A stretch of DNA of 62,309 bases, from contig CANQTA010000002.1 in the NCBI GenBank assembly GCA_947626655.1, positions 1 through 62,309 on the forward strand, in the 5' to 3' direction. The notes under the pieces were generated by a model. It was not told the DNA's origin, made no database searches, and worked only from the letters and a program-made list of their open reading frames with translations. Below, piece by piece: positions 1 to 62,309 of this stretch. The translations under genes were made by a program, and so were the position numbers. The stretch comes from an uncultured Bacilli bacterium (GTDB taxonomy: Bacteria > Bacillota_I > Bacilli_A > RF39 > UBA660). Numbering within the stretch: the first letter of the stretch is position 1; every line of letters starts with the position of its first letter.

Positions 1-12
1 TTTCTTTGGGGT

Positions 13-34
13 AAGGGGAAGTCTGCCCTTTTTT
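13..34 (+). terminator. possible intrinsic terminator of an off-window upstream + strand gene
   Basis: AAGGG (13-17) pairs with CCCTT (26-30) around an 8-nt loop, then a T-run to 34. Confidence 0.3.
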
Positions 35-181
35 AACTATTTTTAAAATAAATTTTGTTTTTTTCTTTTCAGACTAACATTTCGAAAAATAAATTTAATG
101 TATATTTTAAACCAAAAGTATGAATAAGCAGAGTAGATAATACAATTAAATCAAATAAAAATTTTGTTCTTTTTTTTATCA

Positions 182-307
182 TTATTTACTCCTATTTCTC
201 AGAGCACTGCCAGCAACACTTTTTTCTGCTTTAGTTGTTCTTTTACTTCTTAATTGTTTACTAGCATTTTTTGCAACTTTTTTAGAAGTTCTAATATAGT
301 TTGCCAT
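182..307 (-). CDS. small very basic protein, 41 aa (MANYIRTSKKVAKNASKQLRSKRTTKAEKSVAGSALRNRSK), absent from the ORF track
   Basis: ATG at 307 lies 7 nt after a consensus SD AAGGAGGA. TAA stop at 182-184. Divergent from the XRE gene. Confidence 0.45.
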   Translation of the reverse strand: MANYIRTSKKVAKNASKQLRSKRTTKAEKSVAGSALRNRSK

Positions 308-447
308 CAAAATATCCTCCTTTCTAATTTGAGAATATTGCTAACTAATGTAAACTTCTAAATTATCGTTGTATTTGTTTTAAATTAATGATAAGATATT
401 TATAGAAGTTATTTATAGCTTCAACATTCTCATTTGCTTTATGGGAA

Positions 448-479
448 GGTACAGTTTGCTGCAACAAACTGTTTTTTTG
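448..479 (+). terminator. intrinsic terminator with no obvious + strand CDS upstream (possible small RNA end)
   Basis: ACAGTTTG / CAAACTGT stem (451-472) followed by TTTTTTT. The T-run is present on the + strand only. Confidence 0.55.
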
Positions 480-586
480 TACCTTCACATTCAAATAATA
501 CCATATAATTTAATAGAAATCAATATATTTAGTTTACATTTCTGCTTTTTAGTGATAAAATATTAACTAGAAAAGAGATGGAATAA

Positions 587-1636
587 ATGGAAGAAGTTGG
601 AAAAAATTTAAAAAGAATTAGACTATTAAAAAACTTATCATTAAAAGAAGCAGGTTTAATGTTAAATATGTCCGCTCCTGCTGTTTTAAAATACGAAAAA
701 GGTGAAATACATCCTGATTCACAAAAACTTATTGAATTTGCCAATGCCTATAATGTTAAAGTACTAGATTTATTAAAAACCTATAATGCACCAGAGATGA
801 AATTTAGTACATTTAGAAAAAGGCAACGACTTCAAGGTGAAAATCTTGAGTTATTAAAAGAAATTATCCAAAATAAAGTTGCTGATTATCTTGAAGTAAT
901 AGAATTAAATGAAATAAAAACTTGTAACAACAAAATTAAAAAATATTCATGTAATAACGAAGTTGATGCTGAATTTGCTGCTGAAGAATTTAGAAAAAAT
1001 TACAAATTATCAATAAATCAACCTATTTCAGATTTAATAAATATATTAGAAAATATAGGAATATTAATTATTGAAATAGATAATTCAAATGACAAATTTT
1101 CTGACTTTGATGGACTTAGCGAAGTTGTTAATGATATACCATTAATAGTTTTACTAAATAATAGTGATGGTGAAAGACAAAGATTTACTATTGCTCATGA
1201 ATTAGGACATTTAGTTTTAAATATAAAAGATCAAAACTTAAACGAAGAAAAAATGTGTAATAAGTTTGCAAGCAATCTATTAATGCCAAAAGATGCAGTA
1301 ATTAAAGAATTTGGTATATCTAGAAATAATATAAGCTTCTATGAGTTAAGGGCTTTTAAAAAAGAATATAAAGTTAGTATGGCCGCTACTATCTACAGAT
1401 TAAAAGAGTTAAATATTATATCAGAATATCTATATAAAAAAATTAACATTTCATTTAGTTCGAAAGGGTACAAAAAACATGAGCCAGATCCTATTGAACC
1501 AGAAAAATCATATCAATTTAAACGACTTGTTCATAAATTAGAAGTGGATAATATCATATCTTTAAATAAAGCATGTGAATTACTAGGAATAACAATAAAT
1601 GAATATAACGAAGAAGATAATAATTACAGATACTAA
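587..1636 (+). CDS. XRE-family HTH fused to an ImmA/IrrE (COG2856) zinc metallopeptidase domain
   Basis: N-terminal LKRIRLLKNLSLKEAGLMLNMSAPAVLKYEKGE is a typical HTH_XRE. HELGH zincin motif in FTIAHELGHLVL. Confidence 0.85.
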   Translation: MEEVGKNLKRIRLLKNLSLKEAGLMLNMSAPAVLKYEKGEIHPDSQKLIEFANAYNVKVLDLLKTYNAPEMKFSTFRKRQRLQGENLELLKEIIQNKVADYLEVIELNEIKTCNNKIKKYSCNNEVDAEFAAEEFRKNYKLSINQPISDLINILENIGILIIEIDNSNDKFSDFDGLSEVVNDIPLIVLLNNSDGERQRFTIAHELGHLVLNIKDQNLNEEKMCNKFASNLLMPKDAVIKEFGISRNNISFYELRAFKKEYKVSMAATIYRLKELNIISEYLYKKINISFSSKGYKKHEPDPIEPEKSYQFKRLVHKLEVDNIISLNKACELLGITINEYNEEDNNYRY

Positions 1637-2114
1637 TATAATAACAGACCTAAATAATGCAAATGTTTTAGATAAATTTATTGAACTGGATAATGTTTAT
1701 ATAAGTGATATGGTTAAACGAGATGAAATAAATTCTAATACTGGAAATGTTAATATAATTAGAAAATTTAAAACTATTAATGCTACTTCAGAGGAAATCG
1801 CTGAAATTATTAAAATAGCAAAAGAAACTCATGGATTATCACCATACGATATTATTAACTTTATAATTGCGAGAAATAATAATGCCATTTTAGCTACTGG
1901 TGATAAAAAACTTAAAGATTATTGCGAAACAAATGGCATAGAAGTAATTAGAACTTTAAAAATAATAATGTTAATGAAAAATAAAGATATAATCACTAAT
2001 AAAGAAGCGATCAATGCTTGTAAAGCCCTAAAAGAAAATCCCAATACCCGAATTCCTATATCTGACATTAATAATATTATTCAAGAATTTGAAAAGAACT
2101 CAGTAACTTGCTAA
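1599..2114 (+). CDS. PIN-like nuclease domain protein (putative toxin partner)
   Basis: Overlaps the XRE-ImmA stop by 38 nt. N-terminal IIITDTNIITDL and LATGDKKL acidic motifs resemble PIN/DUF4411. Confidence 0.6.
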   Translation: MNITKKIIITDTNIITDLNNANVLDKFIELDNVYISDMVKRDEINSNTGNVNIIRKFKTINATSEEIAEIIKIAKETHGLSPYDIINFIIARNNNAILATGDKKLKDYCETNGIEVIRTLKIIMLMKNKDIITNKEAINACKALKENPNTRIPISDINNIIQEFEKNSVTC

Positions 2115-2380
2115 GTTCTTTTTTTAAATATCTTTAGTAAAGTTTAAAAATCATTTAAGTAATTTCATTATAGCTTATGAATGATTATACATAATCAAAA
2201 AATCTGCTTGCGCATCTCCAACATTAATGTGATTAGCCACTAAAATAACTTAACTACCATTACAACTAGTCCCAAGCTTATTTTTTTAATATTCAGCATC
2301 AATTACTACCTTATTAATCACTCTTTCCCCCATTATAAATCATCAATTACAAGTTATAAATTTAAATATTTCTACACCCA

Positions 2381-2410
2381 TTTTAAAACCCTTAACAACA
2401 TCGCTAAGGG
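2381..2410 (-). terminator. intrinsic terminator after the sortase-substrate gene
   Basis: Minus strand reads CCCTTAGCGATGTTGTTAAGGG followed by TTTTAAAA, 30 nt after the stop. Confidence 0.55.
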
Positions 2411-2439
2411 CACTAACTATAAACCATAAAAGTTATAAA

Positions 2440-3201
2440 TTAAAAAATATATTTCTTTACATAAACAAATCCTAACCCACTTACGGCTGCTAATCCTAAA
2501 TATAAACCAACATTTATATCTGCCGTTTTCGGATTTTCAGTTTCTTTAGGTGGTAAAGTAGTATATATATCTACACCATAATTAGCTTTTATATTACAAG
2601 CCCATAAATATCTAAAACTAGTAGCTTTAGAGGCATCAATACTAAGTTCCACAAAATCAGTTGTTCCTAATACTTTTCCATAATCTAATACTGTAAATTT
2701 TACTTTAATTTTATTATTTTCTTTTTTTAATTCCCACTTATAAGTATAAACTCCATCAGCATCTATTGTAGCAATTGGTGCTCCATTTTTATACCAACCC
2801 GCTGTCAAAACAAATTTATCACCTGACTTTTGGGTCATAACAACTGCTTCAGTTAAATATTCTTCTTCCTCTTTATTATCTTCTTTTTTATTAACTGCCA
2901 CCGACATTTCAAATAATTCATCATTACCATAATCAGCTAAATTAAGTCCTATATAAACTTCTTCATTAATTCCATCACTTAATTTTGCTTTACTAGCTTT
3001 ATTAAATGGCCCTCTTTTCATTCCATCTTGTTCAACTTCTTCACCTTTAAGATTAGTTACATTAGATGATTTTTGAACTTTAGAACCATAATTTTCACCA
3101 GCTTGCCAATCTTCATATTTCCATGTAGTTAATGCATTAACAGACATATTAAACATAAACATTAAAGATACTAACAAGATCCCCCAACAAAAATTTTTCA
3201 T
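2440..3201 (-). CDS. secreted surface protein with a sortase B-type sorting signal (NPKTA + hydrophobic stretch + KKYIF)
   Basis: Signal peptide MKNFCWGILLVSLMFMFNMSVNA from the internal Met. NPKTA is encoded at 2521-2535, then INVGLYLGLAAVSGLGFVYV and a basic tail. Lies directly downstream of srtB. Confidence 0.6.
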   Translation of the reverse strand: MKNFCWGILLVSLMFMFNMSVNALTTWKYEDWQAGENYGSKVQKSSNVTNLKGEEVEQDGMKRGPFNKASKAKLSDGINEEVYIGLNLADYGNDELFEMSVAVNKKEDNKEEEEYLTEAVVMTQKSGDKFVLTAGWYKNGAPIATIDADGVYTYKWELKKENNKIKVKFTVLDYGKVLGTTDFVELSIDASKATSFRYLWACNIKANYGVDIYTTLPPKETENPKTADINVGLYLGLAAVSGLGFVYVKKYIF

Positions 3202-3285
3202 AACTCTACAACACCACATCATTTAAAATAATTTTTACTCCTTTCCTCTTAATAAATTTATATGTTTACATCCCCAAAAATATTA

Positions 3286-4155
3286 TTATATATTTTGCTG
3301 TTTCTTAATTAATTTAGCATGCACAACTAATCTTTTACCAGAATTATCATAACAAGTTGATAACGTAAGCACTTTATCCTTAACATCTACTTCTGTATTA
3401 ACTGCAACTGTATTCCTTTGTTTCAAGGTATCAAGCCATTTCTGCTTTTCACTATTATCATTAAAATCTGTTACAATATAATAATCTTCAACATCAACAG
3501 TATAAATAGAAAAAATTTGAAAAAGATAATTTTCTTTTAAAGTCGAAAGAAAAATAACATAATTATCTTTATCACTTTGCCAATCTGGTAATAAAATATT
3601 TTTAAGTGTTCCAAACATTGTGCCATCTAATCTACTATGTCCATATACAATTGTATTATCACTTAAATCAGCAATACTATTACGGTAATCCATAAAAACC
3701 CATCCAGCTTTATTCTTTTTCTTATCAAAGGAATGATTTAAATAATAATCGTTATCATTTGTTTTTACAATAGGATAGTTTATAAGAGTATTGTTTATAT
3801 GAATAAACGCAACAGTATCACTATTTTTATCTATTAAATTAGCAAAATCAATTTGTAAAAAAGGCATCTGAACGTAATAGTAATAGTTACTATTATGATT
3901 TTTAGGAGGACTAACAAGTTCTCCTGGATCATTATTACTAATTAAAATAGTTTTTTCTTTAATATCTTTATTTATTCGACTAATTTTAAAATTATCAACA
4001 CCCCAATTAAATAATGTATATATTGAAATAAAAAATATACTTGAAAATATTAATATTATTATATTTATTATTATTGATTTATTTTTACTATTTTTACTAT
4101 TTTTAACATTCAATTCTTTTTGGCAGTATTCCTCTATCGAAATATACTTTTTCAA
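3286..4155 (-). CDS. srtB: class B sortase
   Basis: N-terminal TM. Motifs NDNDYYLNHSFD, VYGHSRLDGTMFG, LTLSTC catalytic Cys and a late Arg (RLVVHAKL). TTG start after GGAGTGA. Confidence 0.85.
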   Translation of the reverse strand: MKKYISIEEYCQKELNVKNSKNSKNKSIIINIIILIFSSIFFISIYTLFNWGVDNFKISRINKDIKEKTILISNNDPGELVSPPKNHNSNYYYYVQMPFLQIDFANLIDKNSDTVAFIHINNTLINYPIVKTNDNDYYLNHSFDKKKNKAGWVFMDYRNSIADLSDNTIVYGHSRLDGTMFGTLKNILLPDWQSDKDNYVIFLSTLKENYLFQIFSIYTVDVEDYYIVTDFNDNSEKQKWLDTLKQRNTVAVNTEVDVKDKVLTLSTCYDNSGKRLVVHAKLIKKQQNI

Positions 4156-4225
4156 ATAATCACTCCATATTACTAAAATATTCTTATGAAAAAGATGATT
4201 ATTTATTACTTTTTATACTAATTAT

Positions 4226-4525
4226 TTAATATCTATAATCTTTTTTACAAACAAAACCCTTAATAATTGCTAAAAGTTTTTCGTAAAAACAAGATTTCCA
4301 TAATTCTGATCCTTTTTCTTTTAACATAAACAATTCCTCTTTATTATTAAAAGCATCAGAACCTTTACAATTTATTTCAAGTTTTGCTCTAATTGATGCA
4401 CCATTATTAATATTCTTTTTATTTGTAATAATTTTCATTTCTTCATATATATCTGATAAATGAATATATTCTGGATAATTATTACGATACAATGTTGCAA
4501 ATATTCTTAATAAATTTTCTTTCAT
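4226..4525 (-). CDS. small hypothetical protein, possibly winged-helix-like
   Basis: ATG at 4525 lies 5 nt after GGAGTGG. The pattern IRAKLE...FMLKEKGSELWK resembles HARE-HTH/Mrr_N-type wHTH. Similarity is weak. Confidence 0.45.
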   Translation of the reverse strand: MKENLLRIFATLYRNNYPEYIHLSDIYEEMKIITNKKNINNGASIRAKLEINCKGSDAFNNKEELFMLKEKGSELWKSCFYEKLLAIIKGFVCKKDYRY

Positions 4526-4558
4526 AACCACTCCATTAAAAATCTAATTTACTAATTA

Positions 4559-5842
4559 TTACGGCTTTAAAGCAGTTATAGGAATTACATATACTCCATC
4601 GTTTCGTTGATATGCATAATCAATCATTCCACTTACTACACATAAAAAATTAGGCTGTATCTCACAGCTTTTTGAAAACTTTAACAAATTATTTGAAGCT
4701 TCATCAATTTTGCCAACTCCTAATTTTACTTCTATAGCACCATAACTACCATCTCTTAATTCAACAATAGCATCCACTTCTTCTTTTGTATTATTATCAT
4801 GAAAATGATAAATACGACCACCTAAATATTCAATATATATTCTTAAATCTCTTATAACTAACGATTCAAACATAAAACCAAATAATTCTAAATCATTTAT
4901 TAATTGTTCTTGTTTTAATCCTAAAACAGCACATGCAAGAGAAGGATCAACAAAATGTCTTTTAACAGCTTTTCCTACTCTAACACTAGAACGAATCTTT
5001 TCAGAATATGGTAATTGATCTTGAAGTAAATGAATATTTTTTAATACATTTAAGTAATCTAATACTGTATTTCTACTTACTTTATAATCTTCCTCAGTTG
5101 TATAATAATCTATATCATTTATTAGTTTTTTATTAGTTACTATTGTCGATTCATTTCTTGCTAGTGATCTTAATAACATTCTCATTTTTTCTTTATCTCT
5201 TATTACCCCATCATAATTAATATCATGATCAAGAACATCATTTATATAACTTTCTGGTAATCTATAATAATTTTTTTTATCATATTTTAAACTAGCTGGC
5301 CATCCACCTCTTATAATTAAATCAGCAAGCATTTCAATAGTTGGTTTATTTTTTAAATTAACAGCAATTTTTTTATTATTAAATAAATCTAAAAGAGAAA
5401 CCAATCCTTCTGAATCATTTGATTCAAACAAAGACATAGTATACATATTTAATTTATAAATTCTTCCTGCCCCAGAATGAAAGATATTTTCAGGTTTAGC
5501 TGGCACTAAAGAACCAGTTAATATAAATTTACCACTTTTTCCATCTTCATCACACTTAGTTCTTACATCATCCCATATTTGTTCAATAGATTGCCATTCA
5601 TCTATTAATTCAGGATAATGACTTGTATAAATTAGTTCCCTATTTATTAAGGCTTTTTGATAATCAGAATTAGGATTATCCGATTTAGTTAATAAAACAT
5701 ATGAATTAGCATGATTTAAAGCTGTCCATGTTTTACCACAATATTTAGGACCTTCAATACTTATTGCTCCAAATAAATTTAATAATTCATCTATTTCGTC
5801 ATCAACTAATCTTTTTGTATAATTTTCTTTCGTTAAAGACAT
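4559..5842 (-). CDS. AAA-type ATPase, COG1373-like (AAA_14 + DUF4143 architecture)
   Basis: Walker A GPKYCGKTW, Walker B-like KFILTGS. The C-terminal half resembles DUF4143. Start moved to the internal MSLTKENY after AAAGGCGGAA. Confidence 0.75.
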   Translation of the reverse strand: MSLTKENYTKRLVDDEIDELLNLFGAISIEGPKYCGKTWTALNHANSYVLLTKSDNPNSDYQKALINRELIYTSHYPELIDEWQSIEQIWDDVRTKCDEDGKSGKFILTGSLVPAKPENIFHSGAGRIYKLNMYTMSLFESNDSEGLVSLLDLFNNKKIAVNLKNKPTIEMLADLIIRGGWPASLKYDKKNYYRLPESYINDVLDHDINYDGVIRDKEKMRMLLRSLARNESTIVTNKKLINDIDYYTTEEDYKVSRNTVLDYLNVLKNIHLLQDQLPYSEKIRSSVRVGKAVKRHFVDPSLACAVLGLKQEQLINDLELFGFMFESLVIRDLRIYIEYLGGRIYHFHDNNTKEEVDAIVELRDGSYGAIEVKLGVGKIDEASNNLLKFSKSCEIQPNFLCVVSGMIDYAYQRNDGVYVIPITALKP

Positions 5843-5900
5843 TTCTATTCCGCCTTTCCAAAAATAATATATCATAAAACTATTATTTTTTCAACATTCA

Positions 5901-5960
5901 TTGTGCAAACAGCATATTTTTTGTTGTGCAAATCGCACGGTTTTCATTGTGCAAACAGCA
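5901..5960. repeat. three direct 14-bp repeats TTGTGCAAA(C/T)(A/C)GCA with 23-bp period, upstream of the ATPase gene
   Basis: Copies at 5901-5914, 5924-5937 and 5947-5960. Copies 1 and 3 are identical. Each contains a TGC...GCA dyad. Confidence 0.7.
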
Positions 5961-5974
5961 TTAAATTTATAATA

Positions 5975-6169
5975 CAAAAAATTCAATTTAATTCAGAAGA
6001 AACCAACGAAATTTTCAAAATCTCAAGAAAAACTCACAAACTATCTTCAATACAATATTATTAATTTTATACTTACTAGAGAATATAATGCCATTTTGGC
6101 TACAGGCGATATATATCTGATATTGAAAATACTATTAAAGAATTTGCAAAAGACTCAGTTATATGCTGA
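5975..6169 (+). pseudogene. decayed paralog of the PIN gene at 1599-2114 (5' truncated, internal deletion, frameshift)
   Basis: 6026-6110 aligns with 1830-1910 (...IINFI..R..NAILATGD). 6112-6169 aligns with 2058-2114 (ISDI.N.I.EF.K.SV.C stop) but in a shifted frame. Similarity continues past the stop to about 6235. Confidence 0.65.
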
Positions 6170-6394
6170 ATCTTTTTATTTTTCAAATATCATTTAATAA
6201 GTTTAAATTTTTTAAACAATTTCAAAAGCTTATCTTGCCACCCTCCTACATTTATACAAATAAATTTTAATTTTATTTCATCAATTATAGGTATTTGTTG
6301 GTAATCTTCAATAACAAAATCATTTATTAATAAATTTTAATTAGATTATCAACTTATGTTAATAGTATTCTTTTAAAAATTTTCCTAAATCCAA

Positions 6395-7642
6395 TTAATT
6401 ATCTAATTTTTTTCGAATACTAGCGATAATTCTTTCTTTATTATTTTCTTGATAACCAGCTAATTTTCTAGTAAATAACAATTCTTTAACTACTTGAAGT
6501 TCCTTATCATTTACATTTTTTAACTTATTTAACCTTTTACTACTTATTTCTGAATTAGATAAACAATTAAAATAATCATCCATTGAATAATTAATAAAGT
6601 CTATCTTATCAGCAAATTTTTCTTTTAAATTACTAGCAATGATTAATCCTTCGGGATCAAAATCACCATTATAAAATAACTTATTACCACTTTCTATTAA
6701 TTTTTCTAAAATCAAATATACGCCATAATTAATAAAGCCATTTGTAACTATAACACAAACATTTAATTCATTAACCATTATTTCATTTAAAATTGAAGGA
6801 TTTTCAAAAACAAATACCATTTTATCTCTACTATCAAACTTACCAACATTTAAAATATTTTGCATGTTTAAAATCAAAGATTCTCTATTTTTGGCGAATG
6901 CATTTAAATATTCTTTATCAGTAATTAAATTATATGTTATAACAAAATTTGATAAATTATCTATTTCAATATTATATTCACTCAATAAATCTATTTTATC
7001 CTTCCTTGACTTTGGATAATCACATTTTCTTAAATAAGCCAGTGCATAAAGGAACAAAAGGCAATGCGAAGAATCCAAATCCAAATAATGGGGATCTCCT
7101 GTATACTTCGCTGCATAAACTGATAATAATTCTTTTTTCTTAGGTAAATTACTAATCAAATTAATTATATTTTCTAATTCATTATGCAACTTTAATTTAT
7201 TTTGTAAATATCTTTTATGAATTAAATTATAAAGATTATTTTTAGTTTCAATTGCCTCTTTTAACCATTTATTACCAAAAGTACTTTTTTCAATAAATTC
7301 ATTATAAAAATTTTCTTCTTCCATTTTTTTATTTATTTTATTTTCTTTATTACTAACTAATTTAATTTCTAAAAATTCTTCTACTAAAGTATTAATATCA
7401 AAATCGCTAAACCTTGAATTATTCATAATTTTTAAAAAATTTTTAATTGAAATATTAACATCATCATGAACATTTAATGAATAACCCAAAAATTTTGACA
7501 AACTCTTAGCTTCAATATCATTTATATCTTTTAATTTTATTATACCACCAAAAGAACCTAAAGACTGATATTTTTTATTTAATTCTTTAACAACTCTTTC
7601 AAATCCACCTTGATTTTTAAAAAAAATTGTATAATCATGCAT
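6395..7642 (-). CDS. jetD: Wadjet JetD-like protein (Toprim / DUF2220-DUF2399-type nuclease subunit)
   Basis: C-terminal FENPSILNE (Glu) and YNGDFDPEGLIIA (DxD) Toprim-like motifs. 8-nt overlap with the jetC stop. Confidence 0.78.
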   Translation of the reverse strand: MHDYTIFFKNQGGFERVVKELNKKYQSLGSFGGIIKLKDINDIEAKSLSKFLGYSLNVHDDVNISIKNFLKIMNNSRFSDFDINTLVEEFLEIKLVSNKENKINKKMEEENFYNEFIEKSTFGNKWLKEAIETKNNLYNLIHKRYLQNKLKLHNELENIINLISNLPKKKELLSVYAAKYTGDPHYLDLDSSHCLLFLYALAYLRKCDYPKSRKDKIDLLSEYNIEIDNLSNFVITYNLITDKEYLNAFAKNRESLILNMQNILNVGKFDSRDKMVFVFENPSILNEIMVNELNVCVIVTNGFINYGVYLILEKLIESGNKLFYNGDFDPEGLIIASNLKEKFADKIDFINYSMDDYFNCLSNSEISSKRLNKLKNVNDKELQVVKELLFTRKLAGYQENNKERIIASIRKKLDN

Positions 7643-10600
7643 TTTCTAATTCCTCATTATATTCTTTTCTATTATTAATAAGTTCTTTATATTTACCATT
7701 CCATCTATATCTCTCAACAGTTACCACCGAAGAATTTTGCGGTCTTATTAACTCACAAATAGATAAATCATTAATTGTATCATAATCTCCCCATAGTACT
7801 TGCGAATTAATAATAAAATCAATATCCAAATAGTTCAAAATACCAAACATTTCTCTAATATTATCTTCATCAACTCCGGCAAAAGCTTCATCAAGAGCAA
7901 TTATTCTCAAAGCATTACTACGAGCTAAATTAAGTTTAGCATATACACTAGCAAAAAGCGGAATATACATACTTTTAGCTCTTTCACCTCCACTAAATTT
8001 TGCAAAAGTTTTATCAGTTAATTCTTTAAATTCTTCACCTTTACGCTCATAAAATAATTGAAAAGTAAACCAAGAACGATAATCTAACACTTCTTCAATA
8101 ATCTTAGCAAAAGACACAAAAGAATCAGCATATAATTCCTCAGCTTTTTTTATTTTAGTTCGAAAATGATTGGTTAATTCTTCACGATCATTATCTTTTA
8201 ACATTAAAGGATCCATTTGTAAAATTCTAACCAATTCTTTTGTATCAATCTCTCCTTCATTAGAAACTGTATTACTTTTCCAAACTAATTTAAATCTTAA
8301 AGCACTATTTTCTTGCATAGTTTTCATAATATTATTAATCTTTTTTACCCATTCATTTGAAGAATTAATTTTATTTCTAATTTTTTCACCAACCGTATTA
8401 AGCAAAATATCTTCAAATAAGTGTCTATCTTGTTTACTAATTAAATCCTTATTTTCTAAAATATCATTTTCTAAACTTTGAGCTAAATCAATAACATTAA
8501 CTTTTCGTCCTTGATATAAGGCAATTACATCAATTCTTTTATTATTAATATATAATTCTCTTAAATGCTCATCATCTTCTTCATAATCATTAAATAAATC
8601 TACTATTCTTAAAGAATAATCATTTAATTCCAAAGAATAAAAGTTAAATGCTTTATAAAAATCTTTTTCCACGTCCATTAAATTCTTATCTTTGCGATTA
8701 TTATCTTCATTAATTACCATTTTTACTAAACTAATTGTATCATTTGATTCAATATTGTAAACATAATGAAGCTTATATTCTCTTAAAAATATTTCTTTAT
8801 AAATTTCTAATTCTTTTGACAACGCTTCTTTATTTTTCTGTAACTCTTCATAATCTCTATTTTTATATTCAATATCTCGATCTAAAGTTGCAATAATTTT
8901 TAAAAGTTCATCTTTTTCTTTATTTAAATTACGTAAATCATTTTCAATATTAAGCAATTTTTCTTTTTGTTCTTGAAATTCTTTTGTTTCTAAAAGTTCA
9001 GTAATATTTTTCTCATTTTCTTCATTTATTTCTAATTCAACTATTTTTTCATTTTTTGAAGCTAACTGATACTCAATATTATTTATAATATCCTCTAATC
9101 TTTCTTGATAACTAAACTTTATTTCTTTCTTACTTACATAAATATTCTTTAAATTCTTGAAATTTTGTAACATTTCATTTATACTACCCAAAACAGTTAA
9201 AGTTTCTTTATAACTTTCTTTATTAAGAGGAATTAACATATCTTTTTTCTTATCCAATAATTCTGCTTTTATTTCATTTAATTTATTATTATAAACAATT
9301 AATTTTTCTTCTAATTCTTTTTGCTTTACATCTACCCATTTTAAAGAACTCTTTATTTCAAACATATTATCCAATATATCATTTATCAATTTATTATCTG
9401 GTAAATTTTTCATTTCTAATTTAATGACATCTATTTTACTGTTATTATTATTAATAATATTAGTTATATTATTTATTTCCGTATTAACTACTTCTATTTT
9501 ATCTTCTAAATCTCTCAATTTTAATTTTTTTATCTCTAATCTCTTTAAATAACCAATAAAACTTTGCTTATAATCTTTACTTGCTAATGAATTTAAAATA
9601 TCCATCCTAGCTTTTCCATTTTCCGATATTGAAACAATATCATTAGCATTAATACTTATTGATTCTAAAATTTCTTTAACATAGCTTTCTGAAATACCTA
9701 TATTTTTATCAATCCTAATATCAAAATATTTAAGTAAATTATCACTTTTCTTAGTAGATTTTGTTAAATAAAGAACTTGTACTCCTAATTTTTCTAATTT
9801 TGAAATGTCTTTTTCATCAATTATTTTAGCATTTAAAATATTTAAATCTAGCAAAGCAGATTCTAAATTATTTTTTGTTTTATCATTAACACTACTTTTA
9901 TATTCAATACATTTATATAAAGGAACACTTTTAATATTATTATTCTTTAATATTTCTTCTGTTTCACTATTTAGAGAAGGTATTTCTACATCATCTTGTA
10001 ATTCAATAGTTTTATATTCATGTTCTAAATTACTTTTTTCTTGGTTTTTAACATTTAATTTATTTTCTAAACTTAAATTATCGCTTAAAAAGTTATTAAT
10101 TAAATCTCTTGCATAATCATTATATAAATTTTTAACTATATCAAAATTTTCTTTTGTATAATCATTCATAAGCTCAAAAATTTGTTTTCTATAAGTATCA
10201 TTTAATTTTAAGACTTCATTATTATTTACTTTATTAATAAAATCTTCTTCCCAACTCATAATACTTTCTTTTAAATTATTTTCGTTAGCTTTTAAATCTT
10301 CTTCTAATTTTTGATAAGTATTATTAAGTTTTTCAAAATCTATTCTTGTTTCTTCACTATCATTCAATATTTTCTCTTCATTATTTAATAGTTCTAATAT
10401 TTGGCTTACTTTATCTTTATATTTATGTAATGCCATAAAAATTCCCTTAATAACACTATCATCATCATTATTATCAATATCTAAATTATAATTTTTAAAC
10501 TCTTGAAAATAACTATCATTAGCTAAAGTTTTTAAATCTATTTGTAATTCTTCTAACTCATTTTTTAATTTATATATATCATCTTCTAAATTAGCAATAT

Positions 10601-11714
10601 TTTTACTTATTTTAATTTTTTCTGCTTCGTTAGCATTTATTATTTTACTTAAATCTGTAATCTTATTTTTTAAAATTTCAATATTTTCCTTAATTTTTGC
10701 CAATGATTCAATTTTTTGTTTTAAATCACTATTATCATACTGTTGTTTCATTTCACTATTTATTTCAATACTTTTTAAAACTTCTTCTAATCTTTTGTTA
10801 TTATCATCTAAGCTACTTTTTATATCATTAATATTTTTTTCGATATCTTTTAAATTTTTAATAAATTTATTATAATTATCTACTACATTCTTATAATTTT
10901 TAGCTTTTGTATATAAATGAACTGCATTGTAATTTTGAAAAATCTTCATAAAATCTTTTAAAGTTTTATTATTTTTTTCTAAAATTTCAATTTGTTCCTT
11001 AGTTTTATTCATTTCAGAAATGGCCTCAGATAAAGGTCTTAATTCTTCTTCAGTAAGAGGTTGTAATACTTTATTTAAAACATCAATTAAATTAGTTGGT
11101 TTATAATCTTTCGATAATTTATTACTTCTTAATTGTAACAATAACTTAATAAATTCATCATAAGTATCTAAATTAGCAAATCCGAACAATAATCTATTAA
11201 CCATTTCTTTATAATCTTTAGTACTATCAGTAAATTCATTTATTGTTCCAAGTCGTGATTTTAATTCGTTTTTTGTAAGAGGAATCTTGTTAACTGGATC
11301 TTTATATAAATAAAAATCTTTATTCACTCTTTTCCCATCTTTTAAACAAAATCCCCAAGAATCAACTCCTCTTCCTTTTCTACCTCTAAACCCTAGTCCA
11401 ATAGTTATATACTGTTTCATTTCTTCATTATAAGTTTCCATATAAAGATAAGCAGTTGATTCTTCTTTTTGAATTGATTCTGAATCGCCAATAATATAAT
11501 CTTCAATTTTTCTTTCTTTTGAACCAAAGGGATCTAACCGATCAGGAGATTTATTACCGTCTAAAATAAGAGGAATAAATGACTGCATCGTAACAGACTT
11601 ACCACTTCCATTAGTACCTCTTAAAATAAGTTTACCACCATAAAAATCATATTCTTCTTCATCATATAACCAAAAATTCAACAAGCCAATTTTCGTGATT
11701 TTAAATCTATCCAT
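7635..11714 (-). CDS. jetC: Wadjet JetC-like SMC-family ATPase (TIGR02680-like)
   Basis: Walker A GTNGSGKSV at the N terminus. About 900 aa of coiled-coil-like K/E/N/L-rich sequence. Signature FSGGERAKS and Walker B RIIALDEAFAGVD at the C terminus. Confidence 0.85.
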   Translation of the reverse strand: MDRFKITKIGLLNFWLYDEEEYDFYGGKLILRGTNGSGKSVTMQSFIPLILDGNKSPDRLDPFGSKERKIEDYIIGDSESIQKEESTAYLYMETYNEEMKQYITIGLGFRGRKGRGVDSWGFCLKDGKRVNKDFYLYKDPVNKIPLTKNELKSRLGTINEFTDSTKDYKEMVNRLLFGFANLDTYDEFIKLLLQLRSNKLSKDYKPTNLIDVLNKVLQPLTEEELRPLSEAISEMNKTKEQIEILEKNNKTLKDFMKIFQNYNAVHLYTKAKNYKNVVDNYNKFIKNLKDIEKNINDIKSSLDDNNKRLEEVLKSIEINSEMKQQYDNSDLKQKIESLAKIKENIEILKNKITDLSKIINANEAEKIKISKNIANLEDDIYKLKNELEELQIDLKTLANDSYFQEFKNYNLDIDNNDDDSVIKGIFMALHKYKDKVSQILELLNNEEKILNDSEETRIDFEKLNNTYQKLEEDLKANENNLKESIMSWEEDFINKVNNNEVLKLNDTYRKQIFELMNDYTKENFDIVKNLYNDYARDLINNFLSDNLSLENKLNVKNQEKSNLEHEYKTIELQDDVEIPSLNSETEEILKNNNIKSVPLYKCIEYKSSVNDKTKNNLESALLDLNILNAKIIDEKDISKLEKLGVQVLYLTKSTKKSDNLLKYFDIRIDKNIGISESYVKEILESISINANDIVSISENGKARMDILNSLASKDYKQSFIGYLKRLEIKKLKLRDLEDKIEVVNTEINNITNIINNNNSKIDVIKLEMKNLPDNKLINDILDNMFEIKSSLKWVDVKQKELEEKLIVYNNKLNEIKAELLDKKKDMLIPLNKESYKETLTVLGSINEMLQNFKNLKNIYVSKKEIKFSYQERLEDIINNIEYQLASKNEKIVELEINEENEKNITELLETKEFQEQKEKLLNIENDLRNLNKEKDELLKIIATLDRDIEYKNRDYEELQKNKEALSKELEIYKEIFLREYKLHYVYNIESNDTISLVKMVINEDNNRKDKNLMDVEKDFYKAFNFYSLELNDYSLRIVDLFNDYEEDDEHLRELYINNKRIDVIALYQGRKVNVIDLAQSLENDILENKDLISKQDRHLFEDILLNTVGEKIRNKINSSNEWVKKINNIMKTMQENSALRFKLVWKSNTVSNEGEIDTKELVRILQMDPLMLKDNDREELTNHFRTKIKKAEELYADSFVSFAKIIEEVLDYRSWFTFQLFYERKGEEFKELTDKTFAKFSGGERAKSMYIPLFASVYAKLNLARSNALRIIALDEAFAGVDEDNIREMFGILNYLDIDFIINSQVLWGDYDTINDLSICELIRPQNSSVVTVERYRWNGKYKELINNRKEYNEELENA

Positions 11715-12882
11715 CTATACTACCTCCAAACAAATCTAATTGGGCATTTTCTTCTTTCGGAATATAACCTACTAACTTAGATACCATCGGCAAAATTTTA
11801 TAACCAGTTTCATAAGTACTTAAAAAAGAATATTCTGACATATAATTTATAACTTCCTTTATAAAAACATCCTGGGTAATTTCTCGATAATTTTTACTAA
11901 AGTAGTCTAAATTTTCATTTCTAACTTCCTTTATAATTCTCATTAATTCTTCTTTAGTTAAAAACAATACTTCCTTATCATTTATTTTTAAAATTCCCTC
12001 ATTAATTTTATCTAATATTTTATAATTTACCATCAAAACAATATCTGAAATAGCCTTATTATTAGGAAAATCATATTTTTCTCTACTAAGAGTTGGGTAT
12101 AATAATAGTACCATATTTTTAGTAAGCTCCAATTCAGCATCAATATACTTACTAAGTTCGTCTTTAATTACTCCTCTAAACTTTCTTAAATAATCAATTT
12201 CAAATTCCGTTAAATCTTCAGTATAAACTACTAAAGAAAATAATAAATGTCTATAAACTTTATATCTCCTAACATCACCAATATTTTCATTTTGATTAAC
12301 AAATTCATCATTGATATAATCATTTATTGTCTGATATTCTAAAATATTATTTTTAAATTCTCTCACAAAATAATTAGATAATCCAGTTGTTTCATATAAT
12401 CCTTCAGCCGAAGTATCTTCTGTAAATAATTTTTTTTCCTCCACTATCTTAATTAGACCCATATCTTTTAAATAATTAATAACATTCACTAAACATTTTC
12501 GATGATGTAAAATATTCCAATTAGGAATTGTATCTAATTTTAAAGTCGTTGCTACATTACTTATATAATCTATCAAATTAGATAAAATAAATTGCTCTAA
12601 CTTAGGTTTATCTTCTAAAAATAATAAAATAATAAATAAAATAACATACTCCAATTTATCAGTAAAATTATTTATTCCCATATAAGACTTTGGTACACTT
12701 GGTATTTTTTCTAATTTTATAAATCGATCATTTACAATTAATCTACTTCCTAATTTTGTCTGAATAAAATTTTTATAATAATCCAAATTATTTTTTATAT
12801 TAAAATAAAGAGTTGGAGTTTGATTTTTAAGACACCAAAAATTATTAAGCAAATATTCTAATTCTTTTGTATGTATATCCAT
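11707..12882 (-). CDS. jetB: Wadjet JetB-like subunit (TIGR02678/DUF2398-like, by position and size)
   Basis: 391 aa, with overlapping stop/start on both sides inside the four-gene cassette. No enzymatic motif. Confidence 0.65.
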   Translation of the reverse strand: MDIHTKELEYLLNNFWCLKNQTPTLYFNIKNNLDYYKNFIQTKLGSRLIVNDRFIKLEKIPSVPKSYMGINNFTDKLEYVILFIILLFLEDKPKLEQFILSNLIDYISNVATTLKLDTIPNWNILHHRKCLVNVINYLKDMGLIKIVEEKKLFTEDTSAEGLYETTGLSNYFVREFKNNILEYQTINDYINDEFVNQNENIGDVRRYKVYRHLLFSLVVYTEDLTEFEIDYLRKFRGVIKDELSKYIDAELELTKNMVLLLYPTLSREKYDFPNNKAISDIVLMVNYKILDKINEGILKINDKEVLFLTKEELMRIIKEVRNENLDYFSKNYREITQDVFIKEVINYMSEYSFLSTYETGYKILPMVSKLVGYIPKEENAQLDLFGGSIDG

Positions 12883-14345
12883 TATAAATCACCTTCAAAT
12901 TCAATTATTAAACTATCCATTAAAAATGTTCCATCTGGTGAAGTAATTTGACACTTACCATTTCCTTTTTTAATTTTATAATTCATTCCAAATTCTGTTT
13001 CTTTTTTAGTTGATGATGACCCTAATAACTTTTGAATATATCTTCTTTCTACCTTTGATAACCAAATCTCTTTTTCTAAAACTATTTGTTTATTTTTAAC
13101 CAAACCTTTTAATATTTGCCGATTTTCTTCTTGTTTCAATCGATATTCTTCTAATATTTTTCTTTTTTCTTCACTTTTATCAACAATTGCTGTTATCAAA
13201 GGTTTTTCTTTTTTAGTTTTTGTCCTCGAAGACAATGATATTTCAATCGGAGGTACATCATAAGTATTAACAATAACTTCAGTATTTATATTTGAATTAC
13301 CAACAAAATGTCTAACATTAGCAACCCCAAAAATTACTGCTGCATATTTATGAGCTTCATCGATATTATCTAACTTATCAAACAATTTACATAAATGCTT
13401 ATATTCTTCTCGTCGACTTGTCATATTGCCATGTAACTCTAGCAAAGAATTAGCATATTTAGTTATTTTTACTATAATATTATTAGTCGTTTCCATAAGT
13501 TTATCACCTTCACTCACAGAATTAAAACTACCAGTAAACCATTTAAAAATGCTATTTATTTTGCCAAAATTTATTTCTCTAAATTTTTCAAAATTAAATT
13601 TTGAATTTAACATTGGATTTTTTTTATAATAATTGTTTAATTTACTTAACAATATATCAATTTTTTCATTAGTTATCTTTTCAATACTATTTTTTATAAT
13701 ATATACATTTTTTTGATAACCAATAATAAATTCTTTTAAATATTTAATAATCTCAGATTTAAACTGTAAAAATAAAACATTTTGTAATAATTCATCAGAC
13801 TTAGGTTCATTAAATTTTTTCAAAAAATCCTGATAATTTTCATTTAATCTATTAAAATCTTCATTTAAATCATTCCAAATATCATTAATTTCTTCATCAC
13901 TTAAATCATTAACATTCTCCATTTTCATAATGCTTAAACGTAATTTATCAAATAATTTAGGCTCTAAGGATGCTGTTTTGACTTCCATTTCTTCTAAATT
14001 TATCAACAATCTCTCAATTTCAATTGCATATTCTGTCATTTGATATCTAAATTTTTTATTTTTAAATTCTTCAATTGAAGTAGCATTCTTGGTATCTTGC
14101 ATCTTTAATAAATTATACCATTCAACAAGTGTTTCTAAATCTCTTTCACATTCTTCTATTGTATAATCATTAAACAATTCATTTACTTTTAACTCATTAT
14201 ATATATCTTCTTTATATAACCAATATTCAAGTTTTTCATAATGCAAATAAAAACAACGCATTATTGATCTATAACGCCAAGAATTTTCAGCATTCAAATA
14301 TCTTGTTTCATTTATTTGCTTAGTTAAATTTTCATATACTTCCAT
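12882..14345 (-). CDS. jetA: Wadjet JetA-like kleisin-type subunit (TIGR02677/DUF2397-like, by position, size and N-terminal pattern)
   Basis: 487 aa. N-terminal RYLNAENSWRYRSIMRCFYLHYE. TAATG junction with jetB. SD AGAGGAAGAA before the ATG. Confidence 0.65.
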   Translation of the reverse strand: MEVYENLTKQINETRYLNAENSWRYRSIMRCFYLHYEKLEYWLYKEDIYNELKVNELFNDYTIEECERDLETLVEWYNLLKMQDTKNATSIEEFKNKKFRYQMTEYAIEIERLLINLEEMEVKTASLEPKLFDKLRLSIMKMENVNDLSDEEINDIWNDLNEDFNRLNENYQDFLKKFNEPKSDELLQNVLFLQFKSEIIKYLKEFIIGYQKNVYIIKNSIEKITNEKIDILLSKLNNYYKKNPMLNSKFNFEKFREINFGKINSIFKWFTGSFNSVSEGDKLMETTNNIIVKITKYANSLLELHGNMTSRREEYKHLCKLFDKLDNIDEAHKYAAVIFGVANVRHFVGNSNINTEVIVNTYDVPPIEISLSSRTKTKKEKPLITAIVDKSEEKRKILEEYRLKQEENRQILKGLVKNKQIVLEKEIWLSKVERRYIQKLLGSSSTKKETEFGMNYKIKKGNGKCQITSPDGTFLMDSLIIEFEGDL

Positions 14346-14365
14346 TTCTTCCTCTTTTAGATACT

Positions 14366-14394
14366 ATAATACCATATTCTACCAATTATTTAAA
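14366..14394 (-). promoter_or_regulatory. candidate promoter of the jet operon
   Basis: Minus strand TTTAAA, 17-nt spacer, TGgTATTAT (extended -10), about 20 nt upstream of the jetA ATG. Confidence 0.35.
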
Positions 14395-14426
14395 GAAAAA
14401 ATTTTATTTTAACGTTTATCCCTATT

Positions 14427-15614
14427 TTAATTTAAAATCAATTCTTTTAATTTATTAATTTGACTATTTAGCAAAATACATAATTTATTAATTCGACTAT
14501 CAGAATATCCAGTTAAATATTGATATTGATGTAATAAATCATCAAACCATTCTACTATTCCATCTAATTTACTTATCTCGATTCTTTTTATATTTTTAAC
14601 TACTTTTATTATTTCATCAAAAGATTTTACTTCATAGAACAATCTTCCATTTCCAGAAATATGTATCTCTTCTTCATCATAATACTCTAGATTTAAACTC
14701 TGACCATTATCAAATATCGGAGCTACATCAATCCATTCTAAAGTATTAACATCTCTTATAATACCAAAATTATTTAAATGCCTGTCTTCATTCATAATTA
14801 TATAATCTAAAATATACATATTTTCAAGCTTTTCTCTAGCATTTTTTATATTATAATCTTCTAATTTTTTAATATATTCTTCATAATCTTCTAAATTATC
14901 ATGTCGTTTCATCTCATTTTTAATTTGATAGCACGTAATAAGTTCTGTATCCTTAGTTATAAAACAAGGACATTTAGATACCACTATATCTTTATATGTA
15001 TCTATTGTATATTCCACATGATTAAATCCTAATCTTTTACATATTTCACTTGCTAAAACCTCATTAAAAGGTTGTAAAGTTTCGTTTTTATAACCGCCTT
15101 TTAACAAATATCTTGTCCCATTATCGATAATCCAAGCTTTTTTAAGCATTCCATCTGTTGTATTATTAGGAGTTTTTAATGAAGCTTCTTTTGTTATTTG
15201 ACTACCATTAGTCGACAAAGAGGCTTCCATAAACTCAGCATAATCAAAATCATTATCAAAAAAATTAATATCATCATATAAAATATTACTATCATAAGGT
15301 TTTAACCAATATTGATCTGACAAAGATAATCCCAAAGCTTTGTCTAAAAGTTCATAAGGCGCAGTTATATTTAGTCTATGTAATAATATATCCAATTTAT
15401 CACGCCATGAAGGAATACCTCTACCTTTAAACCATTCACTTAAATTAGTTCTAAAAAGATTATCATTGATATCATTTTCTATATAAAAGCTTTTCAAAAT
15501 ATATGGAGCATAATCAATATCTTTAACTTCATATATGTAATCAAAGAACTTTGAAGTTTCATTATATTCCACAATCAATACTTCTTTATTCTTATTCATA
15601 AGTATACATTTCAT
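14427..15614 (-). CDS. HipA-like serine/threonine kinase domain protein with no adjacent HipB-type partner
   Basis: Catalytic-loop-like MNEDRHLNNFGII and Mg-binding-like APIFDNGQS motifs. SD AAGGAGTGA. Confidence 0.65.
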   Translation of the reverse strand: MKCILMNKNKEVLIVEYNETSKFFDYIYEVKDIDYAPYILKSFYIENDINDNLFRTNLSEWFKGRGIPSWRDKLDILLHRLNITAPYELLDKALGLSLSDQYWLKPYDSNILYDDINFFDNDFDYAEFMEASLSTNGSQITKEASLKTPNNTTDGMLKKAWIIDNGTRYLLKGGYKNETLQPFNEVLASEICKRLGFNHVEYTIDTYKDIVVSKCPCFITKDTELITCYQIKNEMKRHDNLEDYEEYIKKLEDYNIKNAREKLENMYILDYIIMNEDRHLNNFGIIRDVNTLEWIDVAPIFDNGQSLNLEYYDEEEIHISGNGRLFYEVKSFDEIIKVVKNIKRIEISKLDGIVEWFDDLLHQYQYLTGYSDSRINKLCILLNSQINKLKELILN

Positions 15615-15642
15615 AGATAAATCACTCCTTTTTATTACTATT

Positions 15643-15672
15643 ATTATAACATACTCAATTTTATAAATAAAC
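15643..15672 (-). promoter_or_regulatory. candidate promoter of the HipA-like gene
   Basis: Minus strand TGtTATAAT extended -10 (TATAAT = 15643-15648) with a TTTATT-like -35 at 17 nt. Confidence 0.35.
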
Positions 15673-15698
15673 TTTGGCGATATTTATAAATTAGCCCC

Positions 15699-15724
15699 AA
15701 AAAAAGAGAAAGAACAATTTCTCT
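15699..15724 (-). terminator. intrinsic terminator after the cohesin-like gene
   Basis: Minus strand AGAGAAA-TTGTTC-TTTCTCT followed by TTTTTTT. Confidence 0.6.
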
Positions 15725-15745
15725 CTCTCAATAGATTATAATTTT

Positions 15746-16723
15746 TTATAACCATTCTTCTTTTAATTTTTTTCTTTTCCTAATAACTAAATAAATTGCA
15801 CATCCAATAACAACAACTGCTAAAATAACTATAAATACGATAATACTACTATAAGAATTATCTGTTTTTTCTTCATTACTACTACCATTATTATTGCTTC
15901 CCGTGTTATTATTTACACTACCATTATTATTTTCATTATTATTGCTATTTTCACTATTATCATTATTATTACTGCCATTAGTAGTTGGTTTCTTATTTGT
16001 TGAATTATTTTGTTGATCACTACTACTATTATTTACGTTATTATCTGTATTATCATTTGTAGTATCATTATCACTATCTTGTTGATTAGAATTTCCTTCA
16101 TCAATACTTGGTGTATTGCTCTCTGTATTATCTACTTTACCATCACTAGGTTTCTCATCTTCTTGATCAGTCTTATCATCATCTTGTTTATCATTATCAT
16201 CTTGCTTATCATCATTATTTCCTATATCTTCTACTAAATATTTAAAAGTATTTTCACCATCAATTTCATAAGTATCTTTTGCTAATACTTGAGAACTCCA
16301 ATTATTATCAATAATTGCCATACTTCCTAAATTTATCGTATATTCACTACTTTCTTTATAAGTAGTTTTTAATTTAATACTACCTAATGATAATTCTTTC
16401 TTTTCATTTAATAAATTATGTTTAGCTCCAATACCACCAGAAACAACTCTTAATGTTAAAGTATGATTTTCTTTATTAAATTCACTTTTTGTTGTATAAC
16501 TTCCATAATTAGTATTAAAATCAAATCCCATTACTTCAACATTTTCTGATAAATTTAAAACTAAATCAATTCCACCAACAAAACCCTCTTCAAAATGTCC
16601 TTTAACATTAATTACACCATTACTAGTTTCATTCAAAACTATCTTAGTTAATGCTTTCGAAGAAGTTAAAGGAAAAAGTATAAATAGTGTCAAAACTAAC
16701 AAATATTTTAATATTTTTTGCAT
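15746..16723 (-). CDS. membrane-anchored surface protein: signal peptide, cohesin-like beta domain, D/N/S-rich linker, C-terminal TM + RKRKK
   Basis: Signal peptide MQKILKYLLVLTLFILFPLTSSKA. About 140-aa domain with GGIDLVLNLSENVEVMGFDFN. About 130-aa low-complexity tract. C-terminal IIVFIVILAVVVIGCAIYLVIRKRKK. Confidence 0.45.
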   Translation of the reverse strand: MQKILKYLLVLTLFILFPLTSSKALTKIVLNETSNGVINVKGHFEEGFVGGIDLVLNLSENVEVMGFDFNTNYGSYTTKSEFNKENHTLTLRVVSGGIGAKHNLLNEKKELSLGSIKLKTTYKESSEYTINLGSMAIIDNNWSSQVLAKDTYEIDGENTFKYLVEDIGNNDDKQDDNDKQDDDKTDQEDEKPSDGKVDNTESNTPSIDEGNSNQQDSDNDTTNDNTDNNVNNSSSDQQNNSTNKKPTTNGSNNNDNSENSNNNENNNGSVNNNTGSNNNGSSNEEKTDNSYSSIIVFIVILAVVVIGCAIYLVIRKRKKLKEEWL

Positions 16724-16738
16724 TATACTTCCTCCTCA

Positions 16739-19700
16739 CTACATTTTATTTTTAAGTGTTACATTACCTAATTCACTATAATGTTTTAAGCCACTTACTG
16801 CCTTCGAATTACTTGTTAATCTTTCACCTTCATGAGTATTAGCGTCAGTTACCCGATAAAGATTAGCTCTAATATTTGCACTTTCTGCAACCATTCTTTC
16901 ATATTCTGTTTCATCCATAACATATAACCAAGTACCTTTTGATACTTCATAAACTGTTAAATCAGAATTAACTTCAGCAAAAATTAATTGATAACCACCA
17001 TAATATTTTTCTTCATCAAAAGCATCAGCAATTTTTAAAACATTTAACGCTGGACTACCGGCATAAGTTCCTTCAATTATAACTGAACCAGCTTTAATAA
17101 TACCATCAGGTTTATTTTCACAACCATCAGTTAAATAACAATAATCTTCTGCTAATTTCCCAATTGATGCACTATTATCATCTAACATTGTAAAATTAAT
17201 ATTATCTCCTGGTGGCGCAATAATATCTATTTCAGCTCCCGAAATACCTGTCTTATTACCATCAGCTTCAATCTTTACATAAGATACATCATGATACGTC
17301 CAAATTTGACTTTGACTATCAGTACCTTGTTTCATAAAGTATACCGTTGCAGAATTATCATCATTTAATACAAACTCACCAACTCTTGCTTCAGTCCAAT
17401 TAACTTTATCACTACTAACACTAATTTTATATTTCTTAATTGTATTAGCATTTAAACTACCATCTTCATCAACTAAAGCTGTATATTTAATACCACTTAA
17501 TGACATTCTAGTATTCAAATTAATAATTATATAAGCATTTTCATTATCTGTAGCCATATTTAAATTACCATTATTGCTTACTAAGTTCTTAATTCTTTCA
17601 ACACCATTAAACCCTTTATTTAAATCACCATCAATTAAATTATTTACACTTAAATTCTTGTAATCTAATTTATCATCTTCATAATCTACTATTTCATCAG
17701 TACCTTTAAAGTTCGATTCAACAGTAAAATTATCTTTTTTAACACTACCATCATGTTCAATTTTAACTTCTGGTAAAATAACTTCCGCCGTTTTATTTAA
17801 TAATTTATCATAAGCTACAACCTTATAAGTAAATGCTCTATTATTCATTGAACCAATATTATCTGTAAATTCTGTTTTATCACCAGTAACAAATGCAATT
17901 GATTCACCATTTCTGATAATTTCATAACCTAATATTTTATTATTCTCACCAGTTACTCCTAATTCAATAGTAATTCTCTTATCTAAAGTATTGGTATCTT
18001 TAATCTTCGCTACTACTTTTGTAGTATCTAAAATTCCTTCACCACCATTTAATTTATATCTTCTTGCTTCATCATTTAAATAATAAATTGCTCTTTCTTC
18101 TTTTGGTAAATTCAAAGATACTATTTCATTTTTCAAAGTTTCACTTGCTTCTATTCCCCATACTGCAAAATAATCAGTTAAATCTTTTCCAGCTGCCATA
18201 CTTGCAAACAATATTAATAAATCGTCACTCTTATAATTATTAACATTTTTATTATTAACTTTATAATCTCTCGAATATTTATTAATTCTAGCAAATATTG
18301 AATCAGTATCAGTAAAGGTCTTATTATCATCATAAGCTAAATGTAATTGCCAATACATTCCTAATGTTACAAACACATTTTGAGCTTTACCTAAAGTATG
18401 TGATGTTACTTTATCATATATTTTATCGTATATCCCACTACCTTCAAGTCTTGATGTTTCCGTATCATTAACAGTTTGTGCTAAAAGAGCATAAACATTA
18501 TTAGTAACTTCGGCATGAACTAAATTACCTTGATTAATTTGATGTCCAACTTCATGAGAAATACCCCAACCAAAGTAACCAGATGCCGCACTAGCTTTCT
18601 TACCTTGAATTACTCCTGCTATAGAACCATATTCAATTCCCACATGATAACCGCCAGCATACATAAATGCCCCATCAAACATACGCATATAACGAATATT
18701 TATTCTTGCTTTTGGTAATTCATTAATACTTTCAGCAGCATTTTCAGCTAAACCTTTATGACGATAGAACATTAACATCATTTCATCAAACGCTTCTGTT
18801 GATTCATATAAACGATTAATTTTTTCTTCTTCTGTTGTTAAATCAGTATTAATAGCATTTAAAACTGCCTCACTAGAGAATGACCACAAACCATATTTTG
18901 TCACAATTTCTGTTACCCCTAAAGCAGAAGTTTTAGCATTATATGAATAACTAGTTTCTACTCCTTCATAAGCCTTAGTATAAATAGCAGGTAAATTACT
19001 AACAAATTCACTTAACTCATTTATATAATTTTTAATAGCGTCTTTCTTAGCACTTTCAGTTGTTAGTAATGTTGTATCTAAAACCGGTATTTTAACTCCA
19101 CCACTTACTCTTACCTTTATTAAATTATTAACATCAGGTTTTGTCGTATATCTTATATAAACACTACCACCACGTTCATCTGTCGCATTGCCAATTTTAG
19201 GAACTGTTATAACATTTTGACCATTTTGTAATGCAACACTTTTACTCCAAGCACTAGGTTGTGCATAAGTTTGTGTAAATACTGCTTCAATTTTCGCATT
19301 TCCTTTATTTCCTACATAAATTGTTATTTGTTCACCTTCATGAACAGAAACTCCTAAAGGTTGATAATCACTAATAGTCATTGCAAAACCTAAATGATTA
19401 TTATATTGATTAGAAATATTAGGATTTAAAGTTATTACATCATTTTTCGCTGTATCTTTTAATAATTGTTCAGCATAATCTAAATCATTAAGAATTGATT
19501 CCCGATATGGATTATATTCATCATTATCCTTAATATTTGCCCTTTCTCTTAAACTTTGGATTTTTTCTTCAGTTACATCATTTGCTAATTCTACTCTTAA
19601 ATCATCTAAGAATAAAGCTGCAACATCATCTACTAATGAATCATATTCATATAACTTAAATTCCGCTACTTGAATTAATCCACCATTTCCAGTTACGGTT

Positions 19701-21910
19701 AACCCAAATTGCAAAGCATTTGCTTCAATTGGTTCATCTAATTTTAAGACATAATATTTTCTTTTATTTTTATCTTCTTTAGCTATAATCTTAGCTTGTA
19801 CCGTTGTCATATTTGCACTTGTTCTTGTATCACTAGTATTCCAATAACGTATAACATCGTCATTTGTATTAGCATATTTATATGAATAAGGATAACCATC
19901 TGGAACTGTTACAATAAATTCATCCATTTTATATGTATTATCTAAAACAAATACTGGTGCATTTCCATTATAACTATGAGCATTTACTTGCCAATCTTTC
20001 TTTTCCCAATATGTTTGATAATCATCATCAGCCATTGACCATTTATCAGCATCAGTTACATTATTATCTTGATCTTTTCGATAAGATAAACCATCAGTAT
20101 ATATAACATCCATAATATGATCTGTTCTATGTGTCGCATTATTATAAGTATTAATTAATTTATATTTCGGATAAATTGTTGCCGTTTGTTCTAAAGTTGT
20201 TGCATACATATGTTGTGACTCACTACCTTCACCTAAATCATTATTACCCGTTAAATAAGCTTCATATTTAGTTGATGCTTTTAAATTACGAAGTGAATAA
20301 GTATTACCATTAATTTCTCTTATAACAGTCCACTCATCAACTCCTACTTCTCGATAATATAAATTATAAGTTTTGGTATCATCCATCTTTTTCCATCTAA
20401 AATCAATACCAGCATAAGTAGGCTCAGCAAAAACATCATCAACTGCTGGTGGTACTCTAGTTGCTTGTGGAGTAGCTATATATACATCACTCCAACCACT
20501 CCGCCACTCTTGATTGACAGCTCTCACCTTTATTTCATAATTAACATAATTTTTTAAATCTTCAATTGTAAATGTCGTATAAGTTGTTTGAAAAATAACA
20601 TGTTGCATTTTATCGCCATTAATTTCAATTTCATAACCAGTAACATTAGGTACACTTTCAAAAGATACAGTTATTTGTTCACTAACTTTATCATTAATTT
20701 CTACATATTTAGGTGTATAAAAATTTTCAGGTTCTTTAGGTTCAACTTTAACATTATTTAAAAATTCTACTTTCGCAATATCGGCAAGTCTACTCTTTCC
20801 AGGTACTACTACAATAGTAACCTTTTTAACTGCAACTTGACCACCTAAATCAATTACTCTCGTCCCTTCTAAAACATCCTCAGTAAATAAATGAATATCA
20901 TTCATTTCATTATTACTAAAAATAGGTATTGGATCTAATACTTTATCTGCTGTTTCTACTACAACATAACCATCATCTGGTACATTGGTAGAGCCAAAAT
21001 TAATACGAATTTCTTCCATTTCGACAGTTTCGTTATTTTTAGCAAAATCTAAATCTAGTTTAACTTCATCACTCTCTGTTGCCTCTAAAGTAACTACTCC
21101 ATCATTAGTAAAAATACTATTAATATCTCCCACTACATTTGCATTTGTATTTAAGGTAACATTTTCATTACTTAAAATAATATTAGTATTTTGAATTTTA
21201 ACTCCCATTGCCTCATTAACAATATTAGCAGTAATATAATTTAAATCAGCTATATCTACAATACCATCTAAATTTAAATCTTTAGTTATATCATTTTCTT
21301 GAATAGCTTTTAACATTTCATTAATATCTTTATTATCTATTACTTTATCATTATTAATATCACCAATAGCAAACATTCCTTTTTCATTAGTAATACTTAC
21401 TCTTTTAGAATAATCATCTAAAGTAACAGAAGTTTCAAAATCTACAAAATGCTTACCACTTAATTTAATTTTATAAGTTCCCTTAGCTAAGTTATAAATA
21501 TTAACTGCATAATAAACAATATTTTGAGTACTATCATAACCTTGTAATAAGTTACCATCATTATCCATTTTATAAGAAGTAACTCTAATATCTTTCCTAT
21601 CTATACCACTTTTATCAACATAATAACCATTTTCTTCATTGATATTAGTACTAGCTAGCAAAGTATCCCCAAGATATAATTCTAAATTAATATCACAATC
21701 TTTTGTATTTCGAATCGGTAAAGCCAAATGCGTCTCTATTTCTAAAGTGCCATTTGCCAATCCATCACTACTACTTTCTTCTTCTAAATTTGTTATATTT
21801 TTAGTTTGTTGTTCATTTAAATTTTCTAATGCTTTTACTAAAGGTGCACATTCATTAAATGCTATAATACTCACTAAAAATAATGCTATAAATTTTTTAA
21901 ACAGTTTCAT
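16739..21910 (-). CDS. giant secreted M60-like (enhancin-type) zinc metallopeptidase with an N-proximal dockerin, FN3-like and discoidin-like modules
   Basis: Signal peptide from the internal MKLFKKF (SD GAGGAG 6 nt upstream). Dockerin duplicate DINNDKVIDNKD / DLNLDGIVDIAD at 21221-21364. GWGISHEVGHQINQG, with HEVGH at 18542-18556. Confidence 0.78.
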   Translation of the reverse strand: MKLFKKFIALFLVSIIAFNECAPLVKALENLNEQQTKNITNLEEESSSDGLANGTLEIETHLALPIRNTKDCDINLELYLGDTLLASTNINEENGYYVDKSGIDRKDIRVTSYKMDNDGNLLQGYDSTQNIVYYAVNIYNLAKGTYKIKLSGKHFVDFETSVTLDDYSKRVSITNEKGMFAIGDINNDKVIDNKDINEMLKAIQENDITKDLNLDGIVDIADLNYITANIVNEAMGVKIQNTNIILSNENVTLNTNANVVGDINSIFTNDGVVTLEATESDEVKLDLDFAKNNETVEMEEIRINFGSTNVPDDGYVVVETADKVLDPIPIFSNNEMNDIHLFTEDVLEGTRVIDLGGQVAVKKVTIVVVPGKSRLADIAKVEFLNNVKVEPKEPENFYTPKYVEINDKVSEQITVSFESVPNVTGYEIEINGDKMQHVIFQTTYTTFTIEDLKNYVNYEIKVRAVNQEWRSGWSDVYIATPQATRVPPAVDDVFAEPTYAGIDFRWKKMDDTKTYNLYYREVGVDEWTVIREINGNTYSLRNLKASTKYEAYLTGNNDLGEGSESQHMYATTLEQTATIYPKYKLINTYNNATHRTDHIMDVIYTDGLSYRKDQDNNVTDADKWSMADDDYQTYWEKKDWQVNAHSYNGNAPVFVLDNTYKMDEFIVTVPDGYPYSYKYANTNDDVIRYWNTSDTRTSANMTTVQAKIIAKEDKNKRKYYVLKLDEPIEANALQFGLTVTGNGGLIQVAEFKLYEYDSLVDDVAALFLDDLRVELANDVTEEKIQSLRERANIKDNDEYNPYRESILNDLDYAEQLLKDTAKNDVITLNPNISNQYNNHLGFAMTISDYQPLGVSVHEGEQITIYVGNKGNAKIEAVFTQTYAQPSAWSKSVALQNGQNVITVPKIGNATDERGGSVYIRYTTKPDVNNLIKVRVSGGVKIPVLDTTLLTTESAKKDAIKNYINELSEFVSNLPAIYTKAYEGVETSYSYNAKTSALGVTEIVTKYGLWSFSSEAVLNAINTDLTTEEEKINRLYESTEAFDEMMLMFYRHKGLAENAAESINELPKARINIRYMRMFDGAFMYAGGYHVGIEYGSIAGVIQGKKASAASGYFGWGISHEVGHQINQGNLVHAEVTNNVYALLAQTVNDTETSRLEGSGIYDKIYDKVTSHTLGKAQNVFVTLGMYWQLHLAYDDNKTFTDTDSIFARINKYSRDYKVNNKNVNNYKSDDLLILFASMAAGKDLTDYFAVWGIEASETLKNEIVSLNLPKEERAIYYLNDEARRYKLNGGEGILDTTKVVAKIKDTNTLDKRITIELGVTGENNKILGYEIIRNGESIAFVTGDKTEFTDNIGSMNNRAFTYKVVAYDKLLNKTAEVILPEVKIEHDGSVKKDNFTVESNFKGTDEIVDYEDDKLDYKNLSVNNLIDGDLNKGFNGVERIKNLVSNNGNLNMATDNENAYIIINLNTRMSLSGIKYTALVDEDGSLNANTIKKYKISVSSDKVNWTEARVGEFVLNDDNSATVYFMKQGTDSQSQIWTYHDVSYVKIEADGNKTGISGAEIDIIAPPGDNINFTMLDDNSASIGKLAEDYCYLTDGCENKPDGIIKAGSVIIEGTYAGSPALNVLKIADAFDEEKYYGGYQLIFAEVNSDLTVYEVSKGTWLYVMDETEYERMVAESANIRANLYRVTDANTHEGERLTSNSKAVSGLKHYSELGNVTLKNKM

Positions 21911-21982
21911 ACACATCTCCTCACTAACATTATATTTAATAATCTTTTTTTAGTCAATTAAAACCATCTAAATTTTCCTAAA

Positions 21983-22198
21983 TTATTTCTCATCATCATA
22001 ATAATAATCATCTTCATCTAATGGAACATCAGAATCTTCAAAATTATATGGTTCATAATTTCCTTTTTTTACTTCTTCTCTTTCATAATCATCTAAATTA
22101 TATAAATCCATTTCTTCATCTAACTCTTTTTCTTTATTAGCTTGTTCTTGTTCATTTAATACCTCATTTAAACCCAAAATAAATTTAAATAATCCCAT
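21983..22198 (-). CDS. small highly acidic protein (71 aa)
   Basis: SD GAGGATGTGA. Composition is D/E/Y rich (DEDDYYYDDEK end). No known motif. Confidence 0.45.
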   Translation of the reverse strand: MGLFKFILGLNEVLNEQEQANKEKELDEEMDLYNLDDYEREEVKKGNYEPYNFEDSDVPLDEDDYYYDDEK

Positions 22199-22219
22199 AA
22201 TATCACATCCTCATCAATA

Positions 22220-23245
22220 TTATATCATATCATTTTTAATCGCCAAAATTTTTTTACTAATTATACCTTCTTCATCTTCTAAAACCACCCAATTGCATTT
22301 ACCATTATAATCTTTCAAAGGTGCTTCCATAATATTACCATAAGTATCCACTATTTTAATATCTTTATCATTTATTCCAATACAAAAATAAAATTCAAAA
22401 TTTAATATATCCTCTATTAAAGTACTAGTCTCATCAATATATTTTACCTTACAAAATTTTTTATATTTTTTCTTATTTTTAATTGCCAACAAAACTGCAT
22501 ATAAATGTGAACAACACTCATTAGTTTGACAAGAACAACTCATTTTAAGTTCTTTAAGTTCCTTATCATAATCTACTTCTATAAAATAATTTTCTTCATC
22601 AGCTATTAAAGCATAATAATTATTACCAATTTTTTCTAAATATTTAAACCAATTCTTTTCATAATATATTTTTCCTAACTCCCGTGTTTTTTCATCAAAA
22701 ATCAATTTTAAATCATCATTAAATAAGTCAAAATTTTTTCTCGCATTATTTTCATATTTTTTAACCGAATTAGTTAACTCTGCTAATAATTCAAATAAAA
22801 ATATATCTAATTTTTTAGGTAATTCATTAAAAACAAACACAAAAATATCTGCTAAAAAATTATATTCTTTGGGAATATATTTATTAAAAGAAAGACTCAA
22901 TTCTTTCTTAATAAATTTATTTTTTATTTTTAAACTAACATAATTAGCTTCATCAATATTCCCAATTTTCTTAAACTTATTAGTATATAAACAACTAATA
23001 ATTAAAATTTTATTTACTAAATAGTTCAATATTGGTCCTGACATAATATATTTTTCAATACTATCCTCAAATATTGTATCTAAATCAATAAAAAATATTT
23101 TATAAAAATTTTCTTTTTCCATATAATTTATTCTAATATAAAAATTATAATTTTCATAATTTTTTAAAATAATCTCTAGTATTAAATCACGCTCTTTAAA
23201 AAATTTATTTACTTTTTCTAAATTTTTATCAACATTAATTAACAT
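22220..23245 (-). CDS. SWIM zinc-finger domain protein
   Basis: CSCQTNECCSHLYAV fits CxC...CxH. Start moved to MLINVDK after CGGAGGA. Confidence 0.5.
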   Translation of the reverse strand: MLINVDKNLEKVNKFFKERDLILEIILKNYENYNFYIRINYMEKENFYKIFFIDLDTIFEDSIEKYIMSGPILNYLVNKILIISCLYTNKFKKIGNIDEANYVSLKIKNKFIKKELSLSFNKYIPKEYNFLADIFVFVFNELPKKLDIFLFELLAELTNSVKKYENNARKNFDLFNDDLKLIFDEKTRELGKIYYEKNWFKYLEKIGNNYYALIADEENYFIEVDYDKELKELKMSCSCQTNECCSHLYAVLLAIKNKKKYKKFCKVKYIDETSTLIEDILNFEFYFCIGINDKDIKIVDTYGNIMEAPLKDYNGKCNWVVLEDEEGIISKKILAIKNDMI

Positions 23246-23437
23246 ATTCCAAAATCCTCCGAAAAAAAGAGAAAGATCGAATCTTTCCCTCAATACAAAA
23301 TCAATTTACCATTTATAAAAATCATTTGCAATATTTTCGACAAATGATGTCAAAATTTTCGGATTAAAAGTCTACATCAAAGCCAAATAATAAATATCAC
23401 TTCAAAAATTTAACATCTTATATAAATTCCTATTACA

Positions 23438-23461
23438 TAAAAAAAAGTAGCCGTAGCTACT
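23438..23461 (-). terminator. intrinsic terminator of tuf
   Basis: Minus strand AGTAGC-TACG-GCTACT overlaps the TAG stop and is followed by T8. Confidence 0.7.
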
Positions 23462-24629
23462 ATTTTATTATTTCTGATACTACACCAGCACCAACAGTAC
23501 GTCCACCTTCACGAATTGAGAATTGAGTACCATTTTCTAGTGCAACAGGTGCAATAAGTTCAACTGTCATATCAACATTATCACCAGGCATAACCATTTC
23601 AACACCAGCTGGTAACTCGATAACACCAGTTACATCAGTTGTACGGAAATAGAATTGTGGACGATAATTTGAGAAGAATGGAGTATGACGTCCGCCTTCT
23701 TCTTTAGATAAGACATACACACTAGCTTTAAACTTAGTATGAGGTGTAACGCTTCCAGGTTTAGCTAAAACTTGTCCACGTTCAACATCTTCACGAGCAA
23801 TACCACGAAGAAGTACACCAGCATTATCACCAGCTTGAGCGTAATCTAATGATTTACGGAACATTTCAATACCAGTAACAACAGTCTTTTGAGTAGGTTT
23901 TAAACCAACGATTTCAACTTCATCATTAAGTTTTAACATACCTCTTTCAACACGTCCAGTAACAACTGTACCACGTCCTGAAATAGTAAATACGTCTTCA
24001 ATACTCATTAAGAATGGTTTATCAGTATCTCTTACTGGAGCATCAATATATGAATCAACAGCAGCCATTAAATCACGAATTGATTGAGCAGCAGCTTCAT
24101 CACCTTCCAATGCTTTAAGTGCACTACCACGAATGATAGGACATTCAGAATCGAAACCATATTCTCCAAGTAATTCTCTGATTTCCATTTCAACTAAGTC
24201 TAATAATTCTGGATCATCAACTTGATCACATTTATTCATGTAAACAACAATCTTAGGCACACCAACTTGACGAGAAAGTAAAATATGTTCTCTAGTTTGT
24301 GGCATTGGACCATCAGCTGCAGAAACAACAAGGATAGCACCATCCATTTGAGCAGCACCAGTAATCATGTTTTTAACATAATCGGCATGTCCTGGACAGT
24401 CAACGTGAGCATAATGACGTTTTTCAGTTTCATACTCAACGTGAGCAGTATTAATTGTAATACCTCTTTCCCTTTCTTCTGGAGCTTTGTCGATATTTTC
24501 ATAAGCGACAAATTCTTTACCAAAATATTTAGTGATCGCAGCAGTTAATGTAGTTTTACCATGGTCAACGTGTCCAATAGTACCTATATTAACGTGTTCT
24601 TTTGAACGATCGAATTTTTCTCTTGCCAT
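23460..24629 (-). CDS. tuf: translation elongation factor Tu
   Basis: [18 protein letters not shown] and NKCD GTPase motifs, with full-length similarity. Confidence 0.98.
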
Positions 24630-24701
24630 ATAATATTTTTCTCTCCTTTCACTTTACTATTATATTTTATCTAATGCTTGAAAATTTTTCAAGTATTATT
24701 C

Positions 24702-26777
24702 TTAATTAATGCTGTTTTTCTTAATAATTTCATCAGCAATATTCTTTGGTACTTCTTCATAATGATCTAAGCTCATTGTAAATGTACCACGTCCTTGTGA
24801 ATTAGAACGAAGGGTTGTCATATATCCAAACATTTCTGCTAAAGGAACCATAGCATTAATAGATAAGGCATTTCCTCTAGATTCATTTCCTAAAGGTTTT
24901 CCACGTCTACTAGTTAAATCTCCCATAACATTACCCATATATTCTTCAGGAACAACGACTTCTACTTTCATAATTGGTTCTAAAAGTACTGGTTTACATT
25001 TTTTAGAAGCTTCTTTTAAAGCCATGGAAGCAGCGATTTTGAAAGCCATTTCTGATGAATCGACATCATGATAAGATCCATCGAATAATGTTGCTTTAAC
25101 ATCAACTACTGGATATCCGGCAATCATACCACCAGCCATTGCTTCTTGTAATCCTTTATCAGTTACTGGTATATATTCCCGAGGAACTACACCACCAACG
25201 ATAGCATCCACAAATTCATAACCTTTTTCTGGATTAGGTTCAAATTTAACCCATACATGACCATATTGTCCACGACCACCAGATTGTTTAATATATTTAC
25301 CTTCACAATCAGCTGGAACTGTAATTGTCTCACGATAAGCTACTTGTGGACGACCAATATTAGCCTCTACTCCAAATTCATCTTTCATCCGACGAACTAA
25401 TACTTCTAAGTGTAATTCGCCCATCCCACTTATAACTGTTTGGCCAGTTTCTGGATCAGTTTTATATTTGAAAGTTGGATCTTCCTCAGCAAGTTTTTGT
25501 AATGCCACTCCGAGTTTTTCTTGGTCAGCTTTACTTTTTGGTTCAATTGCTTCATCAATAACTGGAGCAGGGAATTCCATACCATTCATAATAACTGGAT
25601 TTTTTTCATCACATAAAGTATCAGCTGTTGTTGTATTCTTTAATCCAACTAATGCAGCAATTTCACCTGTATAAACATCAGTTATTTCTTTTCTTTGGTT
25701 AGCATGCATTTGTAAAATACGACCAACTCTTTCTTTAACACCTTTCGTACTATTCAAAATATAGGAACCACTTGATAAATGTCCAGAATAAACTCTAAAG
25801 AATGCTAAACGTCCAACATATGGATCAGTCATAATTTTAAATGCCATTGCTGTAAATGGTTCTGAATCACTTGGATGCCTTTTAACAAGATTTCCTTTTT
25901 CATCAGTACAATCAATTGCTTCAATATCAGTTGGAGCAGGCATATAATCTATTACAGCATCAAGTGCTAACTTAACACCCGTATTAGATAAAGCACTTCC
26001 ACATAATACTGGGAAAAATTCAGCGGCCAAAACGCCTTTTCTAATAGCACTTTTTATTTCTGCAACTGTTAATTCTTCACCACTTAAGTATTTTTCCATT
26101 AACGCATCATCAAATTCAACAGCTTTTTCTACTAATTCTAATCTTTTAGTAGCTACTATATCTTTTAAATCATCTGGAATTGGAATTTCTTTATAATTTT
26201 CATGTTCATCAGTTCTATCAAAAGTATAAGCTTTTTGTTCAATTAAATCTACAATACCATGAAAATCATTTTCAGCTCCAATTGGCCATTGAATAGGAGC
26301 ATAATTAACACCTAATCTCTTTCCAATTGTATCTAATGAAAATTCAAAATCAGCCCCAAGTTTATCCATTTTATTAACAAATATCATTCTTGGTACTTTG
26401 TATTCTGTAGCTTGACGCCATACTGTTTCACTTTGTGGTTCAACCCCAGCATTACCATCAAGTAAGCATATAGAACCATCAAGTACTCTTAAACTTCTTT
26501 GAACTTCTACAGTAAAATCAACGTGTCCTGGGGTATCTATTATATTTAAACGATATCCCTTCCAGTGTGCAGTAGTAGCAGCACTAGTAATTGTTATACC
26601 ACGTTCCTTTTCTTGTTCCATCCAATCCATTTGAGATTCACCATCATGTGTTTCTCCAATTTTGTGTGTAATACCAGTATGAAATAAAACTCTTTCAGTA
26701 AAAGTAGTTTTACCAGCATCAATATGTGCCATTATACCAATATTACGAACTTTGTCAATAGTTACATCTCTTGCCAT
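24702..26777 (-). CDS. fusA: translation elongation factor G
   Basis: [17 protein letters not shown] and NKMD motifs. Start set at the conserved MARDVT rather than the upstream MVID extension. Confidence 0.96.
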
Positions 26778-26782
26778 ATCAA

Positions 26783-27250
26783 TTACCATCTATAATGAGC
26801 AAATGCTTTATTAGCTTCGGCCATTTTATGAGTATCTTCACGTTTTTTAACGGCTCCACCAACGCCATTTGAAGCATCAATAATTTCATTTGCTAAATTT
26901 ATAGCCATTCCCTTTCCATTTCTTAATTTTGCATAATTAACTAACCAACGCAATGCTAAAGTTTGCGCTCTTTCATCACTAACTTCCATTGGTACTTGGT
27001 AGTTAGAACCACCAACACGACGTGATTTTACTTCAAGTGCTGGGCTAATATTCTTAAGTGCTTCTGCATAAACATCCATTGCTTTCTTACCAGTTTGCTT
27101 TTCTACAATTTCAAAAGCTTCATAAAGGATTTTTTCAGCAGTACCTTTTTTACCATCTAACATAATTGCATTTACAAGTTTAGTAACAACTTTTGAATTA
27201 TATATAGGATCTGGTAAAACATCTCTTTTTATTGCTCTTTTCTTACGCAT
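26783..27250 (-). CDS. rpsG: 30S ribosomal protein S7
   Basis: Full-length S7 similarity, ending ...AFAHYRW. Confidence 0.97.
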
Positions 27251-27283
27251 TTTAATTCCTCCTTTTCTTTATTTTTTTAATTA

Positions 27284-27694
27284 TTATTTACCTTTTTTTG
27301 TACCATATCTACTACGAGCTTGTTTACGATTTTCAACACCATGAGTATCAAGAGTACCACGGACAATATGATAACGAACACCGATTAAGTCTTTAACACG
27401 ACCACCACGAACAAGTACTACACTATGTTCTTGTAAGTTATGTCCTTCACCAGGTATGTATGCATCGATTTCTTTTCCATTAGAAAGTCTTACCCGTGCA
27501 TATTTACGAAGTGCTGAGTTAGGTTTCTTTGGTGTCTTAGTTCCTACCCTAGTACATACGCCTCTTTTTTGTGGACTTTTAACATCAGTTTGTTTTCTTT
27601 CAAGTGTATTAAATCCAACATTAAGTACTGGACTCTTACTTTTTCTAGTCTTCTTTCCACGATTTTTCTTTACTAATTGATTTATTGTTGGCAT
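27284..27694 (-). CDS. rpsL: 30S ribosomal protein S12
   Basis: MPTINQL...[10 protein letters not shown] motif. Confidence 0.97.
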
Positions 27695-27792
27695 GTATTT
27701 TCTCTCCTCCCTATTAACACGAATCCAAGTGTGTCAAAATATTTTTTAAATTAAGTCCTACTCAAGGTAGAACCTAAATAAAACGCGATATT

Positions 27793-27822
27793 AATATACC
27801 ATTTTATTATATGTCTTGTCAA
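27793..27822 (-). promoter_or_regulatory. candidate str-operon promoter
   Basis: Minus strand TTGACA (27817-27822), 18-nt spacer, TGgTATATT (27793-27798). Confidence 0.5.
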
Positions 27823-27837
27823 CATTTTTTAATACTT

Positions 27838-28518
27838 TTAAATAAATTTTTTTATTCCCAATAATACAATTAATACTATATAAATAGCCAAAATAACTTT
27901 CGATATTTTACTAATCCGTAATTTTTGAAAATCTTTTGAAGTTTCTAAATCTTTATAATCGCCCATAGTATCTAATTCTAATCCCCAATATTTCTTCTCT
28001 CTTAAATCACTTTGACTAATAATCGTAAAACCAGTTGTATTATCTAAATCCAAATATTTTATATCTTTAGGCATTTGCATAATAGCTAAAGTCATCGCAA
28101 TATCACCTGCTGCTGAGGCTATATTAAAAACTGAAAGTAAAATAATTAATTCATTATTAAAAATCAATCCTAAAATGTATGTTACAATCCCAATAAAAAG
28201 CAAAGGAAACAATAATGCAATGATAATGTTTAACTTTGATATTTCTTTTTTACACATTGCATACATAATTCCTTTTTCTAATTCTATTCCAAATACAATA
28301 TTTTTCAAAGGTACTTGTCCTAAACTTATAAAACCTATCCCATGTAAAACTTCATGAAACACTAACCAGAAACCAATTAGTAATAAAAAAGTATAATCAA
28401 AAGCCTCCAATATTACATTTCCAGCCCAAAAAGAAGTAAAACCAAATACTATAATAAAAAGAACAATAGAAAAAATATTTAAAAATAACATATTAAATTT
28501 ATAGGTATAATATTTCAT
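27838..28518 (-). CDS. polytopic membrane protein with a zincin-like HEVLH motif (DUF3267-like)
   Basis: Several hydrophobic helices. WLVFHEVLHGIGF. Confidence 0.5.
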   Translation of the reverse strand: MKYYTYKFNMLFLNIFSIVLFIIVFGFTSFWAGNVILEAFDYTFLLLIGFWLVFHEVLHGIGFISLGQVPLKNIVFGIELEKGIMYAMCKKEISKLNIIIALLFPLLFIGIVTYILGLIFNNELIILLSVFNIASAAGDIAMTLAIMQMPKDIKYLDLDNTTGFTIISQSDLREKKYWGLELDTMGDYKDLETSKDFQKLRISKISKVILAIYIVLIVLLGIKKFI

Positions 28519-28520
28519 TT

Positions 28521-28901
28521 TTAATAATTCCTTGTTTGATAATTAAAACAACTTATATAACCTGCATATTGATTAATTCCATCTACTTTGGTTACTTTAA
28601 CATATCCTGAACAATTACTCCCATTATTATCTTTAAAATCAGTAATATAATTATTATTTTTTAAAGTATCTAAACTAATTCGATATTCACCATTAACATT
28701 TATATTATTATTCACAATATAATTTCTTGCTGCTTCTTCAATTTTTATTTCTAAATCCGCATATTGTCGATTTAAAACTGCACTATCAAAAGAGCCAAAA
28801 AGTTTCACAATAAAATAAATAGCCACAATTAAAGCAAGGAATAATCCACCACTTAATAAAATCATTTCTTTTGTTCCCCAGCCTCTATTATTTAACTTCA
28901 T
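28521..28901 (-). CDS. prepilin/pseudopilin-like protein
   Basis: NRG|WGTKEMILLSGGLFLALIV has Gly, then Glu at +5, then a hydrophobic helix. Paired Cys near the C terminus. SD AGGAGA. Confidence 0.4.
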   Translation of the reverse strand: MKLNNRGWGTKEMILLSGGLFLALIVAIYFIVKLFGSFDSAVLNRQYADLEIKIEEAARNYIVNNNINVNGEYRISLDTLKNNNYITDFKDNNGSNCSGYVKVTKVDGINQYAGYISCFNYQTRNY

Positions 28902-28909
28902 AATATCTC

Positions 28910-29182
28910 CTAACTATTTGGAATCTTATCTCTTACCCCTATAAATATATGACCAAATTCTTTTCCATAAATACTTGTTCTTTCATATGTTATAGACTTA
29001 TATCCAAGTCCATAATAAACATAAACATGACCATCTGGATAAGGAATAGTTTCTTCTTTTAACACTACTAACATTGGCTCATTATCTTGATATCTAAAAT
29101 ATTCCACTAAAATTAAACCAATCCATGCCACCACCAATGTTACTAATAACACTTTAAATAATATCCCCAATGTTCTTCGCAT
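28910..29182 (-). CDS. small single-TM membrane protein
   Basis: N-terminal LGILFKVLLVTLVVAWIGLILV helix. No recognised family. Confidence 0.45.
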   Translation of the reverse strand: MRRTLGILFKVLLVTLVVAWIGLILVEYFRYQDNEPMLVVLKEETIPYPDGHVYVYYGLGYKSITYERTSIYGKEFGHIFIGVRDKIPNS

Positions 29183-29244
29183 AGTATCACCATTAATAAT
29201 TATAAATTAACTCCCTTAAAATTGCAATAACAGAAACAACTGAA

Positions 29245-29275
29245 ATAAAAAAAAGCCATCATTTACATAACAGCT
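29245..29275 (-). terminator. weak candidate terminator after rplL
   Basis: Imperfect AGCTGTTA / TGATGGCT stem with G-U pairs, followed by T8. Confidence 0.3.
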
Positions 29276-29289
29276 CTTTTTAAAAATCA

Positions 29290-29655
29290 TTATACTAATT
29301 CTACTTCAGCACCAGCTTCAGTTAATTGAGCTTCGATTGCTTTAGCTTCATCAGCAGGAATATTTTCTTTAATATTTCCACCATTATCAGCTATTGCTTT
29401 AGCTTCAACTAATCCCAAGCCTGTAATTTCTTTAATGATTTTAATAACTGCAATCTTGTTGCCACCAGCACTTTTTAGTACTACTGTTTTAGTTGATGAA
29501 CCTTCTTCTTCAGCTTGAACTGGAGCAGCTTGAACAGCTACAGCAGATGGATCAACACCAAATTCTTCTTTCATCGCATCAACTAATTCTTTAACTTCAA
29601 GAATTGTCATTTCTTTTAATGCACTTATAAATTCATCTTTTGTTAATTTTGCCAT
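29290..29655 (-). CDS. rplL: 50S ribosomal protein L7/L12
   Basis: Full-length similarity, including the Ala/Glu hinge and LVEAKA... Confidence 0.95.
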   Translation of the reverse strand: MAKLTKDEFISALKEMTILEVKELVDAMKEEFGVDPSAVAVQAAPVQAEEEGSSTKTVVLKSAGGNKIAVIKIIKEITGLGLVEAKAIADNGGNIKENIPADEAKAIEAQLTEAGAEVELV

Positions 29656-29658
29656 AAT

Positions 29659-30156
29659 CTATTCCTTCCCTTCTAATTTTTCGGCATAAAGATTTAAACT
29701 TATTGATAAATCTCTAACATATTGAATCATACCAGCTGAAAGCATTGTAAGTAGCCCTTCTCTTGATGGAATACTTGCATATTCTTTAATTACATCAAGT
29801 CCAGCTACATCACCGCTGATAATTCCAACACGAATATTTAACTTCTCATGATCTTTCGCATATTCAGCAATAATCTTAATTGGTTCTAACAAAGTTTCCC
29901 CAAATAAAATTGCATTAGGACCAGCTAAAAAATCATCCATATTAATGTTAAGTTCATCTAATGCTCTTTTTAAAAGTGTATTTTTATAAACTCTAACTTT
30001 AGATGATACAGCATTAAGCTTATTTCTAAGTTCCATCATTTCAGCAACCGTTAAACCTTGATATTGGAATAAAATAACTGATTCACTATTTTTAATATTA
30101 TCAATAATTTCACTAACGATTTCTTTCTTCTCATTAAGAATTTTTTCGCTTGCCAT
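29659..30156 (-). CDS. rplJ: 50S ribosomal protein L10
   Basis: Position and sequence match (VAEMMELRNKL..., YKNTLLKRA). Confidence 0.95.
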   Translation of the reverse strand: MASEKILNEKKEIVSEIIDNIKNSESVILFQYQGLTVAEMMELRNKLNAVSSKVRVYKNTLLKRALDELNINMDDFLAGPNAILFGETLLEPIKIIAEYAKDHEKLNIRVGIISGDVAGLDVIKEYASIPSREGLLTMLSAGMIQYVRDLSISLNLYAEKLEGKE

Positions 30157-30159
30157 GTT

Positions 30160-30286
30160 TCCTCCTTATATATTTTTAAGAAAAGCTTCCGATTTCAGGA
30201 AGCTTAAAAACATATTAGTTTAAAGTTCCCCTCGGTAGGATTATTAAAAGTTAAACTTCCCTACTGTCTTCGGTCTTCTTTTCTTA
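30160..30286 (-). promoter_or_regulatory. L10-leader-like structured 5' UTR with an attenuator hairpin
   Basis: Minus strand GTAGG...CCTAC and AAGTT-TA-AACTT helices. AAGCTTCC-TGAAATC-GGAAGCTT (30183-30205) is followed by TTTTCTT just before the rplJ SD. Confidence 0.55.
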
Positions 30287-30292
30287 TCAAGT

Positions 30293-30321
30293 ATTATACT
30301 CTACAACTTTTAATTGCGCAA
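30293..30321 (-). promoter_or_regulatory. internal promoter for rplJL
   Basis: Minus strand TTGCGC (30316-30321), 17-nt spacer, TATAAT (30293-30298). Confidence 0.6.
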
Positions 30322-30328
30322 GTCCTAA

Positions 30329-31027
30329 TTATAATTCAAATGAATTTTTATCTATTTTTATACTAGGACCCATAGTTGTAGCAATTGCTATTTTATCAAT
30401 AAAGATTCCTTTTACTGTTTGCGGTTTAGCTTTATTAATAGTTTTTATAACATAATCTAAATTTTCAAGTAATTTATCCTCACTAAATGAAACTTTACCA
30501 ATAATAGTATGAATATTACCAAATGAATCAGTTCGATATGTTACCATACCACTTTTTAAATCTTTAACAACATCGGCAACTTTCATAGTAACAGTACCAG
30601 TCTTTGGATTTGGCATCAAACCCTTAGGACCTAAAATATTACCAATTTTTCCTACTTCTGGCATCATATCTGGTGTTGCTACGATAACATCAAATTCAAA
30701 CCAATTTTCATTTTTAATTTTATCAAGCATATCTTTATCACCAACATAATCAGCACCAGCTTTTTTAGCTTCATTAGCTAAATCACCTTTAGCAATAACT
30801 AATACAGTTTTACTTTTACCAGTACCATTAGGCATAACTAATGAACCACGCAATTGTTGATCAGTTTTTTTAGCATCAATATTTAATTTAATAGCTAATT
30901 CAACCGTACTATCAAATTTAGTAATACTAGTTTGCTTTATCAATTTAGTCGCTTCTTCTTTAGTATATAATTTATTATTATCTACTAATTTAGATACTGC
31001 CACATATTTTTTACTACGTTTTTTCAA
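30329..31027 (-). CDS. rplA: 50S ribosomal protein L1
   Basis: Full-length similarity (GTGKSKTVLV, LGPKGLMPNPK). Confidence 0.95.
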   Translation of the reverse strand: MKKRSKKYVAVSKLVDNNKLYTKEEATKLIKQTSITKFDSTVELAIKLNIDAKKTDQQLRGSLVMPNGTGKSKTVLVIAKGDLANEAKKAGADYVGDKDMLDKIKNENWFEFDVIVATPDMMPEVGKIGNILGPKGLMPNPKTGTVTMKVADVVKDLKSGMVTYRTDSFGNIHTIIGKVSFSEDKLLENLDYVIKTINKAKPQTVKGIFIDKIAIATTMGPSIKIDKNSFEL

Positions 31028-31083
31028 AATTTTCCCTCCTAACTGTGGTTAATTAGCGGATTCTTTTCTATCTTTTTTATTAA

Positions 31084-31677
31084 TTACTCAGCTTCTTCAG
31101 TTTCTTTATCTTCATCACCAATTACTGGAACATCAACAGAAGTTTCAGTCTTAGCTTCTTCTTCCATAGCTTCAAGTTCTGCTTCACGTTTTGCCATTTC
31201 TTTTTCTTCTTCTGCTGCTTCTTTAGCTTGTTCAGCTAATTCACTATCGTTACGTCCCTTAATAGCAATACCCATATTCCGTGCTGTACCTTCAATAATA
31301 TTCATAGCTTCTTCAACATCATAAGCATTTAAATCAGGTAACTTAGTCTCAGCAATACTTCGCAAATCAGCTTCTGTAATTGTTGCCACTATTTGATTTG
31401 CACCTTTAGGACTTCCTTTTTGAATTTTAGCCACCTTTTTAAGTAAAAAACCAGCTGGTGGAGTCTTTAATACAAAATCAAAACTACGGTCATCATAAAC
31501 AGAAATTTCACATGGAACAACATCACCCATTTTATCACGAGTTGCATCATTAAATTTTGTACAGAAATCTTGTAAATTAATTCCGGCAGGTCCTAAAACA
31601 GTACCTACTGGTGGAGCTGGTGTTGCTTTTCCAGCTTGAATTTCTAATTTAATTCTTTTTACGACTTCTTTTGCCAC
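31084..31677 (-). CDS. rplK: 50S ribosomal protein L11 with an acidic C-terminal extension of about 56 aa
   Basis: GTG start 7 nt after [18 protein letters not shown] motif. The canonical L11 ends near ...GIAIKG, then an extra E/A/K-rich tail. Confidence 0.93.
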
Positions 31678-31777
31678 GAAAACACCTCCTATAAAAATTT
31701 TTCCGTGCTAGTGGTTTTGGGCAAATCCGCATTTCCCTCCCACTAAACATTCGCAATCTTTTGCAATTGCAATTAAA

Positions 31778-31806
31778 ATAATAACATAAATACCGTCACT
31801 ATGCAA
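31778..31806 (-). promoter_or_regulatory. candidate rplKA promoter
   Basis: Minus strand TTGCAT (31801-31806), 17-nt spacer, TATTAT (31778-31783). The 5' UTR of about 95 nt contains a TAGTGG...CCACTA helix. Confidence 0.55.
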
Positions 31807-31920
31807 GTATTTACTACTTTAAATTATATGAAAATAATGTCAATAATAAAAATAAAAATCTTCTCTTTTCATACATAATATGATATTATTAAGTTATATT
31901 AAGGATAGAGGTATTTTAAT

Positions 31921-32964
31921 ATGGCAAATAAATTTTTCTATAACAGAGTTTATAATACCAAGCGCACAATTATAAACATTATCATAATTGGTGTTTGCAT
32001 AATCGGTGTTATTATCTGCTTTATTATAACAAGAAATTTACAAGTTGAAGATCAAAATAATCCTGGTGGTGAACTTAGTCTCAAACAAGAAACAACCGTT
32101 GAAGTTAATGAAAAATTTACTAATGAAATCTTCTTTTCTAAAATTGAAAATGTTTCCTTAGATGAAATTAAAGTTAATTATCCAAGTGATTATGACATTA
32201 GTAAAATTGGTCGTTACAAAATTACCTTAGAAATTAGTGGTAAAACTTATGAAGCTTATCTTAACGTTGTCGATACTATGCGCCCAGAACTTTTTGTTCA
32301 ACCAGTCACAATTGCCAAAGGCAAAAATTATACCGCTAACGACTTTGTCAAAGAATGCACAGATAATTCTAATCACGAATGTCAAATTAGTTTCTTTACA
32401 GAAGGAGTTAATGAAGAAGGTGAATTAACAGATTACTCTCAATATCAAGAAATCGGTGTGTATCCTATTAAAATAGTAGCTAAAGATGATGCCGGTAATG
32501 AAAATGTACAAGAAACGACATTAACTATTGAAGAAAGTGGTTCAGCTACCAACCCAGAAACACCAGATACTCCTGATGAACCAGCAACATGCAAATACGG
32601 TAATAATAAATATGATACTGAAAAATATTTAGTAGCAGTTGATATAACAACTAATGGCTGTGCTGTTAGCTTAGATTTATATAAATCACCTAATATGATG
32701 GCTGGTATTAATAAATTAATGGAAACAGAAACTACTAAAATTAAAAAAGATTTAGAAACCTTAAAATTAACTGGTGACTTCTCTATTAACAGAAAAATTG
32801 TTGTTGTTCTTAACGAAGACGGTGATGGTATTGTTGGATATGAATTACAAATGACAGTAACTATTACTAAAAATGATGGTTCAATTGAAACAATTACAGA
32901 ATATAAAGTAAATAATAATGGCGAAAGAGTATTTATCTCCAATAATTATAATTTAAGTATTTAG
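31921..32964 (+). CDS. N-terminally anchored surface protein with Ig-like (DUF5011-type) modules
   Basis: TM IINIIIIGVCIIGVIICFII. IGVYPIKIVAKDDAGNENVQETTLTI pattern. PETPDTPDEP linker. Confidence 0.55.
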   Translation: MANKFFYNRVYNTKRTIINIIIIGVCIIGVIICFIITRNLQVEDQNNPGGELSLKQETTVEVNEKFTNEIFFSKIENVSLDEIKVNYPSDYDISKIGRYKITLEISGKTYEAYLNVVDTMRPELFVQPVTIAKGKNYTANDFVKECTDNSNHECQISFFTEGVNEEGELTDYSQYQEIGVYPIKIVAKDDAGNENVQETTLTIEESGSATNPETPDTPDEPATCKYGNNKYDTEKYLVAVDITTNGCAVSLDLYKSPNMMAGINKLMETETTKIKKDLETLKLTGDFSINRKIVVVLNEDGDGIVGYELQMTVTITKNDGSIETITEYKVNNNGERVFISNNYNLSI

Positions 32965-32966
32965 AA

Positions 32967-32991
32967 AAGGGTTATAAAAACTCTTTTTTTT
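32967..32991 (+). terminator. intrinsic terminator
   Basis: AAGGGTT-ATAAA-AACTCTT followed by a T-run, 2 nt after the stop. Confidence 0.45.
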
Positions 32992-33017
32992 ATGCCAAAT
33001 AAAAAAGACCATTAAGT

Positions 33018-33500
33018 CTATTTCATATCACGATATTTCTTATTAAAGTTTCTAATTAAATAAATTAAGGTACAAATAAGGACAATAGTATATAATAAGA
33101 GAAAAGCTAAATTCCATAACGTATATAATAAATCATTAGTAGTTAATAATTCTATATAATCATAACCAACATCTCTTACTAAATCAAAAGGTACTTTTAA
33201 TAATACTACTAACACTACCATATATATTATTTCAAATATCATTTTTTTCTTCGTATCACCAGTTTTATTTTTAAATAAAGATCCAAATTCACTAACAGTA
33301 GCTCCCAAATTATTAAATAAGCCATCTTTCTTTATTGCGTTGTAATCTATTCCTCTTTTTAAATATATTTCTTTAGCTAAATCTTCTACTTTAACATTTC
33401 CTTCAATAATATTAGAATAAGCATCTAACTCTTTTTTTCGTTCATCTATTACTAAATATCTCAGTTCTTTTTCTAATTTTTTTAATTTTTCATCTTTCAT
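33018..33500 (-). CDS. membrane protein (DUF1700-like N terminus)
   Basis: LKKLEKELRYLVIDERKKELDAYSNIIEG, then two C-terminal TM helices. Start moved to MKDEKL. Confidence 0.4.
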   Translation of the reverse strand: MKDEKLKKLEKELRYLVIDERKKELDAYSNIIEGNVKVEDLAKEIYLKRGIDYNAIKKDGLFNNLGATVSEFGSLFKNKTGDTKKKMIFEIIYMVVLVVLLKVPFDLVRDVGYDYIELLTTNDLLYTLWNLAFLLLYTIVLICTLIYLIRNFNKKYRDMK

Positions 33501-33569
33501 AATATCAACCCTATCATCATTATAGCAAAAAAATATTCTTAAAACAATTAAAAAAGCCAAAGAATCAAA

Positions 33570-34151
33570 TTACTTCTTTTGGCCCATAATTACAAAACCA
33601 GTAAATCCCCCAATTAAAACCACTAATAACCCAATTAATATAAATATATCAGATTTACTTTTTTCTTTTTTCTCTTCTTCTTCTTGTCCATAATCTTTCT
33701 TATATTGTTCTAAATTAACATTTAATTCTTTATTAACCTCTTCTACTCGATAAGTTACAGGTTCTTCACTATTATTTACTTCTATTATATAATCATAAGC
33801 TGCTCTAATATTTCCAACCCCTTCTAAATAATTATCGCCAATAACTATAAAAGGTGTTCCCATTTTTTCCTTAGTTGTAAACAAATCATAATATTTTAAA
33901 GACTCCATGAATAAATCTTCTAATTTAGTATCTGTAACATTCCACTCTTCATCATAGACTTCTAAAGCATATAAATCAAATAAACCTGGCTCATTTTCTA
34001 ATAATCCTTCAAAATATTCATATGCTGTTTGGCAATGAGGACAAGCAGCTCCTGAAAATACATAAACTTTAGCTTTTTCCTTTGCCAAAGCGTTAGGCAT
34101 TGCTAACAATAAAAAACTTATACTTAATAATATAAATAACATTTTCTTCAT
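33570..34151 (-). CDS. secreted/anchored thioredoxin-fold protein (CPHC)
   Basis: Signal peptide MKKMLFILLSISFLLLAMPNALA. GAACPHCQ active-site-like motif. C-terminal TM. Confidence 0.6.
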   Translation of the reverse strand: MKKMLFILLSISFLLLAMPNALAKEKAKVYVFSGAACPHCQTAYEYFEGLLENEPGLFDLYALEVYDEEWNVTDTKLEDLFMESLKYYDLFTTKEKMGTPFIVIGDNYLEGVGNIRAAYDYIIEVNNSEEPVTYRVEEVNKELNVNLEQYKKDYGQEEEEKKEKSKSDIFILIGLLVVLIGGFTGFVIMGQKK

Positions 34152-34177
34152 TTTTACCACCACTTCTTAATTATAAA

Positions 34178-34726
34178 CTATTTTTCTAATGTTTTAAATA
34201 TTTTTACAATTCTTTTAATAATTTCTTTATCATCCAAATTTAATTCATTAGTAGCTATTAAAGTTGCTAAACCATTAGCATATAACCATACATGCATAAA
34301 TAACTCTTTAGCTTCATTAAAAGTATACCCTTGTTTATTTACTAAATTAATTATTGCCCCTTGATTCCATTTTTCATTTAAAACATCATCAATACTTTGC
34401 CACTTCAAATTATTAGACAAAAACAAACTAATAAATAAATTTTTATATAATTTAGCAAATTCTACATAAGCTACACACAAAGTAACTAAAGCATTTTTAT
34501 TATCAACTCGACTAGTTATAAATTCATCATATTGTTTATAAATCTCTGTATAAATATCTAACTTTATTTCTTCCATATTATTATAAATTCTATACAATGG
34601 TTTAGTAGAAATCTTCAATTCTTTAGCTAAATCTCTAGCATTTAAACTATCCCATCCTTTTTTATTAATCATCACAACTGCTTTTTTAATAATTGTCTTT
34701 TTCTCTAATTTACAACTTGCTGGCAT
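34178..34726 (-). CDS. TetR/AcrR family transcriptional regulator
   Basis: N-terminal HTH WDSLNARDLAKELKISTKPLYRIYNNMEE. Confidence 0.8.
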   Translation of the reverse strand: MPASCKLEKKTIIKKAVVMINKKGWDSLNARDLAKELKISTKPLYRIYNNMEEIKLDIYTEIYKQYDEFITSRVDNKNALVTLCVAYVEFAKLYKNLFISLFLSNNLKWQSIDDVLNEKWNQGAIINLVNKQGYTFNEAKELFMHVWLYANGLATLIATNELNLDDKEIIKRIVKIFKTLEK

Positions 34727-34743
34727 AAATATTCCCCCATTCT

Positions 34744-34761
34744 AGGTAACTATTGTTACCA
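34744..34761. promoter_or_regulatory. palindromic operator GGTAAC-TATT-GTTACC
   Basis: Perfect 6-bp arms at 34745-34750 and 34755-34760, between the tetR -10 and its SD. Confidence 0.5.
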
Positions 34762-34763
34762 TT

Positions 34764-34793
34764 ATTATATAAAATATTTCTATATTTTGTCAA
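34764..34793 (-). promoter_or_regulatory. tetR operon promoter
   Basis: Minus strand TTGACA (34788-34793), 18-nt spacer, TATAAT (34764-34769). Confidence 0.6.
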
Positions 34794-35029
34794 ATAAATG
34801 TTGAAAAGTAAGAAGTTTTCCACAAATTATTATTAAGATTACATTATTGTTAAAAAAATATTTTTATGCATTTAGCAAAGAAATTTGCATAAATTACTTA
34901 TTACTACTGTAAAATAATGCTATTAATTAAAATAAGGGATAAGATATATATTTATTTAAAACTTTATAAAAGTATGCGGACATTTCATTTCCTTTTATTA
35001 TTAATTAAAAAGAAAGTAATAAGTATTAT

Positions 35030-44544: not shown

Positions 44545-44580
44545 AAAAAATTGTAAGAACTTAATCCTACAATTTTTTTT
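44545..44580. terminator. bidirectional terminator between convergent genes
   Basis: AAAAAATTGTA...TACAATTTTTTTT, with A-run and T-run flanks. Overlaps the argS stop. Confidence 0.6.
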
Positions 44581-46309
44581 ACATTCTCTCAGGAACATCA
44601 ATTGCTAATATATTTAGCATTATTTGACATACTTTATAAACTGTCTCTGTTAAAAATAACCATGATTCTTGTAAATCTTTATCAGTTTCTTTTAATATAA
44701 TATGTTCAGTATAAAACCGATTATAACTAGTACAAATTTTATAAAGATATTCTGCTATTTCATTTAAAGACTTAGTATTAAAAGCATTATTTAAAACTTT
44801 ATCCATATTATTTAACAATAAAATTAAATCACGATCATACTTAGAAGCTATTACTTTAAAATCTTTATATACTAAGTTATTTTCTTGGGCTTTACGTAAT
44901 AACGATTTCATTCTAATCACCGAATATAAAATATATGAACCAGTTTTACCTTCTAAATCACAAAACTTTTCTAAATCAAAATTATAATCAGTTTCTCTAT
45001 TTGGTAACATATCAGCATATTTTACTGTTGCTAAAGCAATTTTTTCCGCTATTTCATCTCTTTTTTCAGTTATTTCTGGATTTAATCTTCTTAAACACTC
45101 ATCCTTAACTGCCGAAAGCAAATCATTAAGACGCATTACCCCACCATCACGAGTCTTAAATGGCTTACCGTCTTTTCCATTCATCGTGCCAAAACCCGCA
45201 AAAACCAATTTAGTATCTTCAGAAACAATTTGAGATTTATATGCTGCCCGAAAAACTTGAGTAAAATGCAACTCTTGTCTCTTATCAGCAACATACCATA
45301 TTTCATCTAATTGATAATTTCGAGTTCGTTCATATATAGTTGCTAACTCAGTAGTACTATACAATATACCCCCATCAGACTTTATTAATAACATGGGAGG
45401 TATTTCTAATTTATCAGTTGGTAAACTTACATTTATAACACGAGCTCCCTCACTACTTTCCACAATTCCCTTTTTATCTAAATATTCTAACAATTCGGGA
45501 ACATATTTCTCAGCATCGCTTTCCCCTTTATATAAATCAAATTCGGCATTTAATCTATTATAAATTTTTTGAATATCACTTTTTGAAACTTCCATTATTT
45601 GTTGCCACAAAGCATAAATACCTCTTTCGTTATCTTGCAATCTTTTAGTCATTTCTTGAGCTTCTTTTAAATAATCAGGATCTTCCTTTGCTAACTTAGA
45701 AGCCAAAGGATAAACTTCTTCTAACAATGCATTAGTAATAAGAGCTTTGGGATAATCACCCTTATAATTTTTATCAAAAAATACCCAATCTGGATTTCTT
45801 TTAGCTAATTCTAACATAACTAAACCTAAAGGACGTCCCCAGTCTCCTAAATGTGTATCAGCAATTGTATTATAACCTAAATATTGACATAATCTTTTTA
45901 AAGCCTCACCAATATTAGCACTACGCAAATGCCCCACATGTAAACTTTTAGCTACATTAGCTCCACCATAATCTAAAAATATAAGCTTATTATTACGAGC
46001 ATAAGCATAATCATCAATCTTCATAAAATCAATTAAAGCTTTATCACTTATTTTTAAATTAATAAAACCTGGCCCAGCCATACTTACTTCTTGAAAAAAT
46101 TCATCGTCCTTTAAACCATCAACAATTTTTTTAGCTATTTCTAAGGGATTTTGATGATATTCTTTAGCTAATGCCATAACTCCATTAAATTGATAATCTC
46201 CTAAATCCGGACGACTAGATTCTAAAACTTGAACTTCCTCCACTTGATAATCCAAATTTAATAAAGTTTTCTTTATTTTATCTTCAATTAATGTATAAAA
46301 TTTTTTCAT
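44579..46309 (-). CDS. argS: arginine--tRNA ligase
   Basis: HVGHLRS (HIGH) motif and class I architecture. Start set at ATG MKKFYTL after GGTGA. Confidence 0.93.
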   Translation of the reverse strand: MKKFYTLIEDKIKKTLLNLDYQVEEVQVLESSRPDLGDYQFNGVMALAKEYHQNPLEIAKKIVDGLKDDEFFQEVSMAGPGFINLKISDKALIDFMKIDDYAYARNNKLIFLDYGGANVAKSLHVGHLRSANIGEALKRLCQYLGYNTIADTHLGDWGRPLGLVMLELAKRNPDWVFFDKNYKGDYPKALITNALLEEVYPLASKLAKEDPDYLKEAQEMTKRLQDNERGIYALWQQIMEVSKSDIQKIYNRLNAEFDLYKGESDAEKYVPELLEYLDKKGIVESSEGARVINVSLPTDKLEIPPMLLIKSDGGILYSTTELATIYERTRNYQLDEIWYVADKRQELHFTQVFRAAYKSQIVSEDTKLVFAGFGTMNGKDGKPFKTRDGGVMRLNDLLSAVKDECLRRLNPEITEKRDEIAEKIALATVKYADMLPNRETDYNFDLEKFCDLEGKTGSYILYSVIRMKSLLRKAQENNLVYKDFKVIASKYDRDLILLLNNMDKVLNNAFNTKSLNEIAEYLYKICTSYNRFYTEHIILKETDKDLQESWLFLTETVYKVCQIMLNILAIDVPERM

Positions 46310-46356
46310 TTTCTTCACCAACTTAAATAATAATTTTTATTTTAACAAAAAAAACT

Positions 46357-47733
46357 CTATCTCGCAACATTATATGATAACATCATTTCTGCAAATCTTG
46401 CTACAATTTGATCAATATCATATATATTTATATTTTCCAAATCAATCCCTAATAATACTATATTTCTTATATCACTACCAATCACCTTAGTATTTATTTC
46501 ATCTCGATCACCAAAACGATTAGTAAATGACTGGCTATTTCCATATAAAAGTAACTTTCTTAATGCTCCATCTGCTTGCATATCATTATAAACCTTTTTT
46601 GTATTATTATAAGCTTTTTTAATTATATCCAATTTTTGCCAATCATTTAACGTATTACTTTGATTTCTAAATAATAATAAATTAATATAAGTATCAATTA
46701 ATAAATCTAAATCATCCGGAATTACTTCGCCATTAACTCTCAACTTATCTTCTAATATACTTTTGACCATTTCCGGTCTTACATACTTAATTAAACCAGC
46801 TCTGGCCATATTAGTTCTTGTAAAATAATTAGGATCTCCACTCATATAATGACGAATAGCAGATTTAACATTACCAGGATGAGCTTTATAAGTCTCATAT
46901 ATAGCTCTTTCAAAATATATCATCGGATGGGTAACTCTACTACGATCTTCATAAATATCTATTTGTTTATTGTAAACATGATCAAAAAAATCATCTAAAG
47001 TAAAATCTTTACTCGTAACTGATGCGATTAAAGAATAAATATCTTTTAAATCTAAATCCGAAACATCACGGCATTGATTTTTAACATAATTACTAAACCC
47101 ATCAACTGTCATACTTGCTAAACAATTTCTACTTTTCATATAAAAAACATAATTTTGTAATAAAGTCGCAACTTCATAATTATAAGAATAATTATTATCC
47201 ATTGTCATCCCAATACCATTATAATTAGGTAAAAAAGGATTTACTTTTAACATATTTCTTTTTATATAAGGATCATTACTTAAAAAATATGCAACTCGCT
47301 CGGCCTCTTCTAAAGAATTAACTCTAATAACAACATTATCATTTCTAATTGTATCAGCCAATTTAGATTGATGACTAATCCCACTTTGAGCAATAAAATC
47401 AAAGATTTGTTTAACCCCATAAGATATTGCTTCTTTTTTTAAAGGAACATACATTTTAATTTCATTACCATTTAATTTACCATGCGTAAAATACAAAAAA
47501 TGCCTATTTTTAGGAGTTCTAAAAACATTAATTTGGGGATTATTTTCAAAACTAGCTTCCAAAGGGCTAAAGAAATGTTCAATATTTTGCCATTTCCCTT
47601 GTTCATTAGTAATTTTAAAATCAATTAGCATGGAATAAATAAAATTAGCATCAACATTTCTATTAGGATTATTTAAAGCTAACTTTTGTATTTGTTGAAT
47701 AAATTCTGCCATCGATTCATAGTTAGTATTCAT
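46357..47733 (-). CDS. hypothetical protein (458 aa from MNTNYES), no recognised domain
   Basis: Long ORF with its ATG 10 nt after GAGGAGGA. Overlaps the preceding small ORF by 11 nt. Confidence 0.6.
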   Translation of the reverse strand: MNTNYESMAEFIQQIQKLALNNPNRNVDANFIYSMLIDFKITNEQGKWQNIEHFFSPLEASFENNPQINVFRTPKNRHFLYFTHGKLNGNEIKMYVPLKKEAISYGVKQIFDFIAQSGISHQSKLADTIRNDNVVIRVNSLEEAERVAYFLSNDPYIKRNMLKVNPFLPNYNGIGMTMDNNYSYNYEVATLLQNYVFYMKSRNCLASMTVDGFSNYVKNQCRDVSDLDLKDIYSLIASVTSKDFTLDDFFDHVYNKQIDIYEDRSRVTHPMIYFERAIYETYKAHPGNVKSAIRHYMSGDPNYFTRTNMARAGLIKYVRPEMVKSILEDKLRVNGEVIPDDLDLLIDTYINLLLFRNQSNTLNDWQKLDIIKKAYNNTKKVYNDMQADGALRKLLLYGNSQSFTNRFGDRDEINTKVIGSDIRNIVLLGIDLENINIYDIDQIVARFAEMMLSYNVAR

Positions 47734-47884
47734 TATTATAATCCTCCTCACCAAAATCTGAAGTTATTTCCACAGTATTTTCCAAAAATGAATCATCGAC
47801 AATTTCATTATTTTCAATTTCACTATCATCAACAATTCGCATTTCCACATCTTCACCATCTAGTTGCCATTTTTCTGTTTTCAT
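47723..47884 (-). CDS. small acidic protein (53 aa from MKTEKWQ)
   Basis: SD AAGGTAGGGA. D/E-rich. Overlapping stop/start with the next gene. Confidence 0.4.
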   Translation of the reverse strand: MKTEKWQLDGEDVEMRIVDDSEIENNEIVDDSFLENTVEITSDFGEEDYNNEY

Positions 47885-47940
47885 CTTTATCCCTACCTTA
47901 ATCAAATTTTATCATAAAAACCTAAAAAAAAGAAGTTAAT

Positions 47941-48555
47941 TTAAGCATTAACCACTTTTGTATTGGAAATTATTTCATGCAATCCTCGTTTGTCTTTTCT
48001 CACCAATAAAGTAATAATGGAAGCAATTACAAACATTGAAAACACATAAGTAATACCAGCATTAACCATTAGATAACTACTACTTTTAACAAATAGCAAC
48101 ACTAACAAATTTAAAGTTATCGGTATAATACTGCCTATTTCTAAATAATACATAAATAAAGTTCTTAATAAGAAATTTTTAATACTACCTTCTTCCCCAT
48201 TAGTATTTATTACTTTTAAATGCATTAATTTACTTCCAATAGTTTGCCCATGATTATATTTTTGAAAGAAAACAAAATAACCAATCAATATAACAATACT
48301 AACTACACTATAAACGGCACTATATTTAGATAAGTAATAAAAATTTTCTGTATTTTTTTCGACCATCTCCATCGCTGTTATTTCACTATCATAATACTTT
48401 TCTAAAACTCCATTATACTGTGTCGAAACTTCTAAATATTTATCATAATAAGGATTAATAAATCTTATCATAGTTATTAAAGAAAATATGAACGCTACTA
48501 ATAAAATATCGATTAAATAAGCACATATTCTCTTTGTTATTTTTACATTATCCAT
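47941..48555 (-). CDS. RDD-family membrane protein
   Basis: KRICAYLIDILLVAF, then several TM helices. Confidence 0.7.
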   Translation of the reverse strand: MDNVKITKRICAYLIDILLVAFIFSLITMIRFINPYYDKYLEVSTQYNGVLEKYYDSEITAMEMVEKNTENFYYLSKYSAVYSVVSIVILIGYFVFFQKYNHGQTIGSKLMHLKVINTNGEEGSIKNFLLRTLFMYYLEIGSIIPITLNLLVLLFVKSSSYLMVNAGITYVFSMFVIASIITLLVRKDKRGLHEIISNTKVVNA

Positions 48556-48562
48556 ACATCAC

Positions 48563-49672
48563 CTATACATCTGTTTTAGCACTTAACTTCACAGATACTT
48601 GTTTTTCATTACCATTTCTAATAACTGTTATTTTTACTGTATCACCAACTTTATGTTTATAAAGTTCATATCTAAAATATGCCATATTACTAATTTCTTT
48701 ACCATTTAATTTTATAACAATATCTCCAGCTTGTAATCCGGCTTTCTCAGCTGGACTTTTTTCTGTCACATAAGTAATCAAAACCCCTGTAGTTTTATCA
48801 TAATCTAATAAATAACGATAATATTCAAAACTTCTTCTAGCTGTATCAACATTTGCTAAACCAGCTCCAAAGAACGGATAATCTGTTATTTCTCCATAAA
48901 TAATTTGTTCAGCTTTTTCAATTACAGTTTCCATTGGTATTGCAAAGCCCATACCTTCAACACCAGTTGAACTTATCTTCGCCGAAATTACCCCAATAAC
49001 CTCACCATTTGCATTACATAAAGGTCCACCTGAGTTACCAGAATTAACCGCTGCATCCGTTTGCAATACGTTCATAATATAATCACTATCACTAGAATTA
49101 CTTACAGAAACTTCTACTAATCTTTCTTTTCCCGAAATAATACCTCTTGTTACTGTCCATGAATAAACATAATCTAAAGGTGCTCCAATTGTAAATGTTG
49201 TATCTCCTACTCTTAAATTTTCTGTTTTTCCAATAGATACTGCTTCAATATTATCTTTAGTCGGAGCTTCTAGAACAGCAATATCAGCATAACGATCTCC
49301 CCCTAGTAATCTAACCTCTACTTCTTCACCATCTGTATAAGTTACTTTAAATTTATTACCATCAGCAATAACATGATGATTAGTTATAATATAAAATTTA
49401 TCCTTTTCATTTTTATAAACAAATCCACTACCAGATGCATATAATTTATCATCTTTATAAGTTGAAACAATGACTACTGAATCATAAACCTTTTCTACTG
49501 CATCAGCAATTCCCTCATCAGTCACCGTAACATCTTTTTCAACTCTTGTAATTGTCTCTTGAAATATGGCTGGAAATTTATATATTATCCCATAAGTCAA
49601 AAAGACTCCTAACAATAATATAAATATTGTATAAACTATTCCCCTTACTTTACTATTTGCATTTTGTTTCAT
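48563..49672 (-). CDS. htrA: HtrA/DegP-family serine protease with PDZ domain
   Basis: N-terminal TM. HH, D and GNSGGPL catalytic motifs. C-terminal PDZ (GLQAGDIVIKLNGKEI). Confidence 0.9.
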   Translation of the reverse strand: MKQNANSKVRGIVYTIFILLLGVFLTYGIIYKFPAIFQETITRVEKDVTVTDEGIADAVEKVYDSVVIVSTYKDDKLYASGSGFVYKNEKDKFYIITNHHVIADGNKFKVTYTDGEEVEVRLLGGDRYADIAVLEAPTKDNIEAVSIGKTENLRVGDTTFTIGAPLDYVYSWTVTRGIISGKERLVEVSVSNSSDSDYIMNVLQTDAAVNSGNSGGPLCNANGEVIGVISAKISSTGVEGMGFAIPMETVIEKAEQIIYGEITDYPFFGAGLANVDTARRSFEYYRYLLDYDKTTGVLITYVTEKSPAEKAGLQAGDIVIKLNGKEISNMAYFRYELYKHKVGDTVKITVIRNGNEKQVSVKLSAKTDV

Positions 49673-49673
49673 T

Positions 49674-50609
49674 TCAATTTAACCTCACTATCTCTTTATA
49701 ATTTACAGGAAATCCCATTGCTTCTAATACTTTAGTTATTTCAATTGCTTCTAATTTACCATCTAAAATATCTAATTCATAACTTATTTCATGCATCATT
49801 AAGACAAAATCTTCTTCTTTTAATATTTGTTTCATAATAATTATGATGGCAAACAAATCATTAACTCCACACACATAATCTCCATCTTCATTATATGGAA
49901 TATTAAGTAAATCATGATATTTTGTTTTATCGATTGTTTTATGGGTTTTATTATTAAAACATAAATCTTCATGAGCACAGAGATTACGATAATTAGCTAA
50001 AATCGGAAAATAATTAGCTAAATTATGAACTGACACTCCATAAATATCCGCAATTTCTTCTTGGTCTTGTTTTTGCAATATTTGATAAAGTTCCGAAACA
50101 ATCCCAAAAGATAAAACTTTTACTACTATCCATAACGGAATATAACCATAATTAGCGATGTAATGACTCGTCGCTGCATGTTGTTTACCATTAACATTTA
50201 TCTGCCTTTTCATTTTTCTAAGTAAATCATTTATCTGCCGCGTTTTACTAGCATCCTTCACAAAATTTTCAGCATTTAAATAATTTTGCTCTTTAAAACC
50301 ATGATTTTTACTCATAACATATGACAAAATACTTTTTAAGTTATTTTCAACAATTAAAATATTTTTAAATAAAATATTTCTTAATTGGCGATCAAAATTA
50401 AAAAGCCCATAAATTTCACGAAAATTAGTCCCATGAATAAACCTTCTACTACCATCTTCTTTCAAAAATAAATGTCGATAACCACTCAAGAAAAAATAAT
50501 TTTCTCTTAACAACACTTCTTTTGCATAATCTACATCATCAATTACAAGTCCTTTTTTTATAAGTAAATCTACTTGCTCATCTAATGTTTTAAATGTCTT
50601 TGACCCCAT
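49674..50609 (-). CDS. Abi_2 (AbiD/AbiF-like) abortive-infection family protein
   Basis: KTFKTLDEQVDLLIKKGLVIDD...ENYFFLSGYRHLF matches the characteristic N terminus. Its stop is 1 nt from the htrA start. Confidence 0.72.
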   Translation of the reverse strand: MGSKTFKTLDEQVDLLIKKGLVIDDVDYAKEVLLRENYFFLSGYRHLFLKEDGSRRFIHGTNFREIYGLFNFDRQLRNILFKNILIVENNLKSILSYVMSKNHGFKEQNYLNAENFVKDASKTRQINDLLRKMKRQINVNGKQHAATSHYIANYGYIPLWIVVKVLSFGIVSELYQILQKQDQEEIADIYGVSVHNLANYFPILANYRNLCAHEDLCFNNKTHKTIDKTKYHDLLNIPYNEDGDYVCGVNDLFAIIIIMKQILKEEDFVLMMHEISYELDILDGKLEAIEITKVLEAMGFPVNYKEIVRLN

Positions 50610-50739
50610 ATCTATTCACCTACAATTAAAATTATAACATAAGAAGCATTATAAATATATCTATTTTTGTTGTATTTTTTATAACAATTTTGTGTTTTTT
50701 TAGTGAAATTTGTTATAATTATTAAAAGGAAGTGTTTTC

Positions 50740-51645
50740 ATGCCAACAGTTTATACCCATTATAAATTTGGTCAAGATGTCCTAAGCCAAGTAAATAAAA
50801 AGCTTAATCAATCTATAAATCAAGAAATAAGCTACTACAATATGTTTAATCAAGGCTGGGACAATTTATTTTATTATCATCTTAAATGGAGTTACTATCG
50901 CAATTTTGCTATTCGAGCTCACAAAAAAGATGTCCCTTTATTCTTTCAAAATATTATAGAATATATTAAAGATAACCATTTATCTAATAATCCCTTTCTT
51001 ACTAACATGTTATATGGTTTTCTTAATCACTATATTCTAGACACTCTTATGCATCCCCTTATTAATTATCAAGTAGAAAACTTAAATATCCCCCATGTCC
51101 GCATTGAATATAACATTGATAAATATTTATTTTATCAAGAATATCCAAAGTGGCAAAATAAATTATATAAAACATTAATTCCCCAACTAAAATTTCCCGA
51201 AGATTTAACTAAATTAATCGATTACACTTTTTTAAACACTCATAACATTTCTAATATTGGTAAAATCTTCAATAAATCCCACAACAACGGTTATTTAATC
51301 TATCGCTATTTTATTCAAGACACCTACGGTCTTAAATCTAAATTATATAAATTAGTTGACTTCATTACTCCCCAACAATTCTTTAAATTTAATGAATTTG
51401 CTTTTTATATTAAACATGTCAATTTAGATATTCTCAACACCACCCATACTAATTGGCAACATCCCACTACTTTAGAAACATATAATTATTCCTTTGATGA
51501 TTTATATCATATTTGTTCAAAAATAGCTATTAAGTTCAATAATGATGCCTTCAAAGTTCTCAATAATAAACTTTCTATCACAGAATTTATTGCTAATATT
51601 AAACTTATCAATCTTAAAAATATTCCAAAACTCCTTTCGCTATAG
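50740..51645 (+). CDS. zinc-dependent phospholipase C-like family protein
   Basis: N-terminal TVYTHYKFG and HYILDTLMHP His motifs. Confidence 0.5.
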   Translation: MPTVYTHYKFGQDVLSQVNKKLNQSINQEISYYNMFNQGWDNLFYYHLKWSYYRNFAIRAHKKDVPLFFQNIIEYIKDNHLSNNPFLTNMLYGFLNHYILDTLMHPLINYQVENLNIPHVRIEYNIDKYLFYQEYPKWQNKLYKTLIPQLKFPEDLTKLIDYTFLNTHNISNIGKIFNKSHNNGYLIYRYFIQDTYGLKSKLYKLVDFITPQQFFKFNEFAFYIKHVNLDILNTTHTNWQHPTTLETYNYSFDDLYHICSKIAIKFNNDAFKVLNNKLSITEFIANIKLINLKNIPKLLSL

Positions 51646-52258
51646 TTTTACTAACTTTCTTTTGATAATCTTCTGTAACTAATAAATTCCTTTCTTTACC
51701 ATTTGATAGAAAACCACATTCAATTAAAATACCAGGTACTTCTAATTTATTATACATATAAGTATCACTTGGTATTTTTTTGGCTTTTCTATCCCCTTTT
51801 AATTCTTGATTCATCACCATTTGCATAGTTTCTGCTAAATCTTTATTCTCATCATTATAAAAAACTTGTGGTCCATAATAATTACTATTACTTAAATAAT
51901 TTAAATGAATACTAATATACATATCTGCTTCGCTTTCATTAATTAATTTTATTCGATTATCAAAATCACTTTTCTTACGATAATCTGCCTTTGGAGTCGA
52001 TAAATCATAATCACCATCTCTAGTCATAATTACTTGTGCTCCTAAGGCTCCTAATTCTTTTTCTAAATATAAACTAATACTTAAATTAATATCTTTTTCA
52101 TAAATCTTTCCATAACTAGTTCCTGGGTCTTTAGCACCATGACCAGCATCAATTACAATTGTTTTTCCTGTTAAAGGCATAACTGCTTCCACTTTTAAAG
52201 AATAAAACACTAAAACCCCAATAAAAAAAGTAAATAATACACTAAACATTTTTTTCAT
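51614..52258 (-). CDS. N-acetylmuramoyl-L-alanine amidase (Amidase_3, CwlD-like)
   Basis: Signal/TM, then IVIDAGHGAKDPG, ISIHLN, LIECGFLSN. Confidence 0.85.
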   Translation of the reverse strand: MKKMFSVLFTFFIGVLVFYSLKVEAVMPLTGKTIVIDAGHGAKDPGTSYGKIYEKDINLSISLYLEKELGALGAQVIMTRDGDYDLSTPKADYRKKSDFDNRIKLINESEADMYISIHLNYLSNSNYYGPQVFYNDENKDLAETMQMVMNQELKGDRKAKKIPSDTYMYNKLEVPGILIECGFLSNGKERNLLVTEDYQKKVSKTIAKGVLEYF

Positions 52259-52300
52259 AATATATATTTATGATAAATATACAAATTTATTAATTTAGTT

Positions 52301-52522
52301 TTATTTACTATAATAATTTCTAACTGGGGAAGATGTATTTATTACATTGATAAGACCTATCTTATTAGACACAACTTTAAAACCTCCAACATTATACCGA
52401 GGATCATCTTCATCAGTTGTATTTCTTTTTAATATTTTATTCATTTTAATCATTATTTCTTTAGATAATTCCTCATCAATAATATCTAAACAATAATCAA
52501 AAAGACGAAAATGATTTTTCAT
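52301..52522 (-). pseudogene. possible Fic-family remnant lacking the HPFxxGNG core
   Basis: IKMNKILKRNT...YNVGGFKVVSNKIG resembles the segment preceding the Fic motif. The ORF ends before any catalytic motif. Confidence 0.25.
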
Positions 52523-52539
52523 TTCTATTAAATTAATGT

Positions 52540-54909
52540 TTACTTATCTCTTAACACTGCAGCAAATTTCTTTTCAACTGTTTCAATAATCTTATTAAAT
52601 ACCATCATTACTTCTTCATCAACTAAAGTTTTATTTTCATCTCTAAAAGTTAACTTATAAGCAATTGACTTCTTACCCTCACTAATATTTGGATATAAAT
52701 CAAAGACTTCGGCTGCTACTAATATACGTCCTCCTTCTTTTTTAATAACATTTTTAATATCTTCACTTTGAACTTGATTATCCACAATAAAAGCCATATC
52801 TTTAACTATTTCTGGATATTTAGAAACACTTTTAAATTTAAGCGCTTTAATACTTTTTTCATATAACTTTGTTAAAGAAATTTCACTTACATAAATATCA
52901 TCTTTCTTCAAGCTAGGATGTACCTTACCAATAACTCCAACTTCTTCTTTATCAACTAAAATTTTAGCACTTATACCAGGATGCAAGTCAGCTACTTTAT
53001 CTGCTACAAAACTATAACGATTTTTATATCCTAAATAATCCAATAAATTTTCTACAATTCCTTTAATTAAATAGAAATCGACTTTAACATTTACTCCTAA
53101 CCACTCATTAGTTAAATATTCCCCTTTCATTAAAAGAGCTACCTTTAAATCTTCTTGGAAATCTTTATCATAAGTTTTAGCTATTTCATAAATATTAACA
53201 TCTTTTACTCCTCTTGCTGTATTATAATCATAAACATTTAAAAGTGAAGGTAAAATACTCGTCCTAATCACCGATTTATCAATACTCATTGGATTTGGTA
53301 AAAGAGCATTTTCCCGAGCCTCATATTTAAATAATTTTGCCATTGCGGGACTTATCAAAGTATAAGTCTTACACTCATTTATCCCTAAAGTTCTTAATCT
53401 TCTAGAGGTCTCTTTTCTAATTTTTACATCGCCAACATATACTCCTTGTCGCGTTTCTCCTTTAGGCAGCGTGGAAACTAAATTATGATAACCATATAAT
53501 CTACCTATTTCTTCCGCAATATCATTAATATTTGGATCAATATCTAATCTTCTTCTAGGAATTTCTACTGTAAACATTTCATTTTGATATTCATAAGGAA
53601 AATCTAATCTTCCCAATTCAACTTTAACATCTTCATCACTTATTTTAATACCCAATATTTTGTTAACATCTTCTGTTTTAAATGTTACCTTTTTTACTTC
53701 TTTATCAACTTTATCATGACAAATAATTCCTTTTAATATCTTAGCATCAGCATATTTTTCTAATAAGTGACAAGCTCTTTCCATCGCCATCTTCGTATAT
53801 TCATAATTTAAACCTTTACCATATCTAATTGAAGCTTCACTTTTTAAATTTAAATGACTAGCAGTATTTCGAATAGATACGGCATCAAATATTGCACTTT
53901 CAATTAAAATATTTTTAGTTGTTGGTAATACTTCCGTATTTTCACCACCCATAACTCCAGCAATACATACTGGCTTTTGCCCATCAGTTATGACAATATC
54001 ATTTGCTTTTAAAACTCGCTCTTGCCCATCTAAAGTTTTAATAATCTCTTTATCATGAGCTTTTCTAACTAATATTTTATTACCTAAATAATCTTTATCG
54101 AAGAAATGAAGTGGTTGACCAAATTCTAACATAACATAATTAGAAATATCGACCACATTATTAATAGGTCGCATCCCTGCACTAATTAATCTCTTTTTAA
54201 TAAATTCTGGTGACTCTTTAATAACCACATCCTTGACCATTTTAGCTAAATAATATGGACAATCATCAGTTTCTACCTTAACTTCCATAAAATCATTAAC
54301 ATCTTCCTCTATTTCTTGATGCGTTAAATCCGGTAGAGTAACCTTTTTATTTAAAATACAACCCACTTCATAAGCAAAACCAATATGATAATAACAATCA
54401 TTATTCCGATGCTTATGAACATCCAATTCATATAAAACATCACTTATTCCTAAATAATCATTGGCATCACTTCCCACTAAAACATCACTTTCAACTTCAT
54501 GAATGCCCTTAGCATAAGTCTCTTCAGTCTTCTCTTCTACTCCTAGTTCAAACAAAGCACATAACATCCCATTGGATTCAACATCTCTAATTTTACCTTT
54601 TTTAATTTCAAAATTACCCGGAAGTACTGCCCCCGGAAGAGCTACAATAACTTTTATTCCTTTTCTAGCATTAGAAGCCCCACAAACAATTTGAACTGTT
54701 TCATTACCAACATCAACCATACATATTTTTAAATGATCACTATTAGGATGGGCTTCACAAGCAACAATTTCCCCAATAACTAAATTATTAATATGATTAT
54801 CATGTACAGCTTCAACATTAACTCCAGCTTTAGTTATTTTTACAGCTAATTCTTTTAAATCTTCACCATCTAAATTTACATAATCTTTAACCCAATTTAA
54901 ACTTATCAT
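52540..54909 (-). CDS. pheT: phenylalanine--tRNA ligase beta subunit
   Basis: Full-length architecture (tRNA-binding, B3/4, B5, FDX-ACB). TAATG-type junction with pheS. Confidence 0.95.
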   Translation of the reverse strand: MISLNWVKDYVNLDGEDLKELAVKITKAGVNVEAVHDNHINNLVIGEIVACEAHPNSDHLKICMVDVGNETVQIVCGASNARKGIKVIVALPGAVLPGNFEIKKGKIRDVESNGMLCALFELGVEEKTEETYAKGIHEVESDVLVGSDANDYLGISDVLYELDVHKHRNNDCYYHIGFAYEVGCILNKKVTLPDLTHQEIEEDVNDFMEVKVETDDCPYYLAKMVKDVVIKESPEFIKKRLISAGMRPINNVVDISNYVMLEFGQPLHFFDKDYLGNKILVRKAHDKEIIKTLDGQERVLKANDIVITDGQKPVCIAGVMGGENTEVLPTTKNILIESAIFDAVSIRNTASHLNLKSEASIRYGKGLNYEYTKMAMERACHLLEKYADAKILKGIICHDKVDKEVKKVTFKTEDVNKILGIKISDEDVKVELGRLDFPYEYQNEMFTVEIPRRRLDIDPNINDIAEEIGRLYGYHNLVSTLPKGETRQGVYVGDVKIRKETSRRLRTLGINECKTYTLISPAMAKLFKYEARENALLPNPMSIDKSVIRTSILPSLLNVYDYNTARGVKDVNIYEIAKTYDKDFQEDLKVALLMKGEYLTNEWLGVNVKVDFYLIKGIVENLLDYLGYKNRYSFVADKVADLHPGISAKILVDKEEVGVIGKVHPSLKKDDIYVSEISLTKLYEKSIKALKFKSVSKYPEIVKDMAFIVDNQVQSEDIKNVIKKEGGRILVAAEVFDLYPNISEGKKSIAYKLTFRDENKTLVDEEVMMVFNKIIETVEKKFAAVLRDK

Positions 54910-55958
54910 TAGTCGTCCTCCCTCCGATCAAAATTTTCTAATTCCCGCAAATCTGTTTGATAAAATGTTCTAATATCATTGATACCATATTTAAGCATCG
55001 CTAATCTTTCCGCCCCAAAACCAAAAGCAAAACCAGTCCATACTTTCGGATCATAACCACAATTTCTTAACACATTAGGATGCACAATCCCTGCTCCACT
55101 AACCGTAATCCAACCAGTATTTTTACATAAACTACAACCCTTACCTTTACATGCAAAACAAGAAATATCTGTTTCAACACTAGGCTCTGTAAATTGATAA
55201 TAACTTGGTCTAAATCTAGTTACACAATCTTCTCCAAATAGCTTTTTAGCAATAACATCAAAAGTACCTTTTAAATCTGATAAACTAACATCTTTATCTA
55301 CTAATAAACCCTCTATTTGCATAAATTGATGAGAATGAGTTGCATCATCAGCATCTCTTCGATAAGTTTTACCAGGACAAATCATCCTAATGGGTTTATC
55401 GCCCCCACTAGCAAGCATTACCCGCGCTTGCACTGGACTAGTTTGACTCCGCAATAAATAATCTTCATCTTTAACATAAAAAGTATCTTGCGCATCACGA
55501 GCTGGATGACCTTTTGGAATATTCAAAAGCTCAAAATTATAATGATCTTCTTCTATTTCTGGACCATCAACTACATCATAACCCATGGACATAAAAACAC
55601 TTTCAACTTCTTCAATAATTTTTTCCAAAATATTAGGAGCCCCATTTTTTATTTTAGTTCCTGGTAAAGTTACATCAACTGCTTCTTTAACTAACTTTTC
55701 ATTAATCGCTTTTTCTTCTAATTCTTTTTTAATTTTTTCAAAGTTTTCATTAAAAATATTTTTTACTTCATTTAAAGCAATTCCAAAATCTTTTTTATCT
55801 TCATTAGGTATTTCTTTAATCATACTACTAAGTTCTGTAATCTTACCATTTTTCCCCATATACTCTATTCTTATATTTTCTAACGTTTTCAAATCACTAA
55901 TATTTGTAAAAACATTACTTAAACTCTTTTTTACTTCAGCTATTTTCTCTTTATACAT
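54909..55958 (-). CDS. pheS: phenylalanine--tRNA ligase alpha subunit
   Basis: HPARDAQDTFY and class II motifs (FRPSYYQFTEPS, GFAFGFGAERL). Confidence 0.95.
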   Translation of the reverse strand: MYKEKIAEVKKSLSNVFTNISDLKTLENIRIEYMGKNGKITELSSMIKEIPNEDKKDFGIALNEVKNIFNENFEKIKKELEEKAINEKLVKEAVDVTLPGTKIKNGAPNILEKIIEEVESVFMSMGYDVVDGPEIEEDHYNFELLNIPKGHPARDAQDTFYVKDEDYLLRSQTSPVQARVMLASGGDKPIRMICPGKTYRRDADDATHSHQFMQIEGLLVDKDVSLSDLKGTFDVIAKKLFGEDCVTRFRPSYYQFTEPSVETDISCFACKGKGCSLCKNTGWITVSGAGIVHPNVLRNCGYDPKVWTGFAFGFGAERLAMLKYGINDIRTFYQTDLRELENFDRREDD

Positions 55959-56750
55959 TTATATCTTCCTCTCTTCTCTCTCAGTTAACGGAAATAATCT
56001 ATATAACTCTTCATCACTTATCTTATATATTTTATAAAACCTTTCCGAACTATTAAATATTCTATTACAATTCTCTTTAGTTACTACTTCCCCCCGCGAT
56101 TCTAAAAATCTAACTCGAGCATAAGTTTTTTTCACACTTTGCATAATTTTCTTTGTATCTTTTATGATAATATCCTCTAAACCTAAACTTTTTAATAACT
56201 TTACTTTTTCCCGAATATTAGGAAAGCCATCACTAAATAATTGTGGATGCCGGACTGTCATATCATGGACTTCACTTTGGGTATAACCTAAAGACATAAT
56301 ATCAGTTATCTTTTGTTGTAAATTTTCTATACTAAGTTCTACAATAATTGAACATAACCCAAACATATATAAAACTTCTGTTTCTGTATATCCCAAACTT
56401 TCAATCCGTGCTAATCTTTCAGATAAAGTCTTTGTATTTCTTCCTAACATATTGGGACACATACTTATCATCTTGATAATTCTTTCTTGGGAATAATTTA
56501 ATTTTTCAAAATACATAATAACATTATTAATTAAATTACTAGATATAACTGATAACACTGGATATTTTCTAAAAACACAAACTACCCGTTCCCATTCAAA
56601 ACCATAAGAAGTAAACAACTCAATATTTTCTTTTAAATGTCTTACAATTACTTCTTCAGTATACTCATTAACTGTTTCATTTTTTACAATTTTATTAATT
56701 ACTGTTTCCGGAAAATTATAAGTTTTTAAAAATTCTCTAACCAATTTCAT
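55959..56750 (-). CDS. mTERF-like helical-repeat protein B
   Basis: Tandem units of about 30-35 aa of the type L..LG(Y/F)(T/S)..E(V/I)......P.(L/M)(L/F), e.g. IESLGYTETEVLYMF, IMSLGYTQSEVHDMTVRHPQLF, LKSLGLEDIII. The stop abuts the pheS start. Confidence 0.55.
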   Translation of the reverse strand: MKLVREFLKTYNFPETVINKIVKNETVNEYTEEVIVRHLKENIELFTSYGFEWERVVCVFRKYPVLSVISSNLINNVIMYFEKLNYSQERIIKMISMCPNMLGRNTKTLSERLARIESLGYTETEVLYMFGLCSIIVELSIENLQQKITDIMSLGYTQSEVHDMTVRHPQLFSDGFPNIREKVKLLKSLGLEDIIIKDTKKIMQSVKKTYARVRFLESRGEVVTKENCNRIFNSSERFYKIYKISDEELYRLFPLTEREERKI

Positions 56751-57141
56751 CTTCAACCTCATCAATAAGCCATGGTTCATCACTCAAAGCATTAATAATC
56801 TCAGTTCTACTTAAACCTAAAGCTAATTTTTCTCTAATATATAAATCTAATTCCCGAGCATCAATATTCAAAAACAAAGTATAAGAATCAAATATTACAT
56901 CTAAATTCTTAAACCCCATATAATTCATATAATATATTAATTCTTTTAATTCTTGACTATCTTTTTTTAAAAAATAAGGATTACCCACTATAATATTGTT
57001 AATATTATCTTGATTACACCCAATATTTTTTAATATTTTGATATTTACTTCTAAATTATCTAAAAGTGAATCATCAATAAAATCTACCATATTTTTAATA
57101 TCGATTTCTCTTATACCCATATTTAATAATTTATCAATCAT
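56737..57141 (-). CDS. mTERF-like helical-repeat protein A (134 aa from MIDKLLNMGI)
   Basis: LLNMGIREIDIKNMV, LKNIGCNQDNINNIIVGNPYFL, MNYMGFKNLDVIF, LALGLSRTEIINALSDEPWLI. The first 23 codons of the track ORF overlap the T-box. Confidence 0.5.
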   Translation of the reverse strand: MIDKLLNMGIREIDIKNMVDFIDDSLLDNLEVNIKILKNIGCNQDNINNIIVGNPYFLKKDSQELKELIYYMNYMGFKNLDVIFDSYTLFLNIDARELDLYIREKLALGLSRTEIINALSDEPWLIDEVEDEIG

Positions 57142-57350
57142 CAAATCACTTCTTTCTAAAAAAAATTTCATAAACATCGGTAAAGGACGAAACATAATCC
57201 GCGGTACCACCTTTATTTATGAAATTATCATACTCTTTAATTCGTAATGTGAATCACTCTTAAAATACTCCATAATTCGAAATTCAATTAATTATTTATC
57301 TAAAAATACTTTCACCAATGTATTTTTTCTCTTATTAAGAAACTTAATTA
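57142..57350 (-). promoter_or_regulatory. T-box leader, probable Phe specifier
   Basis: Minus strand AAAGGTGGTACCGCG at 57200-57214. Stem I distal loop AATAC-ATTGGTGAAA-GTATT (GGTGAAAG = 57309-57316). AGAGA at 57328-57332. TTC at 57279-57281 in GAATTTCGAATT. Long helix plus T-run at 57158-57226. Confidence 0.8.
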
Positions 57351-57381
57351 ATTTACTATAATTATCTCATCATATTTTCTT

Positions 57382-57921
57382 TTAATAATTTTCAGCTTTT
57401 CTTTCAAAATAACTTTGTGCATGTTTACATACAGGACAAACTTCTGGGGCTTTCTTACCAACAACTACATGTCCACAATTACGACATACCCAAATCGTAT
57501 CACCTTCACTAGAGAATACTAAGCCTTCATCAATATTAGCAATTAATTTTCTATATCTTTCTTCATGTTCTTTTTCAATTTGACCAACACTTTCAAATAA
57601 ATAAGCAATTCGCTCAAAACCTTCTTCTTTAGCTACTTTCGCAAATTCTTGATACATATCAGTCCACTCATAATTTTCTCCAGCAGCAGCATCTTCTAAA
57701 TTAGTATGAGTATCAGGTACTTCTCCATCATGTAATTCTTTAAACCATAATTTAGCATGTTCTTTTTCATTATTAGCTGTTTCTTCAAAAATAGCTGCTA
57801 TTTGCTCATAACCATCTTTTCTCGCTTTACTTGCATAATAAGTATATTTATTTCTTGCTTGACTTTCTCCAGCAAAAGCTGCCATTAAATTAGCTTCCGT
57901 TTTTGAACCTTTTAGTTCCAT
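57382..57921 (-). CDS. rbr: rubrerythrin
   Basis: Ferritin-like ExxH motifs ([16 protein letters not shown]) plus C-terminal CRNCG...CPVCKH. Start at MELKGSK after AAGGAAG. Confidence 0.9.
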
Positions 57922-58043
57922 ATCAACACTTCCTTCATTCAATTTAAAATTATAAAGCATTCTTCTTAAAAAGTAAAGATTTATTACTAAATTATTCTTT
58001 GTCTTAAACCTAAAAAAATATAATGCTTAAACTAAACATTATA

Positions 58044-58925
58044 TTATTTACTTTTCTTATCTTTTATTTTCTTTAAATCGTGATAAGCTTTCTCTAAATC
58101 ATCTTCTTTAAATTTAGGAATATCATCTTTAGATATTTCATCTCTAATCTTTATTTCTTTTTTCACTACATTGACTTTTTTCGTATCTTCTTCATCAATA
58201 TCTATTTTTAACTCTTTATCCTTATCATCTTCTAATTCTTTTTTCTTATCTTTTTTATTTTTATTACTATCTTCTTCATCATCTATAGTATTAGCCATCT
58301 TAATAATTTTCAAAATATCTTTAACAATAATATATAAAGCCGGTAAAATAATTAAAAGTAACCACCCCATCCGACTAGACAAGAAAAACTGAATATTTCC
58401 AAGGCCCGGAATAACTGCCTTAACTACACCAATAACATTACTTTCTTTAACACAAGCTTGGTCATCTTGCGTATTATTATCACCTCTAGTAATATAACAC
58501 AGTGAACCATCATCTAGAGTTTTTGTTCCAACCACCCGATGGGTAATAGTCATCCCATAAGTTACTTGCCATGTTGAAATAAACGTAATAACATCATTAA
58601 TTTTTATATCTTTAGGATCATCCACTTTAGTATTAATAATAACATCAAAAACATTAATCGTCGGTTCCATACTTTGTGATACTATGGTATAAACTGAAAA
58701 CTTAGGTTCAAACCGCTCACCTTTTGTTTGATACAATTTCAACGATACATAATAATAAACTAATAAAACACCCACAATAACAAGTATCACGAATAAAGTC
58801 CAACTAACTACTGTTGAAATGTATTTTAATAAACCTTTTAAATTGTAATGTGTTTCGTCATGTTTTCTATCCATACAACTCGTTCCTATTCTAAATTTAT
58901 TATATCCGAATTTTAAACCTTTCAC
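58044..58925 (-). CDS. signal peptidase I, SipW/archaeal type, with a K/D/E-rich C-terminal tail of about 90 aa
   Basis: IVSQSMEPTINVFD (Ser), GDNN box. Second TM, then a charged tail. Confidence 0.78.
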   Translation of the reverse strand: MKGLKFGYNKFRIGTSCMDRKHDETHYNLKGLLKYISTVVSWTLFVILVIVGVLLVYYYVSLKLYQTKGERFEPKFSVYTIVSQSMEPTINVFDVIINTKVDDPKDIKINDVITFISTWQVTYGMTITHRVVGTKTLDDGSLCYITRGDNNTQDDQACVKESNVIGVVKAVIPGLGNIQFFLSSRMGWLLLIILPALYIIVKDILKIIKMANTIDDEEDSNKNKKDKKKELEDDKDKELKIDIDEEDTKKVNVVKKEIKIRDEISKDDIPKFKEDDLEKAYHDLKKIKDKKSK

Positions 58926-58942
58926 AATATATTTAAATTATA

Positions 58943-59668
58943 TTAGTCATTATCTTTATATTCTATTTTAAATTCTGCTTCAATTCCCTTATCTAAATTA
59001 CTATCTTTAGTAAGCATAAATGTTTCACTCTTCCAATACATTTTTTTACTTGTCCCCGGTTCACCAGCAATTACATGATTAGTACTTACTTTTAACGTCG
59101 TTGTTAAACCAGCTATATCATAATAACTCCCCATCATCGGATTAAGAGTACTATCATTAGTAGAAATAACATTATTCACATATGTCCAATTTTCATTATC
59201 AAAAGAATAAGAAAATCTAACTAAAATATCACTGTCATTAGTAGCTATAATATGATATGGAAAATCATTCTTTTTAATATTATATTTAACATCAAAATAA
59301 AATTTTGCATCACTATCACTACTACTATTAGTATTAAGTTCAATACTCGTCACATTTTCTAAAACAACATTTTCTCTATTTATTATATCTTGTCCTGTAA
59401 TACTTCTTTCAATTTTACCAGTATTAGTAATAACTGCATTACCTTTATTAGTCTTTATTTCAATTATCTCTGAACTTTTTCTAAGGTCTTCTTTCTCTTT
59501 ATAGAAACCACCAACATAAACTAAAGTACAATATAATGTAAAACCAAAAAGAACTATTAAAATAAATAATAGTATTATATTACTATAATTTTGACTACGA
59601 CTATGAGCCACTTTTTTTATAGTTTTATCTTCTTTATCATCATATATTTTTGTACCCTTTTTATTCAT
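58943..59668 (-). CDS. N-terminally anchored beta-rich protein of unknown function
   Basis: ATG 7 nt after AAGGAG. TM IILLFILIVLFGFTLYCTLVYV. Confidence 0.5.
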   Translation of the reverse strand: MNKKGTKIYDDKEDKTIKKVAHSRSQNYSNIILLFILIVLFGFTLYCTLVYVGGFYKEKEDLRKSSEIIEIKTNKGNAVITNTGKIERSITGQDIINRENVVLENVTSIELNTNSSSDSDAKFYFDVKYNIKKNDFPYHIIATNDSDILVRFSYSFDNENWTYVNNVISTNDSTLNPMMGSYYDIAGLTTTLKVSTNHVIAGEPGTSKKMYWKSETFMLTKDSNLDKGIEAEFKIEYKDND

Positions 59669-59751
59669 GATGAATCTCCTTATTCTACTAAAGTATAGCA
59701 TATCTTAAAATTTTATTCAATAACCAAAAGAAAAAACAAGTAATTCCTTGT

Positions 59752-62163
59752 TTATTCTGTTCTAAGTGCGATAACTGGATCTTTTTTACTAGCCACTTTA
59801 GCAGGTATTAATCCTCCAATAACTGTTAATAAAACACTAATAATTACTAATACTATACTACCCAAAATAGGTAATTTGCATAATCCTGTTATATCAACTA
59901 AATTTTTTAAAACTATATTAATTGGAATACTTAACAAGAAGGTAATTAAAATACCTAAAACTCCTGAAGACAAACCAATTATAAAGGTTTCGGCATTAAA
60001 GACATGAGCCACATCTTTTTTACTAGCTCCAATACTTCTTAAAATACCAATTTCTTTAGTTCTTTCTAAAACACTAATATAAGTGATAATCCCAATCATA
60101 ATTGATGAAACAATTAATGAAATACTAACAAAAGCGATTAAAACATAACTAATAATATTAACAATAGTGGTTACACTACTCATTAAAAGACCAACATAAT
60201 CTGTATATTGAATCTTATCATTTTCTTCCTTACCATCATTATACTCCTTAATTAAATCTTGAATCTTCTCTTTATCATCAAAACTTTTTGGATATAAATT
60301 AATTGCACTTGGTTCATCTTCATTAACTATTCCTAAAATAGTTAAATTATTTTCATAAGTATCAATTCCTTCAAACTTATTACCAGTTAAAACATTTACA
60401 TCTTTATTATTTAATTGTTCTTTAGCAATCTCACTCTTATTATTTTCTTCTATTACATATTTAGTTAAAAGACTTGTATAACCAATACCTCCTGTTGTTG
60501 CTGATATAGCAGCTTCTTCATTAGGTTTAATAATTCCCACTACTTTTATTTCTTCACTTTTATCAATCAAATCTTTCATAAATTTTAAATCATCTTTTTT
60601 AGATATATAAATACCATTTTCTTTTTGATAAATTTTACTATTTAATACTAATTTATACTTTAAATTTAATATATCATCATAAGTATAAGTTTTATCAGTA
60701 GTTTCATATTTTTCACCACGCATCGTGCTTTGAAAAAGCTCATATAATTCATTTTTATCTTTTAGTCCTAAAGAATACAACGCATAATCATTAACAGCAT
60801 TATTCTCATCGACAATTAAAACTATTTCATTATAAGCATCAGGTAACCTACCCGCTACTATATCATATTGACTACTTAAAAGTTTCTTATTATCAGATAA
60901 TTCCATCCAAACATTATAACCACTCATCATCATATTAGACATTCCTAATTCTTCCATAATATTTGAAGGATTTATTTGATTTATTCCTTTACTAGTATCA
61001 CTATCATATATATTTAAATCTAAACTATAAACATATTTAATATCATTTACCAAATCTTTAATTTTAGCACTATTTTCGATATACTTCTTAAAATCCACTA
61101 AATTATTGGTTGTAACTTCTTTTGTTACCATACTCATCATATCTGTCATCACATTATTAGCATAAATTAAATCGTCTTCATGTTTTTCAGTATTTTCTTT
61201 AGCCATACTACTCATAAATGATGCTAAATCAACAGTCTTTCTTTCGATTGTTAATGGATAGCTAGTTAAAGTATCTCTTTGAACTTTAGCAATATAATCT
61301 TCTATTCCATTTGATAAAGACATAATTAAAGAAATACCAATAATCCCAATTGAACCCGCAAAAGCTGTTAAAATTGTTCTTCCTTTTTTCGTCATTAAAT
61401 TATTTAAACTTAAAGATACAGCTGTTTTAAATGACATATTACTTTTTTTCTTAGTTGCTTTTTCTTCTTCCTTTTTCTCTATTTCTTCATAAGGATTACT
61501 ATCATCTTCAATAACCCCATCCATAATTTTAATAATTCTTGTCGAATATTTAGCAGCCAAATCTGGATTATGTGTTACCATAATAACTAATCTATCTTTA
61601 GCAATATCCTTAAGTAAATCCATAATTTGAATACTAGTCTTAGTATCTAAAGCCCCACTTGGTTCATCAGCCAAAACTATCTCCGGATTATTCACTAAAG
61701 CTCTAGCAATTGCAACTCTTTGCATTTGCCCACCTGAAAGTTGATTAGGCTTTTTATAAATATGTTCTTTTAAACCCACACTTTCTAAAGCTTTAATTGC
61801 TCTTTCTCGTCTAGTTTTTTTTGGTACCCCACTCAAAGTTAAAGCCAATTCCACGTTACTTAAAACTGATTGATGAGGAATTAAATTATAACTTTGAAAA
61901 ACAAAGCCTATTTTATGATTTCGATAAATATCCCAATCATGATCAGTATAATTTTTAGTTGACACCCCATTAATTATTAAATCACCACTTGTATACTTAT
62001 CAAGACCACCAATAATGTTTAAAAGAGTTGTTTTACCACTCCCACTTGGACCTAAAATCGAAACAAATTCACTTTTTCGAAAATTAATACTAACTTTATT
62101 TAAAGCAGTTTGGGAAAAATTATCCAGCTTATAAACTTTTGTTATATTTTTAATTTCTAACAT
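59752..62163 (-). CDS. fused ABC transporter ATPase + FtsX/MacB-type permease
   Basis: GPSGSGKTT, LSGGQMQR, LADEPSGALD. Large periplasmic-type loop and C-terminal FtsX-like TM bundle. SD GAGGAGG. Confidence 0.9.
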   Translation of the reverse strand: MLEIKNITKVYKLDNFSQTALNKVSINFRKSEFVSILGPSGSGKTTLLNIIGGLDKYTSGDLIINGVSTKNYTDHDWDIYRNHKIGFVFQSYNLIPHQSVLSNVELALTLSGVPKKTRRERAIKALESVGLKEHIYKKPNQLSGGQMQRVAIARALVNNPEIVLADEPSGALDTKTSIQIMDLLKDIAKDRLVIMVTHNPDLAAKYSTRIIKIMDGVIEDDSNPYEEIEKKEEEKATKKKSNMSFKTAVSLSLNNLMTKKGRTILTAFAGSIGIIGISLIMSLSNGIEDYIAKVQRDTLTSYPLTIERKTVDLASFMSSMAKENTEKHEDDLIYANNVMTDMMSMVTKEVTTNNLVDFKKYIENSAKIKDLVNDIKYVYSLDLNIYDSDTSKGINQINPSNIMEELGMSNMMMSGYNVWMELSDNKKLLSSQYDIVAGRLPDAYNEIVLIVDENNAVNDYALYSLGLKDKNELYELFQSTMRGEKYETTDKTYTYDDILNLKYKLVLNSKIYQKENGIYISKKDDLKFMKDLIDKSEEIKVVGIIKPNEEAAISATTGGIGYTSLLTKYVIEENNKSEIAKEQLNNKDVNVLTGNKFEGIDTYENNLTILGIVNEDEPSAINLYPKSFDDKEKIQDLIKEYNDGKEENDKIQYTDYVGLLMSSVTTIVNIISYVLIAFVSISLIVSSIMIGIITYISVLERTKEIGILRSIGASKKDVAHVFNAETFIIGLSSGVLGILITFLLSIPINIVLKNLVDITGLCKLPILGSIVLVIISVLLTVIGGLIPAKVASKKDPVIALRTE

Positions 62164-62288
62164 CTAAAAACCTCCTCTTTAATAATATTTTATAAAACCA
62201 ATAATTATTATATTAAAGGTTTGTGAAGTTTTCAAGAAAAATGAAAAATAAATTTTTCATTCTATGAATTCCTAACGGAATTCTTTTT

Positions 62289-62297
62289 TGGTATAAT
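62289..62297 (+). promoter_or_regulatory. possible extended -10 element reading out of the window
   Basis: TGgTATAAT at the window edge. The preceding GAATTCC-TAAC-GGAATTC hairpin plus T-run (62266-62289) looks like a + strand terminator. Confidence 0.25.
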
Positions 62298-62309
62298 GAT
62301 ACTAATATA

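Follow-up and report, generated by a model that had tools for sequence, protein, structure and literature searches.

Why should a T-box leader that reads tRNA-Phe be separated from pheS by two genes for mTERF-like repeat proteins, and are these genes part of what the leader serves to control? The question is posed by the minus strand of a 62,309-nt stretch of DNA from an uncultured, AT-rich gut member of the Bacilli (hereafter the window). Here a T-box leader (57379-57158), ORF1 (56737..57141), ORF2 (55959..56750), pheS (54909..55958) and pheT (52540..54909) follow one another without a gap. As the preliminary description had noted, the two ORFs overlap, in fact by 14 nt, and the TAA of ORF2 abuts the ATG of pheS at 55958; pheT in turn overlaps the stop of pheS. 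ORF1 is preceded by a weak Shine-Dalgarno sequence (GAAAGAAG, 57156-57149), and that of pheS (GAGAGGAAG) lies within the 3' end of ORF2. At the other end, the leader begins 3 nt past the stop of a rubrerythrin gene. A consensus scan of 54800-57700 found no promoter-like or terminator-like site above the shuffled expectation, and no promoter for the T-box leader was identified; the AU-rich terminator of the leader was missed because the scan demands three G-C pairs. No tRNA gene, including tRNA-Phe, was found in the whole window. We read ORF1, ORF2, pheS and pheT as what is probably a single operon gated by the T-box, although DNA this AT-rich may also hold an internal pheS promoter.

The leader had been described as a Phe T-box from its T-box sequence, distal loop, AGAGA bulge, TTC specifier and a helix followed by a U-run, and all of these elements were found on the minus strand. 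The Rfam model RF00230 aligns over its entire length (positions 1-219) with 57379-57180, at 66.3 bits and E 2.3e-14 for a 401-nt stretch. Because this score is below the Rfam gathering score of 93 bits, a scan of the whole window at the gathering threshold did not report the T-box. Related leaders also score below it (88.3 bits in relative L019 and 56.4 bits in relative L046), because they have an AT-rich, reduced form. In Stem I, the AGAGA of the AG bulge (57328..57332) and the distal loop GGTGAAAG / GGUGAAAG (57309..57316) align with the AGAGA and the GGUGaaA of the Rfam consensus, and the specifier-loop core GAA-U-UUC-G (57278..57285) presents UUC (Phe) at 57281-57279, followed by a purine. 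Of about 70 related pheS leaders, nearly all keep UUC plus purine after GAA, and the L019 and L046 leaders also have the specifier UUC. The Stem II region of the model is deleted (21 model positions against one aligned, with low posterior probability), as it is in the L019 leader; a short hairpin bearing an F-box-like CAUUA is all that lies between Stem I and Stem III, with no Stem II and no IIA/B pseudoknot. Stem III (UAUGA/UCAUA, 57218..57232) has a 5' purine string, AAGAG, and a 3' AA, so that with its flanks it reads AAGAG-UAUGA..UCAUA-AA and fits the purine motif 5'-RRRxG-Stem III-AA-3' described for T-boxes (PMC7583486). The T-box sequence itself, AAAGGTGGTACCGCG (= AAAGGUGGUACCGCG), lies at 57214-57200 and forms part of the antiterminator (57183..57214), which was assigned from the RF00230 alignment and from folding. 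Its parts are helix A1 (AAGG/CCUU, 57213-57210 with 57186-57183), a 7-nt bulge (UGGUACC, 57209-57203) and helix A2 (GCGGA/UUCGU, 57202-57198 with 57191-57187) with a G-U closing pair. In T-boxes, the UGGN of the bulge pairs with the NCCA end of the tRNA. The sequence of 57379-57158 is that of a class I transcriptional T-box leader specific for Phe, for which antitermination by uncharged tRNA-Phe is predicted.

Both proteins encoded behind the leader score above the curated Pfam cut-off for PF02536 (23.1 bits), ORF1 with 31.5 bits and ORF2 with 63.5 bits, in agreement with their earlier designation as mTERF-like. For ORF1, the longest frame (157 aa) and the public gene call (152 aa) both start within the antiterminator; when short homologues are aligned over their whole length, the true start falls at MIDKLL, giving a protein of 134 aa. 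ORF1 aligns over its full length, at 30% identity, with short partners of long mTERF proteins (L002_131, L003_124 and L007_126). A word-indexed homologue search with ORF1 returned only ORF1 itself and no close homologue, and a single-sequence model of it was all-helical and of low confidence (pLDDT 59). The 263-aa ORF2 gave an AlphaFold2 model of repeated three-helix units (pLDDT 93.6, pTM 0.81). In a Foldseek comparison with the PDB, as suggested by the preliminary description, its best match was MTERF3 (3m66, TM 0.74/0.73), followed by MTERF1, mS93 and MTERF4, and all 17 of the best fold matches were mTERF proteins. The ORF2 family profile likewise matched 3m66 with E 1.7e-18, and the MTERF3, MTERF1 and MTERF4 chains with E 1e-18 to 1e-14. 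ORF2 bears a bacterial C-terminal cap motif, K..MQS....YAR..F (PKxLMQSxxLSYARYxF in the alignment). We rejected the reading of ORF1 and ORF2 as one frameshifted gene of about 390 aa, as ORF1 matches independent short partners of about 125-131 aa over their full length and ORF2 aligns from residue 1 with homologues of 263 to 299 aa. Neither for ORF1 and ORF2 nor for the 386-aa class was a family found in NCBIfam, PADLOC or PHROGs. On these alignments, ORF1 and ORF2 are assigned to a prokaryotic branch of the mTERF superfamily, with the fold modelled confidently for ORF2 only.

The mTERF family had been taken to be essentially organellar and eukaryotic, and a review of 2026 still calls it absent from prokaryotes (PMC12977773). 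This does not hold: our profile search returned 332 cluster representatives from the bacterial branch at E<=1e-30, with thousands of relatives overall. Furthermore, in a 2024 Nucleic Acids Research paper (PMC11417379), prokaryotic mTERF-like proteins from gut Bacillota MAGs have been named pTERF. These are described there as carrying Pfam mTERF motifs in 3-11 repeat units of about 35 aa, with a predicted MTERF1-like three-helix solenoid, and pTERF1 (MBQ3414883.1) and pTERF2 bound dsDNA sequence-specifically with nanomolar affinity by EMSA, BLI and SELEX. An ORF2 homologue in L046 has 9.8 near-perfect tandem repeats, whose period of 35 aa equals that of pTERF1; the matches of this repeat protein in NCBIfam, PADLOC and PHROGs were discarded as repeat artefacts, with no individually significant stretch. 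Some contigs with homologues are labelled XIEF21 or STEW19, which we take to be rumen sample sets. Since they have the Pfam motif, the repeat period, the host and the habitat in common with it, the window proteins most probably belong to the published pTERF group, and as helical-repeat solenoids both ORF2 and ORF1 would be expected to bind dsDNA sequence-specifically.

To place the pair in its lineage, we compared 80 related pheS loci collected with PheS as query, all of them from bacterial MAGs with gut Bacilli as hosts. The closest relative, L012 (PheS 83% identical), is sister to the window in the PheS tree. There, too, the 3' end of the same rubrerythrin gene is followed by a T-box leader, nearly identical to that of the window (about 85% identity), but pheS comes next, without the mTERF pair. 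The order T-box-repeat-repeat-pheS, whose conservation the preliminary description had proposed to examine, is not kept among relatives. In most of them, the T-box lies within about 60-190 nt of the start of the pheS match. In 16 it lies 367-2757 nt upstream, a count from a motif search that does not include L046 because the divergent T-box sequence of L046 escaped the search. The slot so opened holds a HAD hydrolase (9 loci), an SDR, ORFs of 95 to 123 aa or a six-gene block. In L019 it holds a single 375-aa mTERF gene, and in L046 an alpha/beta hydrolase; the mTERF pair of L046 lies shortly before the T-box and outside its control. Identity between the window pair and the lone mTERF gene of L019 is only about 26%, and their architectures differ. 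The GC content of the insert (22-29%) is inside the local range, with no clear signature of foreign DNA. Taken together, the comparison indicates that the mTERF pair is a clean, recent, lineage-specific insertion of about 1.2 kb, and that the leader-to-pheS junction behaves like a repeatedly used landing pad. The insert would have entered precisely where the ancestral ribosome-binding site of pheS gave way to its start codon, with ORF1 taking over the old Shine-Dalgarno sequence and pheS using a new one within the 3' end of ORF2.

As a consequence of this arrangement, a tRNA-Phe-sensing T-box would gate four genes, for the short and the long mTERF-like protein, PheS and PheT, and expression of the mTERF-like pair would be mechanically tied to uncharged tRNA-Phe. 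Is this tie the function of the locus? The pair could be a DNA- or RNA-binding effector of Phe starvation, made only when tRNA-Phe is uncharged, whose targets, by analogy with plant mTERF6, would be tRNA-Phe or pheST expression, or a wider starvation regulon. Plant mTERF6 is needed for tRNA-Ile maturation, eukaryotic mTERFs act on tRNA and rRNA genes, and the MTERF1 structure matched by ORF2 was crystallised on a tRNA-Leu(UUR) site. In addition, the two genes are intact and translationally coupled, with identical proteins in three further samples. mTERF genes adjoin a pheS T-box in three sublineages, behind it in the window and in L019 and in front of it in L046, and their nearest sampled relatives are without them. 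For so rare a family, three such adjacencies exceed what we would expect by chance, which leaves room for a functional link. However, the sister lineage L012 does without the pair, unrelated enzymes occupy the slot in other relatives, the L046 pair is not under T-box control, and the window pair and the L019 gene are dissimilar in sequence and architecture. Most other mTERF loci, moreover, have neither a T-box nor a pheS nearby. We therefore consider an effector role unlikely, and the co-regulation of the pair with pheST, real as it would be in structure, is probably incidental, a side effect of insertion into a site that is permissive and well expressed, instead of a dedicated Phe-linked function. 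The co-regulation with PheRS proposed in the preliminary description thus stands as far as the gap-free unit behind the T-box is concerned, but the absence of the pair from L012 and the variable slot weaken its link to tRNA-Phe charging.

The neighbourhoods of other bacterial mTERF genes suggest a different kind of role. Pairs of a long and a short mTERF gene directly precede rnhC (RNase HIII) in four loci (L007, L009, L010 and L011), ssb lies immediately upstream of a six-gene mTERF array in L002, and polC lies immediately upstream of the mTERF genes in L046. Short partners of long mTERFs that can be aligned with ORF1 occur in L002, L003 and L007; since the long plus short pair recurs in other genomes, ORF1 and ORF2 probably act as a translationally coupled pair. 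MTERF1, mtDBP and DmTTF are polar barriers to replication forks or transcription. The window pair might, in the same way, be a replication/transcription-boundary factor, for example a polar barrier, with the T-box only supplying expression. The nanomolar dsDNA binding of the pTERF family (PMC11417379) and the polC, ssb and rnhC neighbours would fit such a role, but these neighbourhoods come from eight loci only, and in L001 the mTERF neighbours, a PBP and def, are unrelated. As an explanation of this locus, a role in genome maintenance is quite unlikely; it is, at the same time, compatible with an incidental T-box-gated insertion and not exclusive of it. Long plus short pairs, gene arrays, rnhC, polC or ssb neighbours and T-box control find no mention in the accessible part of the pTERF paper (PMC11417379).

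How, then, would the leader switch? A helix with a U-run that encloses the antiterminator had been pointed out before, and folding agrees: an intrinsic terminator (57158..57226) was present in the minimum free energy structure and all near-optimal folds. Its 13-bp base helix pairs 57226-57214 with 57176-57164, above which come GGUGG/UUACC and then the A2 hairpin, and it ends in a run of eight U (57165-57158). The 5' arm of the terminator overlaps Stem III in its 3' half and also the T-box bulge in its UGG, which is within the GGUGG of the T-box. The same enclosing architecture occurs clade-wide, in 35 related leaders. In each of these 35 distinct leaders, one set of five nucleotides serves both Stem III and the terminator base helix, with compensatory changes, and a leader's own 3' arm was fully complementary in 26 of 36 cases, compared with 81 of 1076 for the arms of leaders with a different strand. 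For read-through, the strand made up of the Stem III 3' half and the T-box GGUGG would pair with the 5' half of the stem and the acceptor end of the tRNA; for termination, this strand would pair with the downstream arm beside the U-run. Although no mutually exclusive helices had been made out by eye, terminator and antiterminator do exclude each other, through Stem III and the 5' strand of the T-box and not through the 3' strands of A1 and A2, which the canonical T-box terminator uses (PMC7583486). We found no description of such a Stem III-competing terminator in the literature.

These observations also bear on whether the leader is alive at all. That it has decayed, leaving the four genes constitutive by read-through from rubrerythrin or an internal promoter, could be argued from its score under the gathering threshold, its missing Stem II and its start 3 nt past the end of the rubrerythrin gene, where no promoter was found. 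This is very improbable, given that related leaders likewise score below the threshold and that all core elements are intact and shared with relatives, from the specifier (UUC and a purine), AGAGA and distal loop of Stem I through Stem III and its purine string to the 7-nt bulge, the G-U pair closing A2 and the eight-U terminator. Compensatory changes, moreover, keep both alternative helices across 35 leaders, as would not be expected of a dead element. We favour a leader that works like an ordinary T-box whose expression platform has been re-wired, in a T-box-gated operon that has received an mTERF insertion and couples it to tRNA-Phe incidentally, and we put the probability of this explanation as a whole at about 0.72. 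Were the mTERF pair a true output of the Phe T-box and, independently of this, the T-boxes of the clade users of an undescribed Stem III-competing platform, a combination which we regard as unlikely, a protein-mediated starvation response would be wired to a tRNA-sensing riboswitch in reduced-genome gut bacteria. The pair would then be a DNA-binding regulator or a factor binding tRNA or rRNA genes, made only with uncharged tRNA-Phe, and the three gains of mTERF genes beside a pheS leader would reflect selection for the coupling.

On the favoured explanation, the core of the locus stays ordinary, a Phe T-box controlling pheST, and bacterial mTERF-like proteins as such were already reported in 2024 (PMC11417379). 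What the locus and its relatives add is a sizeable bacterial mTERF branch, whose long plus short pairs, gene arrays and polC, ssb and rnhC neighbours offer handles on the ancestral or bacterial function of the family. They also offer natural T-box variants within one clade, namely Phe T-boxes without Stem II, a Stem III-competing terminator and leaders without an evident Stem III, and these put to the test the current structural model, according to which a T-box cannot do without Stem III and makes its terminator from the 3' strands of A1 and A2. For genome evolution, the leader-pheS junction is a place where incoming genes appear to take over an old ribosome-binding site.

Compared with the pheS and pheST T-boxes of Bacillota (RF00230), the window leader has the same Stem I AG bulge and distal loop, the same GAA-UUC-purine specifier loop, Stem III with its purines, the UGGUACC bulge, A1 and A2 with the G-U pair and a U-run terminator, and it has pheST under its control. 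It differs in its score (66 versus 93 bits), in the absence of Stem II and in the two non-synthetase genes that stand between leader and pheS. Unlike the canonical terminator, that of the window leader forms when a downstream arm pairs with the 5' strand of the T-box and the Stem III 3' half, and it encloses the antiterminator. As in T-box operons with genes for amino-acid biosynthesis or transport, one T-box gates several co-transcribed genes. To our knowledge, however, the non-synthetase cargo of T-boxes is linked to the amino acid sensed, whereas the window cargo is a pair of predicted nucleic-acid-binding repeat proteins, and that of the relatives (HAD hydrolase, SDR, alpha/beta hydrolase and small ORFs) has no obvious link to phenylalanine.

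With pTERF (PMC11417379), the window proteins share Pfam mTERF motifs, gut Bacillota MAG hosts and, in the case of ORF2, a predicted solenoid of three-helix repeats, and the tandem arrays of about 35 aa are found in the relative L046; the repeats of ORF2 itself are diverged and not near-identical, and the likeness was drawn from the published descriptions of pTERF1 and pTERF2. With human MTERF3, MTERF1 and MTERF4 (3m66, 3mva and 4fp9), ORF2 shares the fold (TM 0.74 to 3m66) and significant profile similarity, but only 16-19% identity. ORF2 is bacterial, without a targeting peptide, has a bacterial-specific C-terminal cap and is paired, in one operon, with a short paralogue (about 130 aa). mTERF proteins are classically nucleus-encoded, organelle-targeted and eukaryotic, whereas the genes described here lie in a bacterial operon.

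The leader, about 220 nt on the minus strand, lies between the 3' end of a rubrerythrin-like gene, whose stop was read from the sequence at 57384-57382, and ORF1, the shorter of two mTERF-like genes that precede pheS. In a local scan, the Rfam T-box model RF00230 aligned end to end with 57379-57180 (66.3 bits, E 2.3e-14). The T-box was not returned by the whole-window Rfam scan at the gathering threshold, which is 93 bits for RF00230; the lower score is explained by the low G+C content of the RNA (24%) and by the absence of Stem II, which appears as a deletion in the alignment to the model. The sole Rfam match at gathering threshold in the whole window was a ribosomal protein L10 leader (RF00557; 30170-30291, minus strand, 67.9 bits).

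Each motif quoted in the preliminary description was found where it had been placed: the T-box sequence AAAGGTGGTACCGCG (57214-57200), the distal loop GGTGAAAG (57316-57309), the AG bulge AGAGA (57332-57328), the specifier loop GAATTTCG (57285-57278), and a helix that leads into eight consecutive U (57165-57158), all on the minus strand. Stem I is present with its AG bulge, distal loop and specifier loop, as are an F-box-like hairpin, the purine string AAGAG, Stem III and a following AA; the T-box sequence has a UGGUACC bulge between helices A1 and A2, with a G-U pair at the base of A2. As its specifier the leader carries UUC, with a purine next to it on the 3' side, and GAA-(N)-UUC-R occurs in nearly all of ~70 related pheS leaders, as well as in those of two relatives with mTERF-like genes, L019 (88 bits) and L046 (56 bits). 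No tRNA genes lie within the window. We conclude that the leader is, as had been claimed, a Phe T-box gating pheST, with an ordinary core. The review literature treats Stem III as indispensable and as integral to the tRNA-sensing "discriminator" (PMC7583486); in L019-type leaders (L019 5262-5439; compare window 57233-57270) the Stem III hairpin is also absent from the Rfam alignment.

In the minimum-energy fold and in all near-optimal folds, one long hairpin lies directly 5' of the U-run. Its parts are an AU-rich base helix of 13 bp (57226-57214 with 57176-57164), GGUGG/UUACC and the A2 hairpin, so that it encloses the antiterminator, as previously noted. Mutually exclusive helices, which the preliminary description could not resolve, are nevertheless there: terminator and read-through state exclude each other despite the enclosure, because the terminator 5' arm includes the 3' half of Stem III (UCAUA, 57222-57218) and the UGG destined for the tRNA acceptor end.

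The enclosing terminator is more than a peculiarity of the window. Three platform types were found among the relatives' leaders: the enclosing type in the majority, a canonical type in some (e.g., L033, L062, L070), and a third (L017, L019, L036, L059, L090) in which GGUGGUACC(A) pairs with a downstream GGUAUC or GGUAGC just before the U-run. A stretch of five nucleotides, offsets -11 to -7 relative to GGUGG, pairs in both Stem III and the terminator base helix across 35 distinct leaders of the enclosing type, with compensatory changes in either helix. At offset -11, for instance, 15 leaders have U-A and 20 have C-G in the terminator, and 8 have A-U and 20 have G-C in Stem III. Furthermore, complementarity between an 8-nt core of this strand and the leader's own 3' arm was complete in 26 of 36 leaders, compared with 81 of 1076 tests against the arms of leaders with a different core. 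Within a limited search, which leaves novelty unproven, neither the T-box review (PMC7583486) nor the TBDB paper describes a Stem III-competing terminator.

Downstream, ORF1 (134 aa, 57141-56737) overlaps ORF2 (263 aa, 56750-55959) by 14 nt; the pheS ATG follows immediately after the ORF2 TAA (pheS, 55958-54909; pheT, 54909-52540; all minus strand). Both ORFs are mTERF-like, as proposed, scoring 31.5 bits (ORF1) and 63.5 bits (ORF2) against PF02536 (curated cut-off 23.1). A profile built from ORF2 together with its homologues hit, among solved structures, human MTERF3 (3m66, E 1.7e-18), MTERF1, MTERF4 and mS93, a mitoribosomal protein of Tetrahymena. AlphaFold modelled ORF2 confidently (pLDDT 93.6, pTM 0.81), and all 17 of the model's best PDB fold matches are mTERF proteins, led by 3m66 (TM 0.74). 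ORF1 modelled alone was poor (pLDDT 59); it is homologous over its full length to short (124-131 aa) mTERF-like proteins (30% identity, E down to 3e-16), which at other loci are encoded beside long mTERF-like genes. This rules out a single frameshifted gene and sets the ORF1 start at MIDKLL (57141). Two longer versions of ORF1, the longest open frame (56737-57210; 157 aa, GTG start) and the public gene call (152 aa, ATG start), would reach back into the antiterminator and terminator, and these starts were rejected in favor of the homologue alignment. NCBIfam, PADLOC and PHROGs contain no model for either protein. No further mTERF gene was found in the window; a marginal tblastn match (10605-11054, minus strand, E 0.013) to a 366-aa mTERF-like protein of L002 was unconfirmed by the family HMM and is probably due to chance.

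PheS comparison puts the organism among uncultured gut Bacilli. Titles of the relatives' MAGs include Tenericutes, Candidatus Faecimonas, Candidatus Onthousia and Clostridium sp. CAG:451, which we take to be RF39-like. In L012, the closest relative (PheS 83% identical), the rubrerythrin 3' end is the same and the leader nearly so, with pheS straight after. In both, the leader starts 3 nt past the rubrerythrin stop (window 57382-57420), which implies either a promoter inside the rubrerythrin coding sequence or read-through from that gene; a TTGAAA is conserved ~35 nt upstream. Relative to L012, the window carries ~1.2 kb extra between the old Shine-Dalgarno (AGAAAGA-GUGAU in both) and the pheS ATG.

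The slot between T-box and pheS is variable. The distance from T-box to the start of the pheS match is ~60-190 nt in most of 80 related pheS loci and 367-2757 nt in 16, a count that leaves out L046, whose divergent T-box sequence the motif search missed. The slot holds a HAD-type hydrolase in nine loci (patchy on the PheS neighbour-joining tree), an SDR in L081 (3956-4841), ORFs of 95 to 123 aa in L036 (7634-8001), L090, L017 and L058, a six-gene block in L057 (5244-8001), and a single 375-aa mTERF-like gene in L019; L039 (7304-8002) is one of the 16. In L046, an alpha/beta hydrolase occupies the slot, and a long + short mTERF pair (5202-7032) immediately follows polC and immediately precedes the Phe T-box, the 140-aa short partner overlapping the 483-aa long gene. 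Within 8 kb of pheS, mTERF genes occur at just two of the 80 loci, L019 and L046. Nearest tree neighbours (L012 for the window, L059 for L019, L013 for L046) lack them. Where pheS starts in the sister lineage, the window and L019 have the start of the incoming gene, so that the old ribosome-binding site was taken over. The comparative picture shows the mTERF pair to be a recent arrival in a slot open to unrelated genes as well.

Because the pair sits between T-box and pheS, the earlier proposal of co-regulation with PheRS stands in part, and we infer that tRNA-Phe charging controls the pair mechanically. The repeat proteins, as nucleic-acid binders, may have a dedicated link to tRNA-Phe charging. 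Such a link would fit the one observation in its favor, that mTERF genes were gained beside a Phe T-box leader three separate times (window, L019, L046), but the recent arrival of the pair and the unrelated genes in the same slot make it the less favored reading. Binding, complex formation and antitermination by the window's system would be expected from family knowledge.

Elsewhere, mTERF genes occur in tandem, three in L001 and six in L002 with ssb immediately before, or as a long (386-402 aa) and short (124-129 aa) pair divergent from cvpA (L003, L007, L009, L010, L011). In four of these five (L007 1635-4081, L009 2042-4518, L010 769-3245, L011 1989-4469), a conserved operon has the long (386-391 aa) and short (126-129 aa) genes directly followed by rnhC (RNase HIII); the L003 contig ends past the short gene. 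No T-box was found in L001, L002 or L003. Since the arrangement recurs across loci, the long + short pair is the recurring unit, usually at the promoter-proximal end of a housekeeping operon. At the level of gene neighbourhood, polC, ssb and rnhC, all replication-related, hint at DNA transactions.

The preliminary description regarded mTERF as essentially organellar or eukaryotic, and a 2026 plant paper still states that prokaryotes lack the family (PMC12977773). That view no longer holds: bacterial mTERFs are already, if barely, in the literature. A 2024 report (Nucleic Acids Res, PMC11417379) describes "pTERF", prokaryotic mTERF-like tandem-repeat proteins of 3-11 repeats from gut Bacillota MAGs; pTERF1 binds ACTNNNAGTC (Kd 1.9 nM), and the motif bound by pTERF2 differs. 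Against 1.84 billion cluster representatives, the ORF2-family profile gave 4653 matches at E<=1e-3, 1975 at E<=1e-10 and 332 at E<=1e-30, many extending through the bacterial C-terminal cap. Nearly all homologues found come from metagenome assemblies, and none bears a name beyond one "hypothetical protein". The broader bacterial family appears to have features not yet described. In five very long proteins, P0030 (2013 aa), P0053 (1589 aa), P0097, P0112 and P0123, several stretches each match the bacterial mTERF profile (E 1e-54 to 1e-102, representative library).

The platform, its cargo and the broader bacterial mTERF family all depart from the ordinary. A canonical T-box terminator is made from the 3' strands of A1 and A2 (PMC7583486), whereas in the window the competition is shifted to Stem III and the T-box 5' strand, in a non-glycine T-box that has also lost Stem II. 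The cargo is a pair of pTERF type, to judge from shared features: the Pfam motif, host group and habitat are common to both. The 483-aa L046 relative consists of 9.8 near-identical copies of a 105-bp (35-aa) repeat (88% identity), the same period as in pTERF1.
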